In this document: positions 1 to 43,023 of the stretch, piece by piece
How positions within the stretch are numbered: the first letter of the stretch is position 1
Layout of the letters: every line of letters begins with the position of its first letter
UHGV virus genome: UHGV-0853564
DNA length: 43,023 nt
Reading direction: 5' to 3' (one strand)
Source: a virus
Translations under genes and position numbers: made by a program
Notes under the pieces: generated by a model
Seen by the model: the letters and a program-made list of their open reading frames with translations, nothing else
Database searches by the model: none
What the model was told of the DNA's origin: nothing

Positions 1-1824
1 AAACGCTTTATACGCGGTGGACGCCTCGCCGAATGCTGTTTTAGCATTAGCTGCCATATCACCAAAAGAGCTACCTAAAGCCTCGGCTCGCTTCGTGGCA
101 TACTGCTCATTGATAGCGTTAAGCGCCGCCTGATACTGTTCCTCGTTAATCAGCCCCTGTTCACGGTATTTATCGGCTACCGCCAGTTTCTGCTGTTCCT
201 GGATGTCGAGAAGCTCAAGTTCGGCGGCATTCTGACCCATAATCTGAGCCATGAAGTCGTCGCCTTTCTGCTGCTTTTCCCGCCGGTCTTTTCTTTTCTT
301 ATCCAGTTCTTCCTGTCTGGCCTGCTCAGCTGTGAGCATAATTTGAGTTTTGGCGTTTTCATACTGCTGCTGGCTTATCGTTCCGGCGCGGTTGAACTCC
401 TCCAGTTTCGCCAGTTTCTGTTCTTCTGCCGCCGTGATACGAGAAATTTCGTCTCCGGTTGTACGGTCAACCGTAGCGAGGAAATCTTCCGCCGCTTTTT
501 TCTGACGTTGTGCTGCCGTTTCTTCACGTTTGGCCTGCGCCGCCAGACGTTTCTCGTTTGATTTAGCCTCGCGGTCTGCCTTCGCTTTTTCGGTAGCGTC
601 GATGCGGGCGATGTCTTGCTGCGCTTCCGTGTCACGGGCGGCGTTATATGCGGCTATTTGTTCTTTGGTTACAGCTTCACGTTTAGCGAACGCTTGTTTA
701 TCCATCTCGGCTTGTGCCCGGATACGCTCACGGTCGCTTAAGATGGCGATTTGCTGATTCTTGACGATAGCTTCGTTCTGTTCCTGGAATCTCTGTGTGG
801 TTGAGTTGACGTTACGACCGAGATTCTTTTGAGCCTCCGCCGCGGCGTTTGCCGACTTCTCCGCGTTCTCCAGTGCCGTTGCGTTCTTGTTGGCATTGTC
901 AGTAAGGCGGATAAGTTCCGGGTTCAACTGTTTCGTGTTGCCTAGCCAGTCGGTGAACACATCGGCGATGCGGCGGGCGTTCTCCGCGGTCGGCTCTTTG
1001 TTAAACGCACTCTGCGCCGCTATCATCTCCAGCGCCTGGTCGCGGTTAACCCCGAACTTACTGCTAAGCTCCGCAATATTCTGCGCCAGCATGTTGACGC
1101 CTACGATATTACCCTCGTAAGTGCCGCCGAGTTTTTCTAACGTGTCGCCTACATCAGCGCCCTTAGATACCAATGCATCGTACTGGCTAATCGCCGATGC
1201 CGTGGATGCTTTCCACGTTTCCCACGATTCTGCGTCCTCACGCACGGCTTTAGCTGTTTGCTGTGCGATAAGGTCCGCGTTAGCCTTAGCCAAAGCAAGT
1301 TGAGTCTCCGCCGCTTCTCGGCTTATTTGGGTAAGCTGGATGAGGCCATCTGTCAGTTCGAGAGAGCCAGATGCCGTTTGCTGGAAGGTATCTTTTAACT
1401 GTTTCTGTGCGGCTTCGAGGTCTTTTGAACTGCCTTCTGCTTCGGTTAGCGATTTGTACAGGACACCGCCAATTGCTGATGCAAGAGCAATTACAGCCCC
1501 AAGCACCGCGCCACCGGGGCCGAAAGCACCCGCAAGCTGCGAACCTTGCTGACCGATTGCTACGAATGCAGACGTACCGGATTGCAACTGGACTACCATG
1601 TCCTGCACCTGGAAACCAACCTGACCGGCTGCATTGCGGAACTTGGCAAAACCGTCGGACGCTGCTTTAGAGGTGGCGGTGTTAACTTTATTAACATCCG
1701 GAGTTAGTTTGTTTACAGATGTGTCCGCCCGGTCTGCAGATGCCGCCATAGCGTCAAGCTGTTTGGCAGCGACGTCAGCCCCTTCAGTTTTTACTCTGGC
1801 GATTAGGGAAGCCGTATCAGCCAT
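1..1824 (-). CDS. tail tape measure protein, N-terminal 608 codons (continues in frame into 43023..42538)
   Basis: ATG at 1824..1822 with GAGGG-type RBS upstream; frame open to position 1; Ala/Gly-rich hydrophobic segment plus long Q/A/E/K-rich helical region; directly follows chaperone pair. Missing from ORF track because it is cut by the window edge. Confidence 0.8.
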   Translation of the reverse strand, partial: MADTASLIARVKTEGADVAAKQLDAMAASADRADTSVNKLTPDVNKVNTATSKAASDGFAKFRNAAGQVGFQVQDMVVQLQSGTSAFVAIGQQGSQLAGAFGPGGAVLGAVIALASAIGGVLYKSLTEAEGSSKDLEAAQKQLKDTFQQTASGSLELTDGLIQLTQISREAAETQLALAKANADLIAQQTAKAVREDAESWETWKASTASAISQYDALVSKGADVGDTLEKLGGTYEGNIVGVNMLAQNIAELSSKFGVNRDQALEMIAAQSAFNKEPTAENARRIADVFTDWLGNTKQLNPELIRLTDNANKNATALENAEKSANAAAEAQKNLGRNVNSTTQRFQEQNEAIVKNQQIAILSDRERIRAQAEMDKQAFAKREAVTKEQIAAYNAARDTEAQQDIARIDATEKAKADREAKSNEKRLAAQAKREETAAQRQKKAAEDFLATVDRTTGDEISRITAAEEQKLAKLEEFNRAGTISQQQYENAKTQIMLTAEQARQEELDKKRKDRREKQQKGDDFMAQIMGQNAAELELLDIQEQQKLAVADKYREQGLINEEQYQAALNAINEQYATKRAEALGSSFGDMAANAKTAFGEASTAYKAF

Positions 1825-2203
1825 CTTCTCTGCCCTCAAATATTCCGTCTAAGCCCATGATAACCTCGGCTTCGAACAAACTTATGCCGTAACCGGCGAC
1901 ATCGCGAAACGCTGCCAAATCTTGCCATTTGAGCGCATCGCGCGGGATTATAACGATAGTATCATCTGTTTCGCGCTGTAGGAATTTAATGGCACGGTAT
2001 TTCTCGAACACGTCGATAAGAGAAACGGGGCATTCTGGCCCCGTCGCTTCTTTCATCTGCGGTTCTTTAATCACGCCCATTGCAATCAAAGCCGCCTGGT
2101 GGCCCGCCGCAATGTCATCGAATTGCTTACGTTTGTGGCGGTCGACAAAGCACCATTGCGCAAATTCATACAGCGCTTTTACTTTTCCGAGAGTCTCTCC
2201 CGG
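1817..2203 (-). CDS. tail assembly chaperone -1 frame extension (gpT-like part of a G-T fusion)
   Basis: -1 frame relative to the 2179..2595 ORF is open from a TAG at ~2206..2204 down to the stop at 1817 and overlaps the tape measure start; classic G/G-T arrangement. Confidence 0.5.
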   Translation of the reverse strand, partial: PGETLGKVKALYEFAQWCFVDRHKRKQFDDIAAGHQAALIAMGVIKEPQMKEATGPECPVSLIDVFEKYRAIKFLQRETDDTIVIIPRDALKWQDLAAFRDVAGYGISLFEAEVIMGLDGIFEGREDG

Positions 2204-2595
2204 CTATCGGTGTGGTGCTTAACTACGGCTTCTGCCAACCCACTGTACTGGTCAAACAGGTTGGCCAGCGCCTCTTTGCTGAATGGTTCGTCGAATGACC
2301 AACCGGTGACGATTTCCACGGCGAGCTGCTTGTTCAGGTCCATAACCCTCCAGCCCTTCTCATCGTTATAGCGCGCCCAGTTATTAAGCGCCTCGCACTC
2401 TTTATCTAACGGAGCAAGTTCTTCCGTAAGGCGTCGAATTGCCGTTGTGTAGGCACGGCCTGCACGAACGCCAGCGTCACAATCGGGGCCGATGACCTGC
2501 AACCATTCGCCGGAGTCTTTACCACTCGGCAGAAGGATAGGCATTTTAGTGCCAGCAGCGTGGCGGTCGGCAAAATAAAAATCAGAAAGTTTCAT
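2179..2595 (-). CDS. tail assembly chaperone (gpG-like)
   Basis: 138-aa ORF immediately upstream of tape measure gene, ending in Lys codon AAG inside a GGAAAAG stretch. Confidence 0.65.
   Translation of the reverse strand: MKLSDFYFADRHAAGTKMPILLPSGKDSGEWLQVIGPDCDAGVRAGRAYTTAIRRLTEELAPLDKECEALNNWARYNDEKGWRVMDLNKQLAVEIVTGWSFDEPFSKEALANLFDQYSGLAEAVVKHHTDSRERLSEK
2182..2188 (-). other. candidate -1 ribosomal slippery site G GAA AAG at end of chaperone gene
   Basis: Minus-strand ...CTC TCG GAA AAG TAA; shifting -1 here gives GGA AAA GTA AAA GCG... which continues open to 1817. Confidence 0.4.
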
Positions 2596-2702
2596 TCTTT
2601 AATCCTTTGGTTAAGAGGTTACAGGTTAAGGTTGACGCGCCAGACGGGAACCACCCGCTTTTCGTGTGCGACACTAGGCGCAAACTTATTCTAGCACACT
2701 AC

Positions 2703-2734
2703 TTGCACACCCCAATATAATAGGGTACTATTCA
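2703..2734 (+). promoter_or_regulatory. promoter-like element TTGCAC-N17-TACTAT with internal TATAAT and AATAG-N4-CTATT dyad
   Basis: ttgcacaccccaatataatagggtactattca, ~25 nt upstream of ATG 2760; near-identical copies at 11659..11690 and (reverse) 22995..23026. Confidence 0.5.
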
Positions 2735-2759
2735 CCTGTAACCTACTGAGGAAACAATT

Positions 2760-3086
2760 ATGCGTAAATTAGTATTAGCTCTGGGGTTTATGTCTTTTGC
2801 TACTTTTGGGGGCCCGTGCGAACAGGTATTTAGTGAATCTGTTCTTATGGCTTCTGGTGTGCTCGATAAAGCCGACCCTACTATTGTAAAGGCATTTAAG
2901 GACTCTACAGTCCGTGAATGTGAGGCTGCCGTAGATGTCGGTAAATCAGGCCTACCTCCGCAGGCCGTAACATATACGGTAATACGTTCGGTAGAGAAAA
3001 ACGGGGACGCGTTTTACAGCCTACTGACAGCCACCCGTCTGCAAATGGTGATGACTGGCTGGGCGATAGGCGCGGAAAGTAAATAG
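2760..3086 (+). CDS. small secreted protein (N-terminal signal peptide), moron gene
   Basis: GAGGA RBS; N-terminus MRKLVLALGFMSFATFGG is signal-peptide-like; opposite strand to flanking tail genes; AT-richer than surroundings. Confidence 0.6.
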   Translation: MRKLVLALGFMSFATFGGPCEQVFSESVLMASGVLDKADPTIVKAFKDSTVRECEAAVDVGKSGLPPQAVTYTVIRSVEKNGDAFYSLLTATRLQMVMTGWAIGAESK

Positions 3087-3151
3087 TCGCCTTTATTTAA
3101 AGGAATCCACTGTGGTTAAATAGGACAAATCCTACACACGAGGACGTAAGC

Positions 3152-4282
3152 ATGGCCCGGAAGAAAATAACCGACGAACAGTTGCAGGAAGAATTGAACG
3201 CCGGTATGAAGAATATCGACATCGCCCGTAAATACGGCGTCTCAGACCGAGTTATTCGTATCCGTAAAGCGAAGCTGGCGAAGAAAGGCGTAGGTCACGG
3301 TCGTGACGTTAGCCATCTTGTGCCGGACGGCTACAAGATTAAAGGAACGTCGTCACTGGTGGACGAGTTCGGCAACACTAAGTTGCAATGGGTTAAGACC
3401 GACACCGACGCCGAACGTCAGGTCGAGTTGATGAAAGCCGTAATCGAGGGCATGAAGTCAGATATTACGCCAGTTGCGCCTGTTAAAGCCTCCCGCACCA
3501 AACGTGATGACAAGCTACTCAATCTTTACACGGTATCTGATTTCCATCTCGGTATGCTGGCCTGGGCCGACGAGAGCGGCGACGACTGGGACATGAAGAT
3601 TGCAGAGGACCTGTTCTCTCGATGGTTCGACGCAGCGTTTCAGAAAGCGCCGGACGCGGGAACGGGTGTTATTAACCTGCTAGGTGACCTTGCGCACTTC
3701 GACAGTCTGGATGCAGTTACGCCAGCGAGTGGTCACGTTCTTGACGCCGATACCCGCTACCAGAAACTTGTACGCTACATGATTCGCATGGTGCGACGTG
3801 TTGTTGATATGGCGCTGGTTAAGCATAAAAATGTTCGCTTGCTTATCGTGCAAGGGAACCACGACGAAAGCGGAATGATTTGGTTAGCTGAAATGTTCAG
3901 TACGCTATACGACAACGAGCCGCGTGTATTCGTCGATACGTCGCCGGATGTTTACAAGATGGTGCAACACGGCAAAACGACATTGTTCTTTACCCACGGA
4001 CATAAAGCGCGCTTCGACGCTATCGAACCGGTTATGATCGCCAAGTTCCGCAAAGCGTTTGGTGAGAGCGTTTACAGCTACGCCCACGTAGGCCACCTAC
4101 ACCATCAGAAGATTGTAGAAAGCCGTAATATGATTGTTGAGCAACACCGCACCTTAGCGGCGAAAGACGCCTACGCCTCTCGCGGTGGATGGATGTCGGG
4201 CCGGAGTGCAAATGTAATTACTTATAGCGCCGAATATGGCGAGGTTGCGCGTTTAACTATTTCACCGGAGATGCTGGGATGA
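3152..4282 (+). CDS. HTH domain fused to calcineurin-like metallophosphoesterase (SbcD/Mre11-like motif set)
   Basis: 376 aa; N-terminal HTH-like segment (NIDIARKYGVSDRVIRIRKAK); motifs SDFHLG, LLGDLAHFD, VQGNHDE, THGH, VGHLHH match metallophosphoesterase motifs I-VI; GAGGA RBS. Confidence 0.8.
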   Translation: MARKKITDEQLQEELNAGMKNIDIARKYGVSDRVIRIRKAKLAKKGVGHGRDVSHLVPDGYKIKGTSSLVDEFGNTKLQWVKTDTDAERQVELMKAVIEGMKSDITPVAPVKASRTKRDDKLLNLYTVSDFHLGMLAWADESGDDWDMKIAEDLFSRWFDAAFQKAPDAGTGVINLLGDLAHFDSLDAVTPASGHVLDADTRYQKLVRYMIRMVRRVVDMALVKHKNVRLLIVQGNHDESGMIWLAEMFSTLYDNEPRVFVDTSPDVYKMVQHGKTTLFFTHGHKARFDAIEPVMIAKFRKAFGESVYSYAHVGHLHHQKIVESRNMIVEQHRTLAAKDAYASRGGWMSGRSANVITYSAEYGEVARLTISPEMLG

Positions 4283-4509
4283 CTTCAAAATACAACCGCA
4301 CAATGACAAATACTCACGGCAGCACTATGACGGTAGACGTTTACGATGTGCTACGCGCCTTCGACATCCGCGACCCGGCATTACAGCACGCATTGAAGAA
4401 GCTGCTGTGTATGGGTCTTCGTGGGCACAAGGACACCGGAACCGACTTAGCGGAAGCAATTGAAAGTCTGGAGAAGTTACGGGAGTATCGAAGCAACATC
4501 GATGAATAA
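4279..4509 (+). CDS. hypothetical 76-aa protein, translationally coupled to the phosphoesterase gene
   Basis: ATGA stop-start overlap with upstream gene; followed by terminator hairpin. Confidence 0.5.
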   Translation: MTSKYNRTMTNTHGSTMTVDVYDVLRAFDIRDPALQHALKKLLCMGLRGHKDTGTDLAEAIESLEKLREYRSNIDE

Positions 4510-4515
4510 GAAAAA

Positions 4516-4531
4516 GGCCCCAAACGGGGCC
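4516..4531. terminator. bidirectional rho-independent terminator (GGCCCC-AAAC-GGGGCC)
   Basis: Perfect 6-bp GC stem with T-runs on both strands; sits between convergent genes 4279..4509 (+) and 4538..5710 (-); near-identical hairpin at 36816..36831. Confidence 0.65.
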
Positions 4532-4537
4532 TTAGTT

Positions 4538-5710
4538 TTATGCGTAGGTGATACGCTGGATAACGATAGACGACTGGTACTGGTTGCCTGTGGACTGCCC
4601 TTCTATACTTTGGGTAATTGATTCAGGGCCAGATATTTCTGGCGTAACCGCCGTAAGCTCTGCGCGTTTCAAACTGAAAGACATAGCCCCGTTTACCCCC
4701 GCCAGAATAGAGTTAATCTCTACCTGCTGTTCGTTGATAAACTTCTGAATCATAGCCATGTCATACAGCTTACCGGAGATGGAGAAGGTGTTAGCTGCGC
4801 GGCTACGTTCCACAAACGCAACGTTAGAGTTGCCGAGTTCGAACTGTGCGGACGCGCTGTTGTCGTTGGTGATGGTAAGGCTATCGCAACGCAACGGGGT
4901 AGAACCGTCGAACACAGAAACGTCGACCGAGGAGAACGGCTCATCAGTAAACGTAACAGAGGAGAAGTCAGAACCAGACGGCGGCGTCGCGAGAATCTCC
5001 TGGCTGCGCCCGATGAACGGGAAGCTGCCCGTTACCATCGCGTTAACGGCCTGCTCCACGGTAAAACCGGAAACTTCCACACCTTTGGTCAGTGTGTACG
5101 CGTCGGCCCCACCGCACTGGCCTTTGTACCAGGTGAGGATAGAGAACGTCTTACACGCGTTACCAGTTTCCAGTTTATCGCCGGTTTTAGCGTCGGTTGT
5201 TACGGTCTCGGTGGTCAGAGTATGTTGGATCCCAGCACCGGTGACAGCAGTCGCACTTACCTCGGTTACGATAAACGGTTTAGCGTTATCGCCCGTTAAG
5301 TCGGTAAACGCAATCAGGTCGCCTACTTCAACGCCATCCGTAATGAAGCTACCGTCGGCACGAGTGAACGTCTTGCCCGCCGGTGCGACGGTAATCGACA
5401 GCCCCGACAGAGAAACACCGGATTGCCACGTAGAGCCTAAAGCCCCCGCTAACCAGTCGTCCTGGCTTTTCGAACTAAGCTCGATAGCATATTCTCCGCT
5501 AACCTGCTTGTTACCGGTACGGATGGACGTAGTTTCACGGCTGCCGTCCAGTTCGTTGGAGGTCAGCGTGTCGCGGGTAATAGCGGGAACGCCACCTGTG
5601 TTGCGCAACGGCGACCATACCGGGTTAGTTGGTGTTACGCCCGGGGTGACTTCCGCCACATAGAATTGCGCGGTAGTCGCGCCCTTAAAAGGAGTTGTAG
5701 CCATATTCAC
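4538..5710 (-). CDS. putative major tail protein
   Basis: 390-aa ORF at the position of the tail tube gene (after neck genes, before chaperones), followed by strong terminator; assignment by synteny only. Confidence 0.5.
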   Translation of the reverse strand: MNMATTPFKGATTAQFYVAEVTPGVTPTNPVWSPLRNTGGVPAITRDTLTSNELDGSRETTSIRTGNKQVSGEYAIELSSKSQDDWLAGALGSTWQSGVSLSGLSITVAPAGKTFTRADGSFITDGVEVGDLIAFTDLTGDNAKPFIVTEVSATAVTGAGIQHTLTTETVTTDAKTGDKLETGNACKTFSILTWYKGQCGGADAYTLTKGVEVSGFTVEQAVNAMVTGSFPFIGRSQEILATPPSGSDFSSVTFTDEPFSSVDVSVFDGSTPLRCDSLTITNDNSASAQFELGNSNVAFVERSRAANTFSISGKLYDMAMIQKFINEQQVEINSILAGVNGAMSFSLKRAELTAVTPEISGPESITQSIEGQSTGNQYQSSIVIQRITYA

Positions 5711-6123
5711 AGCCTCTTGGTGAATGCAATAAAGTTAATTGACAATGGTCTTTTGGCCCATCCGTTTTCTACAATCAGCGGCCCCAGGCTAACCGATTGA
5801 ACCTCGGCGCAGATGTCGTTACGCGAAAATGACTTACCTGCTTTAAACGCCGTGTTGAGTAAGTCTGCCATTTTATTGATTGGCGCGCTACCCTTCACCG
5901 ATGCGTAGTTAATGTCGACCTGATAAATACCAGAACGTTGTTCCGTGAAAAACAAATCTGCCTGTTCCGTATCTGCCAGCAACATGTAACTTGCCAGATA
6001 GGGTGTATCGGTTGACGTCGGCGCGTCGATGTTTTCAAGCGCGACCTTGATGCCGTTGGTGGTTCCGAAGGCTACCAGCGGTACATCGAACGCTTTTGTT
6101 AAGTCCTCAAAGTAGCCCATCAT
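5707..6123 (-). CDS. putative tail terminator / tail completion protein
   Basis: 138-aa ORF overlapping neighbours in the connector region; synteny only. Confidence 0.4.
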   Translation of the reverse strand: MMGYFEDLTKAFDVPLVAFGTTNGIKVALENIDAPTSTDTPYLASYMLLADTEQADLFFTEQRSGIYQVDINYASVKGSAPINKMADLLNTAFKAGKSFSRNDICAEVQSVSLGPLIVENGWAKRPLSINFIAFTKRL

Positions 6124-6515
6124 TTCACCTTGTTGGCTTCTTCGTTAATGAGTTGCTGGAAGCGGGACACATTTACCCGGACAAAGCCTTGTGGGGCCTG
6201 TTTCGACCAACCGTACTCAAGACGCTGTATGTACGGCAGGTTGTTAGTCAGCGTAAATTCGTGCCAGTCGGTAGTCGTGTTGATAACCGCGGTAACTCGC
6301 TGGATAGTAGCCGTTCCTTGCGGTGCGCCGTAGGTAGTTGTTTCTTGCGACGGAGTGCTCCCAGACGCGAACCAGTTATTTCTCGCACGACCGGTATCAA
6401 CCGGCGTCGCCTTTATGATAGCGGAAAACAGCTTTATAGACACCTGACGCATCACCTTCTCAGGATTCTTCTTCGCCTTCTCAACGAACTTAGAGACATC
6501 AAGCGCGAAACTCAT
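6120..6515 (-). CDS. head-tail joining protein (HK97 gp10-like motif)
   Basis: Motif ATPVDTGRARNNW and LPYIQRLEYGWS resemble the HK97 gp10 family signature. Confidence 0.5.
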   Translation of the reverse strand: MSFALDVSKFVEKAKKNPEKVMRQVSIKLFSAIIKATPVDTGRARNNWFASGSTPSQETTTYGAPQGTATIQRVTAVINTTTDWHEFTLTNNLPYIQRLEYGWSKQAPQGFVRVNVSRFQQLINEEANKVK

Positions 6516-6871
6516 TTTCTCACCTGAATGAAGTAAGCCACAACGTCATCGTTAACCATCTTCTTCTCGATGGCTTCTACCGACCACTGCTCGCCGCCGA
6601 ATTGCACCTTGTCTTCCATCTTAGGAACGACACTGCAATCGGCTTTAACAATCATGTCGCCAGCCTGAATCGTCGTACCGTTTACCAGTCCCGCGTTTAC
6701 CGGGACCGGAACGGCCTTCAACGGCAACACTTCATCCGTAGTCCAGACGTACTCACCGAGAACTTCATCCCACACTTTCGAGCCAGCACGAACCAGAGAT
6801 ACCGTGCTACCGAATTTGGTTAGCAGGCGCGTACCTACGCCTTGCATACGTTTACTGAATGCTGTGCTCAT
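6512..6871 (-). CDS. putative head-tail connector protein
   Basis: Track ORF 6512..6925; internal ATG at 6871..6869 gives an ATGA overlap with the upstream gene stop, so shorter start preferred. Confidence 0.4.
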   Translation of the reverse strand: MSTAFSKRMQGVGTRLLTKFGSTVSLVRAGSKVWDEVLGEYVWTTDEVLPLKAVPVPVNAGLVNGTTIQAGDMIVKADCSVVPKMEDKVQFGGEQWSVEAIEKKMVNDDVVAYFIQVRK

Positions 6872-7491
6872 CAGGCGGCCTCCAGTCTCGAGATAACCAG
6901 TAGCGCGGATGGTGCTGTACCCCATGCGGTTACAGTAGCCGCTTGTGGGTATACTCCGCCGAAGTCACTCCCGGCGCTATCCCGCATAATCTGAACGGCA
7001 AACGTCTGGCCCGCGGTCGGGTTAATAATAACGCGAGACTCAATCGGGACTGTGATGTCAGCACTTACCAGTTTAGTAGCTGCTGGTGAGCCGTACTGAG
7101 CGCCGTTCAGGAGAATGCGCGATAGCAGGATAGATGTACCGCTAGCGCCGGTGCGCCCGGCCTGTAACTTGATGCGAACGGCGTAGTTACCTGCGGTGTT
7201 GAACGTAACAAGACCCGCGGCATTAATCATTACGGGGGCAGATGCGCTTCCCTGAGCAGAGCCGAACGATACCTGCAATGCCGTATCTACTGCGGTAGGC
7301 GCTTGTGCTACTGTCGACGCAGCGCGGAGAACTTCAACCTCTTTAACGCCAGGAGTGGCGTAAATAGGTGAGTCCGCCATCTGAGTCATTACCTCGCGTA
7401 GCTTCGCGGGTGTAATAGCTCCGGTGGTGTTGTCCGGGAGATTTGCACCGATAAGGGTAAACATCTCTGTTTTAGTCTTCGCCATTTTCAA
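6871..7491 (-). CDS. hypothetical structural protein
   Basis: 206-aa ORF within head-tail gene block; Ala/Thr/Gly-rich. Confidence 0.45.
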   Translation of the reverse strand: MKMAKTKTEMFTLIGANLPDNTTGAITPAKLREVMTQMADSPIYATPGVKEVEVLRAASTVAQAPTAVDTALQVSFGSAQGSASAPVMINAAGLVTFNTAGNYAVRIKLQAGRTGASGTSILLSRILLNGAQYGSPAATKLVSADITVPIESRVIINPTAGQTFAVQIMRDSAGSDFGGVYPQAATVTAWGTAPSALLVISRLEAA

Positions 7492-8000
7492 CCCCGGTAC
7501 ACGTTAAACGAGAAGCCATTGTTAAGGCCGCCACACAGTAACGGGCGTAAGGCATCGTCCGCGGCGGTAATCGCGGTCGTGGCGCCACTGCTGCCGTTGT
7601 TGAAGTACGTCACGGTTACTGCGCCCTCTACGCGCTCGGTCTGTACAGCGCGCCCATCTGAGTTAGCTCGTACCTCAGTACCTGCGCCATACGTAACGGC
7701 GGCGATTACCTGCGCAAGAATCACCTGCTTCGGGATGACGTTGTTAGCTACAGGGAACCCGTTTAACGTAACGCCAGTGCGAGGATACGCAAGAGACTGT
7801 TCGGCGGTTACACGACGACCGCACATCTGCGGTTCTGCAAGCCCTACATAAGTAGCACCGTTGCGTAAGGCCACCTCTGCTGCGGTATCGTCTTCTGGCA
7901 GCTCAAGGCCATAATTAGCCGCTAACGCGCGGGCGTCAGCCAGGCTAACGTAACTGTCAGCATTAGGGACGATTTCTCCCGTTTCCACGATTAGCGGCAT
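7488..8000 (-). CDS. putative head-tail connector / head completion protein
   Basis: 170-aa ORF, overlapping start-stop with neighbours. Confidence 0.4.
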   Translation of the reverse strand: MPLIVETGEIVPNADSYVSLADARALAANYGLELPEDDTAAEVALRNGATYVGLAEPQMCGRRVTAEQSLAYPRTGVTLNGFPVANNVIPKQVILAQVIAAVTYGAGTEVRANSDGRAVQTERVEGAVTVTYFNNGSSGATTAITAADDALRPLLCGGLNNGFSFNVYRG

Positions 8001-8003
8001 AAA

Positions 8004-8183
8004 TTATTCCTCTGACTTACGGCGACGACGCTTAGTACCGCCACCGTTGTTGTGCGCTTCTTCGCTGTCCGGTTGAGTCGCAACCAGTTCATCCGCTCCT
8101 ACAACACCGCGAACCGGCATCACCTGACCGCCAACAACGTCGACGTGTGTGTACTTTTCGCGGATTACGTAATTATCTGCCAT
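8004..8183 (-). CDS. small hypothetical protein with basic C-terminus (59 aa)
   Basis: ATG at 8183..8181; ends ...GGGTKRRRRKSEE; below ORF-track length cutoff. Confidence 0.3.
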   Translation of the reverse strand: MADNYVIREKYTHVDVVGGQVMPVRGVVGADELVATQPDSEEAHNNGGGTKRRRRKSEE

Positions 8184-8562
8184 GATTGGCCTCGCTGTTT
8201 TGCTCCAGCAACTTCTGCTTCAGCAAGTAGCCTTCGAGCATCCAGATTTTGTTTACGGCATTCTGCCGGGCAATCTTCCGACCAATTTCAGCATCGAAAT
8301 TTTCAGGGCTGGCACATGCGCTTTCACCTGTGACTGTGAATCCATTTTTCAATACCAAGACACAAAAGGTAAGAAATTCAATTTCTCTGTGTGGACCAAC
8401 GAGCCTGGTTAGCTCATCCTGCTTGTGCATCGACTGCTGTACGCCGTCTGCCGCCGTAAAATAATACTCACCCGCAATGAGTGACTGAATGTGCTGTGGA
8501 GTGATGCGTGGCGCTGTTAATCCTTTCTCAACGATTTCTTTTTTGATTTGCTGGTCGTTCAT
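8173..8562 (-). CDS. hypothetical structural protein
   Basis: 129-aa ORF downstream of capsid/Ig-like genes, preceded by hairpin. Confidence 0.45.
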   Translation of the reverse strand: MNDQQIKKEIVEKGLTAPRITPQHIQSLIAGEYYFTAADGVQQSMHKQDELTRLVGPHREIEFLTFCVLVLKNGFTVTGESACASPENFDAEIGRKIARQNAVNKIWMLEGYLLKQKLLEQNSEANHGR

Positions 8563-8584
8563 AATTATGACCTTTCCTTATTAA

Positions 8585-8598
8585 GGCCCCGAAGGGCC
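8585..8598 (-). terminator. stem-loop with UUCG tetraloop on the minus-strand transcript
   Basis: ggccc-cgaa-gggcc on plus; between 8605..8946 and 8173..8562; weak T-tract so possibly attenuator/processing site. Confidence 0.35.
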
Positions 8599-8604
8599 GT
8601 TTCA

Positions 8605-8946
8605 TTAAGACACAGTTGCTACGGTGCTGCTGGAGATAATATTACCATACGCATCGTGAACAACCACTTTATACGTGCCAGAATCAGCGGTAGTGGTTGA
8701 CGCTTTAGCGTAGGTAGCAGCGTTGGCTCCCGCGATGGCGTTGTTATTCTTGTACCACTGGTAAGAATATGGCTCCAGACCACCAGCTACCGTTACGGTC
8801 AGCGTCATAGTTTCACTTGCGGTTACTGCGGTAGTAGCGTTAAGTGCCGTAGAGAAAGACGCAGGAGAAATAGTCGCCATGTCAATCTTAGCACCCGGGG
8901 CGTCAGCGGAGACGCCGGTGATGCGTCGCTTCAATACGTCTGCCAT
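8605..8946 (-). CDS. Ig-like domain protein (possible head decoration protein)
   Basis: 113 aa; YSYQWYKNN...SGTYKVVVHDAYGN resembles Ig-like (I-set/Big) domains; directly downstream of capsid gene. Confidence 0.5.
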   Translation of the reverse strand: MADVLKRRITGVSADAPGAKIDMATISPASFSTALNATTAVTASETMTLTVTVAGGLEPYSYQWYKNNNAIAGANAATYAKASTTTADSGTYKVVVHDAYGNIISSSTVATVS

Positions 8947-8971
8947 TTAGGAATCCTCTTAGTAAATGAAA

Positions 8972-8991
8972 AGAGGGACCGAAGTCCCTCT
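8972..8991 (-). terminator. stem-loop AGAGGGAC-(UUCG)-GUCCCUCU after capsid gene
   Basis: Perfect 8-bp stem with UUCG tetraloop on minus transcript, between capsid and Ig-like genes. Confidence 0.4.
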
Positions 8992-9007
8992 CGATTATAG
9001 CTTAACC

Positions 9008-10057
9008 TTAAGCCCCGACACCAGTTACCAGGAAGGCAATCGGTACGTGCTTACGTTCAACCACACGGTTCCAGTTGGAGGCGTTCGCCAGGTCCTGCCA
9101 GGAAGCAGAACGTGCGACAGTCTCGGTGCCGTTGCCGGTGATTACCGCGCTGGTGAAGCTGTAGCCCAACGGATGCAACAGCCAGGTCTTACGGGTCCAC
9201 AGAGTTTCAACACCACCACCGTTGCCGCGGGACGCTTCGCGTTCATATTCCAGCGGGTTGGACGGAGAACCTTCACCGTAACCGATAGCGCCGTTTCCGA
9301 AGATGATGGAGATGAACTTACGACCACCGCCAGTACCAACTACGGTCATGCTGTCGTCAACAATCACACGGTAGCCCTGGTAGGTGGCGAACATGGTGTT
9401 GTTGTCAGCATCACGGATGTAGTCGATAAGCTGCTGCTTACGTGCCTGCGCATAAACAAAGCTGTGCATCGCGATAGCGCCCAGCACTTCACCGCCGTTA
9501 CCCATCAGAGCATCACCCATAGTCTGGGTAGCGTCAATGAATGCGCCGGAATCGAAGCCAAGAGTGGCGGACACGTCGATAACCATGTCGTTCTGCTCGT
9601 GGTAAGCATCGGTAGCAGCTACGTTGTCGTTGTACAGACCGAGCGCGGTGGCAATCAGACGGCGTTGTGCCTGACGTTGCCAGAAGTTATCCAGACGGGA
9701 CGCTACGGATTGCAGCGGATTCTGGCTGGTCAGTTCGACAGTCAAATCCGCCTGACCAAAACCTTCGTTCAGGTAGGCAACACGGGCCATCATCTCGCCG
9801 GTTTGCACGTTACGCGGGGTAGCGATGTCCTGATACACATCGTTCGAGCAGTTTGGCTCGATAGACGTATCAATCGCTTTCCAGAAAGGAATATTAGCGA
9901 CATTGGACGGACCGCGAGCAATCTCAGCGGCGTACGGAGTCGGGGTCAGAATACCGGACTGGAAGAACGCGGTTTTTTCTACCGGGTCCTCTGTCATATA
10001 AGACGCCAGGACCGGGATGTTGCCAGTTACGATATCGCCGATAGTGGTAATTGCCAT
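9008..10057 (-). CDS. major capsid protein
   Basis: 349-aa ORF immediately downstream of scaffold-like gene and followed by hairpin; size and synteny typical of HK97-fold capsid gene. Confidence 0.7.
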   Translation of the reverse strand: MAITTIGDIVTGNIPVLASYMTEDPVEKTAFFQSGILTPTPYAAEIARGPSNVANIPFWKAIDTSIEPNCSNDVYQDIATPRNVQTGEMMARVAYLNEGFGQADLTVELTSQNPLQSVASRLDNFWQRQAQRRLIATALGLYNDNVAATDAYHEQNDMVIDVSATLGFDSGAFIDATQTMGDALMGNGGEVLGAIAMHSFVYAQARKQQLIDYIRDADNNTMFATYQGYRVIVDDSMTVVGTGGGRKFISIIFGNGAIGYGEGSPSNPLEYEREASRGNGGGVETLWTRKTWLLHPLGYSFTSAVITGNGTETVARSASWQDLANASNWNRVVERKHVPIAFLVTGVGA

Positions 10058-10059
10058 TA

Positions 10060-10761
10060 TTATTTCCTCAGGGCTTTAAGTTGCCGTTCAAATTCGGCAG
10101 GGTTCGATTTATACAGAGCTAAACGCTCCGCTTCACTCATGTCTTTAAACGCTGGTGCGGCCCCGCCGCCTTTGCCACCGGAAGCCCCGCCGCCGGAAGC
10201 TGCATTTGCTTTAATCAAATGCGAAAACGCTTTATGTTCGCGCAGGTATTTGCGGAACTGTTCAGGGTCAGTCGTGATTACGTTGCCATCTGCGCCGACA
10301 AACTTAGTAACCACGTCATCACCTTCAAACTCAGTCTTAACGAACGGTGCAAGGATTTCCACTGCTTCCGGGGTGATAAAGTCACCAGCGAAAGAGCCTA
10401 ACACCGCTTTACGTTCGCTGCCGAGGATGCGCTCTGCCATTCTGGAGATGCGACCATCTTTCTCGGCTAGCACCGGGTCATACTGGCTACGAATCGTCTT
10501 TTCGAACTCGTCCATCTTACCGGCGGCTTTTAACGCCTCCTGGTGTGCGCGCTGCCGTTCTTCTTCGGCCTCTTTTGCTTTGCGAGCGGCTTCTTTCTTC
10601 TCCGCGAGCAATGCTTCCTGATTGGCCTTAAGCCCGGCAACCTCTTTCTCAATCAGCGCCTGAACTTCTTCAGCGGTGAACATTTTCGGCGCGTCACCGC
10701 CACCGGTTTTATCTTCTGCCCCAGCTTCTTCCTGGAACGGATAACGTAAAAAACGATTCAT
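10060..10761 (-). CDS. scaffolding protein
   Basis: Highly charged, alpha-helical, E/K/A-rich (EKKEAARKAKEAEEERQRAHQEALKAAGK); ATG at 10761..10759 with AGGGGA RBS preferred over track start 10815. Confidence 0.6.
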   Translation of the reverse strand: MNRFLRYPFQEEAGAEDKTGGGDAPKMFTAEEVQALIEKEVAGLKANQEALLAEKKEAARKAKEAEEERQRAHQEALKAAGKMDEFEKTIRSQYDPVLAEKDGRISRMAERILGSERKAVLGSFAGDFITPEAVEILAPFVKTEFEGDDVVTKFVGADGNVITTDPEQFRKYLREHKAFSHLIKANAASGGGASGGKGGGAAPAFKDMSEAERLALYKSNPAEFERQLKALRK

Positions 10762-10841
10762 AGTCAGTATGTCCCCTGGACGTTGGAATCCGGGCCACCC
10801 GGATTTACATGTCAAGAATAAATTATTCCAACATGCAAGGC

Positions 10842-10858
10842 AACTATTCCAGAATATT
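10842..10858. promoter_or_regulatory. imperfect dyad AACTATTCC-AGAATATT, next to TTATTCCAACAT (10823..10834)
   Basis: Shares ACTATTC half-site with promoter elements; both motifs recur at 11591..11617. Confidence 0.35.
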
Positions 10859-11107
10859 CCTCACGTAATCCTGCAACATGAACACTTTCAGTCTCAGTTG
10901 CCGTACACATTCGGCGTTCCGGACGTCAATAGCTAAATCCTCGTCCGCGTCACTACTTGGTGGCGCCAGTTTGCACGGCGGCTGCATCATCGTCGTATCC
11001 GGGGATGGAATTGGCGTTTGCGACGGCGCGGGACTTGAGCAGGACGCGAGCATCGTCGAAAGTGCACACGCTGCGGCCAGGCGTTTTAATGTACTTAACG
11101 ACTTCAC
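10844..11107 (-). CDS. putative o-spanin (Rz1-like lipoprotein), overlapped with i-spanin gene
   Basis: Signal peptide with lipobox L-A-S-C followed by Pro-rich mature region; starts inside the 10953..11339 ORF in another frame. Confidence 0.5.
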   Translation of the reverse strand: MKSLSTLKRLAAACALSTMLASCSSPAPSQTPIPSPDTTMMQPPCKLAPPSSDADEDLAIDVRNAECVRQLRLKVFMLQDYVRNILE

Positions 11108-11339
11108 GGGTAATCACCTCTGATTTCGTCTTGCCTTCGTTGTCAGCGGCGGCGGCCTTTGATTCGTCCTGCTGCTGCCGTTGGGTTTTCTTCGCCAACT
11201 CCGCCTGTGCTTTCTGCTGTTGCTGCGAAACGAGATTAGCCCGGCCTTCGTTCCAGCCGGCGCGGTATTGATAGTAGCCGTGTGCATATAACAGGATGAT
11301 GAAACATGCTCCCGCTACGACAGTTGCTTTAAGATTCAT
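10953..11339 (-). CDS. putative i-spanin (Rz-like)
   Basis: N-terminal TM segment then Q/A/K-rich helical periplasmic region; contains the lipoprotein ORF in +1 frame. Confidence 0.5.
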   Translation of the reverse strand: MNLKATVVAGACFIILLYAHGYYQYRAGWNEGRANLVSQQQQKAQAELAKKTQRQQQDESKAAAADNEGKTKSEVITREVVKYIKTPGRSVCTFDDARVLLKSRAVANANSIPGYDDDAAAVQTGATK

Positions 11340-11363
11340 GTTTCCCCTTTCTCGATAAGTAAA

Positions 11364-11383
11364 GCCCCGCCTTAAAGCGGGGC
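11364..11383 (-). terminator. stem-loop GCCCCGC-N6-GCGGGGC followed by T-rich tract on minus strand
   Basis: Perfect 7-bp GC stem, immediately upstream of the i-spanin start. Confidence 0.4.
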
Positions 11384-11590
11384 GCTAGTCCTTATCATTT
11401 AAACATAGAAACGGCGTAATCTCTGCAAACCAGTTACTTTTTACACAAGCAATAGAGTATGGCCCTTCCGAACGCGTCAGCGTAACTACACTCAGGACTT
11501 ACGTCCCGCTCCGTTACCTGCCCGCGCCGCGGTCGCTTGTTCATACTTCACAAGCTCAGGTGGAGCTTAGCACATTTTCAGTGAAAAGTC

Positions 11591-11606
11591 AACTATTCGA
11601 ATAGTT
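11591..11606. promoter_or_regulatory. perfect 16-bp palindrome AACTATTCGAATAGTT (operator-like)
   Basis: Contains both orientations of the GAATAGT half-site; followed by TTATTCCAACAT (11606..11617). Confidence 0.45.
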
Positions 11607-11658
11607 TATTCCAACATTTACAAATGAGTGGAATAACTGGAATACATAAACAAATAGT

Positions 11659-11690
11659 TTGCGCACCCCAATATAATAGGGTACTATTCA
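11659..11690 (+). promoter_or_regulatory. promoter-like element TTGCGC-N17-TACTAT (copy of 2703..2734)
   Basis: ttgcgcaccccaatataatagggtactattca, ~24 nt upstream of ATG 11714. Confidence 0.5.
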
Positions 11691-11713
11691 GTTAACTTAA
11701 ACAGGAGGTATTT

Positions 11714-11938
11714 ATGCCGATTAGATTTACAAATCAAAAGAAGTCTAGAGATGTACGCCCCGGAGAAAAGGTGCAGGTATTTGACGAGTGGTACTGGGTT
11801 CGTTACATAGATTATCTTGGTGGTAAAAAGCTAAATTTACGTTTGCAGCACGAAAATGAGCCTCTTAGCCCGTTCTATGAAAACGATAAAATAGTCATAA
11901 CCATGCCCGATGATTTGGTGATAGACGTGGAAGTTTAA
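11714..11938 (+). CDS. hypothetical 74-aa protein, moron gene
   Basis: AGGAGG RBS; own promoter-like element and terminator; opposite strand to flanking structural genes; AT-rich. Confidence 0.55.
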   Translation: MPIRFTNQKKSRDVRPGEKVQVFDEWYWVRYIDYLGGKKLNLRLQHENEPLSPFYENDKIVITMPDDLVIDVEV

Positions 11939-11944
11939 AACTAA

Positions 11945-11965
11945 AGCCCCGTAATGGGGCTTTTT
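11945..11965. terminator. rho-independent terminator AGCCCC-GTAAT-GGGGCT + T5
   Basis: Hairpin followed by TTTTT on plus strand; lies between convergent genes. Confidence 0.65.
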
Positions 11966-11966
11966 A

Positions 11967-12428
11967 TCATTCCGGCTTAGTAACCTTCGCCGCTTTACTA
12001 ACGGCCTCTACGCCATCGGCATCGGCGACTTTAACGAAGTATTCACCAACTGCGTTAACAGTCAGAGACAAAGCCTCTTCAGGTGCGTTTACAACTTCCT
12101 TACCGTCTTTGTACCAGGTCAGCGCATACGGCGCTTTACCGGCCTTAACTTCGACAGTGATAGTTGCACTGCCATCGGTCAGTTCGGCGTCTTTCGGTTG
12201 CACGGAGAAGTACACATCACCAGCGTCCGCCAGATACGGAATCTCATAGAGCATACCGGCGGCGGGCAACGCAATACCGGTTTTATCTGCAAACGGCATA
12301 TCATCTACAGGCGTACCAAGTACACTTTCATCTTCAATAAACACCACGTTCTCGCCGGAGCCAGACACGCGGGCGTACTGAACTACGCGACGCGACGGCA
12401 CATCAGTTACTTTGAAAAAGCCCATCAT
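11967..12428 (-). CDS. Ig-like domain-containing virion protein
   Basis: 153 aa; C-terminal TITVEVKAGKAPYALTWYKDGKEV resembles Ig-like fold. Confidence 0.45.
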   Translation of the reverse strand: MMGFFKVTDVPSRRVVQYARVSGSGENVVFIEDESVLGTPVDDMPFADKTGIALPAAGMLYEIPYLADAGDVYFSVQPKDAELTDGSATITVEVKAGKAPYALTWYKDGKEVVNAPEEALSLTVNAVGEYFVKVADADGVEAVSKAAKVTKPE

Positions 12429-13504
12429 TATTCCCCTTTCAGATAATCAGCAACACGTTTATCGAGTTCCGCCATCTGTTTAAGCGTGAGCGGATTCCCG
12501 AAACCATCTACAGATATTACGCGAAACTCTTCCGGCGATATACCGCTGTTACGGAAAATCTTACCCCGCACCGGGCCGAGCGCCTGGTCCTGAAACCACG
12601 CCGGTTGTTGTTTCAGGAACTCGTAGTAAGTAGTGTCTGCGCTCACCTGAGTACCGCCGTCCGCACCCTTAGCCGCTCGTTTCGCGCCTTTATCGAGGAA
12701 GTCGAACTCTGAGCTGATTACCGGAGCCGTGGTACTTCGACAGCCAAAATGGGCCGGTGGCATCGGACCTTTTCCAATTTCCCACGTCATTCCGTCTCTG
12801 GCTCTGCAAATTGTACTGGTGCGGCTGTCCAGCGTTGACACCCACTCGTACTTCTCGATGATGTCGTCGTTCTGGCGGTACGTCTCATTGCGGGCTTCAT
12901 TGGATACGTGGGACAGCGCGGTGCGGATTACCGTCGCAGCGTTACGCTCAGAGATGTCCGCCAGCCCACCGGAGCCTACGACATTCTTAACAATCTGCCG
13001 TGTGGTTTGGCCTTGTACGAAACCCATCTTAACGCCAGTCACCAGGCGCGCGACTTCTGTTTCACCCCAGCCATCCATCAGCTTAGTGAAATCGACGGGC
13101 TTGTCACTTAACGATATTGGTTGAAACTCCGCAGCAGCCCATACCTGTTCAGCGGTAGGTGTAACAAATTCAGCGTTAACGTTAGCCGTCAGCGTCTTTA
13201 CGTTCCACTCAGCCTCATATGCCGCCAGTTCCTTAAGGTCTTCTGTCAGCTTTGTTTGCCAGTCAACTGTAAGTCCCGCCAGTGCTTCTTCAAGGTCGCG
13301 TAACAGTTTATTCAGTCGGGCGGTGCTGCGGCCATCATCGCCGAATAACAGCACCTGCCGTTTGATTTCGTCCCGCATTTCCTTAATAAACGGTGTGAGG
13401 TCTTTCACCTCACCGGATGCGGTTCGTTGCAGCCATATCTGGTGGCTGATTAGGGATGTAAGTAAGCTCATAGATAAACCCTGTGGCGCTAAAGTTAATA
13501 GCAT
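12428..13504 (-). CDS. head morphogenesis protein (Mu F / SPP1 gp7-like minor head protein)
   Basis: Motif WVSTLDSRTSTICRARDG...PPAHFGCRST characteristic of Mu-F-like proteins; immediately downstream of portal gene. Confidence 0.7.
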   Translation of the reverse strand: MLLTLAPQGLSMSLLTSLISHQIWLQRTASGEVKDLTPFIKEMRDEIKRQVLLFGDDGRSTARLNKLLRDLEEALAGLTVDWQTKLTEDLKELAAYEAEWNVKTLTANVNAEFVTPTAEQVWAAAEFQPISLSDKPVDFTKLMDGWGETEVARLVTGVKMGFVQGQTTRQIVKNVVGSGGLADISERNAATVIRTALSHVSNEARNETYRQNDDIIEKYEWVSTLDSRTSTICRARDGMTWEIGKGPMPPAHFGCRSTTAPVISSEFDFLDKGAKRAAKGADGGTQVSADTTYYEFLKQQPAWFQDQALGPVRGKIFRNSGISPEEFRVISVDGFGNPLTLKQMAELDKRVADYLKGE

Positions 13505-13514
13505 ACTATAAGAA

Positions 13515-13530
13515 AGCCCCTTTCGGGGCT
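13515..13530 (-). terminator. intergenic stem-loop (GNRA loop on minus transcript) between portal and head morphogenesis genes
   Basis: agcccc-tttc-ggggct on plus strand. Confidence 0.3.
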
Positions 13531-13540
13531 ATAGGTGAAC

Positions 13541-15022
13541 TTACTGCTGAGTTGGGTCTTGCTGCTGTGCCGACTGCGGGATTTCGCCTGCTACCGGAGC
13601 AACAGCACCCAACGGCAGCGGCGCGTCTTCGATAGCGTTCTGAATGTCCTCGTCTGTCCAGTCAGTTACGCCGGCCTTACGCAACGCAGCATAATAAGCG
13701 GTGGCAGGTAGCAGGCCTGCGTTAATATCCGCCATCCACTGAGCGCGGTCCTGAGCGGTCATCGGTTGCAGGAAGAACTCCATGTTCAGTTTGAACTCAA
13801 TCTCTGTGCCTTCACGCAGCCCAAGCATCGCCGCCGCCCAGCGCAACGAATCGGTGTACGCCATGCTTACGTTACGTGCAATTGTCGCCATAACGGACGT
13901 ATCGGCACCACGTTGCAGGCGGGCCGATTCTGCGGTGATTTGCTGCGTCGGGGTGATAAGCTGCGCACCAATCTGGATTGCCTGATTCTCTTTATCCAGC
14001 ATATTCTGCTTGGCAAGGTTGTTCTCTCCTGCCTGAACCAGAAACGCGTTTCCGCCGTACCCGATGTTATGGCCTGAACGCGACCCCATGCGAACGCCGT
14101 GCGGGTTAGCCTCTTTCCACTGTTCCATGCTCATATTCTCGCCAGGAGCAATGAACAGAGTTGGCTGGCCTACAACGAAGCTGGACTCCTCATTGTCTGC
14201 GCTGTTGCGGAAATGCCCGATATTAAGCTCAGCCAACGGTAGCAAAGGTGCATCGTCGATAGTAGCGTCGTTGTTGCTCGCCCCGATGAACGTGAACGGG
14301 ATTTTGCCGCGTAACTGTCCCCCGAGTTCCGGGAATATTTCGATTACTTGGTCCTGTGCACCCCCTTCGGCATCGAAGCGGTAAATGCGCTGGCGGTAGC
14401 GCCCGTCAATCAAATCAAGAACGCGGTATTGCTCACCGAACTTTGTTTCGAACTCTGCGCCCGGTTCCGAGTATTCCCATACCTCACGCAACACGACCAT
14501 AGTCACTCGGTTAACTGAGCCAACGCGAGTCAATCGCCAGTTGATGATGTTCTCTGCGGTATAGAATGCGATGACCGGGTTTAATAATCCCGCGTTCTGT
14601 TCGGCTGCCGTTGCCGCAGCAGTCTCCGGGGCATCAACCAGCAACCCGCCACGGCCAACCGAGTCAATTTCCATTAGCGTATCCTGCGCGTGCTGCCACA
14701 GCCCGACACCGGAACCGTCGGCGTTGCGTAACAGGTACTCCAGTTCAGGCGGGATAATCTGCTCGGGGTCTTTGCGCATGACACTGCCGACCATTCCCGC
14801 CAGGGTACGTTTTGTGAAGTTGTAGCAGATAGCGCCGTTCTCGTATTCTTCCTGGCGCTGGGCCGCGTAGGTCGGGTCAGGCTCGTTCTTCCCGACGTTG
14901 CGCAGGTAACGGATGAGGTCGCCTTCCAGAGCGTGTCGCACCTTCTGCCATTTATCGAAGTGATGCAGCCATTCCCGGTGTTTTGTCTTAACACCCTGAT
15001 TCTGACCGTTCATAGTTAACAT
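13541..15022 (-). CDS. portal protein
   Basis: 493-aa ORF directly downstream of large terminase and upstream of Mu-F-like gene; acidic C-terminus. Confidence 0.7.
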   Translation of the reverse strand: MLTMNGQNQGVKTKHREWLHHFDKWQKVRHALEGDLIRYLRNVGKNEPDPTYAAQRQEEYENGAICYNFTKRTLAGMVGSVMRKDPEQIIPPELEYLLRNADGSGVGLWQHAQDTLMEIDSVGRGGLLVDAPETAAATAAEQNAGLLNPVIAFYTAENIINWRLTRVGSVNRVTMVVLREVWEYSEPGAEFETKFGEQYRVLDLIDGRYRQRIYRFDAEGGAQDQVIEIFPELGGQLRGKIPFTFIGASNNDATIDDAPLLPLAELNIGHFRNSADNEESSFVVGQPTLFIAPGENMSMEQWKEANPHGVRMGSRSGHNIGYGGNAFLVQAGENNLAKQNMLDKENQAIQIGAQLITPTQQITAESARLQRGADTSVMATIARNVSMAYTDSLRWAAAMLGLREGTEIEFKLNMEFFLQPMTAQDRAQWMADINAGLLPATAYYAALRKAGVTDWTDEDIQNAIEDAPLPLGAVAPVAGEIPQSAQQQDPTQQ

Positions 15023-15034
15023 TGAATAATCCTC

Positions 15035-16306
15035 TTAAAGTGCGAAAGTCACCGGGACGTTAATAACTGGTTTGCGAATCGGCATTTCATACGCGATAGG
15101 GTATGTGGTTCCATCATTCTGGTGGTCCACACCACCTGATTTATCCGGTTCGCCGTTTTTGTCGTAAGCCTGTTGCTCAAGGCATCGCGCCGTAACCGGG
15201 CAAGCCTGCTCGTTAATCATGACCATACCAGATTCAAGCGCCTTGTTCATTGCTGATACGCGGTCTTTAACCGGCGGGTTTGTTGATTTGGCGCGTACTT
15301 CGAAACCAGCCTGCTGTAACTGAGCGATGTCCGAGGTGCTGGCATTATTACTTTTACGGTTTTTGCCGCTGGCGTCCGGGTACATAACGATATAGTGGCC
15401 TTTACTTTTCCACCTCTCAGTTATGGCTCGCACTACGTCAGGCGTATCGAACATATCAACCAACTCGGCAACAGCATGCCAGACTTTACCACGTTGCACG
15501 TAAACTGTACTCGCCATGTGACCTACGTTAAAGTCCTGCCCGATATACAGAGTCTCGCCAGGTTTGATTGTTTCGCGACTGCTGTTTTTCCTGCGGTCGT
15601 AAGCATAGTAGACCGTTCCAGCCGTGAGGTTTACGAACTCGCCGTTGATGTAGGCGTCAATCAATTGCCCCGGGTAGGTGTCGCGCAATGACTGCACATA
15701 ATCTTCTGGCAGGAACGGGTTAGACAGGGTGGACGCCTGAATCATCTCATAGCCAGGATTCTTTTTGACCACCCAGCGGTCATGTACAAAACGGAATCCT
15801 TCCGGCGTAGTGAACACGGAAACGGTATTAGCCGGTTTTGGCGTAATAGGCTTATACGTCCGCGGCAACTGGCGGTTACGGGCGATGACTTTGTTCCACG
15901 CGTGCTCGGCGTGTTCCATGTTAAGAGTGTCCAACTCGTCGATTTTTGCACGAAACGATTCGTAACCGACGATTCGTGCTGGATTATCGAGTGTACGCAG
16001 GACAAAATCACCGAATTGTCCGGATGACGTATAGATTATGTTGTCGGACTTGTTGTATTTGTACCTCACGCCCCAGTCGGTGAGTTTTTCTTCCATACGA
16101 GGTGCAAGGATAAGGCGCACCAGGTCATAAGTCGGCTCGTACATGGCGATGATAGAATCGCTACCGCCTTCCATGCTGTCGAGCAGTGCTGAGTTGCACA
16201 TAACTTCGGATTTACCGGTACCAAATCCCGCTACGAAGGCGGGGAACTTGCAGTGCATACCGAGAAACGCGCCTTGCGGTTCTGTCGCCGTGATATTAAC
16301 GTTCAC
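15035..16306 (-). CDS. terminase large subunit
   Basis: Walker A-like FVAGFGTGKSEVM near N-terminus; nuclease-type acidic motifs (IGQDFNVG, MYPDASG) C-terminally; track start is GTG. Confidence 0.8.
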   Translation of the reverse strand: MNVNITATEPQGAFLGMHCKFPAFVAGFGTGKSEVMCNSALLDSMEGGSDSIIAMYEPTYDLVRLILAPRMEEKLTDWGVRYKYNKSDNIIYTSSGQFGDFVLRTLDNPARIVGYESFRAKIDELDTLNMEHAEHAWNKVIARNRQLPRTYKPITPKPANTVSVFTTPEGFRFVHDRWVVKKNPGYEMIQASTLSNPFLPEDYVQSLRDTYPGQLIDAYINGEFVNLTAGTVYYAYDRRKNSSRETIKPGETLYIGQDFNVGHMASTVYVQRGKVWHAVAELVDMFDTPDVVRAITERWKSKGHYIVMYPDASGKNRKSNNASTSDIAQLQQAGFEVRAKSTNPPVKDRVSAMNKALESGMVMINEQACPVTARCLEQQAYDKNGEPDKSGGVDHQNDGTTYPIAYEMPIRKPVINVPVTFAL

Positions 16307-16805
16307 CGGGCACCACCTTAATTGTTACTTCACTGATTGGCTCGTCGCGTACTTCTTCGGTGGCAACAGTTTTATTCAGCCCCAGCTTAGCTGCGGCAAA
16401 CGTAGCAGAGATACCCGCGGCCCCTGTCTCGGTGAAATACGCCTCTTCCAGTGCCTGTGCTGTCTCCCAGGCTTCTGCAAATGCGGGAATCTCGCGCAGC
16501 CACAGCTTAATAATCGGGATAGTGACGCCGATGTGCAGGGCAAAGCGGGCCAGCGACGGTGGTTTGTCCTGAATCAGCGGGCGTTCGTCACCCTTAGACG
16601 TAGGCACAAGCTCCCATGACGTGCGGTCAAAGAAACGAATCAATTCGTCGCAATAGTCCGGGTCCCACAACGCGGCGGAATTACGGGATGATTGATAAAG
16701 GCTCTGTTTACCGCGCGGTCGTTTACGGCGACGGTTTGCGCTAACAGCTTCTTCATGTGCAGCTTGCACCACCTCTGGCGATGGCTGCTTGAGTTTCAGC
16801 TTCAT
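16296..16805 (-). CDS. putative terminase small subunit
   Basis: Overlaps large terminase start; internal ATG (MKLKLKQ...) with AAGGGG RBS preferred over track start 16844. Confidence 0.5.
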   Translation of the reverse strand: MKLKLKQPSPEVVQAAHEEAVSANRRRKRPRGKQSLYQSSRNSAALWDPDYCDELIRFFDRTSWELVPTSKGDERPLIQDKPPSLARFALHIGVTIPIIKLWLREIPAFAEAWETAQALEEAYFTETGAAGISATFAAAKLGLNKTVATEEVRDEPISEVTIKVVPGER

Positions 16806-16903
16806 AGAATCCCCTTGCATATGCGTCTGACCATCAGAGCGCATCAGACGCGCCCTACGCGTCTAAAGGGATTATATAAGGGGATTGGGCGGGATGTACA
16901 GAA

Positions 16904-16923
16904 AAGCCCTCAGTAGAGGGCTT
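16904..16923 (-). terminator. rho-independent terminator upstream of terminase genes
   Basis: aagccctc-agta-gagggctt hairpin followed by U-rich tract on minus transcript. Confidence 0.45.
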
Positions 16924-16932
16924 GTGGTGCGG

Positions 16933-17088
16933 TTATTCGGTTATATCTCCGCCGTCTACCAGTGCGATTGGTATTCTGACTTCACCGTTGAATGTTTCGG
17001 CATACCAGAACTTCTCGCACTGCGTTACACTGAAAACATCTAGTTCTGACGTAGCGCCTGTTTTCCAGTAGACAGTTAACTTTTTCAT
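16933..17088 (-). CDS. small hypothetical protein (51 aa)
   Basis: ATG 17088..17086 overlapping upstream stop (ATGA); below track cutoff. Confidence 0.3.
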   Translation of the reverse strand: MKKLTVYWKTGATSELDVFSVTQCEKFWYAETFNGEVRIPIALVDGGDITE

Positions 17089-17321
17089 CCCCCACTCCCC
17101 CCTTTAGCAATGCGTTGCTCTGTTTTAGTGATACCCCGGCGCGTGAATAACACCGGGCTTGTCTTAACGTGCGTCATCAGACGGTTGTTATAAATTACGT
17201 GGCGCTCGCAAGCTACGTCTTTGCTGTACTTCGCAATCGTCATTTCGTTGATGCCGGTTTGTCGGCATGTCTCGGCCATCGTGCCGTATTCTTTAATCAG
17301 GTTCGGAATGCTGGTAATCAT
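17085..17321 (-). CDS. small protein with possible HTH
   Basis: Track ORF starts at GTG 17345; internal ATG 17321 forms ATGA overlap with upstream small ORF. Confidence 0.4.
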   Translation of the reverse strand: MITSIPNLIKEYGTMAETCRQTGINEMTIAKYSKDVACERHVIYNNRLMTHVKTSPVLFTRRGITKTEQRIAKGGSGG

Positions 17322-17488
17322 CCTACGAAATTCCTCGTTGTCCACATCGCATTTGGATATTTGTTATCGCGGTCCTGCACTACAGCAATCATGTCACCGC
17401 GTTGCACCAGGCAGAAGTGCCGCTGTTGCTCGCCGTTGTAGCGGCGCCAGATTGCTTCTTCGATTGCTGAGTTAATGTCACTAAACAT
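17318..17488 (-). CDS. small hypothetical protein (56 aa)
   Basis: ATG at 17488..17486; stop overlaps next start. Confidence 0.3.
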   Translation of the reverse strand: MFSDINSAIEEAIWRRYNGEQQRHFCLVQRGDMIAVVQDRDNKYPNAMWTTRNFVG

Positions 17489-17576
17489 TAGTATCTACCC
17501 CACAGAAATCCAACCAACAGCCCGATGAAGTAGCTGAGACCCACCAGACTGATAACCACCTCGAGGTCCATACTCT

Positions 17577-17759
17577 CTACCCCACTATCTCATCACCAAG
17601 CCACGCCGTTTCTCGTATATCGTCAACCACGCAGGCGGCATGCTCACGGCTAATTGCAAAAATGTAGAAGCTAAACTTCTTCCCGTCAGCGTCGATGTGG
17701 TTAACCGAGTAAGGTTTCCACAGGACGCCCTCGATAACTACTGGTTCAGGCGCTTTCAT
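17577..17759 (-). CDS. hypothetical protein
   Basis: ORF track; part of leftward small-gene operon. Confidence 0.4.
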   Translation of the reverse strand: MKAPEPVVIEGVLWKPYSVNHIDADGKKFSFYIFAISREHAACVVDDIRETAWLGDEIVG

Positions 17760-17931
17760 TCTTCATGCGCTCAAGCAACAACTTAAACGCCTCCAGTTGA
17801 AATTCACCGTTAATTGACAGTTGTCCGCATAACGTCTGTTTCTCGGACTCAAGCACCAGAATACGACGCTCGAGTGATGCGATTGTGATTTTAGGCATGA
17901 CGCTGCACCCCGCATTTAACACACTGCCCAC
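17746..17931 (-). CDS. hypothetical protein (coiled-coil-like)
   Basis: ORF track; internal Met (MPKITIAS...) may be true start. Confidence 0.35.
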   Translation of the reverse strand: MGSVLNAGCSVMPKITIASLERRILVLESEKQTLCGQLSINGEFQLEAFKLLLERMKNESA

Positions 17932-18136
17932 ACATATCCTTTGGATTGTAGTCGAACTCGTGTTCGCACTTGTTCAGGTTGAAGCGGTTAATAAGTTCAC
18001 GGCGTGTCTCATAAAGCGACTCAACCATTTGCTCGGCTACCGCGATTTTAGTATTCAGGACATGCATCACGTGGCTGATGTCTACGCCACCGTTAACAGC
18101 CTCCACCATCATCTTTTCGTATTCGTTATTGGTCAT
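17891..18136 (-). CDS. hypothetical protein with C-terminal Cys cluster (zinc-ribbon-like)
   Basis: CEHEF...CGQCVKCG motif. Confidence 0.4.
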   Translation of the reverse strand: MTNNEYEKMMVEAVNGGVDISHVMHVLNTKIAVAEQMVESLYETRRELINRFNLNKCEHEFDYNPKDMCGQCVKCGVQRHA

Positions 18137-18308
18137 TGTTCACCACCTCAAATACGCACTCACTTTCGAAGCCTTCAACTTCAAGAGAGTTATTGAGGTA
18201 GAAGGCTCCAACTCGATACCCATAACTCGGTAGCGCGACGGCTTCGTACACCCCGTTTAGGGTAAGCTCGGCCCAATCACCCTTAAGAAACACACATTTT
18301 ACTTTCAT
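18126..18308 (-). CDS. hypothetical protein
   Basis: ATG at 18308..18306 inside conserved GGAGAGAAGAAATGA junction. Confidence 0.45.
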   Translation of the reverse strand: MKVKCVFLKGDWAELTLNGVYEAVALPSYGYRVGAFYLNNSLEVEGFESECVFEVVNNDQ

Positions 18309-18460
18309 TTCTTCTCTCCCCACATGCGATTGAGATACTTGTTCTTGTCCGGCCCCGGGAAACTGTTGCGTTTCATCAGTTCCTCGCGTGTCGGGAACGG
18401 GGTGTGATTAACCTTACGTCCTACTCGTAATGGTTGGCTCACTGGACCTTGTTCGCTCAT
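18305..18460 (-). CDS. hypothetical protein ending GEKK
   Basis: Start and stop both lie in copies of the conserved junction. Confidence 0.45.
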   Translation of the reverse strand: MSEQGPVSQPLRVGRKVNHTPFPTREELMKRNSFPGPDKNKYLNRMWGEKK

Positions 18461-18651
18461 TTCTTCTCTCCTGCGAGTTCCATATTGAATACAATACGAA
18501 CGTTTTCCAGGGGCGTAGTACCTACTAGCTTTGCCGCGTAAGCCCCCGCATCTCCAGATTGGTGAAACTGGCCGCAATCAACATACTCATCCCCGTTGAA
18601 AAAAGAAACAACGAAACAACCTTTACCAACTTCCGTAACTATATTTTTCAT
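18457..18651 (-). CDS. hypothetical protein ending GEKK
   Basis: As above. Confidence 0.45.
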   Translation of the reverse strand: MKNIVTEVGKGCFVVSFFNGDEYVDCGQFHQSGDAGAYAAKLVGTTPLENVRIVFNMELAGEKK

Positions 18652-18797
18652 TTCTTCTCTCCTGCATAAGCTGCTTTAAGTGTCTGCATCGCGGCGAACC
18701 AGAACGCAGCCGCGGGGATGCTGTTGCTCAGGTTACTAACGGCGATGCGTGCCATCAGCTGTGCGTCTTTGAATGCTTCGATGTCTGTGATTTTCAT
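18648..18797 (-). CDS. hypothetical protein ending GEKK (49 aa)
   Basis: ATG at 18797..18795; below track cutoff. Confidence 0.35.
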   Translation of the reverse strand: MKITDIEAFKDAQLMARIAVSNLSNSIPAAAFWFAAMQTLKAAYAGEKK

Positions 18798-18881
18798 CTT
18801 TTCTACTCCGTTCTCGTTGTCGGTGGAGTAAATATAGTAGGGTCGCAGGTAATAGTCAACTAGTCATCGCAGATGATAGAT

Positions 18882-18913
18882 AAAAAAAATCCCGGCTGGG
18901 TCAGGGCCGGGAT
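18882..18913 (-). terminator. rho-independent terminator downstream of lysis cassette
   Basis: 8-bp stem atcccggc/gccgggat followed by U8 on the minus transcript. Confidence 0.6.
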
Positions 18914-19129
18914 AAAACTGGAGAGCAGAGGGGTGGAACATTAGGTTGGTGAAACCAGTATGAAGCTGCCGTTGTTGGGTGTCAACCCTCGCCGTAGCCG
19001 ACAGACTCGTCGATATCGTCCCGCGACTTAACCGGGTTGGTAAACTCTTGTAACGCCATAGTGGCCTCCAATAAGCAAATACGAAAAACTTGGCATGAAC
19101 AGAATACTAAACGCCTTCGTATTCGTCCA

Positions 19130-19615
19130 TCATTTTACTGCACGTCCGATAGCCTCCGCCTCCTGCCACGGTCTACCGTCGAACAGCGCCAGACGGCCTG
19201 CTGTACGGCGGCGCAGGCCGAGTAACGGTTTGCCGTTCTGGTTGATGAACAGCGCCAGTTTAGCCCGCAGAGTCGCGGTATCACCAGAACGCAGCGCCCT
19301 ACCCGTGCCGGTAGTAGCTGCAATCACACCTGCGCCAGCGTTGTAGACCAGGTCGCACACTGCATCGAACTGTGCCTGTGTCATCGAATGGTGTGCCGCC
19401 GCATCGACAGCGGCTACAGCCTTAGCCATGTCACGGTTCAGTAACAGGAGGCCCTGCCCCGGTGTGATGGTCTTACCGGGTGTTACGTCTGGGCCGTAGT
19501 GACCGTACCCGATAGTCAGGTACTTTTCGTTCGGCGTAGCGCGATACGCAGTTCCGCGGAATCCCTCGAATGCAGCGGTGAAATGCAACCCATTATCTGA
19601 AATGTTTCGAGACAC
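19130..19615 (-). CDS. endolysin (phage lysozyme-like)
   Basis: Motif FEGFRGTAY...YLTIGYGH resembles T4-lysozyme-family active-site region; GTG at 19615 with GGAGGA RBS preferred over TTG track start 19666. Confidence 0.6.
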   Translation of the reverse strand: MSRNISDNGLHFTAAFEGFRGTAYRATPNEKYLTIGYGHYGPDVTPGKTITPGQGLLLLNRDMAKAVAAVDAAAHHSMTQAQFDAVCDLVYNAGAGVIAATTGTGRALRSGDTATLRAKLALFINQNGKPLLGLRRRTAGRLALFDGRPWQEAEAIGRAVK

Positions 19616-19865
19616 GCTTATGTCCTCCGTATGACAGCCACGCCTGGCGAATCTGGCGCAGCGCAACTAATGTGATTAATGTCTCAGGCAACGTTGGTGA
19701 CATGCTGCCCTGTAACAGGTGGATACATCCGGCGGCACAGACAATAGCGGTCAGGATATAGAGCACCCGACCAAATAGTCCGTCGTCTATACTCGGATGA
19801 TACACGTTAAACAGCGATGTGCCTCCGATTGCCAGCATACCGCCGAACCAGAATAACTCATTCAT
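19593..19865 (-). CDS. holin-like membrane protein (second of pair)
   Basis: Internal ATG at 19865 overlapping upstream stop; ~90 aa with hydrophobic segments. Confidence 0.5.
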   Translation of the reverse strand: MNELFWFGGMLAIGGTSLFNVYHPSIDDGLFGRVLYILTAIVCAAGCIHLLQGSMSPTLPETLITLVALRQIRQAWLSYGGHKRVSKHFR

Positions 19866-20166
19866 CCGGGCCTCCTCGACGTGCGATGTATTCTCCGGCG
19901 ACGATGCCAGAAAGGCGGGAATAGATAGGCATCCAGAGAATGGCAATGATGAAGCCCAGGCCGGCGATTTCACGGTCACCCGTGATGCCGAACCATTGAG
20001 CTGCCAGAGGTGCACCAAATACGGCGCAGGTGAAGCCGGTTGCGATAAAGCAGAAGCCGTCAACAGGGCCGGAAATGACGGTCTTATGTTGCCGTAGTCC
20101 GATTACCCCTCCGGCTAGCGCGGCAGCCAGAAGCCACCCCGTCACTGTTTCAGTAAATTTATCCAA
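19858..20166 (-). CDS. holin-like membrane protein
   Basis: 102 aa with multiple hydrophobic TM-like segments, immediately upstream of endolysin. Confidence 0.55.
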   Translation of the reverse strand: MDKFTETVTGWLLAAALAGGVIGLRQHKTVISGPVDGFCFIATGFTCAVFGAPLAAQWFGITGDREIAGLGFIIAILWMPIYSRLSGIVAGEYIARRGGPDE

Positions 20167-20241
20167 GATGAATCCTCCAGGTGCGTATTAAGTATGCAGT
20201 AACTGGAGGATACCACGGGTAGGATTTATCCTAATAACGGT

Positions 20242-20535
20242 TTATTTATGACGCCAGATGTATTGTCGTCTCTGCGGTTTCGTCGGAATATCATCGTATC
20301 CCAGCGATTTCCAGTAATTAAATAGCCGATTAGCGATTGCAGCGCGTTCCTTTGTCTTGAACTCACCGAGATTCACGGCCTTCCCGTTCTGAAACCCACA
20401 GGCGCGTACCGCTTTGCGCCTGGCCTGAATCTCAGGGTACAGCGCGTTACGGCGACGCTTGTGTATGCGCGTCTTCGCTCTCGGTGACAGCGGCACAAGG
20501 CCGCTTCGTTTCAAGATGTCAGTTGCAAGGGACAT
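20242..20535 (-). CDS. hypothetical basic protein (possible AP2-like DNA-binding motif)
   Basis: GKAVNLGEFKTKERAAIANRLF loosely resembles AP2-type domain; weak. Confidence 0.35.
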   Translation of the reverse strand: MSLATDILKRSGLVPLSPRAKTRIHKRRRNALYPEIQARRKAVRACGFQNGKAVNLGEFKTKERAAIANRLFNYWKSLGYDDIPTKPQRRQYIWRHK

Positions 20536-20762
20536 TATCTCTCCTGTTTACCAAGTCGCTTAGGTGAGCAGATAGCGCGTACCTCCGAATCGTTGGGCTT
20601 GTCACCCTGAAACAGGAAGTGCGCGTTCTCCGCAGCGCGTGCCGCTGACTGGCACGCCTCCATAGAATAAAACGTTTCTGATGCCACCAGGTGCATCTGG
20701 CCTGCGGACAGTACCCAGATAAATAGGATGCTGGTCATTTCTTTAACCCACATATTCTGCAC
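20535..20762 (-). CDS. hypothetical protein with signal-peptide-like N-terminus
   Basis: MTSILFIWVLSAGQMHLVAS; track start is GTG, true start uncertain. Confidence 0.4.
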   Translation of the reverse strand: MQNMWVKEMTSILFIWVLSAGQMHLVASETFYSMEACQSAARAAENAHFLFQGDKPNDSEVRAICSPKRLGKQER

Positions 20763-20766
20763 ATCA

Positions 20767-21075
20767 TCAAAGCACCTTTATTGTAAAAGCACCTTTATTG
20801 TAAAAGCACCATTCGTGCTCGCAGTCCCGAGTGTCTTCTTTACGGCAACCGGATTGCTCGGCGGCGCACTCTCCGTTGCGTAGAACTTTGTAAGGCTCAA
20901 TATTCCCCGTAGCCTTAACCAAGGCGACATGCAAATCCCTAAGCTGCGCCCGCGCATCACGTAACTGGTTTTTAAGTGACTGCACCTCATGCGCCAAGTC
21001 TTCGCACTGGTTGTTATTTACCTGCTGCCGTAGTTGGTCAATCAGGTACTCGAATACTTCGTTTTTGTTACTCAT
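20767..21075 (-). CDS. hypothetical protein (coiled-coil, Cys-rich C-terminus)
   Basis: ORF track; 3' end contains 17-bp tandem repeat. Confidence 0.45.
   Translation of the reverse strand: MSNKNEVFEYLIDQLRQQVNNNQCEDLAHEVQSLKNQLRDARAQLRDLHVALVKATGNIEPYKVLRNGECAAEQSGCRKEDTRDCEHEWCFYNKGAFTIKVL
20771..20810. repeat. 17-bp tandem repeat agcacctttattgtaaa x2.3
   Basis: Two exact copies plus a partial third at the 3' end of ORF 20767..21075. Confidence 0.8.
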
Positions 21076-21252
21076 CTTCTGTCTCTCCTCTCACTAGAAC
21101 TAATGGATAGGTACAATACTTGCGGTTGTTATCCCGTTTGAAATATAAAAATCGAGTGCATCACAAGCCCAATCTAGTCTGCACCATCCGCTCAATTTTT
21201 TATCCCCATCAATAATTATGTATTTTTCGTATCCCATATTGACACCTCTCGT

Positions 21253-21525
21253 TTATTCAACAGCGCCTGTTATCGCTATAAGGCCGGTGTTACCGCGGCG
21301 GCGATACTTACGAATCACCGTTTTAAGTTCGTCGTTGCTACTCTGATGCCCGAAAGTGATAGGCAACTCTTCTCCGCCCGACATCCCGAACTCGGTGTCT
21401 GTCGGTTTGTCCCTCCACCCCTGGATAAAACCGAAACGGTCACGGGTTATGTACCTGTAGTTGTTAGGTAGGGGCAACTCCAGCCCCTCAAAATCAACGG
21501 TAGCGGTGTAGCTGCTAAAATTCAT
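21253..21525 (-). CDS. hypothetical protein
   Basis: Track start is TTG at 21531; first ATG at 21525. Confidence 0.4.
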   Translation of the reverse strand: MNFSSYTATVDFEGLELPLPNNYRYITRDRFGFIQGWRDKPTDTEFGMSGGEELPITFGHQSSNDELKTVIRKYRRRGNTGLIAITGAVE

Positions 21526-21664
21526 AGTCAATTACCCCGAACTCATTGATGATTTGCGCCTTGTAGAAGTTGCCGTTTGACGCCAGGTGGTACGCCTGTG
21601 CCATAGACATCTCACGGTAAGTTGCGGTGCTGTTTTCGAATTCCATAACCATCAAAGTAACCAT
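21515..21664 (-). CDS. small hypothetical protein (49 aa)
   Basis: ATG at 21664 preceded by GAGGAG RBS and conserved leader; below track cutoff. Confidence 0.3.
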   Translation of the reverse strand: MVTLMVMEFENSTATYREMSMAQAYHLASNGNFYKAQIINEFGVIDYEF

Positions 21665-21691
21665 CTTCTGTCTCTCCTCTCGTTCGTGTAA

Positions 21692-21713
21692 ATGAATAGT
21701 AGCCTATTCTATC
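21692..21713 (-). promoter_or_regulatory. GAATAGT dyad element (atgaatagtagcctattctatc) upstream of leftward gene
   Basis: TACTATTCA about 27 nt upstream of ATG 21664 on minus strand, followed by conserved leader catcttctgtctctcctctc (also at 21074). Confidence 0.45.
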
Positions 21714-21764
21714 TTAGCGTGCAAGTAAATTTTATTGGTGTTTGTACTGTCACCACGGGACAGG

Positions 21765-21956
21765 TTACGAGGTCATCCTCTGCAACACATCCCATAAATC
21801 GGTCTCTGCCTCGCGTTTCCTACTCCCAGCGTCGTCCACGCTATAGTAATCCGCAGTTGCGTAGTCCGCGTGTGCCTCTGCAACTGCGATAATCGCATCA
21901 TATAATGATTGCGCTTGTTCTTTAGTAATCATTGTTGCGTCTCCTGCAATAGTCAC
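21765..21956 (-). CDS. hypothetical protein
   Basis: ORF track. Confidence 0.4.
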   Translation of the reverse strand: MTIAGDATMITKEQAQSLYDAIIAVAEAHADYATADYYSVDDAGSRKREAETDLWDVLQRMTS

Positions 21957-22066
21957 TTCGATTGTTGCGTTTGGTGAAAGTGTCGCTTTTTGACGACACT
22001 AATCTAAAGTTGTACGCTGCTGTGTAGCAGCGTAAGTCACTCAGTAAAATCCCAAACTATTGAACA

Positions 22067-22264
22067 TCACACTTCCGGCGGCTCTGGTAGCGGCATCCAG
22101 TGAGTTACATCTTCCCGGTCCACCGTAACCTCCCACGGCTCTATCCAGCTATCCCAATACCCATCACAATCTAACCACATCACCTCAACGTTATCCCCAT
22201 CTGAAACCAGCACATCTTCAAAATCACCCGGCATCCGCTCACTACACTTAATCCACTCGCTCAT
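22067..22264 (-). CDS. hypothetical acidic Trp-rich protein
   Basis: ORF track. Confidence 0.4.
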   Translation of the reverse strand: MSEWIKCSERMPGDFEDVLVSDGDNVEVMWLDCDGYWDSWIEPWEVTVDREDVTHWMPLPEPPEV

Positions 22265-22267
22265 ATC

Positions 22268-22411
22268 TCACCTCGTATTCATCGCATACTGCACACCAGC
22301 TTTCCACGCCCGCCACGCGAGACGCGTCCTAACGTTCAGGTACTCTTTCTTCGAACCCTTGTTAACAGGCAGACCCTCGACGACGGCCCAACGTTCGAAT
22401 GCTTCTCTCAT
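22268..22411 (-). CDS. small hypothetical protein (~47 aa)
   Basis: ATG overlapping upstream stop; coordinates approximate. Confidence 0.25.
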   Translation of the reverse strand: MREAFERWAVVEGLPVNKGSKKEYLNVRTRLAWRAWKAGVQYAMNTR

Positions 22412-22614
22412 AACTCGACCCCCAGAACCTCGCATTCGGAATTGCAGACGAACAAATACTCACGGCAATGGTTTATAACAAATCCGTACTCGCCACGAAT
22501 CTCTACGTCGAACTCATCACCAACAGAGACGCCAAAGTACGCAAGGCTAACGTCCTGGTATCCATTAGGGCATGTTTGTTCAACATCAGTTATACGAATT
22601 CTCATTAACGGCAA
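22408..22614 (-). CDS. hypothetical protein
   Basis: ORF track. Confidence 0.4.
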   Translation of the reverse strand: MPLMRIRITDVEQTCPNGYQDVSLAYFGVSVGDEFDVEIRGEYGFVINHCREYLFVCNSECEVLGVEL

Positions 22615-22790
22615 CCTCCCTCAGAGTCGTCGGCACTAGCATCATGATTCGATGCCGTTCTGGATTTAAATTCCGCGTTGAAACCTAACTTTGTTAAGAC
22701 GCAGTAATGGTCGAATGCTTCGCTTCTGCTTCTTGTTGAATAACTAAATCTTCCACCTACATATACGTCGTAAATTAATTCTTCCATCAC
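22605..22790 (-). CDS. hypothetical protein
   Basis: ORF track. Confidence 0.4.
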   Translation of the reverse strand: MMEELIYDVYVGGRFSYSTRSRSEAFDHYCVLTKLGFNAEFKSRTASNHDASADDSEGGCR

Positions 22791-22963
22791 TTCGCCCCTT
22801 TGAATTTAAAATTGTTGCCGATGAGTTCTATGTCTTTCGCATACAGGAAACCGTAGTGGATTCCGCTTTTTACCTTAACAACGTCATACATTTCTAAGTA
22901 CCATTCTACGAAGTAAAAATCCCTCGTCCCTTTAACTTTAACCAACTGACCCTTCTTAAACAT
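22787..22963 (-). CDS. hypothetical protein, first gene of leftward operon
   Basis: Track start GTG 22972; ATG 22963 with GAGG RBS preferred. Confidence 0.4.
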   Translation of the reverse strand: MFKKGQLVKVKGTRDFYFVEWYLEMYDVVKVKSGIHYGFLYAKDIELIGNNFKFKGAK

Positions 22964-22994
22964 AACCCTCACTCCTCTGTCTCGTTTCGATAAG

Positions 22995-23026
22995 TGAATA
23001 GTATCCTATTATGTTGGGGTGTGCAA
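22995..23026 (-). promoter_or_regulatory. promoter-like element for leftward operon (reverse copy of 2703..2734)
   Basis: Minus-strand reading ttgcacaccccaacataataggatactattca; second GAATAGT at 23029..23035. Confidence 0.5.
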
Positions 23027-23406
23027 GAGAATAGTTACGTTGCCGTTGTGATTCTTCAGGCAGGGTTGTGCCTTTATTCTTATTACTTGGTAACTAAAGG
23101 GCAGGCCTTAAGCCTGCCCAATAATCGTTACATTTTTACGGTTGCGAATCTACGGCACATTAAGAAAATCAGATACTTAAGAGATATGCCGCCGGTGAGA
23201 ATAGAGCTTGCCCAGGGCAACCGGAGATACTTAGGGAGGAAAGTTACGATAATTCTTATGTTCAGTAAACTTTCGCTTAACACTTTGCTTGCGCTGCGCG
23301 CAACTGCGTTTTAAGCGGTTTTACAAGGTGAACAGGAATCAAAGTAACTAAGATATAGAAGCACCTTAAACGAAGATTTCCATAATGTCAATAGGTGCGA
23401 TTATGT

Positions 23407-23435
23407 TTGATTTCCCATTATTCGCAATGTATACT
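23407..23435 (+). promoter_or_regulatory. sigma70-like promoter TTGATT-N17-TATACT for rightward early operon
   Basis: Consensus-like hexamers with 17-nt spacer about 30 nt upstream of first rightward ORF. Confidence 0.45.
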
Positions 23436-23467
23436 TGATCCCGTTAACTGATAATGAGGGTTTGAGA

Positions 23468-23620
23468 ATGGTTACTTTGACAGAAGAACAGTTGAAAGAG
23501 TTGCTGATAGAAGCGTGGTTTAACGGGCATGGCGAGAGCAGATACTGCCCCAATAAATACGGCGCAGCTACAGCGTTCGCACGGGAAACAATTAAGGAGA
23601 TTAAAGATGACACAGAATGA
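23468..23620 (+). CDS. small hypothetical protein
   Basis: ATG with GAGGG RBS; track start 23435. Confidence 0.4.
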   Translation: MVTLTEEQLKELLIEAWFNGHGESRYCPNKYGAATAFARETIKEIKDDTE

Positions 23621-23777
23621 AGTGGCCGAGCGTATCGGGGTTACTCGTCGAACGCTGAATAACTGGTTAAAGAGTGGGAAGTTCCCGGATTGCTGTATTC
23701 GCATTATGGGCCGCCGTCAGCCTGGCACATTTGACCCGGAGAAAGTGGAAGCGTGGATTAAGGAGAACGTGAAATGA
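23607..23777 (+). CDS. small HTH DNA-binding protein (AlpA/excisionase-like)
   Basis: MTQNEVAERIGVTRRTLNNWLKSGKFP is a typical HTH; AAGGAG RBS. Confidence 0.5.
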   Translation: MTQNEVAERIGVTRRTLNNWLKSGKFPDCCIRIMGRRQPGTFDPEKVEAWIKENVK

Positions 23778-24007
23778 CCGAGTTCCAGTCACGCGTATTT
23801 ACGGCAGTCGTTTCATTAACGCGTAAAAAAGGTTCGTGCAGCGTTATGGACTTGCGCCGTAGTTATTTTAGGTACTATAGTTCCGCCATTATTGAAGCGT
23901 CGTTACGTGTGCTGGTTAAATCTGGCGTCGTGAAAAATGTTGGCGGGAAATATAGTGCTGTTGCTGAAGTTCGCGGAATGACCGCTACTTTAGAAGACCT
24001 GGAATAA
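23774..24007 (+). CDS. hypothetical protein ending ...TLEDLE
   Basis: ORF track; ATGA overlap with upstream gene. Confidence 0.45.
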   Translation: MTEFQSRVFTAVVSLTRKKGSCSVMDLRRSYFRYYSSAIIEASLRVLVKSGVVKNVGGKYSAVAEVRGMTATLEDLE

Positions 24008-24064
24008 AAGAAAGCCCCGACGTTAGAGCGCCGAGGCCAAATTACTTGCTGAAGGAAATACAAC

Positions 24065-26305
24065 ATGTCCGATGTAATTTTATCCTACTCGTGGTCTCGT
24101 CGCAACGCGCGGGCGGAGAAAAAGGATATAAACGTCAGAACCACACACACGGCAACACTGGACGACCTGAAAGAGTTAATCCAGCCGCTCGATGTTGTGC
24201 GAGATGGGGTTAACCCGAAGACAGCGCCAGGCTATATTACTGCCGCGTGCGACTCTACGCACAGCACCGTAAAAGACCCGGAAACTGGAGACTTTAAGCA
24301 GGCGCGTAAAGGCTTCTTCTATCGCTGTGATGCGTCTGTAAGCAAATCGTCGCTGGCGTACCTGGATTTCGACAGCGCAACGCCGGAAGAGTACCAGGAA
24401 GCTGTGCGCCTGGTTAAGCGCAGCCGCCAGGCGATGTGCCTCTATACCACGGCATCTCATACCGAGGAGTCACCGCGCTTTCGCGTCGTCATGCCGCTGA
24501 CCCGCCCGGTTGAAGGCGGTGACATCATCCGTGTTCGTCATGGGTTGCTGGAACACTTCTTCAAAGGCATGGGCGCCGACCGCAGCGGGTTTACCCTGTC
24601 GCAGCCGATGTATCTGCCCCCGGTTGGCTCTACCGTTATCTGGTCGCGGCGCAACGACCTGATTGACCCGGACGAATTACTGGAAGGCATCCCCGCCGTT
24701 GACGTTAGCAGCGCATCGGATTACCAGATACCGGAAGAACTGCGCACCGCGTTTACTGATGCGTTCGAAGCACTGGCGTTCGAATACGGCGGCATCATGA
24801 CGCCGCGCGGCCTTAAGATGCCAGCTACGCCGGAACACGCAGAAAACTACAGCGACCCTACGCCGCGCCCGGACGACTTCCTGCTGTGCTTCCCGCGAGA
24901 GGGCTACGAAGCGCCGAACGTAACCATGATTCACGACACCGACATTACGGCAACCGAAGGTATGTCGCCGAAAGAGGTGTGGAAGTATGCGTGCGATGCG
25001 ACCGGGCTGCCGTTCAGTGAAGTCGCCGAGGCTATCGGATGGGGTGCGCGTGAATCTGTTTCATGCAGCCTCGACGACCTGGAAGATGACGAGGACTCAG
25101 AGGAGGACGAGTTACCGGAGCCGGTAAAGGCTGATTTCGTCGTAGAAGGGTACATGCCGTCGGATTGTATCTGGGATATCGTCGGGGAGTCCGGCACGTA
25201 CAAATCATTCTATACGCTGGGGATGATGTACCTTAGCGCCGCCGGATACCGGTTTGCGGGGGCAGATACTCAGCGTTGCCACCATTTCTATATCGACGGT
25301 GAGGGTGGCGCGGCCACACGTACACGTATTGATGCGCTCGCGGCTAAATACGGCGCGGAAGGTAAAGATTATGTACACGTCATCGATATGGGCGAAGTCG
25401 GCAAACTGAAAAGCCTGATTAAGCTAATGCGCGAAACTGCTGGCGGCGAGCCTATCGGCATGGTTGCATTCGACACCCTTAACCAGACGCTGGCCCTGAC
25501 GATTGATAAGTTCGACGAGAACAGTTCATCAACGGCAATCGGTATGGGTAAAGTTATCGCAATCATGAAAGAAGTACGCGACGCGACTAAAGCTGCGGTA
25601 GGCGTTGCCCACCATACGCCGAAGGGGGGAAAGAAAGCCCGCGGCAGCGGGGCGTTGTATGCAGGCGTTGATGTGGAACTGACAATTGAACGTGCAACTG
25701 ACCGTCAGATAAACGTATACCACTCTAAATTTAAGCACGGGCCTCAGCAGAAAACGGTTGGCATGGTTCTGGAGTCGGTACAGTTCCGCGAAGCACCACC
25801 GCCGAAAGAGTACCGTGCAGTTGAGTTCCTCGGTAGCACAGAGGAATACGGCACAATCGTAAACCTCGACCTACCGGAGCCGCACAAGGCGCTTGTGTTG
25901 ATGCCGTGGGGATTCGAGCCGTTCAAGACTGACGAGGAGAAAGAGCGGGAAGAAGGGCTGACAAAGGAAGGTAAAGAAAACGTAAGGAATGCTGTAAAAC
26001 GTGGGAAGGATGAAGGGCGTAAGGAATCAATACTCGCCGCGCTGGAAGACCTGCAACAGTCCGACGACACCGGACGAGGTTTTACCCAACGGCAGATAGT
26101 AGCGAACTCAGGCGACCACGCCATCACCAACCACCATCTTGAGAAGATGCTGAAAGACGGTGAGTTGATGCTTGGATGCGATGTTAACGGTGAAGTTATA
26201 CCTGGTACCTACCGGATACCAGAAAAGATGGGTGACAGATTAAGGCCGAAGACAATATACGAACCGAATGAAATGTTGACAGTGACAGAGGAAGATTTGG
26301 AGTAG
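24065..26305 (+). CDS. primase-helicase: N-terminal AEP primase-polymerase-like domain plus P-loop NTPase
   Basis: AEP-like motifs YLDFD, TASH, RFRVVMP; Walker A GESGTYKS; 746 aa. Confidence 0.65.
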   Translation: MSDVILSYSWSRRNARAEKKDINVRTTHTATLDDLKELIQPLDVVRDGVNPKTAPGYITAACDSTHSTVKDPETGDFKQARKGFFYRCDASVSKSSLAYLDFDSATPEEYQEAVRLVKRSRQAMCLYTTASHTEESPRFRVVMPLTRPVEGGDIIRVRHGLLEHFFKGMGADRSGFTLSQPMYLPPVGSTVIWSRRNDLIDPDELLEGIPAVDVSSASDYQIPEELRTAFTDAFEALAFEYGGIMTPRGLKMPATPEHAENYSDPTPRPDDFLLCFPREGYEAPNVTMIHDTDITATEGMSPKEVWKYACDATGLPFSEVAEAIGWGARESVSCSLDDLEDDEDSEEDELPEPVKADFVVEGYMPSDCIWDIVGESGTYKSFYTLGMMYLSAAGYRFAGADTQRCHHFYIDGEGGAATRTRIDALAAKYGAEGKDYVHVIDMGEVGKLKSLIKLMRETAGGEPIGMVAFDTLNQTLALTIDKFDENSSSTAIGMGKVIAIMKEVRDATKAAVGVAHHTPKGGKKARGSGALYAGVDVELTIERATDRQINVYHSKFKHGPQQKTVGMVLESVQFREAPPPKEYRAVEFLGSTEEYGTIVNLDLPEPHKALVLMPWGFEPFKTDEEKEREEGLTKEGKENVRNAVKRGKDEGRKESILAALEDLQQSDDTGRGFTQRQIVANSGDHAITNHHLEKMLKDGELMLGCDVNGEVIPGTYRIPEKMGDRLRPKTIYEPNEMLTVTEEDLE

Positions 26306-26316
26306 GTAAAAAAGAA

Positions 26317-26333
26317 AGGGGCGTTAAGCCCCT
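26317..26333. terminator. hairpin aggggc-gttaa-gcccct between convergent genes
   Basis: Overlaps the stop codon of the minus-strand XRE gene; U-rich tract follows on minus transcript. Confidence 0.45.
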
Positions 26334-26539
26334 TCACCGAACGCCAGCCACTTGGCGTCTACTTCCAGCACTTCCGCCAGTTTAAACAGCGTCGCCGGGC
26401 GGACGTCCTGAGTTACACCGAGCGCAAGCTGGTTAATCGCGCCCTGGGAAACGCCAGCCAGAACGGCCAGACGGCGCTGGGAGATGCCGAGTTCTTTACG
26501 GCGTTGTTCTACACGGATGCCTAGTTCAGATGGTTGCAT
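26324..26539 (-). CDS. XRE-family HTH transcriptional regulator (Cro/CI-like)
   Basis: LGISQRRLAVLAGVSQGAINQLALG is a canonical HTH; only minus-strand gene in the rightward module; AAGGAG RBS. Confidence 0.7.
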   Translation of the reverse strand: MQPSELGIRVEQRRKELGISQRRLAVLAGVSQGAINQLALGVTQDVRPATLFKLAEVLEVDAKWLAFGEGA

Positions 26540-26566
26540 ATCAATTACTCCTTAGTTAGTTGATAT

Positions 26567-26585
26567 GTGAATAGTACCATATTAA
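26567..26585 (-). promoter_or_regulatory. GAATAGT element upstream of XRE gene
   Basis: gtgaatagtaccatattaa; TACTATTCA about 29 nt upstream of ATG 26539 on minus strand; also readable as TTGATA-N17-TAATTA on plus. Confidence 0.45.
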
Positions 26586-26603
26586 TTATTTTAGAAAAGC
26601 CCA

Positions 26604-26632
26604 TTGACACGTGAATAGTTTGCTATTATAGT
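26604..26632 (+). promoter_or_regulatory. sigma70-like promoter TTGACA-N17-TATAGT with GAATAGT dyad in spacer
   Basis: Perfect -35, 17-nt spacer containing tgaatagtttgctatt; ~30 nt upstream of ATG 26665. Confidence 0.6.
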
Positions 26633-26664
26633 CAGCACATACCAAACGAGAGGAGAGAAACAAA

Positions 26665-26814
26665 ATGACCAATAACCGCAAAGCAAAAATTCTGTTAGGA
26701 CTTGATATTGCCTTTGGGACTAAAGAAACAGCGCGCTACCGGGTAAGCAACAACCGCGTTGGCTTCTTCGACAAGTCCACTGGCCAGTTAGTTAAAACCG
26801 TTAAATATAAATAA
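26665..26814 (+). CDS. small basic protein (49 aa), paralog of 28181..28339
   Basis: GAGAGGAGAG RBS; N-terminus MTNNRKAKILL and RVSNN motif shared with the second copy. Confidence 0.45.
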   Translation: MTNNRKAKILLGLDIAFGTKETARYRVSNNRVGFFDKSTGQLVKTVKYK

Positions 26815-26829
26815 ACAGGAGAAAGAAAA

Positions 26830-27339
26830 ATGTTAGAGAAATTCTTAGTATTACTGGAACGTTTCGTAGTTGCCCATGAACTGATTGCGGCGAACAGTGC
26901 GAAACGTCCTGCGCCCCAAACTGAGCGCGCAGGTGAAATGCTTGTAGACGTGTCGGTTACGGGAGAGGTACTTGAAGTCGACCCAGGCACTGGCGTCGGG
27001 AAAGAAATCCCGGTGGAAGGTGAAGACATCGTCGACACACAACCGGCAGAAGAAGAGAAGCAGAAACGCAATCCACGTAAAGCTAAAGTAGAGGAACCGA
27101 CTCCAGAGCCTGAAGAAGAGAAGGAAGAAGTCGATTACCAGTCTCTGCGCGACCAGATTCAGGCTATTGACGATGCAATTAACGAAGGTCCGAGCGATGC
27201 CGCGTGCGATGATTCCGATGAACTGCTGGAAGAGTTCACCGGTAAGAAGATGAAGATTGCCGCGATTAAAGACGAAGACTTGGCTGAATACCTGGAACGC
27301 CTGACGGCAATCAAGAACAAGTATTTCGAAGAAGAATAA
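26830..27339 (+). CDS. highly acidic early protein (candidate DNA mimic)
   Basis: 169 aa with long runs of E/D (EEEKQKRNPRKAKVEEPTPEPEEEKEEVDYQ, DDSDELLEEF); AGGAG RBS. Confidence 0.6.
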   Translation: MLEKFLVLLERFVVAHELIAANSAKRPAPQTERAGEMLVDVSVTGEVLEVDPGTGVGKEIPVEGEDIVDTQPAEEEKQKRNPRKAKVEEPTPEPEEEKEEVDYQSLRDQIQAIDDAINEGPSDAACDDSDELLEEFTGKKMKIAAIKDEDLAEYLERLTAIKNKYFEEE

Positions 27340-27346
27340 CTATCTG

Positions 27347-27362
27347 GCGGCCTTCGGGCCGC
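27347..27362 (+). terminator. stem-loop GCGGCC-UUCG-GGCCGC with conserved downstream leader
   Basis: Perfect stem with UUCG tetraloop; followed by tttaactgagggtcggaattATG, similar to 30763..30788. Confidence 0.4.
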
Positions 27363-27382
27363 TTTAACTGAGGGTCGGAATT

Positions 27383-27772
27383 ATGAAATACGAAGAAATG
27401 AGCGATTTTGAAATTAATTGTGCGGTGGCAGCCGCATTAGATTTAAATGAACATTTGTTCTTCCCGTCTGGCGTCGAATACCTTGATAGTGATACCGATG
27501 ATTCAGACATGGGGCCCATATGGCAAACAAGAATGCCGTTTGTTAAAGGTTTTAGACCGTATAATGGTAATTTATTTAACCCGTGCAACAACATAGATAT
27601 TGCGTGGCAAATTATTACTCAAAATCATATATCGATTGAATGCGTTACAGTTAACCGGCACACGTTTACGTACCGCGCATATCACTCTGCATCTTTCACC
27701 AAAAGTACGCACGAAAACCCCCTACGCGCCGCGATGATTGTCTTCCTTAAAATGCAGGAGGCAAAGAAATGA
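27383..27772 (+). CDS. hypothetical protein in AT-rich segment
   Basis: 129 aa; markedly AT-rich compared with neighbours. Confidence 0.5.
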   Translation: MKYEEMSDFEINCAVAAALDLNEHLFFPSGVEYLDSDTDDSDMGPIWQTRMPFVKGFRPYNGNLFNPCNNIDIAWQIITQNHISIECVTVNRHTFTYRAYHSASFTKSTHENPLRAAMIVFLKMQEAKK

Positions 27773-28041
27773 TTTACCAACTCTACCGCGCCGTAGACAG
27801 GCGAGATAACACAGAGGCGCTATGGCTGTTGCGTGCACCGTCAGGTGCGCACCAGATGGAAGAGATGGCGTATTTAGGTAAAGTACCGCGGCCTAAAGAT
27901 ATAGGCCGTCACGTGTCGCAGATTAAGCGCACGACTTTTGCCAAACCTGACTTTTATGTCTTCGAGTCGATGTATGGATGGGCCTTACATTGCGACCATA
28001 AGACACGGCATTTAATCGACCAGTGGGAGAACAGGGTATGA
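27769..28041 (+). CDS. hypothetical protein
   Basis: ORF track; ATGA overlaps both sides. Confidence 0.45.
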   Translation: MIYQLYRAVDRRDNTEALWLLRAPSGAHQMEEMAYLGKVPRPKDIGRHVSQIKRTTFAKPDFYVFESMYGWALHCDHKTRHLIDQWENRV

Positions 28042-28184
28042 TTTACTGGGCGATATTTACTTACACTAACGCCACGGCTACAGAGCACAGCCGATACTTG
28101 GACGTAGAGGATGCATACGCAGCATACGATAATCTTGATTTTGATACTTTTGACGATGCTTGGGTGGAGAGGGTAGAAGAATGA
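28038..28184 (+). CDS. small acidic hypothetical protein (48 aa)
   Basis: ATG 28038 overlapping upstream stop; below track cutoff. Confidence 0.3.
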   Translation: MIYWAIFTYTNATATEHSRYLDVEDAYAAYDNLDFDTFDDAWVERVEE

Positions 28185-28339
28185 CGAACCGTAAAGCGCG
28201 TTTTCTATTTGTTAAACGTAACCAGCCTTTTCGAGTAAGCAACTCGACTTGGCTGATCATCTTCAACCGTAGCGGCGACACGTGCGCCTATAAACGCAAA
28301 ACACGTAAAGTTAAATGGGGCGGGAGTTTAAGAGCATGA
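28181..28339 (+). CDS. small basic protein (52 aa), paralog of 26665..26814
   Basis: MTNRKARFLFV...RVSNS; stop overlaps start of nuclease gene. Confidence 0.4.
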   Translation: MTNRKARFLFVKRNQPFRVSNSTWLIIFNRSGDTCAYKRKTRKVKWGGSLRA

Positions 28340-29784
28340 AACTAAAAGAACGCGGCGGCAATAATGATGTACACGCTTTACTGTCGCCGTCTGGTGCTAA
28401 AAAGTGGCTTACATGCAGTGCATCACTGGCCTGCGAGAAAGATATTCCTAACACGTCAGGTAAAGCCGCCGTATTAGGCACGGCTATGCACACGATAGCG
28501 GAGATGCACCTTAACCAGTATATCAAAGGCACTGCGTTGCCGTTAGAGCGTGAGGTCGGCGCTTACGTGCTGGACGAGGGTAAAGGCCAGATTAAGGCGC
28601 TAAACAGTCCGATGAAAGGCGCGGTACTGATTACGGCTGACATGATTGAGCAGGTGCGCAAGTACACCGACTACTGCAAAGAGATTATCGATGTAGCGAC
28701 TTACACCAAACTGGAAATGCGTGTCAATCTTACCGAGGTATTGCATCCTGGGTATATGTTTCGTGTTGCTGGTGAGCAGGGTGATGGCAACGCCGGGGTT
28801 TTTAAAACTGTGGAGACATTCGGAACAGCCGACTTAGTGGCGGTTATAGAAGGCTTTACGGGTGAAAGTAACTCAGCGATGCTCATTATCGGCGACCTGA
28901 AAACTGGGCGGCATCGTGTCGAAGCGAAAGAAAACAAACAGCTTATGCTTTACGCGCTCGGTGTTTATCGCCGACTCAAGAGGCGTTATAACATCACAGT
29001 AGTGCGCCTGGTTATCTTCCAGCCGTATGCTGGCGGAGCGTCTGAGTGGGACATCTCAGTTGAAGGTCTGGAACTGTTCGCCAAGTTCGCACAGAAACGT
29101 GCACTGTTGGCACTCGATGCGTATTTCCGTGGCAAGAAGAACCTGAAAGCGTCGGACTTCAAACCGTCGGTAGATGGTTGTCAGTGGTGTCGGTTCTCTG
29201 AACAGTGCGCCGCGCGTACAAAGACGGTTAACGCTGTGTTGGCGGAAGAACTGGAGGACAATACAGATGTATATCGTACAGCCGTAGAACGTGTGGCTAA
29301 GTTCTGCAACGACGCGGACTATATGAGCGTTTGGGAGGATGTTCAGCCGAGTGATATTCTTAAGTTGCTACCTGACGACACAGATTTACCTAAGAAGCCA
29401 GTGAGAGATGACGACTTTGCGCTGGAACTGACACCGGAGCAACTCGTAGCTGAGTATGAGAAGTTGCCGCTGTTGCGCCAGCACATCGACAAGGTCGAGA
29501 AAGCGATGGCTGCCGCGTTGCATTCCGGTAAGAAAGTGCCGGGGTACAAGCTGGTTGAAGGTCGTCCGGGTAATCGTGCGTGGAAGGACGCCGAGGCGGT
29601 ATACGAGAAATATGGTTACAAGCTGACTAAAGAAGTGCTCATGACGCCAACTGAAGCGGTTAAAGTAATACCGGAAGAAGAACTGAAAGACTTTATTACC
29701 CGTAAGCAGGGCGCACCATGTGTCGCAACGGCGGACGACAAACGTCCTGAATGGAATCAGGTAACAGAGGAGGATTTAGAATGA
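28336..29784 (+). CDS. PD-(D/E)XK nuclease with Cys cluster (Cas4/RecB-like fold)
   Basis: N-terminal LLSPSGAKKWLTCSAS, GDLKTGR motif, C-terminal CQWCRFSEQC Cys cluster; GGGAG RBS before ATG 28336 (track start 28315). Confidence 0.6.
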   Translation: MKLKERGGNNDVHALLSPSGAKKWLTCSASLACEKDIPNTSGKAAVLGTAMHTIAEMHLNQYIKGTALPLEREVGAYVLDEGKGQIKALNSPMKGAVLITADMIEQVRKYTDYCKEIIDVATYTKLEMRVNLTEVLHPGYMFRVAGEQGDGNAGVFKTVETFGTADLVAVIEGFTGESNSAMLIIGDLKTGRHRVEAKENKQLMLYALGVYRRLKRRYNITVVRLVIFQPYAGGASEWDISVEGLELFAKFAQKRALLALDAYFRGKKNLKASDFKPSVDGCQWCRFSEQCAARTKTVNAVLAEELEDNTDVYRTAVERVAKFCNDADYMSVWEDVQPSDILKLLPDDTDLPKKPVRDDDFALELTPEQLVAEYEKLPLLRQHIDKVEKAMAAALHSGKKVPGYKLVEGRPGNRAWKDAEAVYEKYGYKLTKEVLMTPTEAVKVIPEEELKDFITRKQGAPCVATADDKRPEWNQVTEEDLE

Positions 29785-30017
29785 TTCGTAGGATGTTCAG
29801 GGTGCTTGGCGGACTTGTAGCGTTTTTAAGCTACCACTTTATGATGTTGCCGGTTTATTCTCTGCTTTTTCCATTAATAGCCTATCTTGCGATTAAGCAT
29901 AAAACCGTAGAACTGGACGAGTTAATGGAGGTTAAGGAGATGAAGTTTGTTCAGAATTTGGAGTGGCCTTTCGAATACGTATTGATAGTTGAGAAAATAA
30001 CTGGCTGGAAGGGTTGA
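29781..30017 (+). CDS. small membrane protein
   Basis: GAGGAGGA RBS; hydrophobic segments LGGLVAFLSYHFMMLPVYSLLFPLIAYLAI. Confidence 0.45.
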   Translation: MIRRMFRVLGGLVAFLSYHFMMLPVYSLLFPLIAYLAIKHKTVELDELMEVKEMKFVQNLEWPFEYVLIVEKITGWKG

Positions 30018-30042
30018 CACCTGAATAGTTAGCTATTATATT
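30014..30042 (+). promoter_or_regulatory. sigma70-like promoter TTGACA-N17-TATATT with GAATAGT dyad in spacer
   Basis: Same architecture as 26604..26632; upstream of SSB-like gene; palindrome AATACGTATT at ~29965. Confidence 0.55.
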
Positions 30043-30096
30043 TCTAATCACTGGCCGGGCAGATTCCCGGAGTAAACTGAAAAGCGAGAAATTAAG

Positions 30097-30726
30097 ATGG
30101 GTATTAAACTGAATCTGCGTAAAGTAAACACTGCTTGGGTTAACGTATTCGAACGTGCTGCCGACTCTGAGGACAAGAAAACCGGTAAACTTATTAAGGG
30201 CAAATATCAGGTTACGGTTCTTATGCAGCCCGACCACCCTCAAATCGACGCGCTTTATGATACCGCGCTGGAAGTTGTAACAGAGGCAATCGGGGCGGCT
30301 GCTGCCGAGAAATGGATGAAGGCCAACTACGGCGTAGACCACCACGCGGACAAATGCTGCGTCCGTGACCTGGCAATGCGCGATAATCCGATTGAGGATT
30401 TTGAAGAGGGTCTGTATTTCCGCGCTACTAACAACCGCCAACCGGTGATTATGACATCTGCTAAAGGTGAAAAACAAACCGAGCCTGATTTCAACATCGA
30501 CGGGCAGGAAGTAGAAGGCGAGCAGGTATATAGCGGGTGTGTGGCTAACGTATCTGTAGAGTTGTGGTGGCACAAAGAATGGAAAAACCTGTGCGCTACC
30601 ATCCTCGGCATCAAGTATGCGGGCGAAGGTAAACGCTTCGGAGGCTCCAGTGTAGTAGCGAGCACCGACGACCTGGAAGACGACGAAGAAGATGAAGCAC
30701 CGCGCCGCGAACGTCGCCGCCGCTAA
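30097..30726 (+). CDS. ssDNA-binding protein-like (phage SSB family) with acidic C-terminal tail
   Basis: N-terminal LRKVNTAWVNVFE pattern typical of a phage SSB family; C-terminal TDDLEDDEEDE acidic tail. Confidence 0.55.
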   Translation: MGIKLNLRKVNTAWVNVFERAADSEDKKTGKLIKGKYQVTVLMQPDHPQIDALYDTALEVVTEAIGAAAAEKWMKANYGVDHHADKCCVRDLAMRDNPIEDFEEGLYFRATNNRQPVIMTSAKGEKQTEPDFNIDGQEVEGEQVYSGCVANVSVELWWHKEWKNLCATILGIKYAGEGKRFGGSSVVASTDDLEDDEEDEAPRRERRRR

Positions 30727-30745
30727 TATCTGAATCAATTTAACT

Positions 30746-30767
30746 AAGGCCCTTCATTGGGCCTTTT
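30746..30767 (+). terminator. rho-independent terminator AGGCCC-N6-GGGCCT + T5
   Basis: Hairpin followed by TTTTT; downstream of SSB-like gene. Confidence 0.6.
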
Positions 30768-30785
30768 TACTAAGGGTCGAAAATA

Positions 30786-33059
30786 ATGAGTTACCTGTTC
30801 TTAGACTTTGAAACATTCTCCGAAGCCGATTTAAAGAAAGTCGGTTCCTACGCTTACGCCGAACATCCAACTACAGAAGTGCTTATCTGTACCTATGCTT
30901 TTGACGACGAGCCTGTGCAGGTATGGGATTGCACGGACGGCAGCGACATGCCAGGGGATTTGCACCGCGCACTGCGCCGCCTGGTTAAGCCAAACAGCCG
31001 CATCAAGATGGTGTGGCACAACGGTGGACTTTTCGATAGGCTCATCATGAAGCACTGCTGGGGTTTCGATATCCCCGTAAGCAACACCATTGATACGATG
31101 ATTTGGGCGTTTCGTCACGCGCTGCCGGGTTCACTTGATGCACTGTGTGAAGTGCTGGGCGTATCCGCGGACAACGCGAAAGATAAACGCGGTAAGGCGC
31201 TGATTCAGCGTTTCTCTAAACCGACGCCGAAGAACTACAAAATTCGCCGCTACACTGCTGAAACTCACCCTGACGAATGGGCGCTGTTCATCAAATACGC
31301 CGTGAGCGACATCACTGCGATGCGTGAAGTCTTCCATAAACTGCCGCGTTGGGGTAACTCCGAGTTCGAAGACCGTGTACTGGAACTGGACCAGTTAATC
31401 AACGACAGAGGCTTCTTTGTTGACACGGCTCTTGCTGAGGCGGCGGTAGCGGCAGTTGAACGCCACAAGCAAGAGCTAAAAAACGAGGCCCGCGCGAAAT
31501 TCGGGGGGAAACTAACGGGCAAAGATTTCCTGCCAATACTTCGGGAGCTGGCACCGGCCTACAATATTTATAATGCGCAGAAAGCAACGCTCGAAGGTTT
31601 GCTAGAGGACGATGACCTGCCTGATGATGCGCGTACAATCATTGAGATGCGCCTCGGCGCGGCCTCCACGGCGTCGACAAAATACAAACCGCTCCTGCTA
31701 GGACGGTCCAAAGACGGACGCCGCCGCGGTTGCATCCAGTACGGTGGGGCAAAGCGCACTTTACGATTTGCGGGTAAAGGGTTCCAGCCGCAGAACCTGT
31801 CGCGCGGGTACTACCATGACGACCCAACTAATGAGGAAAAGAAACTTGTACGTCAGCCGTGGGAGTCCGACGAAGACTGGAACCGCAGGCTTAACCCGCT
31901 ATCATTTGGTATCAATTTGCTTTTAAAGGGTCGGGCGCATCGCCGTTTTGATATATCTAAACTAACGGCCTCAACTGTCCGCAGTTGCATCATCCCGGAA
32001 AAAGGCAATAAGTTGCTCGTTGCCGACTACTCAAACGTGGAAGGGCGTGGGTTAGCCTGGACGGCGGGGGAGGCGTCTGCCCTTGAGACGTTCCGCGCGG
32101 GGATTGATATTTATTGCGCCACTGCGGGCAAGATGTTTGGTATGGACCCTATAGAACTGAAAGCCACCCGTAAAGACCTACGACAGGTCGGGAAATGTTG
32201 CGAGCTCGGCCTCGGCTACGAGGGGGGTGTAGGGGCCTTCATGACTATGGCTAAAACTTACGGGCTGGACCTCTTTAAAATGACGGAGACAATGCGGGGG
32301 ACATTCCCTGACCATATATGGGCCGCCACTGCCCGAGGCTATGAATGGGCGCGGATCCAGGAGGCTAAGCGGCCTCCAAAACCTGGTAAAAAGGATGAAC
32401 GGGCCTCTTACGTGCTGCCTAAGGAAGTGTGGCGTACCTGTGATGCTATCAAGCGCATGTGGCGGGAGGCCCATCCGGAAACAGTGAAATTCTGGAACGA
32501 CCTTAAGGATTCAGTGATTGCCGCAATCAGAAATCCTGGGCGAGAGTTTTGGGCGGGGGCCAGGGTCCGCCTCAACGGCGACAGAGCTATTCGCATCTGG
32601 CGTACTAAAGAGAAAGACAGACAAGGTAACTTTGTGCCAGGTTGGTGGTTGTGCGTGGAATTGCCGTCCGGGCGCATCATGTCCTACCCTGGTATAGGTT
32701 TAAGCGTCACTAAAGAGACCGACGAGGACGGGCGCGTAACAACTAACGTTCGCATTAAATACCAGGGCGAAAATCAGACTACCCGCCAGTGGACAACTTT
32801 GTACACCCACGGCGGGAAATTGTGTGAAAACATTATCCAGGCGTTGTGTCGTGATTTACTGGTTAACGGACTCCTGACGGTCGAGGCAGCAGGCTACCCA
32901 ATTGTACTTCACGTACATGACGAATGTGTCGCCGAAACGCCAGACACACCGGAGTACACGGTTAAAGAGATGGGTGATCTGCTATGCTCATTACCTGAAT
33001 GGGCTAAAGGGTTCCCGTTAACATGGGCTGGGGAAGAGGTGTACCGTTATGCCAAGTAA
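30786..33059 (+). CDS. DNA polymerase, family A (Pol I-like) with 3'-5' exonuclease domain
   Basis: Exo motif LDFETFS; polymerase motifs ADYSNVEGR (motif A-like), RQVGKCCELGLGYEGG (motif B-like), LHVHDECV (motif C-like). Confidence 0.8.
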   Translation: MSYLFLDFETFSEADLKKVGSYAYAEHPTTEVLICTYAFDDEPVQVWDCTDGSDMPGDLHRALRRLVKPNSRIKMVWHNGGLFDRLIMKHCWGFDIPVSNTIDTMIWAFRHALPGSLDALCEVLGVSADNAKDKRGKALIQRFSKPTPKNYKIRRYTAETHPDEWALFIKYAVSDITAMREVFHKLPRWGNSEFEDRVLELDQLINDRGFFVDTALAEAAVAAVERHKQELKNEARAKFGGKLTGKDFLPILRELAPAYNIYNAQKATLEGLLEDDDLPDDARTIIEMRLGAASTASTKYKPLLLGRSKDGRRRGCIQYGGAKRTLRFAGKGFQPQNLSRGYYHDDPTNEEKKLVRQPWESDEDWNRRLNPLSFGINLLLKGRAHRRFDISKLTASTVRSCIIPEKGNKLLVADYSNVEGRGLAWTAGEASALETFRAGIDIYCATAGKMFGMDPIELKATRKDLRQVGKCCELGLGYEGGVGAFMTMAKTYGLDLFKMTETMRGTFPDHIWAATARGYEWARIQEAKRPPKPGKKDERASYVLPKEVWRTCDAIKRMWREAHPETVKFWNDLKDSVIAAIRNPGREFWAGARVRLNGDRAIRIWRTKEKDRQGNFVPGWWLCVELPSGRIMSYPGIGLSVTKETDEDGRVTTNVRIKYQGENQTTRQWTTLYTHGGKLCENIIQALCRDLLVNGLLTVEAAGYPIVLHVHDECVAETPDTPEYTVKEMGDLLCSLPEWAKGFPLTWAGEEVYRYAK

Positions 33060-33180
33060 ACTGATTATCGCGGTACTGGCGGGATTCGCCGCCGGGGTCT
33101 ACTGTCACGAGGGTCAATACGGCATGATGGTTGCCATATTGGGCATGTTCATCGCAATTTATCTGTGGGTGCTGGAATGA
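33049..33180 (+). CDS. small hydrophobic protein (43 aa)
   Basis: ATG overlapping polymerase 3' end; single TM-like segment; low confidence. Confidence 0.25.
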   Translation: MPSKLIIAVLAGFAAGVYCHEGQYGMMVAILGMFIAIYLWVLE

Positions 33181-33261
33181 AAATTTACTGGTTCTACGAA
33201 GAAGACTGCCGAATCTGTCCGCGCTGCGGTATTGAGCATACAAAACGGGAGGGGTGCATAG

Positions 33262-33579
33262 ATGAGTACGCCTGAGGGGCGCGTGCAGAAATATGCAAAA
33301 GAGCGATTCGAGGCCCTCGGTGGCCTCGTTCGAAAACTTTCCTACGAGGGTCGCTCTGGCGCTCCTGACCTGCTGGTAATTCTCCCCGGCGGAATCATCT
33401 GGTTCGTCGAGGTTAAGAAAGACGAAAACACGAAGCCAGACCCGCACCAGTTACGGGAGCATGGGCGGATGCGTAAACGTGGTGCAAATGTTTTTGTAGT
33501 TGGTTCGATAAAACAGGTTGACACCTTAATAGCGGACTATTATAGTAAGCGCATACCCCAACAATATAAGGAATTATAA
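33262..33579 (+). CDS. VRR-NUC domain nuclease
   Basis: GAPDLLVILPGGIIWFVEVKK matches VRR-NUC PD-(D/E)XK signature. Confidence 0.6.
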   Translation: MSTPEGRVQKYAKERFEALGGLVRKLSYEGRSGAPDLLVILPGGIIWFVEVKKDENTKPDPHQLREHGRMRKRGANVFVVGSIKQVDTLIADYYSKRIPQQYKEL

Positions 33580-33580
33580 A

Positions 33581-33835
33581 ATGGCTATCGAACTTCAACT
33601 GTCAGTAAACACCATGATTATGGGTTCAATCGATTCATCTGTACGCATCGGTAAATACACAGGGGCGTCAGTTAATTACTCATGGTCTATGAAGGTTTCG
33701 GAAGTGAACCGTATCCTGGGTTTCGGGTCAGTTGGCTGCAAGGTGCTGGCAGAAGACGTCGCTAAAGGGCTGTCTGTAGACTTCACAACGGCTGGAGAAC
33801 TCATTAAGCAAGTTCAAGCCGAATTATCTAACTAA
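33581..33835 (+). CDS. hypothetical protein
   Basis: ORF track. Confidence 0.4.
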   Translation: MAIELQLSVNTMIMGSIDSSVRIGKYTGASVNYSWSMKVSEVNRILGFGSVGCKVLAEDVAKGLSVDFTTAGELIKQVQAELSN

Positions 33836-33838
33836 TAC

Positions 33839-33854
33839 AGGCCCTTCGGGGCCT
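33839..33854 (+). terminator. stem-loop AGGCCC-UUCG-GGGCCT
   Basis: UUCG tetraloop hairpin followed by leader ttaactataaggaattgagaaATG. Confidence 0.35.
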
Positions 33855-33874
33855 TAACTATAAGGAATTGAGAA

Positions 33875-34066
33875 ATGAAACACGAATATGACCGCAAACC
33901 AGCACGCGACATCGTACCTGGCGACATGATTTTCAACGTTAAGACCCGTCGTCCTGTTGCCGTTGATACGGTGTTCGTCGAGTCAAATGGCAAACTGGTT
34001 ATCGAAGATGTAACCGGTAACGTTACGGCGTTCGGGCGTAAAGAGCTGGTGCTGGTGGTGAAATGA
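33875..34066 (+). CDS. hypothetical protein
   Basis: ORF track. Confidence 0.4.
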   Translation: MKHEYDRKPARDIVPGDMIFNVKTRRPVAVDTVFVESNGKLVIEDVTGNVTAFGRKELVLVVK

Positions 34067-34746
34067 TTGTCTGGTCATTGTTTGACGGTTCGGGCCTTAT
34101 GGCCCAACCGTGGGCGGAAGCGGGCCATACTTGCTACTGTTTCAACTACGACGGCGCTGACCACGGCGACTACGCACGATTGGGCGCAAGGGTTGAACAT
34201 GAAAACATCCACTATATAAACGCGTGGATTGACAATAAATTCGACTTCGAGGTTTCGCCGGATATTATTTTTGCGTTCCCTCCGTGCACAGATTTAGCTG
34301 TTAGCGGCGCGGCGCATTTCGAAATGAAGCGGAAGAAGAATACAACTTTTCAGGTAGAGGCCGTGATTACATGCAAAGTGGCGGCACGTCTGGCTAAAAA
34401 GTATAACGCACCCTATATGATTGAGAACCCGGTTAGTGTTCTTTCATCTTTATGGCGTAAGCCTGATTATGTGTTCAACCCACACGAATACGGCGGCTAT
34501 TTACCGGAAGACGATACGCATCCAATGTTCCCGGATGTTATTCCAGCGCAGGATGCCTATGTTAAAAAGACGTGCCTATGGGCAGGCAATGGGTTTGTTA
34601 TGCCCGACGTTGCTGTAGTTGCCGCTGATAGCGGGGATAACCCTGGTTGGGCTAAACTCGGCGGAAAGAGCGCCAGAACAAAGACAATCCGCAGCCTCAC
34701 CCCACGAGGTTTCGCAAAAGCAGTTTACGAGGCCAATCATGTCTAA
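34063..34746 (+). CDS. short DNA cytosine-C5 methyltransferase-like protein (no obvious target-recognition domain)
   Basis: Motif I-like LFDGSGL, PC catalytic motif FPPCTD, motif VI-like IENPV; only 227 aa. Confidence 0.55.
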   Translation: MIVWSLFDGSGLMAQPWAEAGHTCYCFNYDGADHGDYARLGARVEHENIHYINAWIDNKFDFEVSPDIIFAFPPCTDLAVSGAAHFEMKRKKNTTFQVEAVITCKVAARLAKKYNAPYMIENPVSVLSSLWRKPDYVFNPHEYGGYLPEDDTHPMFPDVIPAQDAYVKKTCLWAGNGFVMPDVAVVAADSGDNPGWAKLGGKSARTKTIRSLTPRGFAKAVYEANHV

Positions 34747-36163
34747 GTTTCAAAGGCGCGAGTACCAGAAGCTCATGACTTCGTTCATGTTGCGACACCA
34801 TCGATGTAATATTTGGGCGAGCATGGGCGCCGGGAAGACTGGTAGCGTCCTGTGGACTTTAAACCGCCTGTTCCGCAACGGGCAACTTACGGACGACGAC
34901 CGTGTGTTAATCCTCGCCCCGTTGCGAGTTTCGTCTGGCACATGGCCTGCGGAACAAGAGAAATGGAACTTTCCTTGTCTGAGTGTAGTCGATGCAACTG
35001 GTTCAGAGAAGCGCCGCATCGCGGCGCTGGAGTCTGACGCTAATGTGGTGTGCACGAACTACGAAGTTATCGAGTGGCTGATTGACTACTACGGCAAAGA
35101 CGACTGGCCTTTTACCGTTATCGTTGCCGATGAAAGCACGAAACTGAAATCATTCCGTAGCCGTTCTGGTGGTAGTAAGAGGGCGAAGGCGCTCAGTAAA
35201 GTAGCATTCGGAAAGGTTAAGCGCTTCATCAACCTGACTGGTACACCGTCGCCGAACGGCCTCAAAGATTTGTGGGGCCAGAACTGGTTTATCGACGCAG
35301 GCGAGCGACTAGGCTCATCATACACAGCATTCACTGACCGCTGGTTTAACTCGGTACAGGAAGGCAAATCTGCGATGGCGCGAAGGTATCGTGTACGCCC
35401 TGGCGCGGATAATGAGATTCACCAGAGGATGAAAGACATTAGTCTCACGATTGACGCCGCTGAGTGGTTCGGTTGTGAAGCGCCGATTATTGTTCCGGTT
35501 GAAATCGACTTGCCGAAGAAAGCGCGTCAGGCGTACATCGATATGGAGGAGAAGTTATTCGCGGAACTTGAGAGCGGGGAAGTGGAAGCGGCTAACGCGG
35601 CGGCGAAGACGTCGAAGTGTTTGCAGATTGCATCCGGCGCCGTATATGTGTCCGGGCCAGACGGCGAAGCAACGAAAGACTGGGAGAAAGTGCACGATAC
35701 GAAACTGGATGCGCTTGAGTCAATTGTTGAGGAGTTACAGGGCGCGCCGTTACTGGTGGCTTATCAGTTTAAGCACGAACTGGAGCGCATCCTTAAACGA
35801 TTCCCGCAGGCACAGGCGTTTGCCAAAGGTGCGAAGGGTAATAAGCAGATGGAAGCGTGGAACCGCGGGGAAATCGAGATTTTGTGCGTCCACCCTGCGT
35901 CAGCCGGGCATGGTTTGAATTTACAGGACGGCGGACATCATCTGGCATTCATATCGCAAGGCTGGAACCTTGAGCACTATTTACAGGTCGTTGAGCGCAT
36001 CGGCCCTGTTCGCCAGAAACAGGCAGGCCACGAGCGCCCGGTGTTCCTTTATCACATAGTCGCTAAAGACACTCTTGACGAGGTTGTTGCCGCGCGTACC
36101 GACGAGAAGAAATCGGTACAGGAAGAGTTGCTTAATTACATGAAGAGACGAGGTAAGAAATGA
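34739..36163 (+). CDS. SNF2-family helicase
   Basis: Walker A SMGAGKTG, motif II VIVADEST, motif III NLTGTPSPNGL; ATG 34739 overlapping upstream stop (track start 34619). Confidence 0.7.
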   Translation: MSKFQRREYQKLMTSFMLRHHRCNIWASMGAGKTGSVLWTLNRLFRNGQLTDDDRVLILAPLRVSSGTWPAEQEKWNFPCLSVVDATGSEKRRIAALESDANVVCTNYEVIEWLIDYYGKDDWPFTVIVADESTKLKSFRSRSGGSKRAKALSKVAFGKVKRFINLTGTPSPNGLKDLWGQNWFIDAGERLGSSYTAFTDRWFNSVQEGKSAMARRYRVRPGADNEIHQRMKDISLTIDAAEWFGCEAPIIVPVEIDLPKKARQAYIDMEEKLFAELESGEVEAANAAAKTSKCLQIASGAVYVSGPDGEATKDWEKVHDTKLDALESIVEELQGAPLLVAYQFKHELERILKRFPQAQAFAKGAKGNKQMEAWNRGEIEILCVHPASAGHGLNLQDGGHHLAFISQGWNLEHYLQVVERIGPVRQKQAGHERPVFLYHIVAKDTLDEVVAARTDEKKSVQEELLNYMKRRGKK

Positions 36164-36675
36164 CGGATTTCGAAGAGTTTCTACTTAAAGCTCATCTGCT
36201 GGCGCGTGGGTTTGACGCCGACCGTCTCCAGGTAGTCTTGGCCCCCGGCGTTGCTACATTCTACTTGTGGGGCTTTGACGGTAGGCTACGCGGATACCAG
36301 CATTACAAGCCACATGCTGAAAAGAACTGTAAAAACCCTAAAGATGCGCGGTACTTTACCCGAACAACAAGGCCGTGTTTATGGGGGCTTGAGTATTTGC
36401 CAAGTAGCGGGGTGGTATTTGTTACCGAAAGCATATTTAAAGCTGCTGCTTTGATGAATTGCGGGTTCAATGCCGTAAGCGCACTTGGGTCAAATATACC
36501 AACCGACCTACGGCAGCAAATGTCACTTTTGCCGTATGACTGGGTGTGCGCGGGCGACAATGATAAAGCTGGCTTAAAGTTCAGCAAAACATTCTCCAGA
36601 GGATTTGTGTCAAACGACCTTGATGAGCTTTGTGAAGAAGAAATAACGTATCTTGCGAGGAAATTTACCAGATGA
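36160..36675 (+). CDS. Toprim-domain protein (primase-like)
   Basis: VVFVTES ... VCAGDNDKAG resembles Toprim E and DxD motifs. Confidence 0.5.
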   Translation: MTDFEEFLLKAHLLARGFDADRLQVVLAPGVATFYLWGFDGRLRGYQHYKPHAEKNCKNPKDARYFTRTTRPCLWGLEYLPSSGVVFVTESIFKAAALMNCGFNAVSALGSNIPTDLRQQMSLLPYDWVCAGDNDKAGLKFSKTFSRGFVSNDLDELCEEEITYLARKFTR

Positions 36676-36809
36676 ACATAATAGCCCCGATTCCGGCATT
36701 GCAAAAACGTATCAAGGAACTCGAAGAGGAGGTTCTACGACTACGGCAACAGAGAGATGCCGCTAATGCGCAACTGGCGTTTATACTGGAGAAGTTATTA
36801 GAAGAGTAG
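36672..36809 (+). CDS. small coiled-coil protein (45 aa)
   Basis: ATGA overlap with upstream gene; followed directly by terminator. Confidence 0.3.
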   Translation: MNIIAPIPALQKRIKELEEEVLRLRQQRDAANAQLAFILEKLLEE

Positions 36810-36815
36810 AGAAAA

Positions 36816-36831
36816 GGCCCCGAAAGGGGCC
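36816..36831. terminator. bidirectional terminator GGCCCC-GAAA-GGGGCC
   Basis: Near-identical to hairpin at 4516..4531; between convergent rightward module and tailspike gene. Confidence 0.65.
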
Positions 36832-36837
36832 TTAGTT

Positions 36838-38595
36838 TTATGCAAGCCTTGTAACACTAAAAGAAAATGCGCTTGCTATGCCTGCACCGCTGACAGTGTT
36901 CCTAAGTGTAACCCTGAAGCTGGTTGTACTGCTATATATAACATCACAACTCACGGAATCAGGGGCTGATATTGGCGTTATCTGCACCACATAACCATTA
37001 GTAGATGTGGCTAATTGCTGAGAAAATGTCACATCATAAACACCTGTAGCTACCATGTTTACTGAGGATACACCCGGTGCTACATCAATACTGCCATTAG
37101 CGTTAATTCTCCCTGAACGAGGAATGCCGCCAGAGGAAATTGACGCTGCTTTACTTGTTTCTTCCATGAACGTGCAACCTATGTCTATAAACTCAACGTT
37201 ACCTACCGCGTGCCAATATGGTCGCGATACGTCAGGCACGTAACCGGCGACACTCTGGAATGTCGTCCCGTTGAGAATGACTGTTAATTTCCCTCCACCA
37301 GAAGAAGTAGCTAAAATGTTGTAGGTAGTGTACGCCGTACCACTAACCCGATGGAAGTTTCCGCCATTGATAACCAACGTTACTGGACGTGAGCCTGCGT
37401 TGTCGATTAATAAGTCTGCCTTCCCGGAGTTAGCCTCAAAATATGGGTTATTTAGCACTACGGCGCCAGAGCCGTTTAGTCCGTTGACCGCTATATTCAT
37501 TCCTCCGGTGGAATCGCTTCCAGCAATACCATTACCCTCACATGTAAGGCTATTGATAGTTGTTCCGGCGCCCCAGCGGTCCCCTAAAATGCCCCATCGT
37601 GTATTGCCGCTGGCGGTTAATCTGTTGACAGTGATTGCATTAAGTTCTGACCATTCACTGGAGTTAAGTATGCGCCAGCCAATACTGTTACCCTCTAAGT
37701 ACACATTATCCAATTCAGAAGTTAATACAGCGTCTGTTCGTAAACCTTCGCCGTTGGTATGTCCGTAAGATACTATGTTCTCTAACTTGGTGTATGCTTT
37801 ATCGGTTACGAGAAGACCGTAAGACGTTGCTGAGCCTTTTAGCGTAATATTCCCGAGATAATCATAAGCATGTATTCGTTGGGTTGCTCCGACAGTATCC
37901 CCTAGCATCTTCAAGTTAAAATCAGCAACCTGACAGTTAAAGATAGTCTCCGCCATATTCTCGCCCTCGTAATGAGCGCGAACACCAGGAGAGCCTATAA
38001 ATGCGGCGTCGTAGTTTCCATAATCGAGTACCAGCGCCGACGTTACATCATAAACACCTTGTTTAATTTTTAATGCGCCGCCGAGATGCCAGTTAGTTAA
38101 CGGATTCTGGAACATGTCACCGTCAATACGGCTTATAGCATCCCTCACCGCTTCCGTAGTGCTGTACGCAACAAGGTCCGCACCCAAACCATCGTCCGGG
38201 TTTGCCAGGTCATTCCGTAAATTCGGGTCAGTCTGCGGCTCCCAGTCAGCATTACCCACCGGGTTAAACGATGCGGGGACAACAACCGGCAACGTACCCG
38301 CATACGAGTACCATGTTTTGCTAACCGGGTCATAAACTACTTTATCCCGGTCGTCGACAGCTAGTGTTCCGCCAGTGGAAAAGTCCCATGACACGGGAGA
38401 AAACCCAGCATCACGCAACACAGCGGGTAGCGTCTTCTGAGTCTGCCCTGTAACCTGGTTTGTCGCGTAATCAATATCGGCCCCACCAGCTACGCCACCG
38501 GATTTACCAGTGATAACTTCAGCTTCGAAAATCTGGTGTTTTTTTGCGGTCTGTAAGTCCGCCAGGCTTAAAACGTCACCGCATCCGCTTGACAT
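36838..38595 (-). CDS. tailspike / tail fiber with beta-helix-like repeats (candidate depolymerase)
   Basis: 585 aa, Gly/Asn/Thr/Ser-rich repeats typical of right-handed beta-helix tailspikes; last gene of tail operon. Confidence 0.55.
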   Translation of the reverse strand: MSSGCGDVLSLADLQTAKKHQIFEAEVITGKSGGVAGGADIDYATNQVTGQTQKTLPAVLRDAGFSPVSWDFSTGGTLAVDDRDKVVYDPVSKTWYSYAGTLPVVVPASFNPVGNADWEPQTDPNLRNDLANPDDGLGADLVAYSTTEAVRDAISRIDGDMFQNPLTNWHLGGALKIKQGVYDVTSALVLDYGNYDAAFIGSPGVRAHYEGENMAETIFNCQVADFNLKMLGDTVGATQRIHAYDYLGNITLKGSATSYGLLVTDKAYTKLENIVSYGHTNGEGLRTDAVLTSELDNVYLEGNSIGWRILNSSEWSELNAITVNRLTASGNTRWGILGDRWGAGTTINSLTCEGNGIAGSDSTGGMNIAVNGLNGSGAVVLNNPYFEANSGKADLLIDNAGSRPVTLVINGGNFHRVSGTAYTTYNILATSSGGGKLTVILNGTTFQSVAGYVPDVSRPYWHAVGNVEFIDIGCTFMEETSKAASISSGGIPRSGRINANGSIDVAPGVSSVNMVATGVYDVTFSQQLATSTNGYVVQITPISAPDSVSCDVIYSSTTSFRVTLRNTVSGAGIASAFSFSVTRLA

Positions 38596-38607
38596 ATAGA
38601 GTCCTCT

Positions 38608-41175
38608 TTAACTAAAACCATTGCTGAATCCGTCGGAGAAACCGCTGCCGTATGGCGCGGCGCCGTCGTATTTGTAGAAATCCGCTTCGTAGTTAATCCC
38701 GGTAATCTTGACCGTGCGGTCGTCACCAGGGTCAACTGTAGAAACAAGAATCATCTGAGCATTATGCCTTGCTTCGTTGCCGAATGAAAACTCAGTTTTT
38801 AGTGCACTATTACCTGTGTAAATTGCTTCCTGCGGTGCCGATAGCATAACTACTTCGCGGTCGTGACTTCCCGGCGCTACTGCAACACTCTGAACTCCGC
38901 CATCTCGCTTCTTAAGAATCAATGAGTGGTCGTCTCCGGGGGTAAACGTAACAGGTTGTGATAGCGTCAGTGCAAGCCCATTAACGGCAACAACATAGCC
39001 ATCTTGCGGGGCCATACGCGAACCTTTTACCACACTTACCGCACGCCCAGGCATTGCAAAAATACCTTCTTCTGCCGCTGTGAATGATACAGTCACCTTC
39101 TTCAACAGGTTTTTCTGGTAGCGGCGGTATGCGGCCCAGTATGCCTGCTTATAGTTACGGATGCCTTTAGAGTCATACGTTTCGGTATTAACCCCACCTT
39201 CTGCTGGTATGCTAATAGTCTCTTTGACGTTAGTATCTGGGTCGATGTAGGAGAATTTGAGACTATCGTATACCTGAGCGTCGTTGAATGTGCGTGTCCA
39301 CTTCTCCGAAGCTGTGGTTTTGCTACGATGCGTGAACACCATCTCGGGCCCCATGCGAGGGCGTTCGAAATCCAGAAGAATATCGGCACCTCTACGGTAT
39401 GGGGTGCAGAAAATTGCCTCCGCTATCGTAGCTACTATGTCCTGCATAGTAGTTTTGTAATCATCGAATGTGTAGCAGAATTGCCCTGCCTCGGCGTTCC
39501 CGAAATAACTTTCAATCTCAGCCTGTGTGGCCAGCAACTTATCCATGTTAGCCGTGGTGAGATTGAGGTTTCCTACAACCGGGTCGCGAGCAAGCCGTAT
39601 CAGGGACTGCACTGCCTGTGTATTAGGTGTCATAACTGTATCAAAAACACCGTTGCCCAGGTACTTGTACACCATCTCGGTAGCGACCATGCGCAATTGA
39701 GGCTGTTTAACCTCCGCGGCTCGTGGTGTCTGCTTACGAGCGGAATGTACTGTTGTACGGTTGCCGTAGTGCGGCGTACGGTCTATCGATTGCCCGTATA
39801 GGTTTGCGTATGTAACCTCGTCAACCACTGTACCCTCGAAATCAAGGTCCAGATTAGTAACGCGGCGCATACGCACGCGTACTTTAGACGGCGCGGGGAG
39901 ATCGGCGTATATTGTGACGCCAGTGTAATCCTGGCTACGGCCTGTAACTGTTCCTTGTTTTGTGTACACCGGGCCGTACGGTTGCCCCTCGGCATCCAGT
40001 AACTGGTATTGCATTTCGACAATGACAGATGCCCGTGTTTTATTCTCGCCGTTGTCCTTGTACATGCCGTTTGCCGCAGCAACGTTAGTTACCACTCGTT
40101 CTACGTTTATGCGGTTGATATAAGCCCAGTCTGTAAGGCTGGCATTATAGGTATCCTGCGGCCCAATCAGATGTTTACCCTGAACGTTATCTATGGGGTA
40201 CGCTGTTGTCCCTATTAAATTCCATTGTGTCTGGTTGTTAGAAATATCAACTACCAGGGTAGTGTCACTAACAGAAATAACCGGGTAATAACCGGAAAGA
40301 TTTACCTCACCGCCAAGGCCGCCAGGAGTAGTATCCGCAAACACTCCATCAAAGAATGCTATTTGACCAACAGAAAGAACATCATAGAATCCTGCGTCCG
40401 GTCCGGTAACTGTGCCAGTTGAACCAGAGCGCTGTACGGTGAATAACCCAACATTAACCTGTACGTCATTCTGGGCTTTAAGTACTACGCCGTCTACTTC
40501 GTTTGACGATACAGTGATGTAAAGCCCTTGGTCGATAGGGTCGCCGATGCGTAGTTGCGGCGTGCTAGTGTTATTTGGCGACGTGAACGGTGCGTATATT
40601 TCTACCGAAGTGCCCGTGATTTCTTGTACCCGAGTGTCGCCGTCGGTAACATCTTCTGGCTTGATGTCCAAATATCCTCTACCAGCATCGTAGTAGCCGT
40701 ATTCAACGACCGTACCGGATGCGTTAAACACCTTATAGGTGGTCATGAGGTCATTAGGAATAGTCTGCACCCGGCCGCAGATGTCATAAGTTCGCTCGTA
40801 AGGGCGAGCCTTGTTATTTCGGTCTGTCAGACTGTTGTTCGGTGAGTCCGCTTGCTGGTTAGCGAGATTGTTAGACGCGCCCCTCGTTGACGGTGTGAGT
40901 AATTTAGCTAGCGGTTTAAGGATGATGCTAAATACTTTCATCACGCCTTTGACTACCCCACCACCAGCACCCTCCAGGACGTGAAAAACGGCATCCTGTT
41001 TTAAGGCGTCAAAATCTTCTGTTACGTCGTTATCCTCCCCTATCTCTTCGAGGAAAACGCGAAACGGCACACCATCAGGGATATGGTTTACGACGAAATT
41101 CAGCGGCGAGTCATTATGCCGTTTTTGTGTGAATGTCCCGTCTTCGTTGCGGGTGTAGTGGATGACTATCGCCAA
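38608..41175 (-). CDS. central tail fiber / host specificity protein (gpJ-like)
   Basis: 855-aa ORF following K-like gene, lambda-type tail-tip order. Confidence 0.6.
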   Translation of the reverse strand: MAIVIHYTRNEDGTFTQKRHNDSPLNFVVNHIPDGVPFRVFLEEIGEDNDVTEDFDALKQDAVFHVLEGAGGGVVKGVMKVFSIILKPLAKLLTPSTRGASNNLANQQADSPNNSLTDRNNKARPYERTYDICGRVQTIPNDLMTTYKVFNASGTVVEYGYYDAGRGYLDIKPEDVTDGDTRVQEITGTSVEIYAPFTSPNNTSTPQLRIGDPIDQGLYITVSSNEVDGVVLKAQNDVQVNVGLFTVQRSGSTGTVTGPDAGFYDVLSVGQIAFFDGVFADTTPGGLGGEVNLSGYYPVISVSDTTLVVDISNNQTQWNLIGTTAYPIDNVQGKHLIGPQDTYNASLTDWAYINRINVERVVTNVAAANGMYKDNGENKTRASVIVEMQYQLLDAEGQPYGPVYTKQGTVTGRSQDYTGVTIYADLPAPSKVRVRMRRVTNLDLDFEGTVVDEVTYANLYGQSIDRTPHYGNRTTVHSARKQTPRAAEVKQPQLRMVATEMVYKYLGNGVFDTVMTPNTQAVQSLIRLARDPVVGNLNLTTANMDKLLATQAEIESYFGNAEAGQFCYTFDDYKTTMQDIVATIAEAIFCTPYRRGADILLDFERPRMGPEMVFTHRSKTTASEKWTRTFNDAQVYDSLKFSYIDPDTNVKETISIPAEGGVNTETYDSKGIRNYKQAYWAAYRRYQKNLLKKVTVSFTAAEEGIFAMPGRAVSVVKGSRMAPQDGYVVAVNGLALTLSQPVTFTPGDDHSLILKKRDGGVQSVAVAPGSHDREVVMLSAPQEAIYTGNSALKTEFSFGNEARHNAQMILVSTVDPGDDRTVKITGINYEADFYKYDGAAPYGSGFSDGFSNGFS

Positions 41176-41531
41176 AATTCAATCTCCTGATATGTGTCAC
41201 GTAAATCGTCCAGTCGGTCAAGGCGCACTTGTCTGGACGCTAACTCGCAGTGGCTTACCATACCGTCATAATACACGCCAGCGTGCCACACTACACGTCC
41301 TCTGTGATAAGTACCAAGCAACACCGCATCATAATTCTGCGGACTGGCGGCGCGTTCCAGACCTTTAGGGTTGGAGTGGCCCGCGTCAAACGCCGCGTCT
41401 ATCGCCGTCGGGGAGGTTACGTCGAAAGTCGGGGTAGATAGTCCAACATCACCGCGCACCCTGCGCACGTGATGCCAACAATTGTAACGACGGAAGTCAT
41501 AAGGGAGGCCAGTATAGGCAGTGATACTCAT
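41166..41531 (-). CDS. tail assembly protein, NlpC/P60-like (gpK-like)
   Basis: YNCWHHVRRV contains Cys-His pair typical of NlpC/P60 fold; internal ATG 41531 with ATGA overlap preferred over track start. Confidence 0.5.
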   Translation of the reverse strand: MSITAYTGLPYDFRRYNCWHHVRRVRGDVGLSTPTFDVTSPTAIDAAFDAGHSNPKGLERAASPQNYDAVLLGTYHRGRVVWHAGVYYDGMVSHCELASRQVRLDRLDDLRDTYQEIEFWR

Positions 41532-42058
41532 GACAAAAGTACCCCACGCAGCAGCGGAATTTCTTCTGGCGTCATCAGGATTCCTGTCTGCCGTTGGTTG
41601 AGCATAGGCGTTCCTGTCTCTGCGGTGAACACGCCTTTTTCTTGCGTCAACGTCTGCAACTCGTATACCACAGGGCCATCGCACGGGTACGACAGGTCAG
41701 TGCTTACATAACGGCGGAATATAAATTTTGGTAACTCTGTGTTGCTGTACGGGATGCGGTCCATCTCTTCATCGAGAATGTTAAGAACATCCGGCAGTGA
41801 GAATGAAGCTGTCTGGTCCATGTCATTATTGTTCGCGGCGTTCTTGGCGTCCATAGGGGTTGCTTCGAACGTAACGGTTTCGCCAGTCTCAAGCGTAGCG
41901 GTAAGGTCAGACGTCCCGCGCACGAGCAACCACCGCTTTGAGAGAAGCGGGTGCGTTATTTCAAGAGTAATGTAATCCAGTTCGCCGTCTGGGTTAGACG
42001 CCAGTTTACGACGATATGCGGCTTCTACTGATTCCTGGCTCATTGCATTGGGCCCCAA
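41528..42058 (-). CDS. minor tail protein (gpL-like)
   Basis: Position between M-like and K-like genes. Confidence 0.5.
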   Translation of the reverse strand: MGPNAMSQESVEAAYRRKLASNPDGELDYITLEITHPLLSKRWLLVRGTSDLTATLETGETVTFEATPMDAKNAANNNDMDQTASFSLPDVLNILDEEMDRIPYSNTELPKFIFRRYVSTDLSYPCDGPVVYELQTLTQEKGVFTAETGTPMLNQRQTGILMTPEEIPLLRGVLLS

Positions 42059-42534
42059 ATACGTGGAAACGTTGATTGCGCGGTTCCGTATGCTTTAAGG
42101 AATCCGCCTAAGCAATCCCCATAACAGCCGAACAAATCCGGTAGATTCTTAGTAAGACATGTATCTTCCTGAATCACTGTTCGCTCCGCCGTAGCGGTGA
42201 ACGTGATTACCCAGTTCTTGCCATCGTCGGTGCTGTCGCTAATCGTCGACGTGATGAGTATCTGGTGGTCCTCGATACCCATACCTGTATCATGCGGCAT
42301 GATAAACGAGGACGCCCCTCCATCGATGTTGTTCAGGAAGCTATAAAACGCCTGACGCCCGAGAGAAGACACGACAAGCGTTACACTAATCGGCACTGGC
42401 TCAAAGTACGTGTCTCGCCCCTGACGAGGTAATCCACCCTGAACCTCAGTGCGCCAGATATTACTCCCCCTGGTCTGGGAGTACCCCTTCGACACTATAG
42501 GTCGAAGGGACATAGGGAATCTTAAAGAAGACAT
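42040..42534 (-). CDS. minor tail protein (gpM-like)
   Basis: KGYSQTRG...VSVTLVV...FYSFLNNIDGGASSFIMP resembles lambda gpM pattern; first gene after tape measure stop. Confidence 0.5.
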   Translation of the reverse strand: MSSLRFPMSLRPIVSKGYSQTRGSNIWRTEVQGGLPRQGRDTYFEPVPISVTLVVSSLGRQAFYSFLNNIDGGASSFIMPHDTGMGIEDHQILITSTISDSTDDGKNWVITFTATAERTVIQEDTCLTKNLPDLFGCYGDCLGGFLKAYGTAQSTFPRIWGPMQ

Positions 42535-42537
42535 AGT

Positions 42538-43023
42538 TTAATACCCCGGCTGACCGCGAGTAGAGCGGCGAGCTTTAGAAATCGGTGAGTTGTTATCCTG
42601 TAACTGTGACGCTACTGTTTCACTGATTATAATACGTAACCGCCCCTCGTCGTCACGCTCGGTAACGGCAGAATCGACGCGTCCGGTGGTGTTGTTGACT
42701 ATGGTGACGTTATCACCGCCGGACTGGCCGCCGTTTTGTCCCATGATTTCTTTCATCTGCTGCGCGGTGCGCACACGCGATGCACCCGCAGGCATGATAA
42801 CTTCTGGCTTACCACGTTCCGCTATAGTTGACATCTGGCCTGCTGATAACTGCCCGCCCTGTTCACGCGCCGAGCGAATCTTGGCGATATTAGCCAGCCC
42901 CGCAGCTACTGCCGTTGCTGCGGCTACAGGAGCCAGGAATGGGCCGACAACAGGGATAGCAGCCGTTGACTTATACGCCTCAATAGCGGAGGTGTATGTT
43001 GCGATAGTGGCCTGGGCAATAGC
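42538..43023 (-). CDS. tail tape measure protein, C-terminal 161 codons (in frame with 1824..1)
   Basis: Frame open from window end to stop at 42538; hydrophobic segment AAIPVVGPFLAPVAAATAVAAGLANIA; track reports only the 98 aa from an internal Met. Confidence 0.7.
   Translation of the reverse strand, partial: AIAQATIATYTSAIEAYKSTAAIPVVGPFLAPVAAATAVAAGLANIAKIRSAREQGGQLSAGQMSTIAERGKPEVIMPAGASRVRTAQQMKEIMGQNGGQSGGDNVTIVNNTTGRVDSAVTERDDEGRLRIIISETVASQLQDNNSPISKARRSTRGQPGY

What the first reader, a model, noticed from the sequence alone, without database searches (positions are those of the whole stretch)
10823..11618. Overlapped Rz/Rz1-like spanin pair located in the head gene cluster, far from the holin-endolysin cassette
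A TM-anchored helical protein (10953..11339) and a +1-frame lipoprotein with lipobox LASC and Pro-rich mature region (10844..11107) sit between the head morphogenesis and scaffold genes, ~8 kb from the holins and endolysin at 19130..20166. The pair is bracketed by repeated short motifs (TTATTCCAACAT and AACTATTC dyads at 10823..10858 and 11591..11617), suggesting separate acquisition or regulation.
Basis: partly seen in the sequence, partly recalled or inferred. Interest (0 to 1): 0.5.

Follow-up and report, generated by a model that had tools for sequence, protein, structure and literature searches.

The report
Known spanin pair among head genes
The two overlapping genes are a real outer-membrane-disrupting "spanin" pair, but this pair and its odd position among the head genes are already catalogued for this whole phage group. 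The only fresh item is a conserved structured RNA just upstream of it.

Summary
The window is a Kagunavirus-like (Guernseyvirinae) E. coli/Salmonella siphophage. Both ORFs exist as described.

- **i-spanin:** 10953..11339(-), 128 aa, with an N-terminal membrane helix.
- **o-spanin:** 10844..11107(-), 87 aa, in the +1 frame with a 155-nt overlap. It has a GTG start behind a strong Shine-Dalgarno site, a lipobox LASC (Cys23) and a Pro-rich mature part.

They belong to the "Jersey" overlapped spanin family of Kongari et al. 2018, which has the same 155-bp overlap and the same conserved Cys45/Cys67. Many GenBank relatives annotate them as spanins. The position between the Hoc-like/MuF genes and the scaffold gene holds in every Kagunavirus, Jerseyvirus, Cornellvirus and Dhillonvirus locus examined. 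It is therefore old synteny, not a recent acquisition.

The flanking repeats are real and specific. They are conserved GGAATA/TATTCC clusters at two promoter regions, one before the scaffold gene and one about 250 nt upstream of the i-spanin. They are not cassette ends.

Between the upstream promoter and the i-spanin lies a roughly 200-nt noncoding RNA. It has strong covariation support, a terminator-like hairpin and no Rfam match, and some relatives carry a second copy at the early operon. Its function is unknown.

Verdict: observation confirmed, identity correct, already known. Low interest apart from the RNA.

The parts
10953..11339 (-). i-spanin (Rz-like), 128 aa: N-terminal transmembrane helix, long periplasmic helix, one periplasmic Cys (C92)
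   Evidence: ORF. phrog_2536 E=9e-56. Hydropathy. AF2 helix 3-84. Codon-position diversity 0.050/0.039/0.155.
10844..11107 (-). o-spanin (Rz1-like), 87 aa precursor: GTG start, lipobox LASC with Cys23, 65-aa mature lipoprotein with Cys45 and Cys67; +1 frame, 155-nt overlap with the i-spanin
   Evidence: phrog_1267 E=4e-18 and phrog_5672 E=1e-29. It is the only ORF in the window that passes the lipoprotein filter. The lipobox is kept in relatives despite sequence change. Periodicity in the non-overlapped part is 0.048/0.015/0.165.
11114..11121 (-). Shine-Dalgarno AGAGGTGA for the o-spanin GTG, lying inside the i-spanin gene
   Evidence: upstream sequence.
11354..11383 (-). GC-rich hairpin (11383..11364) plus UUUACUUAUC, an intrinsic-terminator-like element about 15 nt before the i-spanin SD and 24 nt before its ATG
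   Evidence: Terminator scan. The hairpin keeps its position with compensatory changes in relatives, but the U-tract is weak in Jersey-type phages.
11447..11563 (-). Conserved structured 5' domain (P1 hairpin; P2-P3-P4 long hairpin; invariant UUCGGAAGGGCC) of a roughly 200-nt noncoding leader RNA
   Evidence: Alignments. Model R1 and its hits. Pair counts: 94.7% paired, 20 of 28 pairs with double changes. RNAalifold. No Rfam match. Diversity 0.016 against 0.08 in the spanin genes, with no codon periodicity.
11564..11592 (-). Promoter-like site P_B: -35 TTGACT (11592..11587), 17-nt spacer, TGn + TAAGCT (-10 at 11569..11564). Inferred transcription start near 11557.
   Evidence: Read from the sequence. 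The architecture is conserved in Kagunavirus, Jerseyvirus and 'pink'. It was not called by the consensus scan, because it matches only 8 of 12 positions.
11590..11646 (.). Site B: cluster of GAATA/TATTC half-sites (palindrome 11591-11606; TGGAATAAACTATTC; TGGAATAACTGGAATA). It lies between P_B and the divergent promoter of the + strand gene 11714..11938.
   Evidence: Conserved in relatives.
10815..10860 (.). Site A: second GAATA/TATTC cluster. It partly lies inside the o-spanin C-terminal codons. It contains the palindrome GAATAATTTATTC and a promoter-like TTGCCT (10843..10838)-17-TATTCT (10820..10815) on the - strand, upstream of the scaffold gene.
   Evidence: GGAATAATTTATTCTTG is invariant in all 13 relatives aligned across three genera.
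10787..10805 (-). Conserved stem-loop (AAUCCGGG-UGG-CCCGGAUU) in the scaffold 5' untranslated region. Its lower stem shows compensatory changes between genera.
   Evidence: Inverted repeat I2. Alignment A2.

Best explanation
These two genes encode the phage's two-component spanin, the last-step lysis factor.

**How it works (inferred from established spanin biology).**
- The 128-aa product is anchored in the inner membrane by its N-terminal helix and extends a mainly helical domain into the periplasm.
- The 87-aa product is exported, lipidated on Cys23, cleaved by signal peptidase II and sorted to the outer membrane, since it has no Asp at +2.
- The C-terminal parts of the two proteins bind, so the complex spans the periplasm through the peptidoglycan mesh.
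- Once the holins and endolysin (19130..20166) destroy the wall, the complexes are free to fuse or disrupt the two membranes and release the virions.

**Expression (inferred).** Expression is separate from the holin-endolysin cassette. The pair is the first coding unit after a conserved sigma-70-like promoter (P_B), a roughly 200-nt structured leader and a terminator-like hairpin. A second conserved promoter region (site A) for the scaffold and capsid genes follows the pair.

**What is shown and what is inferred.**
- Shown: gene anatomy, targeting signals, family membership, conserved synteny, and the reality of the RNA structure.
- Inferred: the lysis function, the transcription start sites, and any role of the leader.
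For: - **Family hits:** PHROG Rz-like spanin hits for both products.
- **Match to the published family:** the Jersey overlapped spanin family has K1G/K1H/K1ind members, a 155-bp overlap and conserved o-spanin Cys45 and Cys67 (PMC6139136). All of these match.
- **Annotation in relatives:** relatives at 94-96% identity annotate i-/o-spanin here.
- **Targeting signals:** transmembrane helix, lipobox, Ser at +2, Pro-rich linker, strong SD before the GTG.
- **No alternative candidate:** this is the only lipoprotein-signal ORF in the window. The phage therefore has no other spanin candidate, and none next to the endolysin.
- **Lipobox under selection:** it is preserved while the signal peptide diverges, with LASC/LSAC/LSGC/LTGC/ITGC/MSAC variants.
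- **Both frames are coding:** both non-overlapped parts show coding periodicity.
- **Structure:** the AF2 model has one long helix over residues 3-84.
- **Distribution:** homologues occur in 626 phage records. The synteny is the same in the four genera examined.
Against: - No experiment bears on this pair. I found no functional test of any Jersey-family spanin in the papers I read.
- The AF2 model was made from a single sequence and has low confidence beyond residue ~60. A coiled coil and the i/o-spanin contact are therefore not shown.
- The Pfam hit (DUF2514, E=0.006) is below its threshold.
- The pair is not adjacent to holin or endolysin. Adjacency is the usual contextual support for calling a spanin.
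Confidence: 0.9

Rival explanations
1. The pair is not a spanin. It is a moron-type membrane-protein/lipoprotein pair with another role, such as superinfection exclusion by a lipoprotein like T5 Llp or Cor, inserted in the head module.
For: It lies 7.8 kb from the lysis cassette. It sits next to a slot that holds variable opposite-strand morons in relatives.
Against: - Both products hit Rz-like spanin families and match the catalogued Jersey family in detail.
- The pair is universal and syntenic in more than 600 records, unlike the variable morons.
- It has the late-gene orientation.
- The window holds no other spanin candidate.
Confidence: 0.04
2. Only the i-spanin is real. The second frame is either not translated or makes only the 47-48-aa product annotated in many records, starting at Met40/41 and lacking a signal peptide.
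For: Schulenburg, Bas70, demigod and other records annotate a 144-147-nt CDS. phrog_5672 is a 47-residue profile.
Against: - The GTG at 11107 has a near-ideal SD, whereas Met40/41 have none.
- The upstream 39 residues form a canonical lipoprotein signal.
- That lipobox is maintained in relatives even where the sequence differs and the Cys shifts from 23 to 22.
- K1ind2 annotates the 264-nt form.
- Kongari et al. report mis-called o-spanin starts as a common annotation error.
Confidence: 0.03
3. The flanking repeats are the ends of a mobile cassette that brought the spanin pair into the head cluster.
For: Direct repeats of 12-19 nt bracket the pair plus its leader.
Against: - Both repeat sites and the pair are conserved in place across Kagunavirus, Jerseyvirus and Cornellvirus.
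- In VSiP, site A stays with the scaffold gene although another gene separates it from the o-spanin.
- Dhillonvirus has the same synteny, with the i-spanin start overlapping the MuF gene stop.
- No relative examined lacks the pair at this site.
Confidence: 0.05

Closest known systems
'Jersey' overlapped two-component spanin family (Kongari et al. 2018, BMC Bioinformatics 19:326; members Jersey, SETP3, K1G, K1H, K1ind1-3, HK578, SO-1 and others)
   Same: Overlapped architecture, 155-bp overlap, conserved o-spanin Cys45 and Cys67, and a helical i-spanin. Relatives at 94-96% nucleotide identity carry the same genes.
   Different: Nothing material. This is another member. The lipobox here is LASC/Cys23, whereas many Kagunaviruses have LSAC/Cys22.
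Phage lambda Rz/Rz1
   Same: An inner-membrane i-spanin with an N-terminal transmembrane helix plus a Pro-rich outer-membrane lipoprotein encoded in the +1 frame. Periplasmic cysteines are present. The role is presumed to be outer-membrane disruption.
   Different: - Lambda Rz1 is fully embedded in Rz and lies directly after S and R in one cassette. Here the o-spanin runs 109 nt past the i-spanin stop, and the pair is 7.8 kb from the holins and endolysin.
- Sequence similarity is only remote (other Rz-like PHROGs at E 4e-6 to 9e-3).
T4 PseT.3/PseT.2 and other phages with unclustered lysis genes
   Same: Spanin genes are unlinked to the holin and endolysin genes. Kongari et al. note that T4-like lysis genes are not clustered.
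   Different: The T4 genes are of a different family and context. Here the pair is embedded in the head morphogenesis module.
Lambda pR'-6S RNA-tR' leader and HK022 put RNAs (for the upstream RNA only; a resemblance, not membership)
   Same: A promoter is followed at once by a structured RNA and a terminator-like hairpin ahead of late or lysis genes. The RNA has two stem-loop units. Some genomes carry two copies behind two promoters, as with putL/putR.
   Different: - It has no Rfam match of any kind. No comparison with put RNA itself was made.
- At about 110 nt, the domain is larger than the ~70-nt put RNAs.
- No Q-like antiterminator is annotated in a fully annotated relative.
- The U-tract of the hairpin is weak in Jersey-type phages.
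- Read-through has not been tested.

Membership tests
Two-component spanin (i-spanin/o-spanin) | i-spanin: single N-terminal transmembrane helix, with the rest of the protein periplasmic | tested here: met
   Residues 1-19 have mean Kyte-Doolittle 1.76 and are preceded by K4. AF2 gives a continuous helix from residue 3. Topology itself is inferred.
Two-component spanin (i-spanin/o-spanin) | i-spanin periplasmic domain largely alpha-helical or coiled-coil | tested here: inconclusive
   The single-sequence AF2 model has a helix over 3-84 (block-mean pLDDT 77-93 to residue ~60) and a second helix over 94-107 at pLDDT below 50. No coiled-coil or oligomer test was possible.
Two-component spanin (i-spanin/o-spanin) | o-spanin: signal peptidase II signal with a lipobox Cys | tested here: met
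   MKSLSTLKRLAAACALSTMLAS|C, with lipobox LASC. It is unique among the 1154 ORF variants scanned. It is conserved in function across relatives.
Two-component spanin (i-spanin/o-spanin) | Outer-membrane sorting: no Asp at +2 after the lipidated Cys | tested here: met
   Ser at +2 and +3.
Two-component spanin (i-spanin/o-spanin) | Small, Pro-rich mature o-spanin | tested here: met
   The mature protein is 65 aa, with 9 Pro in the first 30 residues.
Two-component spanin (i-spanin/o-spanin) | o-spanin gene embedded in, overlapping or directly following the i-spanin gene | tested here: met
   +1 frame, 155-nt overlap, extending 109 nt beyond the i-spanin stop. This is the 'overlapped' class.
Two-component spanin (i-spanin/o-spanin) | Periplasmic cysteines for intermolecular disulfides | tested here: met
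   i-spanin C92; o-spanin C45 and C67. These are the positions reported as constant in the Jersey family. Disulfide formation was not tested.
Two-component spanin (i-spanin/o-spanin) | Physical i/o-spanin C-terminal interaction and outer-membrane disruption at lysis | not testable with these tools
   Needs complementation, deletion or pull-down experiments.
Jersey spanin family (Kongari 2018) | Sequence homology of both subunits to family members | tested here: met
   phrog_2536 E=9e-56 and phrog_1267 E=4e-18. tblastn gives 92-96% identity to Kagunavirus records and 61-76% to Jerseyvirus records. K1ind2 carries the same two CDS.
Canonical lysis cassette membership | Spanin genes adjacent to the holin and endolysin genes | tested here: not met
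   The holins and endolysin are at 19130..20166, and the pair is at 10844..11339. This is not a defining feature of spanins. It holds for the whole subfamily.
HK022 put-type or lambda Q/pR'-type antitermination leader (upstream RNA) | Structured nascent RNA or promoter-proximal element that makes RNA polymerase read through downstream terminators | not testable with these tools
   Only the layout is shown: a promoter-like site, a covarying two-hairpin RNA and a terminator-like hairpin. No Rfam family matches. No antiterminator gene is annotated in Bas70.

The most novel reading that the evidence does not exclude
The roughly 200-nt leader between promoter P_B and the i-spanin start (11563..11354, - strand) is an undescribed family of structured phage RNA. 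It would act in cis on transcription or mRNA fate, as a put-like antiterminator, an attenuator or an RNase III processing signal. It would thereby set how much transcription passes the hairpin into the spanin genes, and possibly the head genes. The promoter-plus-RNA unit behaves as a module: three related Kagunavirus contigs carry a second, covarying copy at the head of the early operon.
Probability: 0.45. Interest if true: 0.5.

Novelty: already known. Interest (0 to 1): 0.2.

Why it matters
**The spanin pair.** Little is added for the pair itself. It confirms a catalogued family and shows that its placement inside the head module is an old, stable trait of Guernseyvirinae and Dhillonvirus.

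**Two practical points.**
- Many database records and PHROG 5672 carry a truncated o-spanin that lacks its lipoprotein signal. That annotation should be corrected.
- The "intergenic" 370 nt upstream holds one of the most conserved sequences in the region. It is a covarying RNA with no family assignment, and it is a concrete target for transcript mapping in a phage group that is widely isolated for therapy.

Tried and rejected
- **Rfam.** Searches at gathering thresholds over the whole window, and at E up to 10 over 10700-12000, gave nothing credible.
- **tRNA/tmRNA scan.** No hits in the window.
- **36-aa ORF at 11434..11544(-).** Some relatives annotate it as a hypothetical protein. I rejected it as coding because its start is deleted in Jersey-type phages and variation shows no codon periodicity.
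- **Consensus promoter scan.** It found no site in 9900-12600. The promoters proposed here were read by eye and supported only by conservation.
- **Second RNA copy in this window.** Not found with up to 3 mismatches, with nhmmer or with the covariance model.
- **Bacterial genome scan with the 15-mer CGCNTTCGGAAGGGCC.** It returned only chance hits in GC-rich genomes. The RNA model matched none of the 80 loci convincingly.
- **Wasted literature search.** One search was wasted on too loose a term setting.
- **Not run.** I did not run the large protein-database searches, because family membership was already settled.

Full report
**What the window is.** The region 10700-11750 matches 224 phage records. 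The best are E. coli Kagunavirus genomes at 94-96% identity (Ro145clw, fFiEco02, Schulenburg, K1ind2), and most of them annotate "spanin" under the match. A more sensitive search finds 494 records, mostly Salmonella Jersey-like phages.

**Checking the observation.** Both ORFs are present.
- **i-spanin candidate (10953..11339, - strand).** It has an ATG start behind AGGGGA. Its N-terminus is the most hydrophobic 19-residue stretch of the protein.
- **o-spanin candidate (10844..11107, - strand).** It starts at a GTG six bases after AGAGGTGA. It lies in the +1 frame and overlaps the first gene by 155 nt. It encodes MKSLSTLKRLAAACALSTMLAS|CSS..., with a lipobox LASC, Ser at +2, and nine prolines in the first 30 mature residues.
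- **Chance.** I scanned all 1154 possible start-codon ORFs of at least 40 aa in six frames with a simple lipoprotein-signal rule. Only this ORF passed. The signal is therefore not a chance feature. There is also no second o-spanin or unimolecular spanin candidate, in particular none beside the endolysin.
- **Neighbours.** PHROGs confirm them: MuF-like head morphogenesis, Hoc-like decoration, scaffold and major capsid genes on one side, and two holins plus an endolysin at 19130..20166.

**Identity.**
- The two products hit Rz-like spanin PHROGs (2536 at 9e-56; 1267 at 4e-18; 5672 at 1e-29).
- Kongari et al. 2018 describe a 27-member "Jersey" family of overlapped spanins that includes K1G, K1H and K1ind1-3. 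They state that the Jersey genes overlap by 155 bp and that o-spanin Cys45 and Cys67 are constant. The window has exactly these features.
- Papers on relatives list the same split arrangement. Golestan has spanin ORF7/8 against holin-endolysin ORF66-68. SeF1 has Gp_009/010 against Gp_063-065.
- The pair and its separation from the lysis cassette are therefore already on record.

**Which o-spanin start is right.** Many records (Schulenburg, Bas70, demigod and others) and PHROG 5672 use a 47-48-aa form that starts at Met40/41 and lacks any signal. The evidence favours the 87-aa form.
- Only the GTG has a Shine-Dalgarno site.
- The lipobox is preserved in relatives while the signal peptide changes. 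Kagunaviruses have LASC/Cys23 or LSAC/Cys22. Jersey-type, pink, VSiP and Dhillonvirus have LLSGC, LTLTGC, GITGC and MMSAC.
- Among 30 Kagunavirus sequences, both non-overlapped gene parts show coding periodicity. Diversity by codon position is 0.050/0.039/0.155 for the i-spanin and 0.048/0.015/0.165 for the o-spanin.
- In the overlap, variation peaks at i-spanin third positions. Those are o-spanin second positions, as expected if the signal peptide and linker tolerate change.
- A single-sequence AlphaFold model of the i-spanin gives one long helix over residues 3-84, confident to about residue 60, and a low-confidence C-terminal part.

**Position in the genome.** The pair sits between the Hoc-like gene and the scaffold gene in every Guernseyvirinae locus I fetched.
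- Kagunavirus.
- Jerseyvirus.
- Cornellvirus VSiP, which has the "separated" architecture.
- In Dhillonvirus the pair lies between the MuF-like gene and the scaffold gene, and the i-spanin start overlaps the MuF stop.
- tblastn finds the i-spanin in 626 records.

The placement is thus old and stable, which argues against separate acquisition in this phage. From established spanin biology, spanins accumulate harmlessly until the wall is degraded, so they need not be co-regulated with holin and endolysin. T4-like phages also have unclustered lysis genes.

**The flanking repeats.** They are real. Clusters of GGAATA/TATTCC hexamers occur only at 10824-10860 (site A) and 11607-11644 (site B) in the whole window.
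- **Site A.** It is highly conserved. GGAATAATTTATTCTTG is invariant in all 13 relatives aligned across three genera. In VSiP it stays next to the scaffold gene although another gene lies between it and the o-spanin. On the - strand it contains TTGCCT-17-TATTCT. A stem-loop (10805..10787) follows, and its lower stem changes by compensatory substitutions between genera. I read this as the promoter region and 5' hairpin of the scaffold/capsid mRNA, which is an inference.
- **Site B.** It lies just upstream of a conserved TTGACT-17-TGnTAAGCT element (11592..11564, - strand). It faces a + strand promoter-like site, TTGCGC-17-TACTAT (11659-11687), for the small gene 11714..11938. That site is nearly identical to the one in front of the first early gene at about 23026..22998.

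The repeats therefore mark two regulatory regions, not cassette ends. What binds them is unknown. The consensus promoter scan called none of these sites, so the promoter assignments rest on conservation only.

**The stretch between site B and the i-spanin.** The roughly 200 nt from about 11557 to 11354 (- strand) are noncoding and more conserved than the genes around them (diversity 0.016 against 0.08).
- **Structure.** They fold into a small hairpin P1 and a long three-part hairpin P2-P3-P4. An invariant UUCGGAAGGGCC follows, then a variable segment and a GC-rich hairpin with UUUACUUAUC that ends about 15 nt before the i-spanin SD (24 nt before the ATG).
- **Covariation between types.** Kagunavirus-type, Jersey-type and second-copy versions have different helix sequences but the same helices. 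One P2 pair is C-G, U-A or A-U in the three types.
- **Covariance model.** A covariance model finds the element in every Guernseyvirinae locus that covers this region, except Cornellvirus VSiP. The match is only weak in phage pink, and there is none in Dhillonvirus.
- **Pair counts on the model alignment.** 94.7% of cells pair, against 81% in shuffles. 20 of 28 pairs show double changes, against 8.7 in shuffles. Slid controls pair at 30-41%. The alignment is fitted to the model, which favours the structure.
- **Independent fold.** RNAalifold recovers the same helices on its own, with 17 of 24 pairs compensatory.
- **Database match.** No Rfam family matches.
- **Second copies.** Three Kagunavirus contigs carry a second copy with the same promoter and covarying stems, about 11 kb away at the head of the early operon next to an Xis-like gene. 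In this window that slot holds a different promoter, a roughly 270-nt leader and a terminator.
- **Consequence for the i-spanin.** No room is left for a promoter between the hairpin and the i-spanin ribosome-binding site. The i-spanin must therefore be transcribed through this leader.

**What the leader might do.** All of this is inference.
- A put-like or other antitermination or attenuation element, about 0.2. The layout and the two copies recall HK022 putL/putR.
- An RNase III-type processing and stabilising signal, about 0.15.
- An independent small RNA with a trans target, about 0.2.
- Other or unknown for the rest.

Against a simple terminator model, the U-tract is weak in Jersey-type phages. 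No Q-like antiterminator is annotated in a fully annotated relative.

**Verdict.** This is an ordinary member of a published family in its usual place. The repeats reflect conserved regulatory sites rather than acquisition. The upstream RNA is the only part that appears undescribed, and it deserves a separate, modest follow-up.

Noticed in passing
window 11354-11563 (- strand): A conserved, covarying noncoding RNA of about 200 nt with no Rfam match lies directly upstream of the i-spanin and is five times less variable than the spanin genes. Some records annotate a 36-aa ORF inside it (11434..11544); that ORF is not conserved and shows no codon periodicity.
   Followed up: yes
L028:11805-11923, L051:12237-12355, L058:8502-8620: Three Kagunavirus-like IMG/VR contigs carry a second copy of the same promoter-plus-RNA module. 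It has compensatory stem changes and sits at the head of the early operon beside an Xis-like HTH gene. This window has no second copy.
   Followed up: partly
window 23091-23391 (- strand): The slot that holds the second RNA copy in those relatives is occupied here by a different unit. It consists of TTGACA-17-TAAGGT, a roughly 270-nt noncoding leader and a strong terminator (hairpin 23119..23098 plus TTTAGTT). The early promoter-like site TTGCAC-17-TACTAT (23026..22998) follows it.
   Followed up: no
window 11659-11938 (+ strand): A 74-aa gene of unknown function (phrog_8705) lies on the opposite strand between the Hoc-like gene and the spanin leader. Its promoter-like site is almost identical to the early one at about 23026..22998. 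In relatives this slot is empty or holds a sliding-clamp-like gene, a Dam methylase or other genes. Cornellvirus and Dhillonvirus have an opposite-strand gene at site A instead.
   Followed up: partly
GenBank relatives (e.g. L001:12142-12288, L059:5839-5982) and PHROG 5672: The o-spanin is widely annotated as a 47-48-aa protein that starts at an internal Met and lacks its lipoprotein signal. The 87-aa GTG-initiated form is the one supported here.
   Followed up: yes
Kagunavirus loci, o-spanin residues 17-24: Two lipobox variants coexist among close relatives: ...STMLAS-C (Cys23, as here) and ...LLTLSA-C (Cys22). The lipidated Cys has therefore shifted by one residue while a valid lipobox was kept.
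   Followed up: partly
window 10787-10805: A stem-loop in the scaffold 5' untranslated region is conserved across three genera, with compensatory changes in its lower stem. It may be an mRNA 5' stabiliser or the 3' end of the spanin transcript.
   Followed up: partly
window 8966-10621 (+ strand): A 551-aa open reading frame runs antisense across the major capsid and scaffold genes. It is probably a by-product of their codon usage.
   Followed up: no
L005:2710-2788 and L008:2711-2789 (+ strand): ARAGORN calls a tRNA-Ser(tga) on the opposite strand in Jerseyvirus loci. It overlaps the 3' end of the Hoc-like gene and the region upstream of the RNA promoter, and the records annotate it too. Nothing comparable is called in this window. 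It may be a false positive.
   Followed up: partly
window 7995-8011: A partial copy of the GAATAA-N-TTATTC motif (2 mismatches) lies at the start of the head-tail adaptor gene 7488..8000(-).
   Followed up: no

What the first reader, a model, noticed from the sequence alone, without database searches (positions are those of the whole stretch)
11340..11966. Second opposite-strand moron with the same promoter element, inside the head gene cluster
A 74-aa ORF (11714..11938) with AGGAGG RBS, a promoter-like element 30/32 identical to the one at 2703..2734, and its own terminator sits between an Ig-like virion gene and the spanin/scaffold genes. The upstream ~330 bp (11384..11713) is noncoding and holds a perfect 16-bp palindrome. 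Two independent morons driven by the same element suggest coordinated expression.
Basis: seen in the sequence. Interest (0 to 1): 0.65.

Follow-up and report, generated by a model that had tools for sequence, protein, structure and literature searches.

The report
Swappable gene cassette beside hidden leader RNA
The small opposite-strand gene is one of many interchangeable accessory cassettes in this group of E. coli/Salmonella phages, but the "empty" DNA beside it encodes an undescribed, folded RNA that sits in front of the capsid genes in about 450 of about 462 related phage genomes.

Summary
The window is a Kagunavirus (Guernseyvirinae) siphophage.

The ORF is a genuine moron-type cassette. 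Among relatives the slot is empty or holds at least 14 unrelated cargos, always behind the same 32-mer. Its GC content is 40% against 51% for the window.

The "noncoding" 330 bp is not part of the cassette. It is a minus-strand unit: an upstream dyad and repeats, an extended -10 promoter (TTGACT-17-TGnTAAGCT), a ~110-nt two-stem RNA (11563..11450) and a hairpin, directly before the spanin, scaffold and capsid genes.

The RNA core is 98.6-99.4% identical across 40 loci whose flanking genes are mostly 80-92% identical. Five diverged sequence types keep the fold: 94% of cells pair, against 29-40% in slid controls, and 19 of 30 pairs change on both sides. Some phages carry a second copy ahead of the early operon. 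It matches no Rfam family and not HK022 put.

My best guess, untested, is a cis-acting leader that controls transcription into the late operon.

The parts
11659..11690 (+). 32-nt promoter-like element of the cassette (-35 TTGCGC 11659-11664, 17-bp spacer with an imperfect dyad, -10 TACTAT 11682-11687)
   Evidence: There are three copies in the window against 0 expected. It sits at a fixed offset in all 32 occupied slots and is absent from all 8 empty slots. The same element heads the early operon in the window and in relatives. The consensus scan does not flag it.
11703..11938 (+). Cargo: SD AGGAGG (11703-11708) plus the 74-aa ORF (11714-11938), a small all-beta protein of unknown function
   Evidence: ORF. 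It matches phrog_8705 (unknown function) and no Pfam family. There are 8 close clusters, found at the same slot in the contigs examined, and 19 representatives at 50% identity. The AlphaFold model has pLDDT 69. Fold matches to the KOW/SH3-like domain I of EF-P/eIF5A are only weak (best E 0.067). GC is 40%.
11943..11963 (.). Bidirectional hairpin terminator shared by the cargo ORF (+) and the Hoc-like gene (-)
   Evidence: It is terminator-like on the + strand, and T runs flank the stem on both sides. An equivalent hairpin follows Hoc in relatives with an empty slot.
11599..11644 (-).
   Evidence: It is retained next to the Hoc terminator when no cassette is present. The dyad and the TTATTCC repeats are shared by type A and type F loci. 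The perfect palindrome occurs only in type A and is unique in the window. Its centre lies 41.5 bp upstream of the predicted start at 11557, which is an inference.
11564..11592 (-). Predicted sigma-70 promoter of the RNA: -35 TTGACT (11592..11587), 17-bp spacer, TGn (11572..11570), -10 TAAGCT (11569..11564); predicted start near 11557
   Evidence: The hexamers, the 17-bp spacing and the TGn motif are kept in all five sequence types while the spacer sequence diverges. Type F has TAGACT-17-TGtTACGCT. The region is invariant in 11 type A loci. The consensus scan does not flag it because the -10 matches only 3 of 6 positions. There is no transcript evidence.
11450..11563 (-). Structured RNA core: 5'-proximal stem I (GCUUGU/ACAAGC), a 2-nt linker, and a long irregular stem II closed by CCG(C)GGNGC/GCN'UUCGG, with conserved internal-loop bases and a variable apical hairpin, followed by GGAAGGGCC..CUAUUG
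   Evidence: The covariance model scores 138.5 bits here, the only hit in the window. Identity is 98.6-99.4% across 40 loci. 94% of cells pair, 19 of 30 pairs change on both sides, and 0 of 500 shuffles reach the observed values. Separate folds of all five types give the same architecture. No Rfam family matches.
11364..11449 (-). Less conserved 3' part of the leader, ending in a G+C-rich hairpin (11383..11364) with a short, interrupted U tract
   Evidence: The hairpin is terminator-like in the window (8 pairs, tail TTTACTTATC). A C>T change paired with G>A keeps the stem in L006 and L012. The equivalent type F hairpin has no U tract and is not flagged.
11340..11363 (-). 24-nt junction with the SD (AAAGGGGA) of the i-spanin gene, whose ATG is at 11339
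   Evidence: Sequence. The junction is conserved in types A and F. No other conserved promoter lies before the scaffold and capsid genes: the TTGACA at 10809-10814 is TTGTTG in Ent2.

Best explanation
The region holds two back-to-back modules.

**1. Plus strand: a replaceable accessory-gene cassette.** An early-type promoter (the 32-mer) and an SD drive a 74-aa protein of unknown function. Transcription ends at the resident bidirectional terminator behind the Hoc-like gene. The constant promoter and terminator serve as fixed flanks, and different cargos are exchanged between them among related phages.

**2. Minus strand: the control region of the spanin-scaffold-capsid block.** Repeated GGAATA sites and a dyad lie upstream of an extended -10 sigma-70 promoter. 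From its first nucleotides, this promoter transcribes a ~110-nt two-stem RNA, then ~90 nt of looser sequence and a hairpin, ending 24 nt before the spanin start codon.

**Proposed mechanism.** I propose the RNA acts in cis as a leader. It would fold as it emerges from RNA polymerase and change how that polymerase, or a factor it recruits, handles the hairpin and later terminators. That would set how much transcription reaches the capsid and tail genes. In effect it would be a processive antitermination or attenuation element, working like HK022 put or the lambda PR' leader.

**Shown:** the cassette behaviour; the conservation, fold and position of the RNA; its paralogue ahead of the early operon.

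**Inferred:** both promoters, the transcription start, and the whole mechanism.

**On the confidence figure.** It applies to the cis-acting transcriptional mechanism. That the cassette and the structured RNA exist is far more secure, at about 0.9.
For: **Cassette**
- The slot is empty or holds different cargo in relatives.
- The 32-mer sits at a fixed offset in 32 of 32 occupied slots and in 0 of 8 empty ones.
- The cassette has low GC.
- A copy of the same promoter element heads the early operon.

**The RNA is real**
- The core is the most conserved ~100 nt in 4.5 kb: 98.6-99.4% identity, against mostly 80-92% in flanking genes.
- Five diverged types keep the same two-stem fold when folded separately.
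- On the model-based alignment, 94.0% of cells pair, against 28.7-40.2% when partners are slid. 19 of 30 pairs and 113 cells change on both sides, and 0 of 500 shuffles reach these values.
- The only ORF in it is not conserved.
- It is near-universal: type A in 181 phage records and type F in 269, out of about 462 Guernseyvirinae.

**Leader or cis role**
- The RNA is always co-oriented with, and directly upstream of, the spanin-scaffold-capsid genes. It stays there when the cassette is absent.
- The promoter hexamers, spacing and TGn are conserved while the spacer diverges.
- In type F the 3' hairpin has no U tract, so the RNA must run into the spanin mRNA.
- No other conserved promoter precedes the scaffold and capsid genes.
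- The co-directional gene array carries further intrinsic terminators that must be passed, for example 8992..8971 after the capsid gene.
- A second, ~80% identical copy with compensatory changes sits ahead of the early operon in the same orientation in some phages.
- One late locus (L042) carries an early-type core, so the copies appear interchangeable.
- No Q- or N-type antiterminator was recognisable among the ORFs checked.
- The RNA has no antisense target of 13 nt or more in the phage and no match in E. coli genomes.
Against: - No transcript, start-site or termination data exist for this phage group.
- Neither promoter passes a generic consensus scan.
- The single-sequence fold is not unusually stable (z = -1.76).
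- RNAalifold run de novo recovers only the closing helix or the apical hairpin. The pair counts come from an alignment fitted to my own model.
- The early paralogue is followed by a terminator and then a separate promoter, so it looks like a stand-alone RNA gene rather than a necessary leader.
- The window itself lacks that paralogue.
- If the type F hairpin is not a terminator, there is nothing to antiterminate locally.
- There is no sequence or model similarity to HK022 put.
- A -10-like pause element is not conserved across types.
Confidence: 0.45

Rival explanations
1. The RNA is a stand-alone, trans-acting small RNA. It would be released by termination or processing and would bind a host RNA or protein. 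It could be a by-product of a late-promoter leader, like StxS from the Shiga-toxin phage PR' transcript.
For: It has its own promoter and a hairpin at its 3' end. The early paralogue is flanked by its own promoter and terminator and is followed by a separate promoter. Near-invariance of ~100 nt would suit an RNA that has to fit a conserved host partner. There is a precedent in PMC7547250 (listed; abstract only).
Against: No complementarity of 13 nt or more to the phage and no similarity to E. coli genomes. The type F hairpin lacks a U tract. The orientation and the 24-nt distance to the spanin gene are fixed in every locus seen. Host targets were not searched for by base-pairing.
Confidence: 0.2
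2. The RNA is a 5' untranslated region that controls mRNA stability or translation of the spanin, scaffold and capsid message. For example, a 5'-terminal stem-loop could protect against RNase E, or the RNA could be a binding site for an autoregulatory phage protein. It would have no effect on RNA polymerase.
For: Stem I begins 2-3 nt from the predicted 5' end. The leader is contiguous with the spanin mRNA in type F. A second hairpin between the spanin and scaffold genes also keeps its stem through changed sequence: AAUCCGGG/CCCGGAUU in the window against ACACCGGG/CCCGGUGU in Ent2.
Against: A protective hairpin does not need a 75-nt stem II with invariant internal loops. The early paralogue is separated from any coding sequence by a terminator and a promoter.
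Confidence: 0.15
3. The RNA is a riboswitch-like sensor. Stem II would form a ligand pocket, and the downstream hairpin would be the expression platform that gates late gene expression in response to a host metabolite or signal.
For: The layout matches: promoter, ~100-nt structured domain with invariant unpaired bases, ~90-nt linker, hairpin, then SD.
Against: By inspection I found no mutually exclusive antiterminator pairing. The type F hairpin is not terminator-like. No Rfam riboswitch matches.
Confidence: 0.07
4. The conservation reflects DNA rather than RNA. It could be a recombination hot spot that is homogenised by cassette exchange, or a protein-binding DNA site such as an origin or packaging signal.
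For: The stretch borders a slot where cargos are swapped and contains repeats and a palindrome.
Against: Conservation peaks at the RNA core (11458-11557) and not at the cassette boundary (11608-11657 is 91%). The other flank, the 3' end of Hoc, is only 82-84% identical. Compensatory changes in 19 of 30 pairs are not expected for a DNA site. The RNA is retained, and diverges, in phages that have no cassette.
Confidence: 0.05
5. The stretch encodes the 36-aa protein annotated in some relatives (window 11544..11434, minus strand).
For: It is annotated as a hypothetical protein in several records.
Against: Types B and F lack the start codon, and type C has a stop at codon 20. No PHROG or Pfam family matches. 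The ATG lies in the loop of stem I with no SD before it.
Confidence: 0.02

Closest known systems
Morons of lambdoid phages (promoter-gene-terminator units inserted between genes of a late operon; Hendrix and colleagues, from my own knowledge)
   Same: The cassette lies between two virion-cluster genes that are adjacent in relatives. It has a promoter-like element and atypical base composition, and it carries accessory cargo: a DNA methylase and, by inspection of the sequences only, a lipoprotein and membrane proteins.
   Different: This is a virulent phage, so there is no prophage expression. The cassette faces the opposite way to the operon and borrows the neighbour's bidirectional terminator. 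Its promoter is a copy of the phage's own early-operon promoter, not a foreign one.
PeSL (promoter-early stem-loop) cassettes of T4-type phages (Arbiol et al. 2010, from my own knowledge)
   Same: A repeated early promoter and a stem-loop bracket hypervariable small ORFs, and the constant flanks could act as recombination handles. Here there are three promoter copies per genome and at least 14 cargo types in one slot.
   Different: The phage family is unrelated and so is the promoter sequence. Recombination through the flanks is inferred, not shown.
HK022 putL/putR antiterminator RNAs (PMC9378689)
   Same: Both are two-stem RNAs with bulges, made just downstream of a sigma-70 promoter. Both are co-oriented with a long operon that contains terminators. 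Both occur as two diverged copies per genome (in some phages here) with compensatory changes. No dedicated antiterminator protein is recognisable.
   Different: There is no sequence or covariance-model similarity. This RNA is ~100 nt rather than ~70. One copy precedes late rather than early genes. The function is untested.
Lambda PR'-6S RNA-tR' late leader with Q, and its by-product sRNA StxS in Stx phages (PMC7547250; the lambda details are from my own knowledge)
   Same: A promoter, a ~200-nt leader and a hairpin lie immediately before lysis (spanin) and head genes.
   Different: No Q-like protein was found. The RNA structure itself is under selection here, which is not a known feature of the lambda 6S leader. 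The pause-inducing -10-like element is not conserved. The type F hairpin is not a terminator.

Membership tests
Moron | Inserted between two genes that are adjacent in related phages | tested here: met
   In Ent2 and in 8 distinct Kagunavirus loci, the Hoc terminator lies directly next to the upstream repeats, with no ORF.
Moron | Own promoter | tested here: inconclusive
   A conserved 32-mer sits at a fixed offset in 32 of 32 occupied slots and in none of 8 empty ones. It fails the consensus scan, and no transcript data exist.
Moron | Own terminator | tested here: not met
   The terminator at 11943-11963 is the resident bidirectional terminator of the Hoc-like gene. It is present without any cassette.
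Moron | Base composition unlike the surrounding genome | tested here: met
   The cassette is 39.6% GC, against 51.0% for the window and 52-56% for the neighbouring genes.
HK022 put RNA | Homology to putL/putR (sequence plus structure) | tested here: not met
   Model R1 searched with filters off over the HK022 immunity region, which includes putL, gave a best score of 5.7 bits (E = 1.4), and that hit was not at put.
HK022 put RNA | Two-stem RNA transcribed just downstream of a sigma-70 promoter, upstream of terminators in the same operon | tested here: met
   Fold. Conserved promoter with stem I at about +3. Downstream terminators. The promoter and start site are inferred.
HK022 put RNA | Protein-independent antitermination that depends on the RNA polymerase beta' zinc-binding domain | not testable with these tools
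   This needs in vitro transcription or reporter assays in rpoC mutants.
Lambda Q / PR' late leader | Q-family antiterminator gene in the genome | tested here: inconclusive
   None appears in the annotated relative Schulenburg or among 16 window ORFs scanned against PHROGs or Pfam. Many small ORFs remain of unknown function.
Lambda Q / PR' late leader | Short leader ended by an efficient intrinsic terminator | tested here: inconclusive
   Type A has a hairpin with the tail UUUACUUAU, which is flagged. The type F hairpin has no U tract and is not flagged.
Lambda Q / PR' late leader | Conserved promoter-proximal -10-like pause element | tested here: not met
   AAGTAT occurs in the stem I loop of types A, C and D only, and is absent from types B and F.
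Any Rfam 15 family | Match at or above the gathering score | tested here: not met
   There are no gathering-score hits in the window, L079 or L027. Only chance-level hits overlap the element (E >= 0.15).

The most novel reading that the evidence does not exclude
The RNA is a new class of protein-independent processive antiterminator, functionally like HK022 put but unrelated in sequence. Virulent Guernseyvirinae would use it to carry host RNA polymerase through the terminators of their late operon and, in some phages, their early operon.
Probability: 0.25. Interest if true: 0.8.

Novelty: new variant of a known kind. Interest (0 to 1): 0.62.

Why it matters
Kagunaviruses and Jerseyviruses are among the most often isolated E. 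coli and Salmonella phages, and they are used in therapy and biocontrol. How they time their transcription is essentially unknown.

**The RNA.** A near-universal, strongly constrained RNA in front of the capsid genes is a concrete handle on their late gene control.
- If it modifies RNA polymerase by itself, it would join only a handful of known antiterminator RNAs.
- It would then also be a compact part for engineering read-through.

**The cassette slot.** It is a defined, naturally permissive site with a fixed promoter.
- It is useful for inserting payloads.
- It is also a place to look for accessory genes that may act in defence or counter-defence.

**Annotation.** The 36-aa 'hypothetical protein' called here in many records is probably spurious.

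Tried and rejected
- **Rfam** at the E-value and gathering thresholds on the window and on type C and F loci: nothing above chance.
- **E. coli genomes:** no similarity to the RNA.
- **Pattern scan of 596 Gb of bacterial genomes:** 80 loci were returned. Only one is real, a probably mis-binned phage contig (L131, 74 bits). The rest are chance hits, mostly in G+C-rich taxa.
- **Metagenome scan:** the hits are mostly Kagunavirus-sized contigs (~44 kb) or fragments. I did not check them with the model, and no other phage lineage was evident.
- **Nearest non-Guernseyvirinae capsid relatives:** below 45% identity, too distant for comparison.
- **HK022 put:** no model match.
- **Second copy in the window:** none found with filters off.
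- **RNAalifold de novo:** only partial structures on the MAFFT alignment and on the model-based alignment.
- **Antisense targets in the phage:** none of 13 nt or more.
- **boxA-like reading of CUCUAUUG:** by eye it matches 5-7 of 8-12 positions and is not conserved across types, so I dropped it.
- **Third GGAATA-N3-TATTC hit (7997-8010):** it is an SD/ATG junction, like the hits at L079 4108 and 9329, so I set it aside.
- **TTGACA before the scaffold gene:** it is not conserved in Ent2, so I do not count it as a promoter.
- **Literature:** nothing on an RNA or on transcript mapping in this phage group.
- **74-aa protein:** no informative homologue or confident fold match.
Full report
**What the window is.** The region matches Kagunavirus and Jerseyvirus genomes (subfamily Guernseyvirinae). 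The best match is Escherichia phage vB_EcoS-Ro145c2YLVW at 96.5% over 11340-11966. On the minus strand the gene order is portal, head-morphogenesis protein, Hoc-like Ig protein (11967..12428), then the finding region, then i-spanin (10953..11339), o-spanin, scaffold and major capsid protein.

**Checking the observation.** Every item is present.
- The ORF is at 11714..11938, with AGGAGG at 11703-11708.
- The 32-nt element occurs three times in the window: 2703, 11659 and, on the minus strand, 22995. None is expected by chance. The first two copies differ at one base, not two.
- A hairpin terminator lies at 11943-11963.
- The palindrome AACTATTCGAATAGTT lies at 11591-11606 and is unique in the window.
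- The generic promoter scan flags nothing in this region, so both promoters discussed below rest on conservation.

**The ORF is one cargo of a swappable cassette.**
- Megablast found 181 phage records matching the region, but only 5 cover the ORF. The other records align only up to about the SD (through 11707-11717) and then diverge.
- Annotated relatives carry a 67-aa, a 173-aa or a 179-aa ORF in its place.
- Across the loci I collected there are 40 distinct versions of the slot. Eight are empty. Thirty-two hold cargos of about 33 to 242 aa in at least 14 unrelated kinds. The only one with a Pfam match is an N6/N4 DNA methylase. By inspection, others look like a lipoprotein, small membrane proteins and an HNH-like protein.
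- Every occupied slot has the 32-mer (0-7 mismatches), at the same offset from the RNA core in all but one locus (4 nt closer there). No empty slot has it.
- In empty Kagunavirus slots and in Jerseyvirus Ent2, the Hoc terminator lies directly next to the TATTCCAGTTATTCC repeats. The inserted unit is therefore promoter plus SD plus ORF, and the terminator belongs to Hoc.
- The cassette is 39.6% GC against 51.0% for the window.
- The third copy of the 32-mer heads the early operon beside the HTH and primase-helicase genes, here and in relatives. The two morons are therefore probably early-class. The only Kagunavirus RNA-seq study is too coarse to test this.

**The 74-aa protein.** It is confined to this slot in the contigs examined.
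- It has 8 close clusters and 19 representatives at 50% identity.
- It matches no Pfam family and only a PHROG of unknown function.
- It models as a small beta protein with pLDDT 69. Its resemblance to the KOW/SH3-like domain I of EF-P/eIF5A is only weak (best E 0.067).
- Its function remains unknown.

**The 'noncoding' 330 bp belongs to the other strand.** Read on the minus strand, the stretch gives these elements in order:
- TATTCC-AGT-TATTCC repeats;
- a gap of 17 nt;
- GGAATA-AAC-TATTC-GAATAG;
- -35 TTGACT (11592..11587), a 17-bp spacer, then TGc-TAAGCT (-10 at 11569..11564);
- a G+C-rich segment;
- an A+T-rich segment;
- the hairpin at 11383..11364;
- 24 nt containing the spanin SD.

In 11 phages whose flanking genes differ by 5-11%, about 150 nt from the palindrome through the first ~105 transcribed nt are invariant. 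Over 40 loci, 11458-11557 is 98.6-99.4% identical. The spanin, Hoc and capsid genes score 73-95%, mostly 80-92%. Conservation peaks at the RNA core and not at the cassette boundary (91%). The other flank of the cassette is only 82-84% identical. This argues against simple homogenisation by recombination.

**Diverged copies reveal a fold.**
- Some Kagunaviruses have a second copy, about 80% identical, between the HTH gene and the early-operon promoter. It points the same way as that operon. It has the same TTGACT-17-TGnTAAGCT promoter and its own terminator.
- Most Salmonella Jerseyviruses have a more divergent version at the late position, here called type F. Its promoter is TAGACT-17-TGtTACGCT, and it is present even though they have no cassette.
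- Five sequence types (A late; B, C and D early; F late) fold separately into the same architecture. A short stem I starts 2-3 nt from the predicted 5' end. A 0-2 nt linker follows. Then comes a long irregular stem II closed by CCG(C)GGNGC/GCN'UUCGG, with conserved unpaired bases (GAGUGUAG in A, B and D; UAGCGUAA in F) and an apical hairpin of changing sequence.
- The apical hairpin reads GGGAC-GUAA-GUCCU, GUGCC-AUUA-GGCAC, CACG..CGUG, GGUGC-GUUA-GCAC and GGGCGC-CACA-GCGCCC in the different types.
- I built a covariance model from 8 type A and D sequences using this structure. It found 76 instances in 91 sources, including all five types.
- On that alignment 94.0% of cells pair, against 28.7-40.2% with partners slid by 1-3 columns. 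Nineteen of 30 pairs and 113 cells change on both sides. No shuffle out of 500 reaches the observed pairing or covariation.

**Caveats on the fold.**
- The alignment is fitted to my model.
- RNAalifold run de novo recovers only the closing helix on the MAFFT alignment (one pair reads U-A 13, C-G 9, A-U 3). On the model-based alignment it recovers only the apical hairpin.
- The single-sequence fold is not exceptional (z = -1.76).
- The 36-aa ORF annotated here in some records lacks a start codon in types B and F and is cut short in type C.

**Distribution and identity.**
- Type A occurs in 181 phage records and type F in 269. About 462 records have a capsid protein at least 80% identical.
- Pattern scans of viral, metagenomic and bacterial genome collections gave no evident occurrence in another lineage. 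They returned Guernseyvirinae-like contigs, hits shown to be chance matches where I checked them with the model, and one probably mis-binned contig.
- No Rfam 15 family matches, and I found no paper describing the RNA.
- The window has a single copy.

**How it most likely works.** The firm facts are about position.
- The RNA is always immediately downstream of a conserved promoter-like element.
- It is always co-oriented with the gene block that follows, and it lies 24 nt (hairpin to ATG) before the spanin gene.
- In type F the hairpin has no U tract and is not terminator-like, so the RNA must be the 5' part of the spanin mRNA.
- No other conserved promoter precedes the scaffold and capsid genes. 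The TTGACA at 10809-10814 is TTGTTG in Ent2.
- The co-directional array from the early operon through lysis, terminase, head and tail genes contains several intrinsic terminators.
- A late locus carrying an early-type core (L042) suggests the copies can replace each other.

Together with the two-stem shape and the paired diverged copies, this most resembles a cis-acting leader that changes the elongation or termination behaviour of RNA polymerase. HK022 put RNAs do this without any protein (PMC9378689). No Q- or N-like protein is recognisable, but many small ORFs are of unknown function. I put about 0.45 on a cis-acting transcriptional role. About 0.25 of that is for the RNA-only, put-like version.

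**Upstream DNA.** The DNA before the promoter points to a regulated promoter. Its centre would lie 41.5 bp before a start at 11557, which is the classic position for a dimeric activator or repressor. This is inference only.

**Rivals.**
- A released trans-acting sRNA remains possible. The early paralogue looks like a stand-alone gene, and there is the StxS precedent.
- A stability or translation leader is also possible.
- A riboswitch-like sensor is less likely, because I saw no alternative pairing.
- A DNA-level explanation is contradicted by the compensatory changes.

**Membership.**
- The cassette meets two of the four moron criteria tested: insertion between otherwise adjacent genes, and atypical composition. 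Its own promoter is supported only by conservation, and the terminator is borrowed. It behaves like T4 PeSL cassettes.
- The RNA is not a member of the put family. The homology test failed (best score 5.7 bits, and not at put). That lowers 'is a put RNA', not 'works like one'.

**Verdict.** The moron is real but ordinary. Its fold and position are well supported. Its function is not yet known.

Noticed in passing
window 23085-23352 (minus strand), with promoter-like TTGACA-17-TAAGGT at about 23390-23360 and hairpin GGGCAGGCTTAAGGCCTGCCC at about 23110-23090: A different ~270-nt noncoding unit fills the early-region slot where other Kagunaviruses carry the early copy of the RNA. It occurs in 362 phage records at 70-96% identity and folds far better than shuffles (z = -4.59, 0 of 200). 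Model R1 does not hit it. It is a candidate second structured RNA.
   Followed up: partly
window 10780-10860 (minus strand), between the o-spanin and scaffold genes: ATGTTGGAATAATTTATTCTTGACA resembles the sequence just upstream of the RNA promoter. It is followed by a hairpin, AAUCCGGG-UGG-CCCGGAUU. In Ent2 the hairpin reads ACACCGGG-AGG-CCCGGUGU, so the stem is kept through changed sequence. The TTGACA itself is not conserved.
   Followed up: partly
window 22995-23026 (minus strand) and 2703-2734 (plus strand): These are the other two copies of the 32-mer. One heads the early operon. The other drives the opposite-strand block that starts with the 108-aa ORF at 2760..3086, which I infer from the annotated relative to be the block between the tail-tube and tail-chaperone genes. 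The spacer of the element is an imperfect 20-bp dyad and could be an operator.
   Followed up: partly
L042:2214-2328 (IMG/VR contig 3300045988_039442), late locus: This late-position RNA has a type D core, otherwise seen at early loci, joined to a type A 3' tail. It looks like a recombinant between the two paralogues.
   Followed up: no
L032 (phage Golestan) about 1700-1740; also L027 8665-8685 and L029: Early type C copies carry a CTCA tetranucleotide run just before their terminator. Its copy number varies, from about 2 to 7 units between phages.
   Followed up: no
window 20242-20532 (minus strand): A 96-aa, arginine-rich protein (phrog_9632, no Pfam match) lies just before the holin-like gene. 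By eye its C-terminal half resembles an AP2-type DNA-binding motif. It is a possible regulator and a candidate partner for the dyad or the RNA.
   Followed up: partly
window 8971-8992 (minus strand): A strong terminator-like hairpin lies right after the capsid gene and about 25 nt before the next head gene, with no promoter in between. Downstream head and tail genes must therefore depend on read-through.
   Followed up: no
window 8966-10621 (plus strand): A 551-aa ORF runs antisense to the capsid and scaffold genes. It is probably an artefact of the codon usage of the genes opposite.
   Followed up: no
L003 (fEg-Eco06) and L004 (Schulenburg), upstream of the Hoc-like gene: Relatives differ by an intein annotated in the head-morphogenesis gene, or by an HNH endonuclease gene inserted between that gene and Hoc. 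This neighbourhood therefore holds a second insertion site.
   Followed up: no

What the first reader, a model, noticed from the sequence alone, without database searches (positions are those of the whole stretch)
16806..16932. Terminator plus overlapping inverted repeats immediately upstream of the terminase genes
A minus-strand terminator (16904..16923) ends the leftward small-gene operon just before the small terminase gene. Next to it, overlapping inverted repeats (gcgtctga / tcagacgc and agacgcg / cgcgtct, ~16823..16864) lie at the 5' edge of that gene. This is where a late promoter or activator site, or a pac/cos-proximal recognition site, would be expected.
Basis: inference. Interest (0 to 1): 0.4.

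Follow-up and report, generated by a model that had tools for sequence, protein, structure and literature searches.

The report
Conserved two-hairpin leader before terminase genes
The gap in front of this phage's DNA-packaging genes holds a transcription stop signal, a restart promoter and a small two-hairpin RNA leader that is conserved, with compensating mutations, across several genera of enterobacterial phages and matches no catalogued RNA family; what the leader does is not known.

Summary
The window is a Kagunavirus-like phage genome, and every relevant gene is on the minus strand.

The 127-bp gap is a conserved module with four parts:
- an intrinsic terminator;
- a sigma-70-type promoter (-35 16900..16895, -10 TATAAT 16876..16871);
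- a 5' leader that starts at about 16864;
- the terS ribosome-binding site and AUG (16805).

The leader is two abutting hairpins. Hairpin B (16843..16822) was missed.

The hairpins recur in Kagunavirus, Jerseyvirus, Cornellvirus, Dhillonvirus, Eiauvirus and unclassified relatives, whose TerS is only 24-27% identical. Stems covary: 96% of cells pair, and 8 of 12 pairs change on both sides. G·U pairs occur on the sense strand only. Loops (NWGGG and YGG) and their 17-18 nt spacing are conserved. This marks an RNA element, not a pac site or operator on double-stranded DNA. Rfam has no match, and there is one copy per genome.

Function is inferred: most likely a cis-acting leader that gates terS and late-operon expression. 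Put-like antitermination is the interesting rival.

The parts
16904..16923 (-). Intrinsic terminator hairpin AAGCCCUC-UACU-GAGGGCUU. The G+C core is 16921..16916 paired with 16911..16906. The U-tract UUUUCUGU (16905..16898) runs into the -35 hexamer.
   Evidence: The stem covaries: CCCUC/GAGGG in Kagunavirus, CCCGC/GCGGG in Jerseyvirus, a G·U variant in L050, CCUGCC/GGUGGG in Dhillonvirus. The homologous hairpin in Envy is listed by the scanner.
16895..16900 (-). -35-like hexamer TGTACA (4 of 6 matches), 18-nt spacer.
   Evidence: Invariant in Kagunavirus and Jerseyvirus. Replaced by TTGCCT, TTGCCA or TTGCTA at 17 nt in Cornellvirus-like phages, and by a TGn extended -10 in Dhillonvirus.
16871..16876 (-). 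-10 hexamer TATAAT.
   Evidence: TATAAT or TACAAT in every lineage examined, while the spacer diverges.
16863..16866 (-). Predicted transcription start, most likely A16864, 7 nt after the -10. This is inferred, not mapped.
   Evidence: Inference from the usual sigma-70 spacing. Hairpin A begins 6-10 nt after the -10 in all lineages.
16846..16864 (-). Leader hairpin A: AGACGCG-UAGGG-CGCGUCU. It can extend by U16865·G16845 and U16866-A16844.
   Evidence: The six inner pairs are paired in 39-42 of 42 distinct sequences, with 13 different stem versions. Loop is NWGGG in 28 of 29 cores.
16822..16843 (-). Leader hairpin B: UGCG-C-UCUGA-UGG-UCAGA-CGCA. It has a lower stem, a bulge, an upper stem and a UGG triloop.
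   Evidence: The five upper pairs are paired in 41-42 of 42 sequences, with 7 stem versions (UCUGA/UCAGA, UAUGA/UCAUA, GCCGA/UCGGC, GCGUA/UACGC and others). The apex GA-YGG-UC is nearly invariant.
16823..16851 (-). It is an alternative pairing created by a Kagunavirus-specific tandem quasi-repeat (GCGUCUGAUG/CGCUCUGAUG).
   Evidence: I4, D5. Broken in Jerseyvirus (UCAUACGC) and absent in other genera.
16865..16886 (-). Two pyrimidine-rich stretches: AAUCCCCUU (16886..16878) and UAUAAUCCCUUU (16876..16865). Both are complementary to the terS ribosome-binding site and AUG. They would be present only in RNA that reads through from upstream.
   Evidence: (I2, I3).
16803..16816 (-). terS translation start region: AAGGGGAUUCU then AUG. 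The Shine-Dalgarno GGGGA is 16814..16810 and the AUG is 16805..16803.
   Evidence: The MKLKLK / MKIGK start is conserved in all relatives.
16296..16805 (-). Small terminase gene (169 aa from ATG 16805).
   Evidence: phrog_3064 'terminase', E = 5e-75. Annotated as small terminase in relatives.

Best explanation
The 16806..16932 gap is a compact, conserved boundary module for the packaging and structural ('late') operon.

(1) An intrinsic terminator stops transcription coming from the strongly promoted upstream cluster of small accessory genes.

(2) A host sigma-70 promoter directly behind it restarts transcription.

(3) The new transcript begins, within 0-3 nt, with two abutting RNA hairpins (A and B). 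Their stems are free to change, but their loops (NWGGG and YGG) and the loop-to-loop spacing are fixed.

(4) The terS ribosome-binding site follows 8-15 nt later and stays open.

Most likely working (inferred): the leader acts in cis at the RNA level as a gate for terS and late-operon expression.
- Transcripts started at this promoter carry a 5'-terminal stem-loop. This is the type known to slow 5'-end-dependent decay. They also have an accessible ribosome-binding site.
- Transcripts that leak through the terminator also contain the -10/discriminator sequence. In many lineages this pairs with the ribosome-binding site and AUG (helix P1 of a three-way junction) and hides it.
- The conserved loops imply a conserved binding partner that has not been identified. 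It is probably a host machine such as RNA polymerase or the ribosome, because the loops are kept across phages whose TerS is only about 24-27% identical.

Shown: the terminator, the promoter signature, the RNA-level conservation of the hairpins, and single copy per genome.
Inferred: the transcription start, the stabilising and translational roles, and the partner.

The confidence given (0.55) is for the whole statement. By part I put it at about 0.95 for the terminator, 0.8 for the promoter, 0.9 for the hairpins being a selected RNA structure, and about 0.4 for the specific stability-and-translation gate as opposed to the rivals listed.
For: Identity and context:
- The window is 92-94% identical to Kagunavirus phages.
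- Gene order on the minus strand is lysis genes, small genes, then terS, terL, portal, head and tail genes.

Terminator:
-; covariation.

Promoter:
- in the window.
- The hexamers and their spacing are kept while the spacers diverge across genera. Variants are TGTACA-18, TTGCCW-17 and a TGn extended -10.

Hairpins:
- They are present upstream of terS in Jerseyvirus, Cornellvirus, Dhillonvirus, Eiauvirus, and Pantoea, Enterobacter, Hafnia and Klebsiella phages.
- Pair counts: 96.1% of cells paired against 81.9 +/- 1.4 in shuffles (0 of 500 reach it). 8 of 12 pairs change on both sides. Slid controls give 18-49%.
- Anchor-based counts on 42 distinct sequences: 93.5% paired over hairpin A's seven pairs and 99.5% over hairpin B's five upper pairs.
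- Strand test for hairpin A: 247/252 paired with 32 G·U on the sense strand, against 216/252 with 1 G·U on the antisense strand.

Folding:
- Single-sequence folds of the predicted leader give hairpins A and B in most lineages.
- The mean unpaired probability of the ribosome-binding site drops in read-through RNA in most lineages: 0.47 to 0.17 in the window, 0.79 to 0.33 in W5, 0.65 to 0.17 in L077.
- P1 complementarity beats 95% of background 20-mers in 6 of 12 lineages.
- The Jerseyvirus -10 change TATAAT to TACAAT is matched by AUUAUA to AUUGCA.

Specificity:
- 59 structure-compatible matches in 2.9 million viral contigs, all in phages of this group. Those inspected directly lie just upstream of terS. 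There were 10 unpaired chance hits.
- One copy per genome.
Against: - No transcription start has been mapped for any phage of this group (literature searches found none).
- The -35 in this window is weak (4 of 6) with an 18-nt spacer.
- A plain stabilising hairpin would not need conserved loops or fixed spacing, so a stability or translation role leaves the most conserved features unexplained.
- P1 is absent or not significant in Cornellvirus W5, L075, Pantoea AH01 and eiAU. In L173 I read a closing helix that pairs upstream of the ribosome-binding site and does not cover it.
- Pyrimidine-rich discriminators and purine-rich ribosome-binding sites are partly complementary for compositional reasons.
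- The related sequences are not independent samples. The shuffle control ignores phylogeny, as the tool itself warns.
Confidence: 0.55

Rival explanations
1. Put-like processive antitermination. The two-hairpin RNA folds as it leaves RNA polymerase and stays bound to it, alone or with a factor. This makes polymerases that started at this promoter resistant to the intrinsic terminators inside the roughly 20-kb late operon. Polymerases arriving from upstream are stopped.
For: - The arrangement resembles HK022 putL: two stem-loops that begin at about +3 of the transcript, acting in cis over more than 10 kb by binding the beta' zinc-binding domain (PMC9378689).
- The downstream operon has strong intergenic terminator-like hairpins at 13530..13515, 11383..11364, 8992..8971 (after the major head gene), 4533..4514 and 2045..2024.
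- There is no other sigma-70-like promoter on that strand between 16871 and 4140 (gene identities).
- Dhillonvirus Envy is built the same way, with terminators at 29935, 27075, 24242 and 20493.
- Loops are conserved across phages of different Enterobacterales hosts, which fits a host partner such as RNA polymerase.
- Some distant TerS relatives have a -10 followed by a hairpin with a U-tract directly upstream of terS. This is a design that needs antitermination (L199, L202, L204).
Against: - There is no sequence or size similarity to put RNAs: about 45 nt against about 70 nt, and no Rfam hit.
- Here the loops are the conserved part. From memory, put RNAs depend mainly on stems and bulges.
- There is only one copy per genome.
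- Partial terminators after major head and tail genes are common in phages that have no antitermination system.
- The first internal terminator lies 3.3 kb downstream.
Confidence: 0.2
2. Operator for a phage protein. The loops are bound by a conserved phage protein (TerS itself, another packaging or head protein, or an N-like factor) that represses or activates terS translation or modifies elongation.
For: - The element is strictly linked to one TerS family and always lies 15-20 nt from the terS start codon.
- Loop-specific conservation with free stems is typical of hairpins recognised by proteins.
- More distant TerS homologues lack the motif.
Against: - TerS is only 24-27% identical between the window (and its Jerseyvirus relative) and the other lineages, while the loops are unchanged.
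- The gene upstream of the module is variable, so there is no conserved neighbouring regulator.
- No candidate RNA-binding protein was identified.
Confidence: 0.15
3. A site on double-stranded DNA. The repeats, or the conserved boxes AGGG and GATGGTC about two helical turns apart, would be a pac recognition site for TerS or an operator or activator site at the late promoter.
For: - In lambda (cosB) and SPP1 (pacL/pacR), terminase recognition sites lie at or just upstream of the small-terminase gene (established knowledge).
- These phages package by the headful route, so a pac site should exist somewhere (PMC10783031).
- The two conserved boxes keep a fixed linear spacing of 17-18 nt.
Against: - Both-sided compensatory changes in the stems, and 32 G·U pairs on one strand only, are not expected for recognition of double-stranded DNA.
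- There are no repeated identical boxes, as would be expected for an oligomeric TerS.
- The direct repeats seen in this window are not conserved outside Kagunavirus.
- PhageTerm found no defined termini in a Kagunavirus (PMC9825357).
- No second copy sits at any other promoter.
Confidence: 0.07
4. The inverted repeats are chance matches of no function.
For: Each repeat is only 7-8 nt long. A single 8-mer repeat in 300 nt is not very improbable on its own.
Against: - Counts exceed shuffles and the fold z-score is -4.4.
- The hairpins are conserved with covariation across genera.
Confidence: 0.01

Closest known systems
HK022 putL/putR antiterminator RNAs
   Same: A cis-acting phage RNA made of two adjacent stem-loops. 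It starts at the very 5' end of a transcript from a sigma-70 promoter and sits ahead of a long operon that contains terminators (PMC9378689).
   Different: No sequence similarity, and about 45 nt instead of about 70 nt. It has simple hairpins with conserved G-rich loops, rather than bulged stems with a triplex. It lies at the late (terminase) operon of virulent siphoviruses, not at the early operons of a lambdoid phage. There is one copy per genome, not two. No activity has been tested.
Lambda nut sites (boxA + boxB) and the PR'-qut-tR' late control region
   Same: A promoter-proximal leader element at the head of a long phage operon. Hairpin A is a G+C-rich stem with a pentaloop, like boxB. 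The module couples a terminator with a late promoter.
   Different: The order here is terminator then promoter, not promoter then terminator. The loop is YAGGG, not the GAAAA type. The boxA-like CGCUCUGA in this window lies inside a stem and is not conserved. No N- or Q-like protein was identified.
5'-terminal stabiliser stem-loops (E. coli ompA 5' UTR type)
   Same: A hairpin that begins within a few nucleotides of the predicted 5' end of the mRNA, upstream of an open ribosome-binding site.
   Different: Stabiliser hairpins need no particular loop sequence. Here the loops and the spacing of two hairpins are the conserved features. The 5' end is predicted, not mapped.
Terminase recognition sites next to the small-terminase gene (lambda cosB, SPP1 pacL-pacC-pacR, P22 and P1 pac)
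   Same: Location at the 5' edge of terS in a phage that packages by the headful route. Short conserved boxes at fixed spacing.
   Different: The conservation pattern is that of single-strand hairpins on the sense strand. There are no repeated TerS boxes and no terminus data.
cabRNA of staphylococcal phages (structured RNA from the terminase genes, sensed by CBASS; PMC10686824)
   Same: A structured phage RNA associated with the terminase locus.
   Different: As I recall the paper, cabRNA is a transcript several hundred nucleotides long from within the terminase genes of Gram-positive phages. This element is a 45-nt 5' leader, and no link to immunity is known.
Rfam families (release 15), including the two-hairpin TwoAYGGAY motif
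   Same: Two hairpins with GG-containing loops.
   Different: No Rfam model matches, even at E <= 10. The loops are NWGGG and YGG, not AYGGAY.

Membership tests
Intrinsic (Rho-independent) terminator | G+C-rich hairpin followed by a U-tract on the transcribed strand, downstream of a stop codon | tested here: met
   A 6 G-C plus 2 A-U pair stem with a 4-nt loop, then UUUUCUGU, starting 9 nt after the UAA stop. The scanner missed it in the window but lists the Envy homologue.
Intrinsic (Rho-independent) terminator | Stem maintained by compensatory change in relatives | tested here: met
   CCCUC/GAGGG, CCCGC/GCGGG, CCCGC/GUGGG and CCUGCC/GGUGGG. The U-tract is invariant.
Intrinsic (Rho-independent) terminator | Transcripts end at the U-tract | not testable with these tools
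   Needs 3'-end mapping.
Sigma-70 promoter | -10 TATAAT and a -35-like hexamer at 16-18 nt | tested here: met
   TGTACA-18-TATAAT, 10 of 12 matches. The -35 is weak.
Sigma-70 promoter | Hexamers and spacing conserved while the spacer diverges | tested here: met
   TAYAAT in all lineages. TTGCCW at 17 nt or a TGn extended -10 in other genera.
Sigma-70 promoter | Mapped transcription start | not testable with these tools
   No transcript-end data were found for this phage group.
HK022 put antiterminator RNA | Two stem-loops at the start of the transcript | tested here: met
   Hairpins A and B abut and begin 6-10 nt after the -10.
HK022 put antiterminator RNA | Sequence and structure homology to putL/putR (about 70 nt, bulged stems) | tested here: not met
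   The element is about 45 nt and made of simple hairpins, against about 70 nt with bulges and a triplex in putL. No direct alignment to put sequences was made.
HK022 put antiterminator RNA | Terminator read-through that depends on the beta' zinc-binding domain | not testable with these tools
   Needs transcription assays.
Lambda-type nut site | Single-stranded boxA (CGCUCUUA) upstream of a boxB hairpin with a GNRA-like pentaloop | tested here: not met
   CGCUCUGA occurs only in Kagunavirus and lies inside stem B. Loop A is YAGGG.
pac / cosB terminase recognition site | Conservation consistent with recognition of double-stranded DNA (repeated boxes, no strand bias) | tested here: not met
   Stem covariation and sense-strand-only G·U pairs. 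The direct repeats are not conserved.
pac / cosB terminase recognition site | Packaging termini or TerS binding map to the site | not testable with these tools
   The literature gives headful packaging without coordinates.
Any Rfam 15 family | Covariance-model match | tested here: not met
   No match at gathering score in the whole window. At E <= 10 there is only a chance 13.7-bit hit on the opposite strand.
Structured cis-regulatory leader RNA (generic kind) | Conserved secondary structure with compensatory changes, fixed position relative to one gene, strand-specific | tested here: met

The most novel reading that the evidence does not exclude
The leader is a new, compact class of polymerase-licensing RNA (put-like in logic but unrelated in sequence). 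Only RNA polymerases that start at the terS promoter acquire it. They then read through the four or five intrinsic terminators of the late operon. This would give virulent siphoviruses that have no polymerase or sigma factor of their own a way to run a 20-kb late operon.
Probability: 0.2. Interest if true: 0.8.

Novelty: new variant of a known kind. Interest (0 to 1): 0.55.

Why it matters
Guernseyvirinae and Dhillonvirus phages are among the commonest small siphoviruses isolated on E. coli, Salmonella and Klebsiella. They are widely used in phage-therapy and biocontrol work. The papers found here say essentially nothing about how they control late gene expression.

A 45-nt RNA element conserved at the head of the late operon gives a concrete handle that can be mutated. 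TerS relatives were found in about 700 sequenced phage genomes, and every representative checked down to about 38% TerS identity carries the motif. Members of both groups grow on E. coli K-12 derivatives (BASEL collection, PMC11990801), so the predictions can be tested directly.

Practical consequences:
- It corrects the terS start codon used in part of the public annotation.
- It shows that the boundary module, not the gene upstream of it, is the unit exchanged between mosaic genomes.

Tried and rejected
Rejected because the 8-nt repeat is broken outside Kagunavirus.
- **boxA/nut reading** of CGCUCUGA. Rejected because it lies in a stem and is not conserved.
- **RfaH ops, CsrA (GGA loops) and anti-Shine-Dalgarno mimicry.** Checked by eye against the loop consensus. 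None fits. The Hafnia loop is CAGAG.
- **Coding explanation** (N-terminal extension of TerS from ATG 16844, or an upstream ORF). The ATG is in frame in four lineages. It is out of frame, stopped or absent in Dhillonvirus, Hafnia, Klebsiella, L075, L077 and eiAU. The covariation is structural, not codon-based.
- **Second copies elsewhere in the genome.** None found with two covariance models, filters off.
- **Rfam.** No family matches.
- **Prophage relatives.** These would show whether the leader follows TerS into other regulatory contexts. No TerS relative was found in 185,579 species genomes with the one pattern the tool could derive. The first attempt failed because the alignment was too divergent.
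- **MAFFT alignment of all lineages.** It shifted the Dhillonvirus rows by one or two columns. The official pair count therefore uses 19 non-Dhillonvirus rows. Dhillonvirus is covered by the loop-anchored count.
- **Literature.** No terminus coordinates, transcription starts or any earlier description of this leader were found.

Full report
**Context.** The window is a near-complete genome of a Kagunavirus-like siphovirus (Guernseyvirinae). Region 16300-17400 is 92-94% identical to E. coli phages 590B, XY2 and fEg-Eco19.

All genes around the finding are on the minus strand. In the direction of transcription the order is:
- holin and endolysin (20166..19130);
- a cluster of about a dozen small ORFs (18797..16933), which includes a NinH-like protein;
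- the 127-bp gap that is the finding;
- terS (phrog_3064 'terminase', E = 5e-75), terL (Terminase_6N/6C), portal, head morphogenesis, scaffold, major head and tail genes.

**Observation.**
- Read on the minus strand, the first is AAGCCCUC-UACU-GAGGGCUU followed by UUCUGU. It starts 9 nt after the stop codon of the last small ORF.
- Perfect 7- and 8-nt inverted repeats are about 20-fold more frequent in 16700-17000 than in shuffles (5 against 0.28, and 2 against 0.08).
- The 146-nt RNA folds with z = -4.4.
- The consensus scanner did not list the terminator in the window. I attribute this to its U-count rule after stem extension. It lists the homologous hairpin in Envy.
- The scanner did find a promoter-like site between terminator and leader: TGTACA (16900..16895), an 18-nt spacer, then TATAAT (16876..16871). 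This was the best of four such sites in 4 kb.

**Anatomy on the sense strand.** After the -10 come CCCUUU and then AGACGCG-UAGGG-CGCGUCU (hairpin A, 16864..16846). It is followed, with no unpaired bases between the extended stems, by UGCG-C-UCUGA-UGG-UCAGA-CGCA (hairpin B, 16843..16822). Then come AUAUGCAAGGGGAUUCU and AUG (16805).
- The MKLKLK start with its GGGGA ribosome-binding site is conserved in all relatives.
- The ATG at 16844, which some GenBank records use as the terS start, lies in the base of hairpin B and has no ribosome-binding site.

**Comparative evidence.** I collected the terS-upstream region from these sources:
- 50 IMG/VR contigs related to the window;
- Dhillonvirus and Cornellvirus contigs;
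- GenBank phages of Shigella, Salmonella (Cornellvirus W5), E. coli (Dhillonvirus Envy, SP1), Pantoea, Enterobacter, Hafnia, Klebsiella and Edwardsiella (Eiauvirus eiAU);
- a further 80 contigs found with a TerS profile.

The same layout recurs wherever TerS is at least about 38% identical to the Cornellvirus-like profile query. The layout is terminator, -10, hairpin A, hairpin B, ribosome-binding site, terS. TerS identity to the window protein falls to 24-27% across these lineages. The genes upstream of the module differ from phage to phage, and the conserved block starts at the terminator.

**RNA-level signature.**
- I anchored on the two loops and used 42 distinct sequences. The six inner pairs of hairpin A are standard pairs in 42, 42, 42, 42, 40 and 39 sequences. 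The five upper pairs of hairpin B are standard pairs in 42, 42, 42, 42 and 41. Each position shows up to six pair types.
- Sliding the partner by 1-3 nt drops pairing to 17-53%.
- On a gap-free MAFFT alignment of 19 sequences from eight lineages, the pair-count tool gives 96.1% paired cells against 81.9 +/- 1.4 in shuffles (0 of 500 reach it). Eight of 12 pairs change on both sides. The covariation score is 0.398 against 0.120. Slid controls give 18-49%. The tool warns that related sequences can beat shuffles. The slid controls and the number of independent stem versions argue that this is not the explanation here.
- There are 13 different versions of stem A, for example GACGCG/CGCGUC, AGAUGG/CCGUCU, GUGGCC/GGCCAC and AGGUGG/CCACCU. 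There are 7 versions of upper stem B: UCUGA/UCAGA, UAUGA/UCAUA, GCCGA/UCGGC, GCGUA/UACGC, UGCGA/UCGCA and others.
- Hairpin A has 32 G·U pairs when read on the terS sense strand. It would have 31 extra mismatches if read on the other strand: 247/252 paired against 216/252.
- The loops are nearly fixed. NWGGG occurs in 28 of 29 distinct cores, and the exception is CAGAG in Hafnia. UGG occurs in 28 of 29. CGG (L077) and a G·U closing pair (L078) are seen in sequences outside that set.
- The distance from loop A to the apex of B is 17 nt in 26 cores and 18 nt in 3. Yet the segments on either side of the two loops vary in length.

Together these features mark a strand-specific single-strand structure, that is, an RNA. 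They do not fit a protein site on duplex DNA.

**Promoter.**
- TATAAT or TACAAT is present in every lineage, 6-10 nt before the first paired base of hairpin A.
- The spacer sequences differ completely.
- The -35 position carries TGTACA (18 nt) in Kagunavirus and Jerseyvirus. It carries TTGCCT, TTGCCA or TTGCTA (17 nt) in Cornellvirus-like, Pantoea, Enterobacter, Hafnia and Klebsiella phages.
- Dhillonvirus instead has a TGn extended -10.
- This is the classic footprint of a working sigma-70 promoter. The start at about 16864 is inferred from spacing only.

**Specificity and novelty.**
- A covariance model built from Kagunavirus and Jerseyvirus finds one copy in the window (81 bits; the next best hit is 11 bits).
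- A broader model finds one copy each in the window and in the whole Envy genome.
- The pattern TATAAT-N12-17-WGGGS-N16-GATGGTC matched 69 stretches in 2.9 million viral contigs. 59 have the hairpin complementarity, and all 59 come from this phage group. Those I inspected lie directly upstream of terS. The other 10 lack the complementarity and are chance hits.
- Rfam 15 has no matching family.
- Literature searches found no description of this leader.
- More distant TerS homologues lack the motif.
- No TerS relative was found in bacterial genomes.

**A second layer, seen in passing.** In RNA that reads through from upstream, the -10 hexamer plus discriminator (and in Kagunavirus also AAUCCCCUU in the spacer) is complementary to the ribosome-binding site and start codon.
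- This closes a three-way junction around hairpins A and B.
- The duplex is stronger than with 95% of background 20-mers from the same locus in Kagunavirus, Jerseyvirus, Dhillonvirus, L077, Hafnia and Klebsiella. It reaches 12-14 contiguous pairs in some. It is not stronger in Cornellvirus W5, L075, AH01 or eiAU.
- The Jerseyvirus change TATAAT to TACAAT is matched by AUUAUA to AUUGCA.
- The computed accessibility of the ribosome-binding site falls in the read-through isoform in most lineages.
- This suggests a translational lock on leaked transcripts. The evidence is weaker than for the hairpins.

**Mechanism.**

Shown:
- a terminator;
- a promoter signature;
- a conserved RNA structure at the predicted 5' end;
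- an open ribosome-binding site in the short isoform.

Inferred:
- the leader acts in cis to gate terS and late-operon expression through 5'-end protection and isoform-specific translation;
- its conserved loops bind a conserved partner.

The most interesting rival is put-like antitermination.
- The late operon has intergenic terminator-like hairpins after the portal gene, ahead of the spanin/scaffold genes, after the major head gene and after a 390-aa tail gene. No other sigma-70-like promoter lies on that strand for 12 kb.
- Envy is built the same way.
- HK022 putL has the same promoter-proximal, two-stem design.
- Against this, there is no homology to put, the conservation is in the loops, and no activity data exist.

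It is not excluded for the wider region, because no terminus coordinates exist.

**Verdict.**
- It is not supported for the repeats, which are part of an apparently undescribed, widely conserved two-hairpin leader RNA whose function is unknown.

Noticed in passing
window 16842-16844 (minus strand ATG) and 16803-16805: Some public records start terS at the ATG at 16844, giving a 182-aa ORF. That ATG lies in the base of leader hairpin B and has no ribosome-binding site. The conserved start is ATG 16805 (MKLKLK, SD GGGGA). The upstream ATG is in frame in four lineages. It is out of frame, stopped or absent in six others.
   Followed up: partly
window 16865-16886 with 16803-16816 (minus strand): The -10 hexamer plus discriminator, and a second copy in the promoter spacer, are complementary to the terS ribosome-binding site and AUG. 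The pairing would form only in read-through RNA. It is significant in 6 of 12 lineages and has one compensatory change in Jerseyvirus. It may be a translational lock on leaked transcripts.
   Followed up: partly
window 16924-17100 and loci L002-L051 upstream of the terminator: The genes directly upstream of the terminator are mosaic: at least five unrelated sequences occur among close relatives. Everything from the terminator onward is conserved. The terminator therefore marks a recombination and module boundary.
   Followed up: partly
window 13515-13530, 11364-11383, 8971-8992, 4514-4533, 2024-2045 (minus strand): Strong terminator-like hairpins sit in intergenic gaps inside the head-tail operon. 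One gap (13505-13540) leaves no room for a promoter. Terminator-like sites number 34 against 19.5 +/- 4.2 in shuffles. Several are bidirectional.
   Followed up: partly
window 18957-18985 and 18831-18859 (minus strand): Two near-consensus sigma-70-like promoters (TTGACA-17-CATACT and TTGACT-17-TATATT) head the small-gene cluster that ends at the terminator. This suggests that the cluster is transcribed strongly and probably early.
   Followed up: no
window 10953-11339 (minus strand): An Rz-like spanin gene lies inside the head-gene module, 8 kb from the holin and endolysin genes (19130-20166). Dhillonvirus Envy has the same split arrangement.
   Followed up: no
L199, L202, L204 (about 60-90 nt upstream of terS): Distant TerS relatives from metagenomes lack the two-hairpin leader. 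Instead they have a -10 (one of them an extended -10) followed by a hairpin with a U-tract directly before the terS ribosome-binding site. This is a lambda PR'-tR'-like attenuator layout.
   Followed up: no
window 16836-16842 / 16846-16852 (minus strand): A Kagunavirus-specific tandem quasi-repeat (GCGUCUGAUG/CGCUCUGAUG) creates a 7-of-8 match to lambda boxA (CGCUCUGA). It is not conserved in other genera and lies within a stem.
   Followed up: yes
window 19443-19483 (plus strand): The first covariance model gives a weak hit (10.6 bits, E about 0.7) containing GAUGGUC. It lies inside the endolysin gene on the opposite strand and is judged to be chance.
   Followed up: partly

What the first reader, a model, noticed from the sequence alone, without database searches (positions are those of the whole stretch)
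18305..18662. Three identical stop-RBS-start junctions (GGAGAGAAGAAATGA) linking consecutive small genes
The 15-mer occurs exactly three times (18305, 18457, 18648; up to 18 nt identical). Each copy encodes the C-terminal G-E-K-K of one protein, its stop, the RBS and the ATG of the next, while the gene bodies are unrelated. A second leader (catcttctgtctctcctctc) is duplicated at ~21074 and ~21664. Such conserved boundaries are candidate recombination linkers for module exchange or a shared translational-coupling signal.
Basis: seen in the sequence. Interest (0 to 1): 0.45.

Follow-up and report, generated by a model that had tools for sequence, protein, structure and literature searches.

The report
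Repeated stop-start junction linking swappable phage genes
Three small neighbouring genes of a Kagunavirus phage are joined by the same 15-base stop/ribosome-site/start junction, and related phages swap genes exactly at these junctions; this is a clear example of a known kind of phage mosaic boundary, not a new mechanism.

Summary
GGAGAGAAGAAATGA occurs exactly three times, on the minus strand, at 18305, 18457 and 18648. Each copy supplies G-E-K-K-stop for one small gene and the GGAG ribosome site, a 7-nt spacer and the ATG for the next. The four gene bodies are unrelated.

The window is a Kagunavirus (Guernseyvirinae) phage. The genes form a small-gene array behind a promoter-like site, downstream of the lysis genes.

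In 54 related loci, alignments to the window end at the three junctions in 50, 44 and 47 loci. In 26 loci one junction aligns to both copies that flank gene B. Across relatives the 15-mer ends four unrelated gene families and precedes 14.

A mobile small gene, F10, carries a copy of the local upstream junction in three phage genera.

Best reading: this is a translational-coupling junction shared by both neighbouring genes, so gene insertion copies it. The resulting direct repeats can then serve deletion and exchange. Coupling and recombination are both inferred, not shown.

The same 15-mer is also a common gene junction in unrelated phages, and most other cassettes lack it on both sides, so it is not a dedicated system. 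Interest is modest: a new member of a known kind (short conserved boundary sequences).

The parts
18831..18859 (-). Sigma-70-like promoter candidate (TTGACT-17-TATATT) just upstream of gene A; the likely start of the small-gene operon
   Evidence: Consensus scan, 10 of 12 matches. Phage Jersey has an annotated promoter at the equivalent position. Function not tested.
18882..18911 (-). Terminator-like hairpin (CCCGGC-9 nt-GCCGGG, then T8) after the endolysin gene; it separates the lysis genes from the small-gene array
   Evidence: Read directly from the sequence. The scan missed it because the loop is 9 nt. Two sub-threshold Rfam sRNA hits overlap it.
18648..18797 (-). Gene A (family F1, 49 aa, ends ..AAYAGEKK*)
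   Evidence: ORF. Matches phrog_2180 at E 2e-25. Found in 51 IMG/VR loci.
18648..18662 (-). Junction copy J1: last four codons and stop of A, plus Shine-Dalgarno site, spacer and ATG of B
   Evidence: Nearly invariant at the end of F1 in Kagunavirus-type loci.
18457..18651 (-). Gene B (family F11, 64 aa, ends ..ELAGEKK*); a cassette present in only a few relatives
   Evidence: ORF. Found in 4 of 50,697 phage records and 17 protein clusters. 17 of 24 differences from L002 are at third codon positions.
18457..18471 (-). Junction copy J2: end and stop of B, plus Shine-Dalgarno site, spacer and ATG of C; identical to J1 over 18 nt
18305..18460 (-). Gene C (family F2, DUF2737, 51 aa, ends ..NRMWGEKK*)
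   Evidence: Pfam PF10930, 39 bits against a cut-off of 25. phrog_4684 at E 3e-33.
18305..18319 (-). Junction copy J3: a minority version of the 3' end of the DUF2737 gene, plus Shine-Dalgarno site, spacer and ATG of D
18126..18308 (-). Gene D (family F18, 60 aa); a cassette seen in only one other locus (phiWAO78-1)
   Evidence: ORF.
21662..21681 (-). Second repeated initiation region, copy 1 (GAGAGGAGAGACAGAAGATG), before a 49-aa ORF
   Evidence: Conserved in phage K1G with one base changed and a different gene downstream.
21073..21092 (-). Second repeated initiation region, copy 2, before a 102-aa ORF
   Evidence: Many relatives' alignments end at about 21074-21080.
26648..26667 (+). Diverged third copy of the second initiation region (GAGAGGAGAGAAACAAAATG) before a 49-codon ORF

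Best explanation
The 15-mer is a dual-purpose gene junction in a promoter-proximal operon of small accessory genes of a Kagunavirus phage. It encodes the last four residues and the UGA stop of the upstream gene. It also provides the Shine-Dalgarno site (GGAG), a purine-rich unstructured 7-nt spacer and the overlapping AUG of the next gene. Ribosomes finishing one gene can therefore start the next (inferred from anatomy). Both neighbours depend on the junction. A viable insertion between them therefore tends to keep one copy on each side, and a viable gene replacement tends to leave it intact. This makes the junction a conserved island between variable genes, and it gets copied through the array. 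The three copies in this window are most likely identical by descent, through recombination, rather than by convergence. Once present as 15-18-nt direct repeats 150-190 nt apart, the copies can serve short-homology deletion or exchange of the gene between them. The phage's own exonuclease and gp2.5-like annealing protein could carry this out (inferred).
For: Anatomy: ATGA overlap, GGAG 7 nt before the ATG, all four ORFs on the same strand. The junction is predicted unpaired and the folds are no more stable than shuffles.

Operon context: a promoter-like site lies upstream of gene A, and Jersey has an annotated promoter at the matching position.

Breakpoints: alignment ends fall on J3, J2 and J1 in 50, 44 and 47 of 54 related loci. 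In 26 loci a single junction aligns to both J1 and J2.

Promiscuity: in the array the exact 15-mer occurs 50 times. It ends 4 unrelated families (F1, F2, F10, F11) and precedes 13, plus one more in L004. The same array uses 38 different ATGA-junction 15-mers, so coupling alone does not force this sequence.

Co-variation: cassette F10 carries the local upstream tail in three backgrounds.
- Kagunavirus: GCAGGAGAGAAGAAATGA on both sides.
- Jerseyvirus SETP13: GAGAACAAAAATGA on both sides.
- Shuimuvirus and Skatevirus: GAAACAAAATGA on both sides.
F10 has other tails in Av-05 and in the slot after DUF2737 in RP180.

Gene B in distant relatives sits between F1 and DUF2737 without repeats (..ELAGNNHV*), so the duplicated junction arose within Kagunavirus.

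The J version of the DUF2737 tail is followed by a gene other than F3 in 5 of 6 loci, against 9 of 48 for other versions (Fisher p = 0.003; the loci are not independent).

An unrelated IMG/VR contig (L083) has a 72-aa gene flanked by 20 identical nt that contain the same 15-mer.

The phage encodes an exonuclease (phrog_69) and a gp2.5-like annealing protein (phrog_112).
Against: No experiment shows coupling or recombination at the junction.

Almost every gene boundary in this region is a breakpoint (17759, 17898, 17970, 18124, 18800, 18946, 19133), so the junctions are not uniquely recombinogenic.

Only F10 and F11 (and F22 with 2 mismatches, and F19 with a 9-nt partial repeat) carry the junction on both sides. 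F7, F9, F12, F17, F18, F20, F23 and F25 do not.

J1 is not more conserved than the rest of gene A.

The exact 15-mer is a frequent junction in unrelated phages. Convergence on a good initiation site therefore contributes.

Fifteen to 18 nt is short for RecA-type recombination.
Confidence: 0.65

Rival explanations
1. Pure convergence: the three copies are identical only because GGAG, a purine-rich spacer and ATGA make a near-optimal initiation and coupling site. The junction plays no part in recombination. Breakpoints sit there only because selection removes recombinants that damage either gene.
For: GGAGAG is a preferred start-site core in this window, with 7 of its 14 occurrences preceding ORFs. 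All gene boundaries nearby are breakpoints. J1 is no more conserved than the body of gene A.
Against: Identity extends to 17-18 nt, including positions with no Shine-Dalgarno role. The same array uses 38 different ATGA junctions. The F10 tail changes together with the local upstream tail in three genera. Gene B has a different tail in distant relatives.
Confidence: 0.2
2. Dedicated cassette mobility: the junctions act as attachment-like sites. Single promoterless genes excise as mini-circles by recombination between flanking copies and re-insert at any other copy, as reported for PeSL mini-circles in T4-type phages; in effect an integron-like array without an integrase.
For: Gene B and F10 are flanked by identical copies. 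F10 and F12 occupy two different slots. The array is promoterless behind a single promoter-like site. PeSL mini-circles are a precedent (PMC2839356). An unrelated contig shows the same arrangement.
Against: Most cassettes lack the repeat on one side. When F10 sits in the second slot it has lost the tail. No site-specific recombinase was identified among the proteins scanned. The repeat has no hairpin or inverted repeat.
Confidence: 0.08
3. Shared regulatory operator: the identical initiation regions are bound by one translational repressor or small RNA (as T4 RegA binds several early start regions), which co-regulates genes B, C and D.
For: Three identical start regions lie in one operon. A second family of identical start regions exists.
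Against: Across relatives the DUF2737 gene is preceded by at least 8 different leaders, and the 15-mer precedes 14 unrelated genes, so it is not tied to particular genes. There is no Rfam match and no structure. No candidate repressor was identified.
Confidence: 0.04
4. The shared G-E-K-K C-terminal peptide is itself selected at the protein level, for example for termination efficiency, stability or an interaction.
For: Three or four unrelated proteins end in the same residues. All versions of the DUF2737 tail are basic.
Against: Identity is at the nucleotide level, including synonymous sites. The same proteins carry quite different tails in other contexts: F10 ends ..VGGVESD or ..YHSDAA, and F11 ends ..AGNNHV.
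Confidence: 0.03

Closest known systems
Short conserved boundary ('linker') sequences at mosaic joints of phage genomes (modular-evolution hypothesis for lambdoid phages; summarised in PMC3029335)
   Same: A short sequence is conserved between genomes at the edge of exchangeable genes. Alternative, unrelated genes lie beside it. Insertions and deletions are bounded by two copies.
   Different: Here the sequence is not intergenic. It lies inside coding sequence and is at once the C-terminal codons, the stop, the ribosome site and the start. It is only 15-18 nt long, and most cassettes in the array do not carry it on both sides.
[quoted passage not shown]
   Same: A repeated expression signal flanks small genes of unknown function in a hypervariable region, and recombination between copies explains gains, losses and replacements.
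   Different: PeSLs are transcription signals (a promoter plus a terminator hairpin) and have been shown to form mini-circles. This junction is a translation signal with no promoter or hairpin, and nothing about it has been shown experimentally.
Translational coupling through overlapping stop-start codons (AUGA/UGAUG) in bacterial and phage operons (textbook knowledge; recalled, not tested here)
   Same: A 4-nt ATGA overlap with a Shine-Dalgarno site inside the end of the upstream gene.
   Different: The unusual feature is not the coupling. It is that the identical 15-18 nt are reused at three consecutive junctions and at the ends of unrelated genes.
Deletion between short direct repeats in phage T7 (classical genetics; recalled from memory, not checked in the paper library)
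   Same: Direct repeats of about 10-20 bp a few hundred bp apart, in a phage with a gp2.5-type annealing protein and an exonuclease, are expected to be prone to deletion.
   Different: No deletion frequencies are known for this phage. The evidence here is comparative only.

Membership tests
Overlapping stop-start translational-coupling junction | Consecutive same-strand ORFs overlap by ATGA | tested here: met
   A/B, B/C and C/D each overlap by 4 nt.
Overlapping stop-start translational-coupling junction | Shine-Dalgarno-like sequence 5-10 nt upstream of the downstream ATG, inside the upstream ORF | tested here: met
   GGAG with a 7-nt spacer in all three copies.
Overlapping stop-start translational-coupling junction | Both ORFs are real genes | tested here: met
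   A matches phrog_2180 and C matches DUF2737/phrog_4684. B has 17 homologous clusters and a third-codon-position bias in its differences. D is conserved in one other phage only, which is weaker support.
Overlapping stop-start translational-coupling junction | Downstream translation depends on upstream translation | not testable with these tools
   Needs reporter assays or ribosome profiling.
Short conserved boundary (linker) sequences at phage mosaic joints | The sequence is conserved among related genomes at a module edge | tested here: met
   42 of 55 loci carry at least one exact copy; 50 occurrences in the array.
Short conserved boundary (linker) sequences at phage mosaic joints | Homology breakpoints coincide with the sequence | tested here: met
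   Alignment ends fall on the three copies in 50, 44 and 47 of 54 loci. Other gene boundaries are also breakpoints.
Short conserved boundary (linker) sequences at phage mosaic joints | The same sequence lies on both sides of exchangeable modules | tested here: inconclusive
   True for F10, F11 and gene C in this window; F22 is close with 2 mismatches. Not true for F7, F9, F12, F17, F18, F20, F23 and F25.
Short conserved boundary (linker) sequences at phage mosaic joints | Crossovers occur within the sequence by homologous recombination | not testable with these tools
   Inferred only. 26 loci show an insertion or deletion whose ends are the two copies.
PeSL-type regulatory cassettes | Composite of a sigma-70 promoter and a stem-loop terminator | tested here: not met
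   No promoter or terminator match at the junctions; the junctions are predicted unpaired.
PeSL-type regulatory cassettes | Formation of mini-circles by recombination between copies | not testable with these tools
   Needs outward-facing PCR on phage DNA.
Integron-like cassette array | attC-like imperfect inverted repeat at each cassette end, and an adjacent integrase | tested here: not met
   The repeat is a 15-nt purine-rich run with no inverted repeat. No recombinase was found among the proteins scanned, but not every ORF of the window was scanned.
DUF2737 (PF10930), for gene C | Score above the Pfam gathering threshold | tested here: met
   39 bits against a cut-off of 25.

The most novel reading that the evidence does not exclude
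Translation-initiation junctions of this type may act as portable attachment sequences. Promoterless single-gene cassettes bounded by two copies would loop out as mini-circles or be exchanged between co-infecting phages, even across genera, through the phage's exonuclease and annealing proteins, and re-insert at any matching junction. That would be an integrase-free, integron-like way of trading small accessory genes. The F10 gene, flanked by local junction copies in three genera, and the unrelated contig L083 would be further instances.
Probability: 0.1. Interest if true: 0.65.

Novelty: new member of a known kind. Interest (0 to 1): 0.3.

Why it matters
Phage genomes are mosaics, and it is still debated whether the joints arise at short conserved sequences or by random illegitimate recombination followed by selection. 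This locus is a compact natural test case. A 15-18-nt element that both neighbouring genes need is copied when genes are inserted and then brackets the genes that come and go. If the repeats do drive deletion and exchange, this would explain how arrays of small accessory genes turn over quickly without losing expression. It also matters for engineering therapeutic Kagunavirus and Jerseyvirus phages, because inserts placed between such repeats may be unstable. The underlying concepts (translational coupling and boundary sequences) are established, so the gain is incremental.

Tried and rejected
It was useless for specificity but showed that the 15-mer is a generic junction.
2. I tested whether J1 is under extra constraint compared with the rest of gene A. 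It is not visibly so.
3. RNA structure around the junctions: no fold is more stable than shuffles, so a structured regulatory element was rejected.
4. Rfam: nothing above threshold. The two weak hits are the terminator hairpin.
5. Tandem-repeat search: nothing relevant.
6. I looked for an origin of gene B outside this phage group. There are only 17 close clusters, all in the same slot.
7. I tested whether the IME207 gene upstream of F10 is a homologue of gene A, which would make A-F10 an inherited pair. No similarity was found.
8. Literature searches for a prior description in Guernseyvirinae found none. One candidate preprint was irrelevant.
9. The integron-like and PeSL-like classifications were rejected on anatomy.
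10. One PHROGs call failed because of wrong coordinates.

Full report
**1. Observation**

GGAGAGAAGAAATGA occurs exactly three times in the 43,023-nt window. All copies are on the minus strand, at 18305-18319, 18457-18471 and 18648-18662. Allowing two mismatches adds nothing. Shuffles give 0.04 matches on average and never three.

The copies at 18648 (J1) and 18457 (J2) are identical over 18 nt (GCAGGAGAGAAGAAATGA). J1 and the copy at 18305 (J3) share 17 nt.

Read on the minus strand, each copy is GGA GAG AAG AAA TGA. That is the last four codons (G-E-K-K) and the stop of one ORF. The ATG of the next ORF overlaps the stop, and GGAG lies 7 nt before it.

The four ORFs are:
- A: 18797..18648, 49 aa.
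- B: 18651..18457, 64 aa.
- C: 18460..18305, 51 aa.
- D: 18308..18126, 60 aa.

BLASTP finds only the 4-5 residue tail in common between them.

**2. Context**

The window is a Kagunavirus (Guernseyvirinae; phage K1G group) with no identical record. Matches in the phage collection are 88-93% identical and always broken into pieces.

On the minus strand the order is:
- holins and endolysin (19130-20166);
- a terminator-like hairpin (18882-18911, read by eye);
- a promoter-like site, TTGACT-17-TATATT (18859..18831; Jersey has an annotated promoter at the matching place);
- the small genes A, B, C and D, followed by further small genes.

Gene A matches phrog_2180. Gene C is a DUF2737 protein (39 bits against a cut-off of 25). 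B and D match no family. B is probably a real gene: it has 17 homologous protein clusters, and 17 of its 24 differences from the copy in L002 are at third codon positions.

**3. Comparative test**

I collected 51 IMG/VR loci that encode a relative of gene A and 3 GenBank loci. I then walked along the gene chain in each.

- Gene A almost always ends with the 18-mer.
- The next gene is either DUF2737 directly (the most common case) or one of at least eight unrelated cassettes: F7, F9, F10, F11 (which is gene B), F12, F19, F20 and F22.
- BLASTN of the window against the 54 loci ends at J3, J2 and J1 in 50, 44 and 47 loci.
- In 26 loci the relative's single junction aligns to both J1 and J2. This is the signature of an insertion or deletion bounded by a direct repeat.
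- Across the array the exact 15-mer occurs 50 times. It ends four unrelated families (F1, F2, F10, F11) and precedes 13, plus another in L004.

**4. Why the copies are identical**

Coupling alone does not force this sequence, because the same array uses 38 different ATGA-junction 15-mers. The clearest evidence is cassette F10.

- In Kagunaviruses both of its flanks are GCAGGAGAGAAGAAATGA.
- In Jerseyvirus SETP13 gene A ends GCAGGAGAACAAAAATGA and F10 ends GCAAGAGAACAAAAATGA.
- In Shuimuvirus IME207 and a Skatevirus both flanks end GAAACAAAATGA. This holds even where the upstream gene is a different one (L190).
- In Av-05, and in the slot after DUF2737 in RP180, F10 has quite different tails.

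So the last 12-18 nt of the cassette follow the local junction, not the cassette. Some F10 versions have Shuimuvirus-type ends and a Kagunavirus-type middle.

Gene B tells the same story. In more distant relatives it sits between A and DUF2737 but ends ..ELAGNNHV*, and A ends ..AAYKGK*, with no repeat. The duplicated junction therefore arose within Kagunavirus. It can be explained by one crossover at the ATGA and another at the GCNGG shared by the ..ELAG and ..AYAG codons.

J3 is a minority version of the DUF2737 3' end. It is scattered over the DUF2737 tree. It is followed by a gene other than F3 in 5 of 6 loci, against 9 of 48 for other versions (p = 0.003, but the loci are not independent).

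An unrelated contig (L083) has no match in the phage collection. It carries a 72-aa gene flanked by 20 identical nt that contain the same 15-mer.

**5. Mechanism**

What is shown: the anatomy of the junction, the breakpoints, and the co-variation of cassette tails with local junctions.

What is inferred:
- (a) Ribosomes terminating at UGA re-initiate at the overlapping AUG, helped by GGAG and an unstructured purine-rich spacer. The folds show the junction unpaired, with z-scores of +1.1, -1.1 and +1.4.
- (b) The junction serves both neighbours, so viable insertions duplicate it and viable replacements spare it.
- (c) The resulting direct repeats can then mediate deletion or exchange. The phage encodes an exonuclease (28315-29784) and a gp2.5-like annealing protein (30097-30726).

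**6. Limits**

- Nearly every gene boundary in this region is a breakpoint.
- Most cassettes do not have the junction on both sides.
- J1 is no more conserved than the rest of gene A.
- The exact 15-mer is a common junction in unrelated phages.
- GGAGAG is a favoured start-site core in this genome.

Selection for a good initiation site therefore explains part of the sequence. Whether the junction causes recombination or merely survives it remains open. A dedicated mobility system is unlikely.

**7. Comparison with known systems**

The closest concepts are:
- short conserved boundary sequences at phage mosaic joints (PMC3029335);
- PeSL regulatory cassettes of T4-type phages (PMC2839356);
- ordinary ATGA translational coupling.

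The junction is not a PeSL, because it has no promoter or hairpin. It is not integron-like either. I found no description of it for Guernseyvirinae.

**8. Verdict**

It is a new member of a known kind and of modest interest.

Noticed in passing
window 20769-20802: An exact 17-bp tandem duplication (AAAGCACCTTTATTGTA x2) lies at the 3' end of the minus-strand ORF 20767-21075. The second copy is read in a different frame (..YNKGAFTIKVL*), so it looks like a recent frameshifting duplication.
   Followed up: no
window 21073-21092, 21662-21681, 26648-26667: A second family of near-identical initiation regions (GAGAGGAGAGA-N-ATG). The copy at 21662 follows a promoter-like stretch. Phage K1G keeps that copy, with one base changed, before a different gene, and relatives' alignments end near 21074-21080. 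It also appears to mark a mosaic boundary.
   Followed up: partly
L083 5597-5826 (IMGVR_UViG_3300037797_000040): A phage contig with no match in the phage collection has a 72-aa gene flanked by 20 identical nt (ACAGGAGAGAAGAAATGAA). Both flanking proteins end TGEKK. This is an independent instance of a junction-flanked small gene.
   Followed up: partly
P0043, P0046 (F10 homologues); L190: These F10 versions have Shuimuvirus-type N- and C-terminal ends and a Kagunavirus-type middle. This suggests homologous exchange inside this small gene between phage genera.
   Followed up: partly
L033 (about 2640-2800) and L184 692-862: Apparent pseudogenes in relatives. The DUF2737 gene of L033 has a stop at codon 3 (ATGAGCTAA). 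The F10 gene of Salmonella phage BUCT_XGG_PSM_3377 has a premature stop 13 codons before its normal end.
   Followed up: no
window 18882-18940: A terminator-like hairpin after the endolysin gene gives two sub-threshold Rfam sRNA hits (RF02278 at 25 bits, RF02837 at 20 bits). These are probably just hairpin resemblance.
   Followed up: partly
window 28315-29784 and 30097-30726: The phage encodes a PD-(D/E)XK/DUF2800 exonuclease and a gp2.5-like single-strand binding and annealing protein. Together they form a recombination module that could act on short homologies.
   Followed up: partly
L011, L017, L020, L023 and Salmonella-phage loci: Other junction types are also shared by unrelated genes upstream of DUF2737. 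GAGGTTAAGTGATGA ends both F12 and the L023 version of F9. TGGGAGGTnnnnGAATGA ends both F7 and the Salmonella-phage F9. Retention of the initiation region when the upstream gene is swapped therefore seems general in this array.
   Followed up: partly

What the first reader, a model, noticed from the sequence alone, without database searches (positions are those of the whole stretch)
22964..23467. ~500-bp noncoding control region between the divergent operons
This is the largest noncoding stretch in the genome. It holds the leftward promoter-like element with two GAATAGT copies (22995..23035), an 8-bp-stem hairpin (gggcaggc-cttaa-gcctgccc at ~23097..23117), the palindrome TTGCCCAGGGCAA (~23207) and the rightward TTGATT-N17-TATACT promoter (23407..23435). 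It is the best candidate for the replication origin, a packaging site or a small RNA. The only ORF here (22994..23314) has a GTG start and no RBS.
Basis: partly seen in the sequence, partly recalled or inferred. Interest (0 to 1): 0.45.

Follow-up and report, generated by a model that had tools for sequence, protein, structure and literature searches.

The report
Divergent promoter hub plus leader RNA
The 500-bp gap between the two early operons of this Kagunavirus-like phage is a real non-coding control region with three host-type promoters and, between them, a conserved, strongly folded leftward RNA that has a sister copy in front of the lysis/capsid genes; this RNA is undescribed and is more likely a regulatory leader than a replication origin or packaging site.

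Summary
The window is a whole ~43-kb Kagunavirus-like (Guernseyvirinae) phage genome. The gap 22964..23467 is non-coding: ORF 22994..23314 breaks to 14-116 aa in close relatives.

The gap holds three sigma-70-type promoters:
- P_R (23407..23435, rightward).
- P_L (23026..22998, leftward), one of a promoter family sharing the palindrome GAATAGTNNNCTATTAT.
It recurs in all four sequence variants of this region.

P_x would transcribe ~265-330 nt of conserved, structured minus-strand RNA: a 108-nt hairpin with compensatory changes, a near-invariant centre, and a GC hairpin with a UUUAGUUA tail (23119..23099).

A collinear paralogue lies at 11592..11354, directly upstream of the Rz-like spanin, scaffold and major-head genes. 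Its fold is strongly minus-strand specific. Nothing matches in Rfam or in E. coli genomes.

Best reading: a promoter hub plus a new cis-acting leader-RNA family (attenuation, antitermination or stabilisation). The function is inferred, not shown. An origin is unsupported but not excluded. A packaging site is unlikely.

The parts
22964..23467 (.). Whole non-coding gap between the leftward gene (ATG 22963) and the rightward small ORF (ATG 23468)
   Evidence: Sequence. Flanking ORFs match PHROG families and the internal ORF does not. 449 phage records match the gap.
22994..23314 (+). Spurious ORF (annotated as a hypothetical protein in phage Bas73); not a gene
   Evidence: GTG start, no RBS, and it begins inside P_L. 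There is no Pfam or PHROG hit. In relatives with the same start the frame runs only 14-116 aa, because of indels and stops.
22998..23026 (-). P_L: -35 TTGCAC (23026..23021), 17-nt spacer, -10 TACTAT (23003..22998). It drives the leftward early operon and contains the palindrome GAATAGTATCCTATTAT (22996..23012).
   Evidence: It is one of four nearly identical promoters, each 20-35 nt upstream of an RBS and ATG. The palindrome is found at 10 sites against 0.14 expected. The same motif was reported 7 times in phage fBC-Eco01 (PMC9825357).
23027..23056 (.). Conserved block upstream of the P_L -35 (GAGAATAGTTACGTTGCCGTTGTGATTCTT). It holds the second GAATAGT and the inverted repeat AGAAT/ATTCT.
   Evidence: Conserved in the Kagunavirus variants A, B and C and in the main Jerseyvirus types. 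Function unknown.
23089..23119 (-). H1: the 3' hairpin of the leader (GGGCAGGC UUAAG GCCUGCCC, 23119..23099) plus the tail UUUAGUUACC (23098..23089). Terminator-like on the minus strand only.
   Evidence: Flagged by the terminator scan. Pair C-G changes to U-A in 4 sequences. Other GC hairpins occupy the same place in variant B.
23120..23241 (-). Near-invariant central part of the RNA. It includes the small stem UUGCC-CUG-GGCAA (23220..23208), the motif CUCUAUU, and UAAGUAUCUGAUU, which on the plus strand is the IHF-consensus-like AATCAGATACTTA (23167..23179).
   Evidence: About 95% identical between Kagunavirus and Jerseyvirus. The helices here vary only by one-sided changes. The IHF pattern is the only match in the gap, and genome-wide there are 6 matches against 2.3 expected.
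23242..23349 (-). Domain 1: a 108-nt irregular hairpin with stems P1 (AGUUAC/GUAACU), P2, P3, a 4-nt CCUU bulge, P4, P5 and a variable apex
   Evidence: All 23 distinct Kaguna-A and Jersey sequences give the same minimum-energy architecture on the minus strand. Compensatory changes are seen in P2, P4 and P5.
23363..23391 (-). P_x: -35 TTGACA (23391..23386), 17-nt spacer, -10 TAAGGT (23368..23363). The inferred transcription start is near 23356.
   Evidence: It is the top minus-strand hit of my position-weight matrix in every variant: A TTGACA-17-TAAGGT, Jersey TTGACA-17-TAAGTT, B TTGACT-17-TAAGCT, C TTGAAA-18-TATAAT. The block AATGTCAATAGGTG is invariant in A and Jersey.
23407..23435 (+). P_R: TTGATT-N17-TATACT, the promoter of the rightward operon (HTH protein, helicase-primase, DNA polymerase A)
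   Evidence: TTGATTTCCCATT and GTATACT are invariant in A and Jersey. Variant B has TTGCTT-N17-TATACT.
11354..11592 (-). Paralogous module. Promoter TTGACT-N17-TAAGCT (11592..11564); structured leader; hairpin GCCCCGC-UUUAAG-GCGGGGC (11383..11364) with tail UUUACUUAUC; then the RBS and ATG 11339 of the Rz-like spanin gene.
   Evidence: It is 88% identical over 145 nt to the hub copy of variant-B phages. nhmmer gives E = 2.5e-53. It aligns collinearly with the 23-kb copy at z ~3.9. Covariation and strand specificity are shown. Downstream genes are identified.

Best explanation
The gap is the early transcription hub of the phage. Two host-RNA-polymerase promoters stand back to back. P_R fires rightward into the replication operon. 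P_x fires leftward.

P_x transcribes a non-coding, strongly folded RNA of about 265 nt up to hairpin H1, or about 330 nt up to P_L. This RNA ends in a GC hairpin with a short, interrupted U tail. Just beyond it lies P_L, a second leftward promoter that carries a palindromic operator shared with other promoters of the genome.

The folded RNA belongs to a two-copy family. The sister copy, with its own promoter and the same kind of 3' hairpin, lies immediately upstream of the spanin, scaffold and major-capsid genes.

I therefore read the RNA as a cis-acting 5' leader. Its 3' hairpin stops or slows part of the transcription, and its folded body controls how much RNA polymerase, or how much stable mRNA, reaches the genes behind it (attenuation, antitermination or stabilisation).

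Shown here: non-coding status, the promoters as conserved consensus matches, the conserved fold, its strand, and the paralogy. Inferred: that the RNA is made at all, where it ends, and what it does.
For: Non-coding status:
- The ORF is not conserved.
- There are no protein-family hits.

P_x:
- It is the best minus-strand sigma-70 match, at the same place next to P_R, in four variants whose spacers and flanks differ.
- The same hexamers, TTGACT-17-TAAGCT, head the paralogue.

Fold:
- Folding energy for 23090-23357 has z = -4.5 on the minus strand.
- Domain 1 keeps one architecture in 23 of 23 sequences on the minus strand. All 12 Kaguna-A sequences are more stable on that strand.
- In the A-type alignment, 99% of cells are paired, and 4 pairs (21 cells) change on both sides. 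No shuffle out of 500 reaches the observed covariation score, and versions with partners slid by 1-3 columns pair at only 30-49%.

Strand:
- For the paralogue type, the minus-strand consensus is -21.99 kcal/mol with 6 compensatory pairs and three invariant G.U pairs.
- The independently predicted plus-strand consensus is -13.46 kcal/mol with none.
- Pairing of that consensus falls from 97% to 80% if it is read on the plus strand.

Leader rather than free-standing gene:
- The two copies are collinear over their whole length, including the hairpin, the tail UUUA(G/C)UUA and an AAAGG that is the RBS in the 11-kb copy.
- In the 11-kb copy the hairpin is about 25 nt from the start codon of the spanin gene, with no other predicted promoter in between.
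- A bidirectional terminator (11943-11963) closes the upstream operon.
Against: - There are no transcript data. The only transcriptome paper found for a Kagunavirus is gene-level.
- Hits at this score with my position-weight matrix are not rarer genome-wide than in shuffles (16 observed against 14 expected). P_x therefore rests on positional conservation.
- For the A-type copy the strand preference is weak: -36.4 against -34.8 kcal/mol. The whole-region energy comparison is inconclusive.
- Counted as mutational events, G.U-forming and A.C-forming changes are about equal on the A-type copy.
- The near-invariant centre shows no compensatory change, so its fold is unsupported.
- H1 has only 5 U in 8 after the stem. 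The variant-B hairpins lack a U tail, so termination is uncertain.
- P_L makes a leader unnecessary for expression of the leftward operon.
Confidence: 0.55

Rival explanations
1. Free-standing trans-acting small RNA. P_x makes a discrete ~265-nt RNA that ends at H1 and acts elsewhere, on host or phage mRNAs or on a protein. The 11-kb copy would be a second small-RNA gene.
For: Promoter, structured body and terminator-like hairpin together form a complete small gene. The centre is nearly invariant without covariation, as expected for a sequence that must pair with or bind a partner. P_L provides separate expression of the downstream operon.
Against: The U tail is short and interrupted, unlike the strong terminator elsewhere in this genome, which has a run of 8 T near 18900. 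Variant-B hub copies have no U tail. The paralogue abuts the RBS of the next gene. No homologue was found in E. coli genomes or Rfam to suggest mimicry. No target was sought.
Confidence: 0.18
2. Replication origin. The conserved hairpins and motifs are recognised as DNA, or the P_x transcript primes or activates replication, as at the T7 and T4 origins or with ColE1 RNA II. The paralogue would be a second origin.
For: The region lies next to the replication operon with helicase-primase and DNA polymerase A. The cumulative GC skew has its minimum at ~23,000. The DNA is strongly conserved and has an IHF-consensus match. Transcription-linked origins with promoters are known in T7 and T4 (my own knowledge).
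Against: The skew minimum coincides with the switch of gene orientation, so it is not independent evidence. There are no iterons, only one 9-nt two-copy direct repeat. DnaA boxes are not enriched. There is no distinct AT-rich unwinding element: the lowest G+C, 0.33-0.35, is at the promoters. The compensatory changes and the strand-specific G.U pairs point to a single-stranded fold of one strand. The paralogue sits inside the late module, abutting an RBS.
Confidence: 0.12
3. A purely DNA-level control region. The conserved blocks are binding sites for host factors such as IHF and for phage regulators acting on P_L, P_x and P_R. The apparent RNA folds would be by-products of palindromic operators.
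For: AGTTAC occurs 4 times within 317 bp, against about 0.9 per kb genome-wide. There is an IHF-consensus match with an A/T-rich 5' flank, kept in variants A, Jersey and hub-B although the N positions differ. A conserved HTH gene is the first shared gene of the rightward operon.
Against: Operators do not explain long irregular helices whose arms change in concert, with three different Watson-Crick pairs at one position. They do not explain invariant G.U pairs that work on one strand only. Two of the AGTTAC copies are the two arms of stem P1.
Confidence: 0.1
4. Packaging (pac/cos) site, or a protein-coding gene (ORF 22994..23314).
For: Bas73 annotates the ORF as a hypothetical protein. Some GenBank records start at this gap, which is probably only a numbering convention.
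Against: The large terminase is at 15035..16306, with the likely small-subunit gene at 16296..16844, 6-7 kb away. The Guernseyvirinae-like phage Shashou is predicted to package by headful from a pac site, and the Kagunavirus fBC-Eco01 showed no defined termini. The ORF breaks in close relatives and has no family, RBS or ATG.
Confidence: 0.03

Closest known systems
Lambda late leader: P_R' promoter, 194-nt '6S' transcript, terminator tR', Q antitermination (my own knowledge)
   Same: A host-type promoter is followed by a non-coding leader of about 200 nt. The leader ends in a hairpin just before the lysis and head genes. This is exactly the anatomy of the 11-kb copy (promoter 11592..11564, hairpin 11383..11364, then spanin, scaffold and major head protein).
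   Different: No Q-like protein was sought or found. In lambda the leader RNA fold is not the conserved functional part, because the Q-binding site is DNA at the promoter. Here the RNA fold is conserved through compensatory changes. The hub copy precedes early genes and a further promoter.
HK022 putL/putR RNA antiterminators (my own knowledge)
   Same: There are two diverged copies per genome. Each lies just downstream of a strong host-type promoter on the transcript of a long operon. Each is conserved as an RNA fold rather than as a coding sequence.
   Different: The put elements are about 70 nt with two defined stem-loops. These elements are 190-330 nt with a different architecture. No sequence or structure model of put was available to test against. 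Action on RNA polymerase is untested.
Lambda P_L leader (nutL plus RNase III hairpin) and T7 RNase III processing hairpins (my own knowledge)
   Same: A long irregular hairpin with internal loops lies in a 5' leader or intergenic transcript of an early operon. Domain 1, with about 40 base pairs, looks like an RNase III substrate.
   Different: No boxA/boxB match is convincing. GCUCUAUUC next to UUGCC-CUG-GGCAA is in the wrong order and is not kept in Jerseyviruses. Cleavage is untested.
Transcription-linked origins: T7 primary origin, T4 ori(uvsY)/ori(34), ColE1 RNA II (my own knowledge)
   Same: A promoter next to the replication genes makes a structured non-coding transcript, and the phage encodes a family-A DNA polymerase.
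   Different: There is no AT-rich unwinding element downstream of the promoter. The second copy lies in the late module directly at an RBS.
Back-to-back divergent sigma-70 promoters in phage control regions, for example Mu Pe/Pc with an IHF site (my own knowledge)
   Same: The -35 boxes of P_x and P_R are 15 bp apart on opposite strands. An IHF-consensus match lies in the region.
   Different: No repressor gene or operators lie between the promoters. The IHF-like site is about 180 bp from either start and is not kept in the 11-kb copy.

Membership tests
Sigma-70 promoter (P_R, P_x, P_L) | -35 and -10 hexamers close to TTGACA/TATAAT with a 16-18-nt spacer | tested here: met
   P_R is TTGATT-17-TATACT, P_x is TTGACA-17-TAAGGT and P_L is TTGCAC-17-TACTAT.
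Sigma-70 promoter (P_R, P_x, P_L) | Conserved position and orientation relative to genes in relatives | tested here: met
   Hexamers are invariant in variants A and Jersey, and equivalent hexamers sit at the same place in variants B and C. P_L copies always lie 20-35 nt before an RBS.
Sigma-70 promoter (P_R, P_x, P_L) | Transcription starts there in vivo or in vitro | not testable with these tools
   No strand-specific or 5'-end data were found. The K1B4 transcriptome paper is gene-level.
Structured non-coding RNA (cis-regulatory leader) | Secondary structure conserved through compensatory base changes | tested here: met
   The A-type alignment has 4 pairs (21 cells) changed on both sides. The B-type/11-kb alignment has 6 pairs (16 cells), and one pair takes the forms UA, CG and AU. 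No shuffle out of 500 reaches either covariation score, and versions with slid partners are far lower.
Structured non-coding RNA (cis-regulatory leader) | The fold is specific to the strand that a promoter would transcribe | tested here: met
   For the B-type/11-kb copy the difference is clear: -21.99 against -13.46 kcal/mol, 6 against 0 compensatory pairs, and three invariant G.U pairs. For the A-type copy it is weak: -36.4 against -34.8 kcal/mol, although domain 1 is consistent only on the minus strand.
Structured non-coding RNA (cis-regulatory leader) | Lies on the same transcript as, and upstream of, the genes it controls | tested here: inconclusive
   This is met by anatomy for the 11-kb copy, where the hairpin is about 25 nt before the spanin ATG. 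At the hub, P_L intervenes.
Intrinsic (Rho-independent) terminator (H1, 23119..23099) | GC-rich stem-loop followed directly by a U-rich tract | tested here: inconclusive
   The stem has 8-9 bp with 7 G-C pairs, and the tail is UUUAGUUA with 5 U in 8, so it passes the simple scan. The tail is much weaker than the T8 terminator near 18900. The variant-B hairpins lack a U tract.
Any Rfam family | Score at or above the family's gathering threshold | tested here: not met
   There are 0 hits in the whole window. The best sub-threshold hits are 21.7 bits against 79 needed and 18.3 bits against 42 needed.
HK022 put-type antiterminator RNA | Two copies, each downstream of a promoter of a long operon | tested here: met
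   The copies are at 23391..23089 and 11592..11354. Variant-B phages carry the B type at both places.
HK022 put-type antiterminator RNA | About 70 nt with two specific stem-loops, making RNA polymerase terminator-resistant without a protein | not tested
   No put model was available. The size and architecture here differ. Activity cannot be tested in silico.
Lambda-type Q-controlled late leader | Promoter, then a terminated leader of about 200 nt, then lysis and structural genes | tested here: met
   The 11-kb copy has this anatomy.
Lambda-type Q-controlled late leader | A Q-family antiterminator protein encoded by the phage | not tested
   The window's proteins were not all scanned for Q families.
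Phage replication origin | Iterons (three or more direct repeats) or DnaA boxes, plus an AT-rich unwinding element | tested here: not met
   The only direct repeat is a two-copy 9-mer, AGATACTTA. There is a single one-mismatch DnaA-box match, and the genome-wide count is at chance. There is no distinct AT-rich block.
Phage replication origin | GC-skew switch independent of gene orientation | tested here: inconclusive
   The cumulative skew minimum at ~23,000 coincides with the strand switch of the genes.
Packaging site (pac/cos) | Lies in or next to the small-terminase gene, or at mapped termini | tested here: not met
   TerL is at 15035..16306 and the portal gene at 13541..15022. Relatives package by headful/pac or show no termini. 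No reads were available for this genome.
IHF binding site | WATCARNNNNTTR with an A/T-rich 5' flank | tested here: met
   AATCAGATACTTA lies at 23167-23179 and is preceded by TTAAGAAA. It is kept in Jersey and hub-B variants. Binding is untested, and the 11-kb copy has AACCAG instead.
Protein-coding gene (ORF 22994..23314) | Reading frame preserved in relatives, with a start signal and family membership | tested here: not met

The most novel reading that the evidence does not exclude
The two paralogous elements are a new class of phage RNA that acts in cis on the transcribing host RNA polymerase. They would be either a put-like, protein-independent antiterminator or the RNA target of an unknown phage antiterminator. 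This would allow one modest promoter to drive the long leftward early operon, and another to drive the lysis, scaffold and capsid operon, across terminators. It would be the first such system described in a virulent siphophage group that is widely used for therapy and synthetic biology.
Probability: 0.2. Interest if true: 0.7.

Novelty: new variant of a known kind. Interest (0 to 1): 0.45.

Why it matters
Guernseyvirinae (Kagunavirus and Jerseyvirus) are among the most frequently isolated E. coli and Salmonella phages. They are used in biocontrol, in therapy and as small chassis for synthetic biology, yet I found no transcription map for them.

This analysis gives a testable map of the early hub:
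- Three promoters.
- A promoter class with a shared palindromic operator.
- A conserved leader RNA that also heads the capsid operon.

If the leader controls read-through or mRNA stability, it is a handle for tuning early and late expression in engineered phages. It is also a region that must not be treated as dispensable 'junk' or mis-annotated as a protein, as it is in at least one curated record. If it proves to be an RNA that modifies RNA polymerase, it would add a new member to a very small class (nut, put, EAR).

Tried and rejected
- Rfam at gathering threshold on the whole window, and at permissive E-values on both loci, gave nothing credible. The tRNA/tmRNA scan found none.
- A BLAST of 23027-23400 against 5,426 complete E. 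coli genomes found no match. The RNA is therefore not a copy or mimic of a host sequence at the DNA level.
- Comparing whole-region minimum free energy on the two strands across 40 sequences was inconclusive (mean difference +0.7 kcal/mol, 15 of 40 favour the minus strand). Only analysis at the level of domains and individual pairs was informative.
- An exact-pattern scan of IMG/VR with the P_x/P_R block returned only contigs I already held.
- Literature searches for transcriptomes, origins or non-coding RNAs of these phages found one gene-level time course and nothing on this region.
- I considered a boxA/boxB (nut) reading of GCUCUAUUC next to UUGCC-CUG-GGCAA and rejected it. The order is reversed and the boxA-like part is not kept in Jerseyviruses.
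- I considered small peptides in the conserved centre and rejected them. A T-run length polymorphism and other indels break every frame.
- I considered the small hairpin 23058-23073 and rejected it, because it is not conserved.
- DnaA boxes, iterons and an AT-rich element for an origin were not found.
- My sigma-70 matrix uses approximate frequencies of my own. Its genome-wide hit count does not exceed that of shuffles, so it was used only for positional comparison.
Full report
**What the window is.** Megablast of the region and its flanks finds 285 phage records, nearly all Escherichia Kagunavirus and Salmonella Jerseyvirus (Guernseyvirinae). The 43-kb window is therefore a whole genome of that type.

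Gene layout:
- Genes run leftward from 22963 down to about 4538. First come small early genes, then the terminase (15035..16306), portal and head genes.
- Genes run rightward from 23468. These include an excisionase-like HTH protein, a helicase-primase, a PD-(D/E)XK nuclease and a family-A DNA polymerase.

The gap between the ATG at 22963 (minus strand) and the ATG at 23468 is 504 bp. A crude ORF-coverage check finds no larger stretch free of ORFs on the operon strand; the runners-up are 359 and 332 nt, and a second divergent gap is 374 nt.

In most relatives the HTH gene starts exactly where the window has ATG 23468. The window and a few relatives carry an extra 50-aa gene there (phrog_20928).

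**The gap is non-coding.**
- ORF 22994..23314 is annotated as a hypothetical protein in Bas73 but not in most relatives.
- It has a GTG start, lacks an RBS and begins inside a promoter.
- It has no Pfam or PHROG family, whereas every flanking small ORF has one.
- In relatives that keep the same start, the frame is open for anything from 14 to 116 aa, because of 1-, 8- and 10-nt indels and stop codons.
- Shorter ORFs on either strand are also broken by indels.

**Three promoters.**

*P_R* (TTGATT-17-TATACT, 23407..23435) is invariant in the window's variant ('A') and in Jerseyviruses.

*P_L* is TTGCAC (23026..23021), 17 nt, TACTAT (23003..22998).
- It is one of four nearly identical 31-nt promoters in the window. 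The others are at 2715, 11671 and 21694. Each is correctly oriented 20-35 nt before an RBS.
This palindrome occurs at 10 sites in the genome against 0.14 expected. The sites include three TTGACA-type promoters at 26604, 30014 and 33518.
- The same motif was reported seven times in the Kagunavirus fBC-Eco01, where it was called a phage promoter (PMC9825357).

It is TTGACA (23391..23386), 17 nt, TAAGGT (23368..23363), on the minus strand, back to back with P_R.
- With a sigma-70 weight matrix of my own, it is the best minus-strand site in every sequence variant of the gap: A, Jersey (TTGACA-17-TAAGTT), B (TTGACT-17-TAAGCT) and C (TTGAAA-18-TATAAT). The spacers and surroundings differ between variants.
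- Hits at this score are not rare genome-wide (16 observed against 14 in shuffles). The argument is therefore positional conservation, not the score.

**A conserved, folded minus-strand RNA between P_x and P_L.** The gap is conserved in 449 phage records, at 75-79% identity to Jerseyviruses. Its centre (23064-23215) is about 95% identical between the two genera.

From an inferred start near 23356, the minus strand reads as follows:
1. **Domain 1 (23349..23242)** is a 108-nt irregular hairpin with stems P1 (AGUUAC/GUAACU), P2, P3, a CCUU bulge, P4, P5 and a variable apex.
2. **The central part** is nearly invariant.
3. **Hairpin H1 (23119..23099)** has the tail UUUAGUUACC. The scan rates it terminator-like on the minus strand only.

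Evidence for the fold:
- The stretch folds better than its shuffles (z = -4.5 on the minus strand, -3.8 on the plus strand).
- On the minus strand all 23 distinct A and Jersey sequences give the same domain-1 architecture, and all 12 A-type sequences are more stable there. On the plus strand the Jersey sequences refold differently, with 5-7 G.U pairs in most.
- The P4 pair takes the forms A-U, G-C and U-A. The P5 arms occur as CGCUUAA/UUAAGCG, UGCUUAACCC/GGGUUAAGCA, UGUUUAACCC/GGGUUAAACA and CCGCC/GGCGG.
- On the RNAalifold consensus, 99% of cells pair and 4 pairs (21 cells) change on both sides. No shuffle out of 500 reaches the observed covariation score, and versions with partners slid by 1-3 columns pair at 30-49%.
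- H1 covaries (C-G to U-A). Variant-B phages have different GC hairpins at the same place.

For this copy the strand preference is only modest: -36.4 against -34.8 kcal/mol, and 4 against 2 compensatory pairs. A whole-region energy comparison was inconclusive.

**A paralogue changes the reading.** The window's other divergent gap (11340..11713) contains the following on the minus strand:
- TTGACT-17-TAAGCT (11592..11564).
- A structured leader.
- The hairpin GCCCCGC-UUUAAG-GCGGGGC (11383..11364) with tail UUUACUUAUC.
- About 25 nt later, the RBS and ATG 11339.

Evidence for paralogy:
- Its first 145 nt are 88% identical to the hub sequence of variant-B phages (nhmmer E = 2.5e-53).
- It aligns collinearly with the window's hub copy over the whole length (z ~3.9 against shuffles). 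The shared elements, in order, are CUUGU, CUCUAUU, AAGUAnCUGrUU, GCCGU, the hairpin, the UUUA(G/C)UUA tail and an AAAGG that is the RBS in this copy.
- The locus is 94-98% identical in 182 records from both genera. Variant-B phages show two or three matching places.

Genes around it:
- The genes behind it are an Rz-like spanin, the scaffold and the major head protein.
- A bidirectional terminator at 11943-11963 closes the operon upstream.
- This promoter and leader therefore appear to head the main late operon.

Structure and strand evidence for this copy is strong:
- The minus-strand consensus is -21.99 kcal/mol with 6 compensatory pairs among only 9 sequences, and three invariant G.U pairs.
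- The independently predicted plus-strand consensus is -13.46 kcal/mol with none.
- Reading the same pairs on the plus strand lowers pairing from 97% to 80%.

**Interpretation.** The anatomy is a host-type promoter, a conserved folded RNA and a GC hairpin with a weak U tail. It occurs twice per genome. One copy abuts the RBS of the first late gene.

The best fit is a cis-acting leader that controls how much transcription, or how much stable message, reaches the genes behind it.

The nearest known arrangements are all recalled from my own knowledge:
- The lambda P_R'-6S-tR' late leader.
- The paired put sites of HK022.
- The lambda P_L leader with nutL and an RNase III hairpin.

Membership in any of these could not be shown:
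- Rfam has no match.
- The elements are larger than nut or put.
- No antiterminator protein was sought.

The function is therefore inferred.

**Rival readings.**
- **Free-standing small RNA ending at H1.** This remains possible. It would explain the near-invariant, non-covarying centre.
- **Replication origin.** It has no positive support: no iterons, no DnaA-box enrichment and no distinct AT-rich block. The GC-skew minimum coincides with the switch of gene orientation. It cannot be excluded without replication mapping.
- **DNA-level sites.** An IHF-consensus match at 23167-23179 and a cluster of AGTTAC may coexist with the RNA. They do not explain the covariation, and two of the AGTTAC copies are simply the arms of P1.
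- **Packaging site.** This is unlikely. The terminase genes are 6-7 kb away, and relatives package by headful or show no defined termini.

What is there is a divergent promoter hub plus a member of an undescribed two-copy leader-RNA family of Guernseyvirinae. It is of moderate interest. It is well supported as a structure but unproven as to function.

Noticed in passing
window 11340-11713 (minus strand 11592..11354): A second divergent non-coding gap holds a paralogue of the hub RNA, made of promoter TTGACT-17-TAAGCT, a structured leader and a terminator-like hairpin. It lies directly upstream of the Rz-like spanin, scaffold and major-head genes and back to back with a P_L-type promoter that reads rightward to gene 11714..11938.
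   Followed up: yes
window 2717-2733, 11673-11689, 18849-18865, 21694-21710, 22996-23012, 26569-26585, 26613-26629, 30023-30039, 33526-33543: The palindrome GAATAGTNNNCTATTAT (half-sites AATAG/CTATT) lies in the spacer and -10 of two promoter sub-families, a TTGCAC type and a TTGACA type. There are 10 matches against 0.14 expected. It looks like an operator for a dimeric phage regulator. The conserved 56-aa HTH_17/MerR-like protein (23607..23777) is a candidate, but this was not tested.
   Followed up: partly
window 23468-23620: A 50-aa gene (phrog_20928) is present only in the window and a few relatives (L002, L004, L013). In the other relatives that align up to this point, the HTH gene starts at this very ATG. 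Its first codons (ATGGTTACTTTGA) repeat at the start of the ORF behind the 21694 promoter. The 10-mer GTTACTTTGA also occurs at the 5' end of the leader (23348..23339, minus strand).
   Followed up: partly
loci L018-L045 (hub region of other Kagunaviruses) and L016, L017, L033, L040 (SETP3-like Jerseyviruses): The hub is mosaic. At least four or five interchangeable sequence variants of the P_x-to-P_L interval exist, with sharp boundaries near window 23056, 23169 and 23181. Some variant-B copies contain a (GAGT)n microsatellite of variable length. The main Jerseyvirus types carry an extra ~130-nt module with a second GC hairpin.
   Followed up: partly
locus L004, position equivalent to window 23099-23119: The loop of hairpin H1 is inverted (GGGCAGGC-TTAAG-GCCTGCCC instead of -CTTAA-). 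The whole palindrome is flipped, as expected from template switching within a hairpin.
   Followed up: no
window 11943-11963: AAAGCCCCGTAATGGGGCTTT is a symmetric hairpin flanked by A and T runs. It looks like a bidirectional terminator between the convergent genes 11714..11938 (+) and 11967..12428 (-).
   Followed up: no
window about 18890-18930 (minus strand), between promoter-like sites 18985..18957 and 18859..18831: A strong canonical terminator (CCCGGC...GCCGGG followed by T8) is followed at once by the best sigma-70 match of the left arm (TTGACT-17-TATATT). This probably marks a boundary between transcription units in the leftward arm.
   Followed up: no
PQ850603.1 (Bas73) locus L001 1748-2068: The curated record annotates the equivalent of ORF 22994..23314 as hypothetical protein Bas73_0055. 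The comparative evidence here indicates that this is an over-call.
   Followed up: yes
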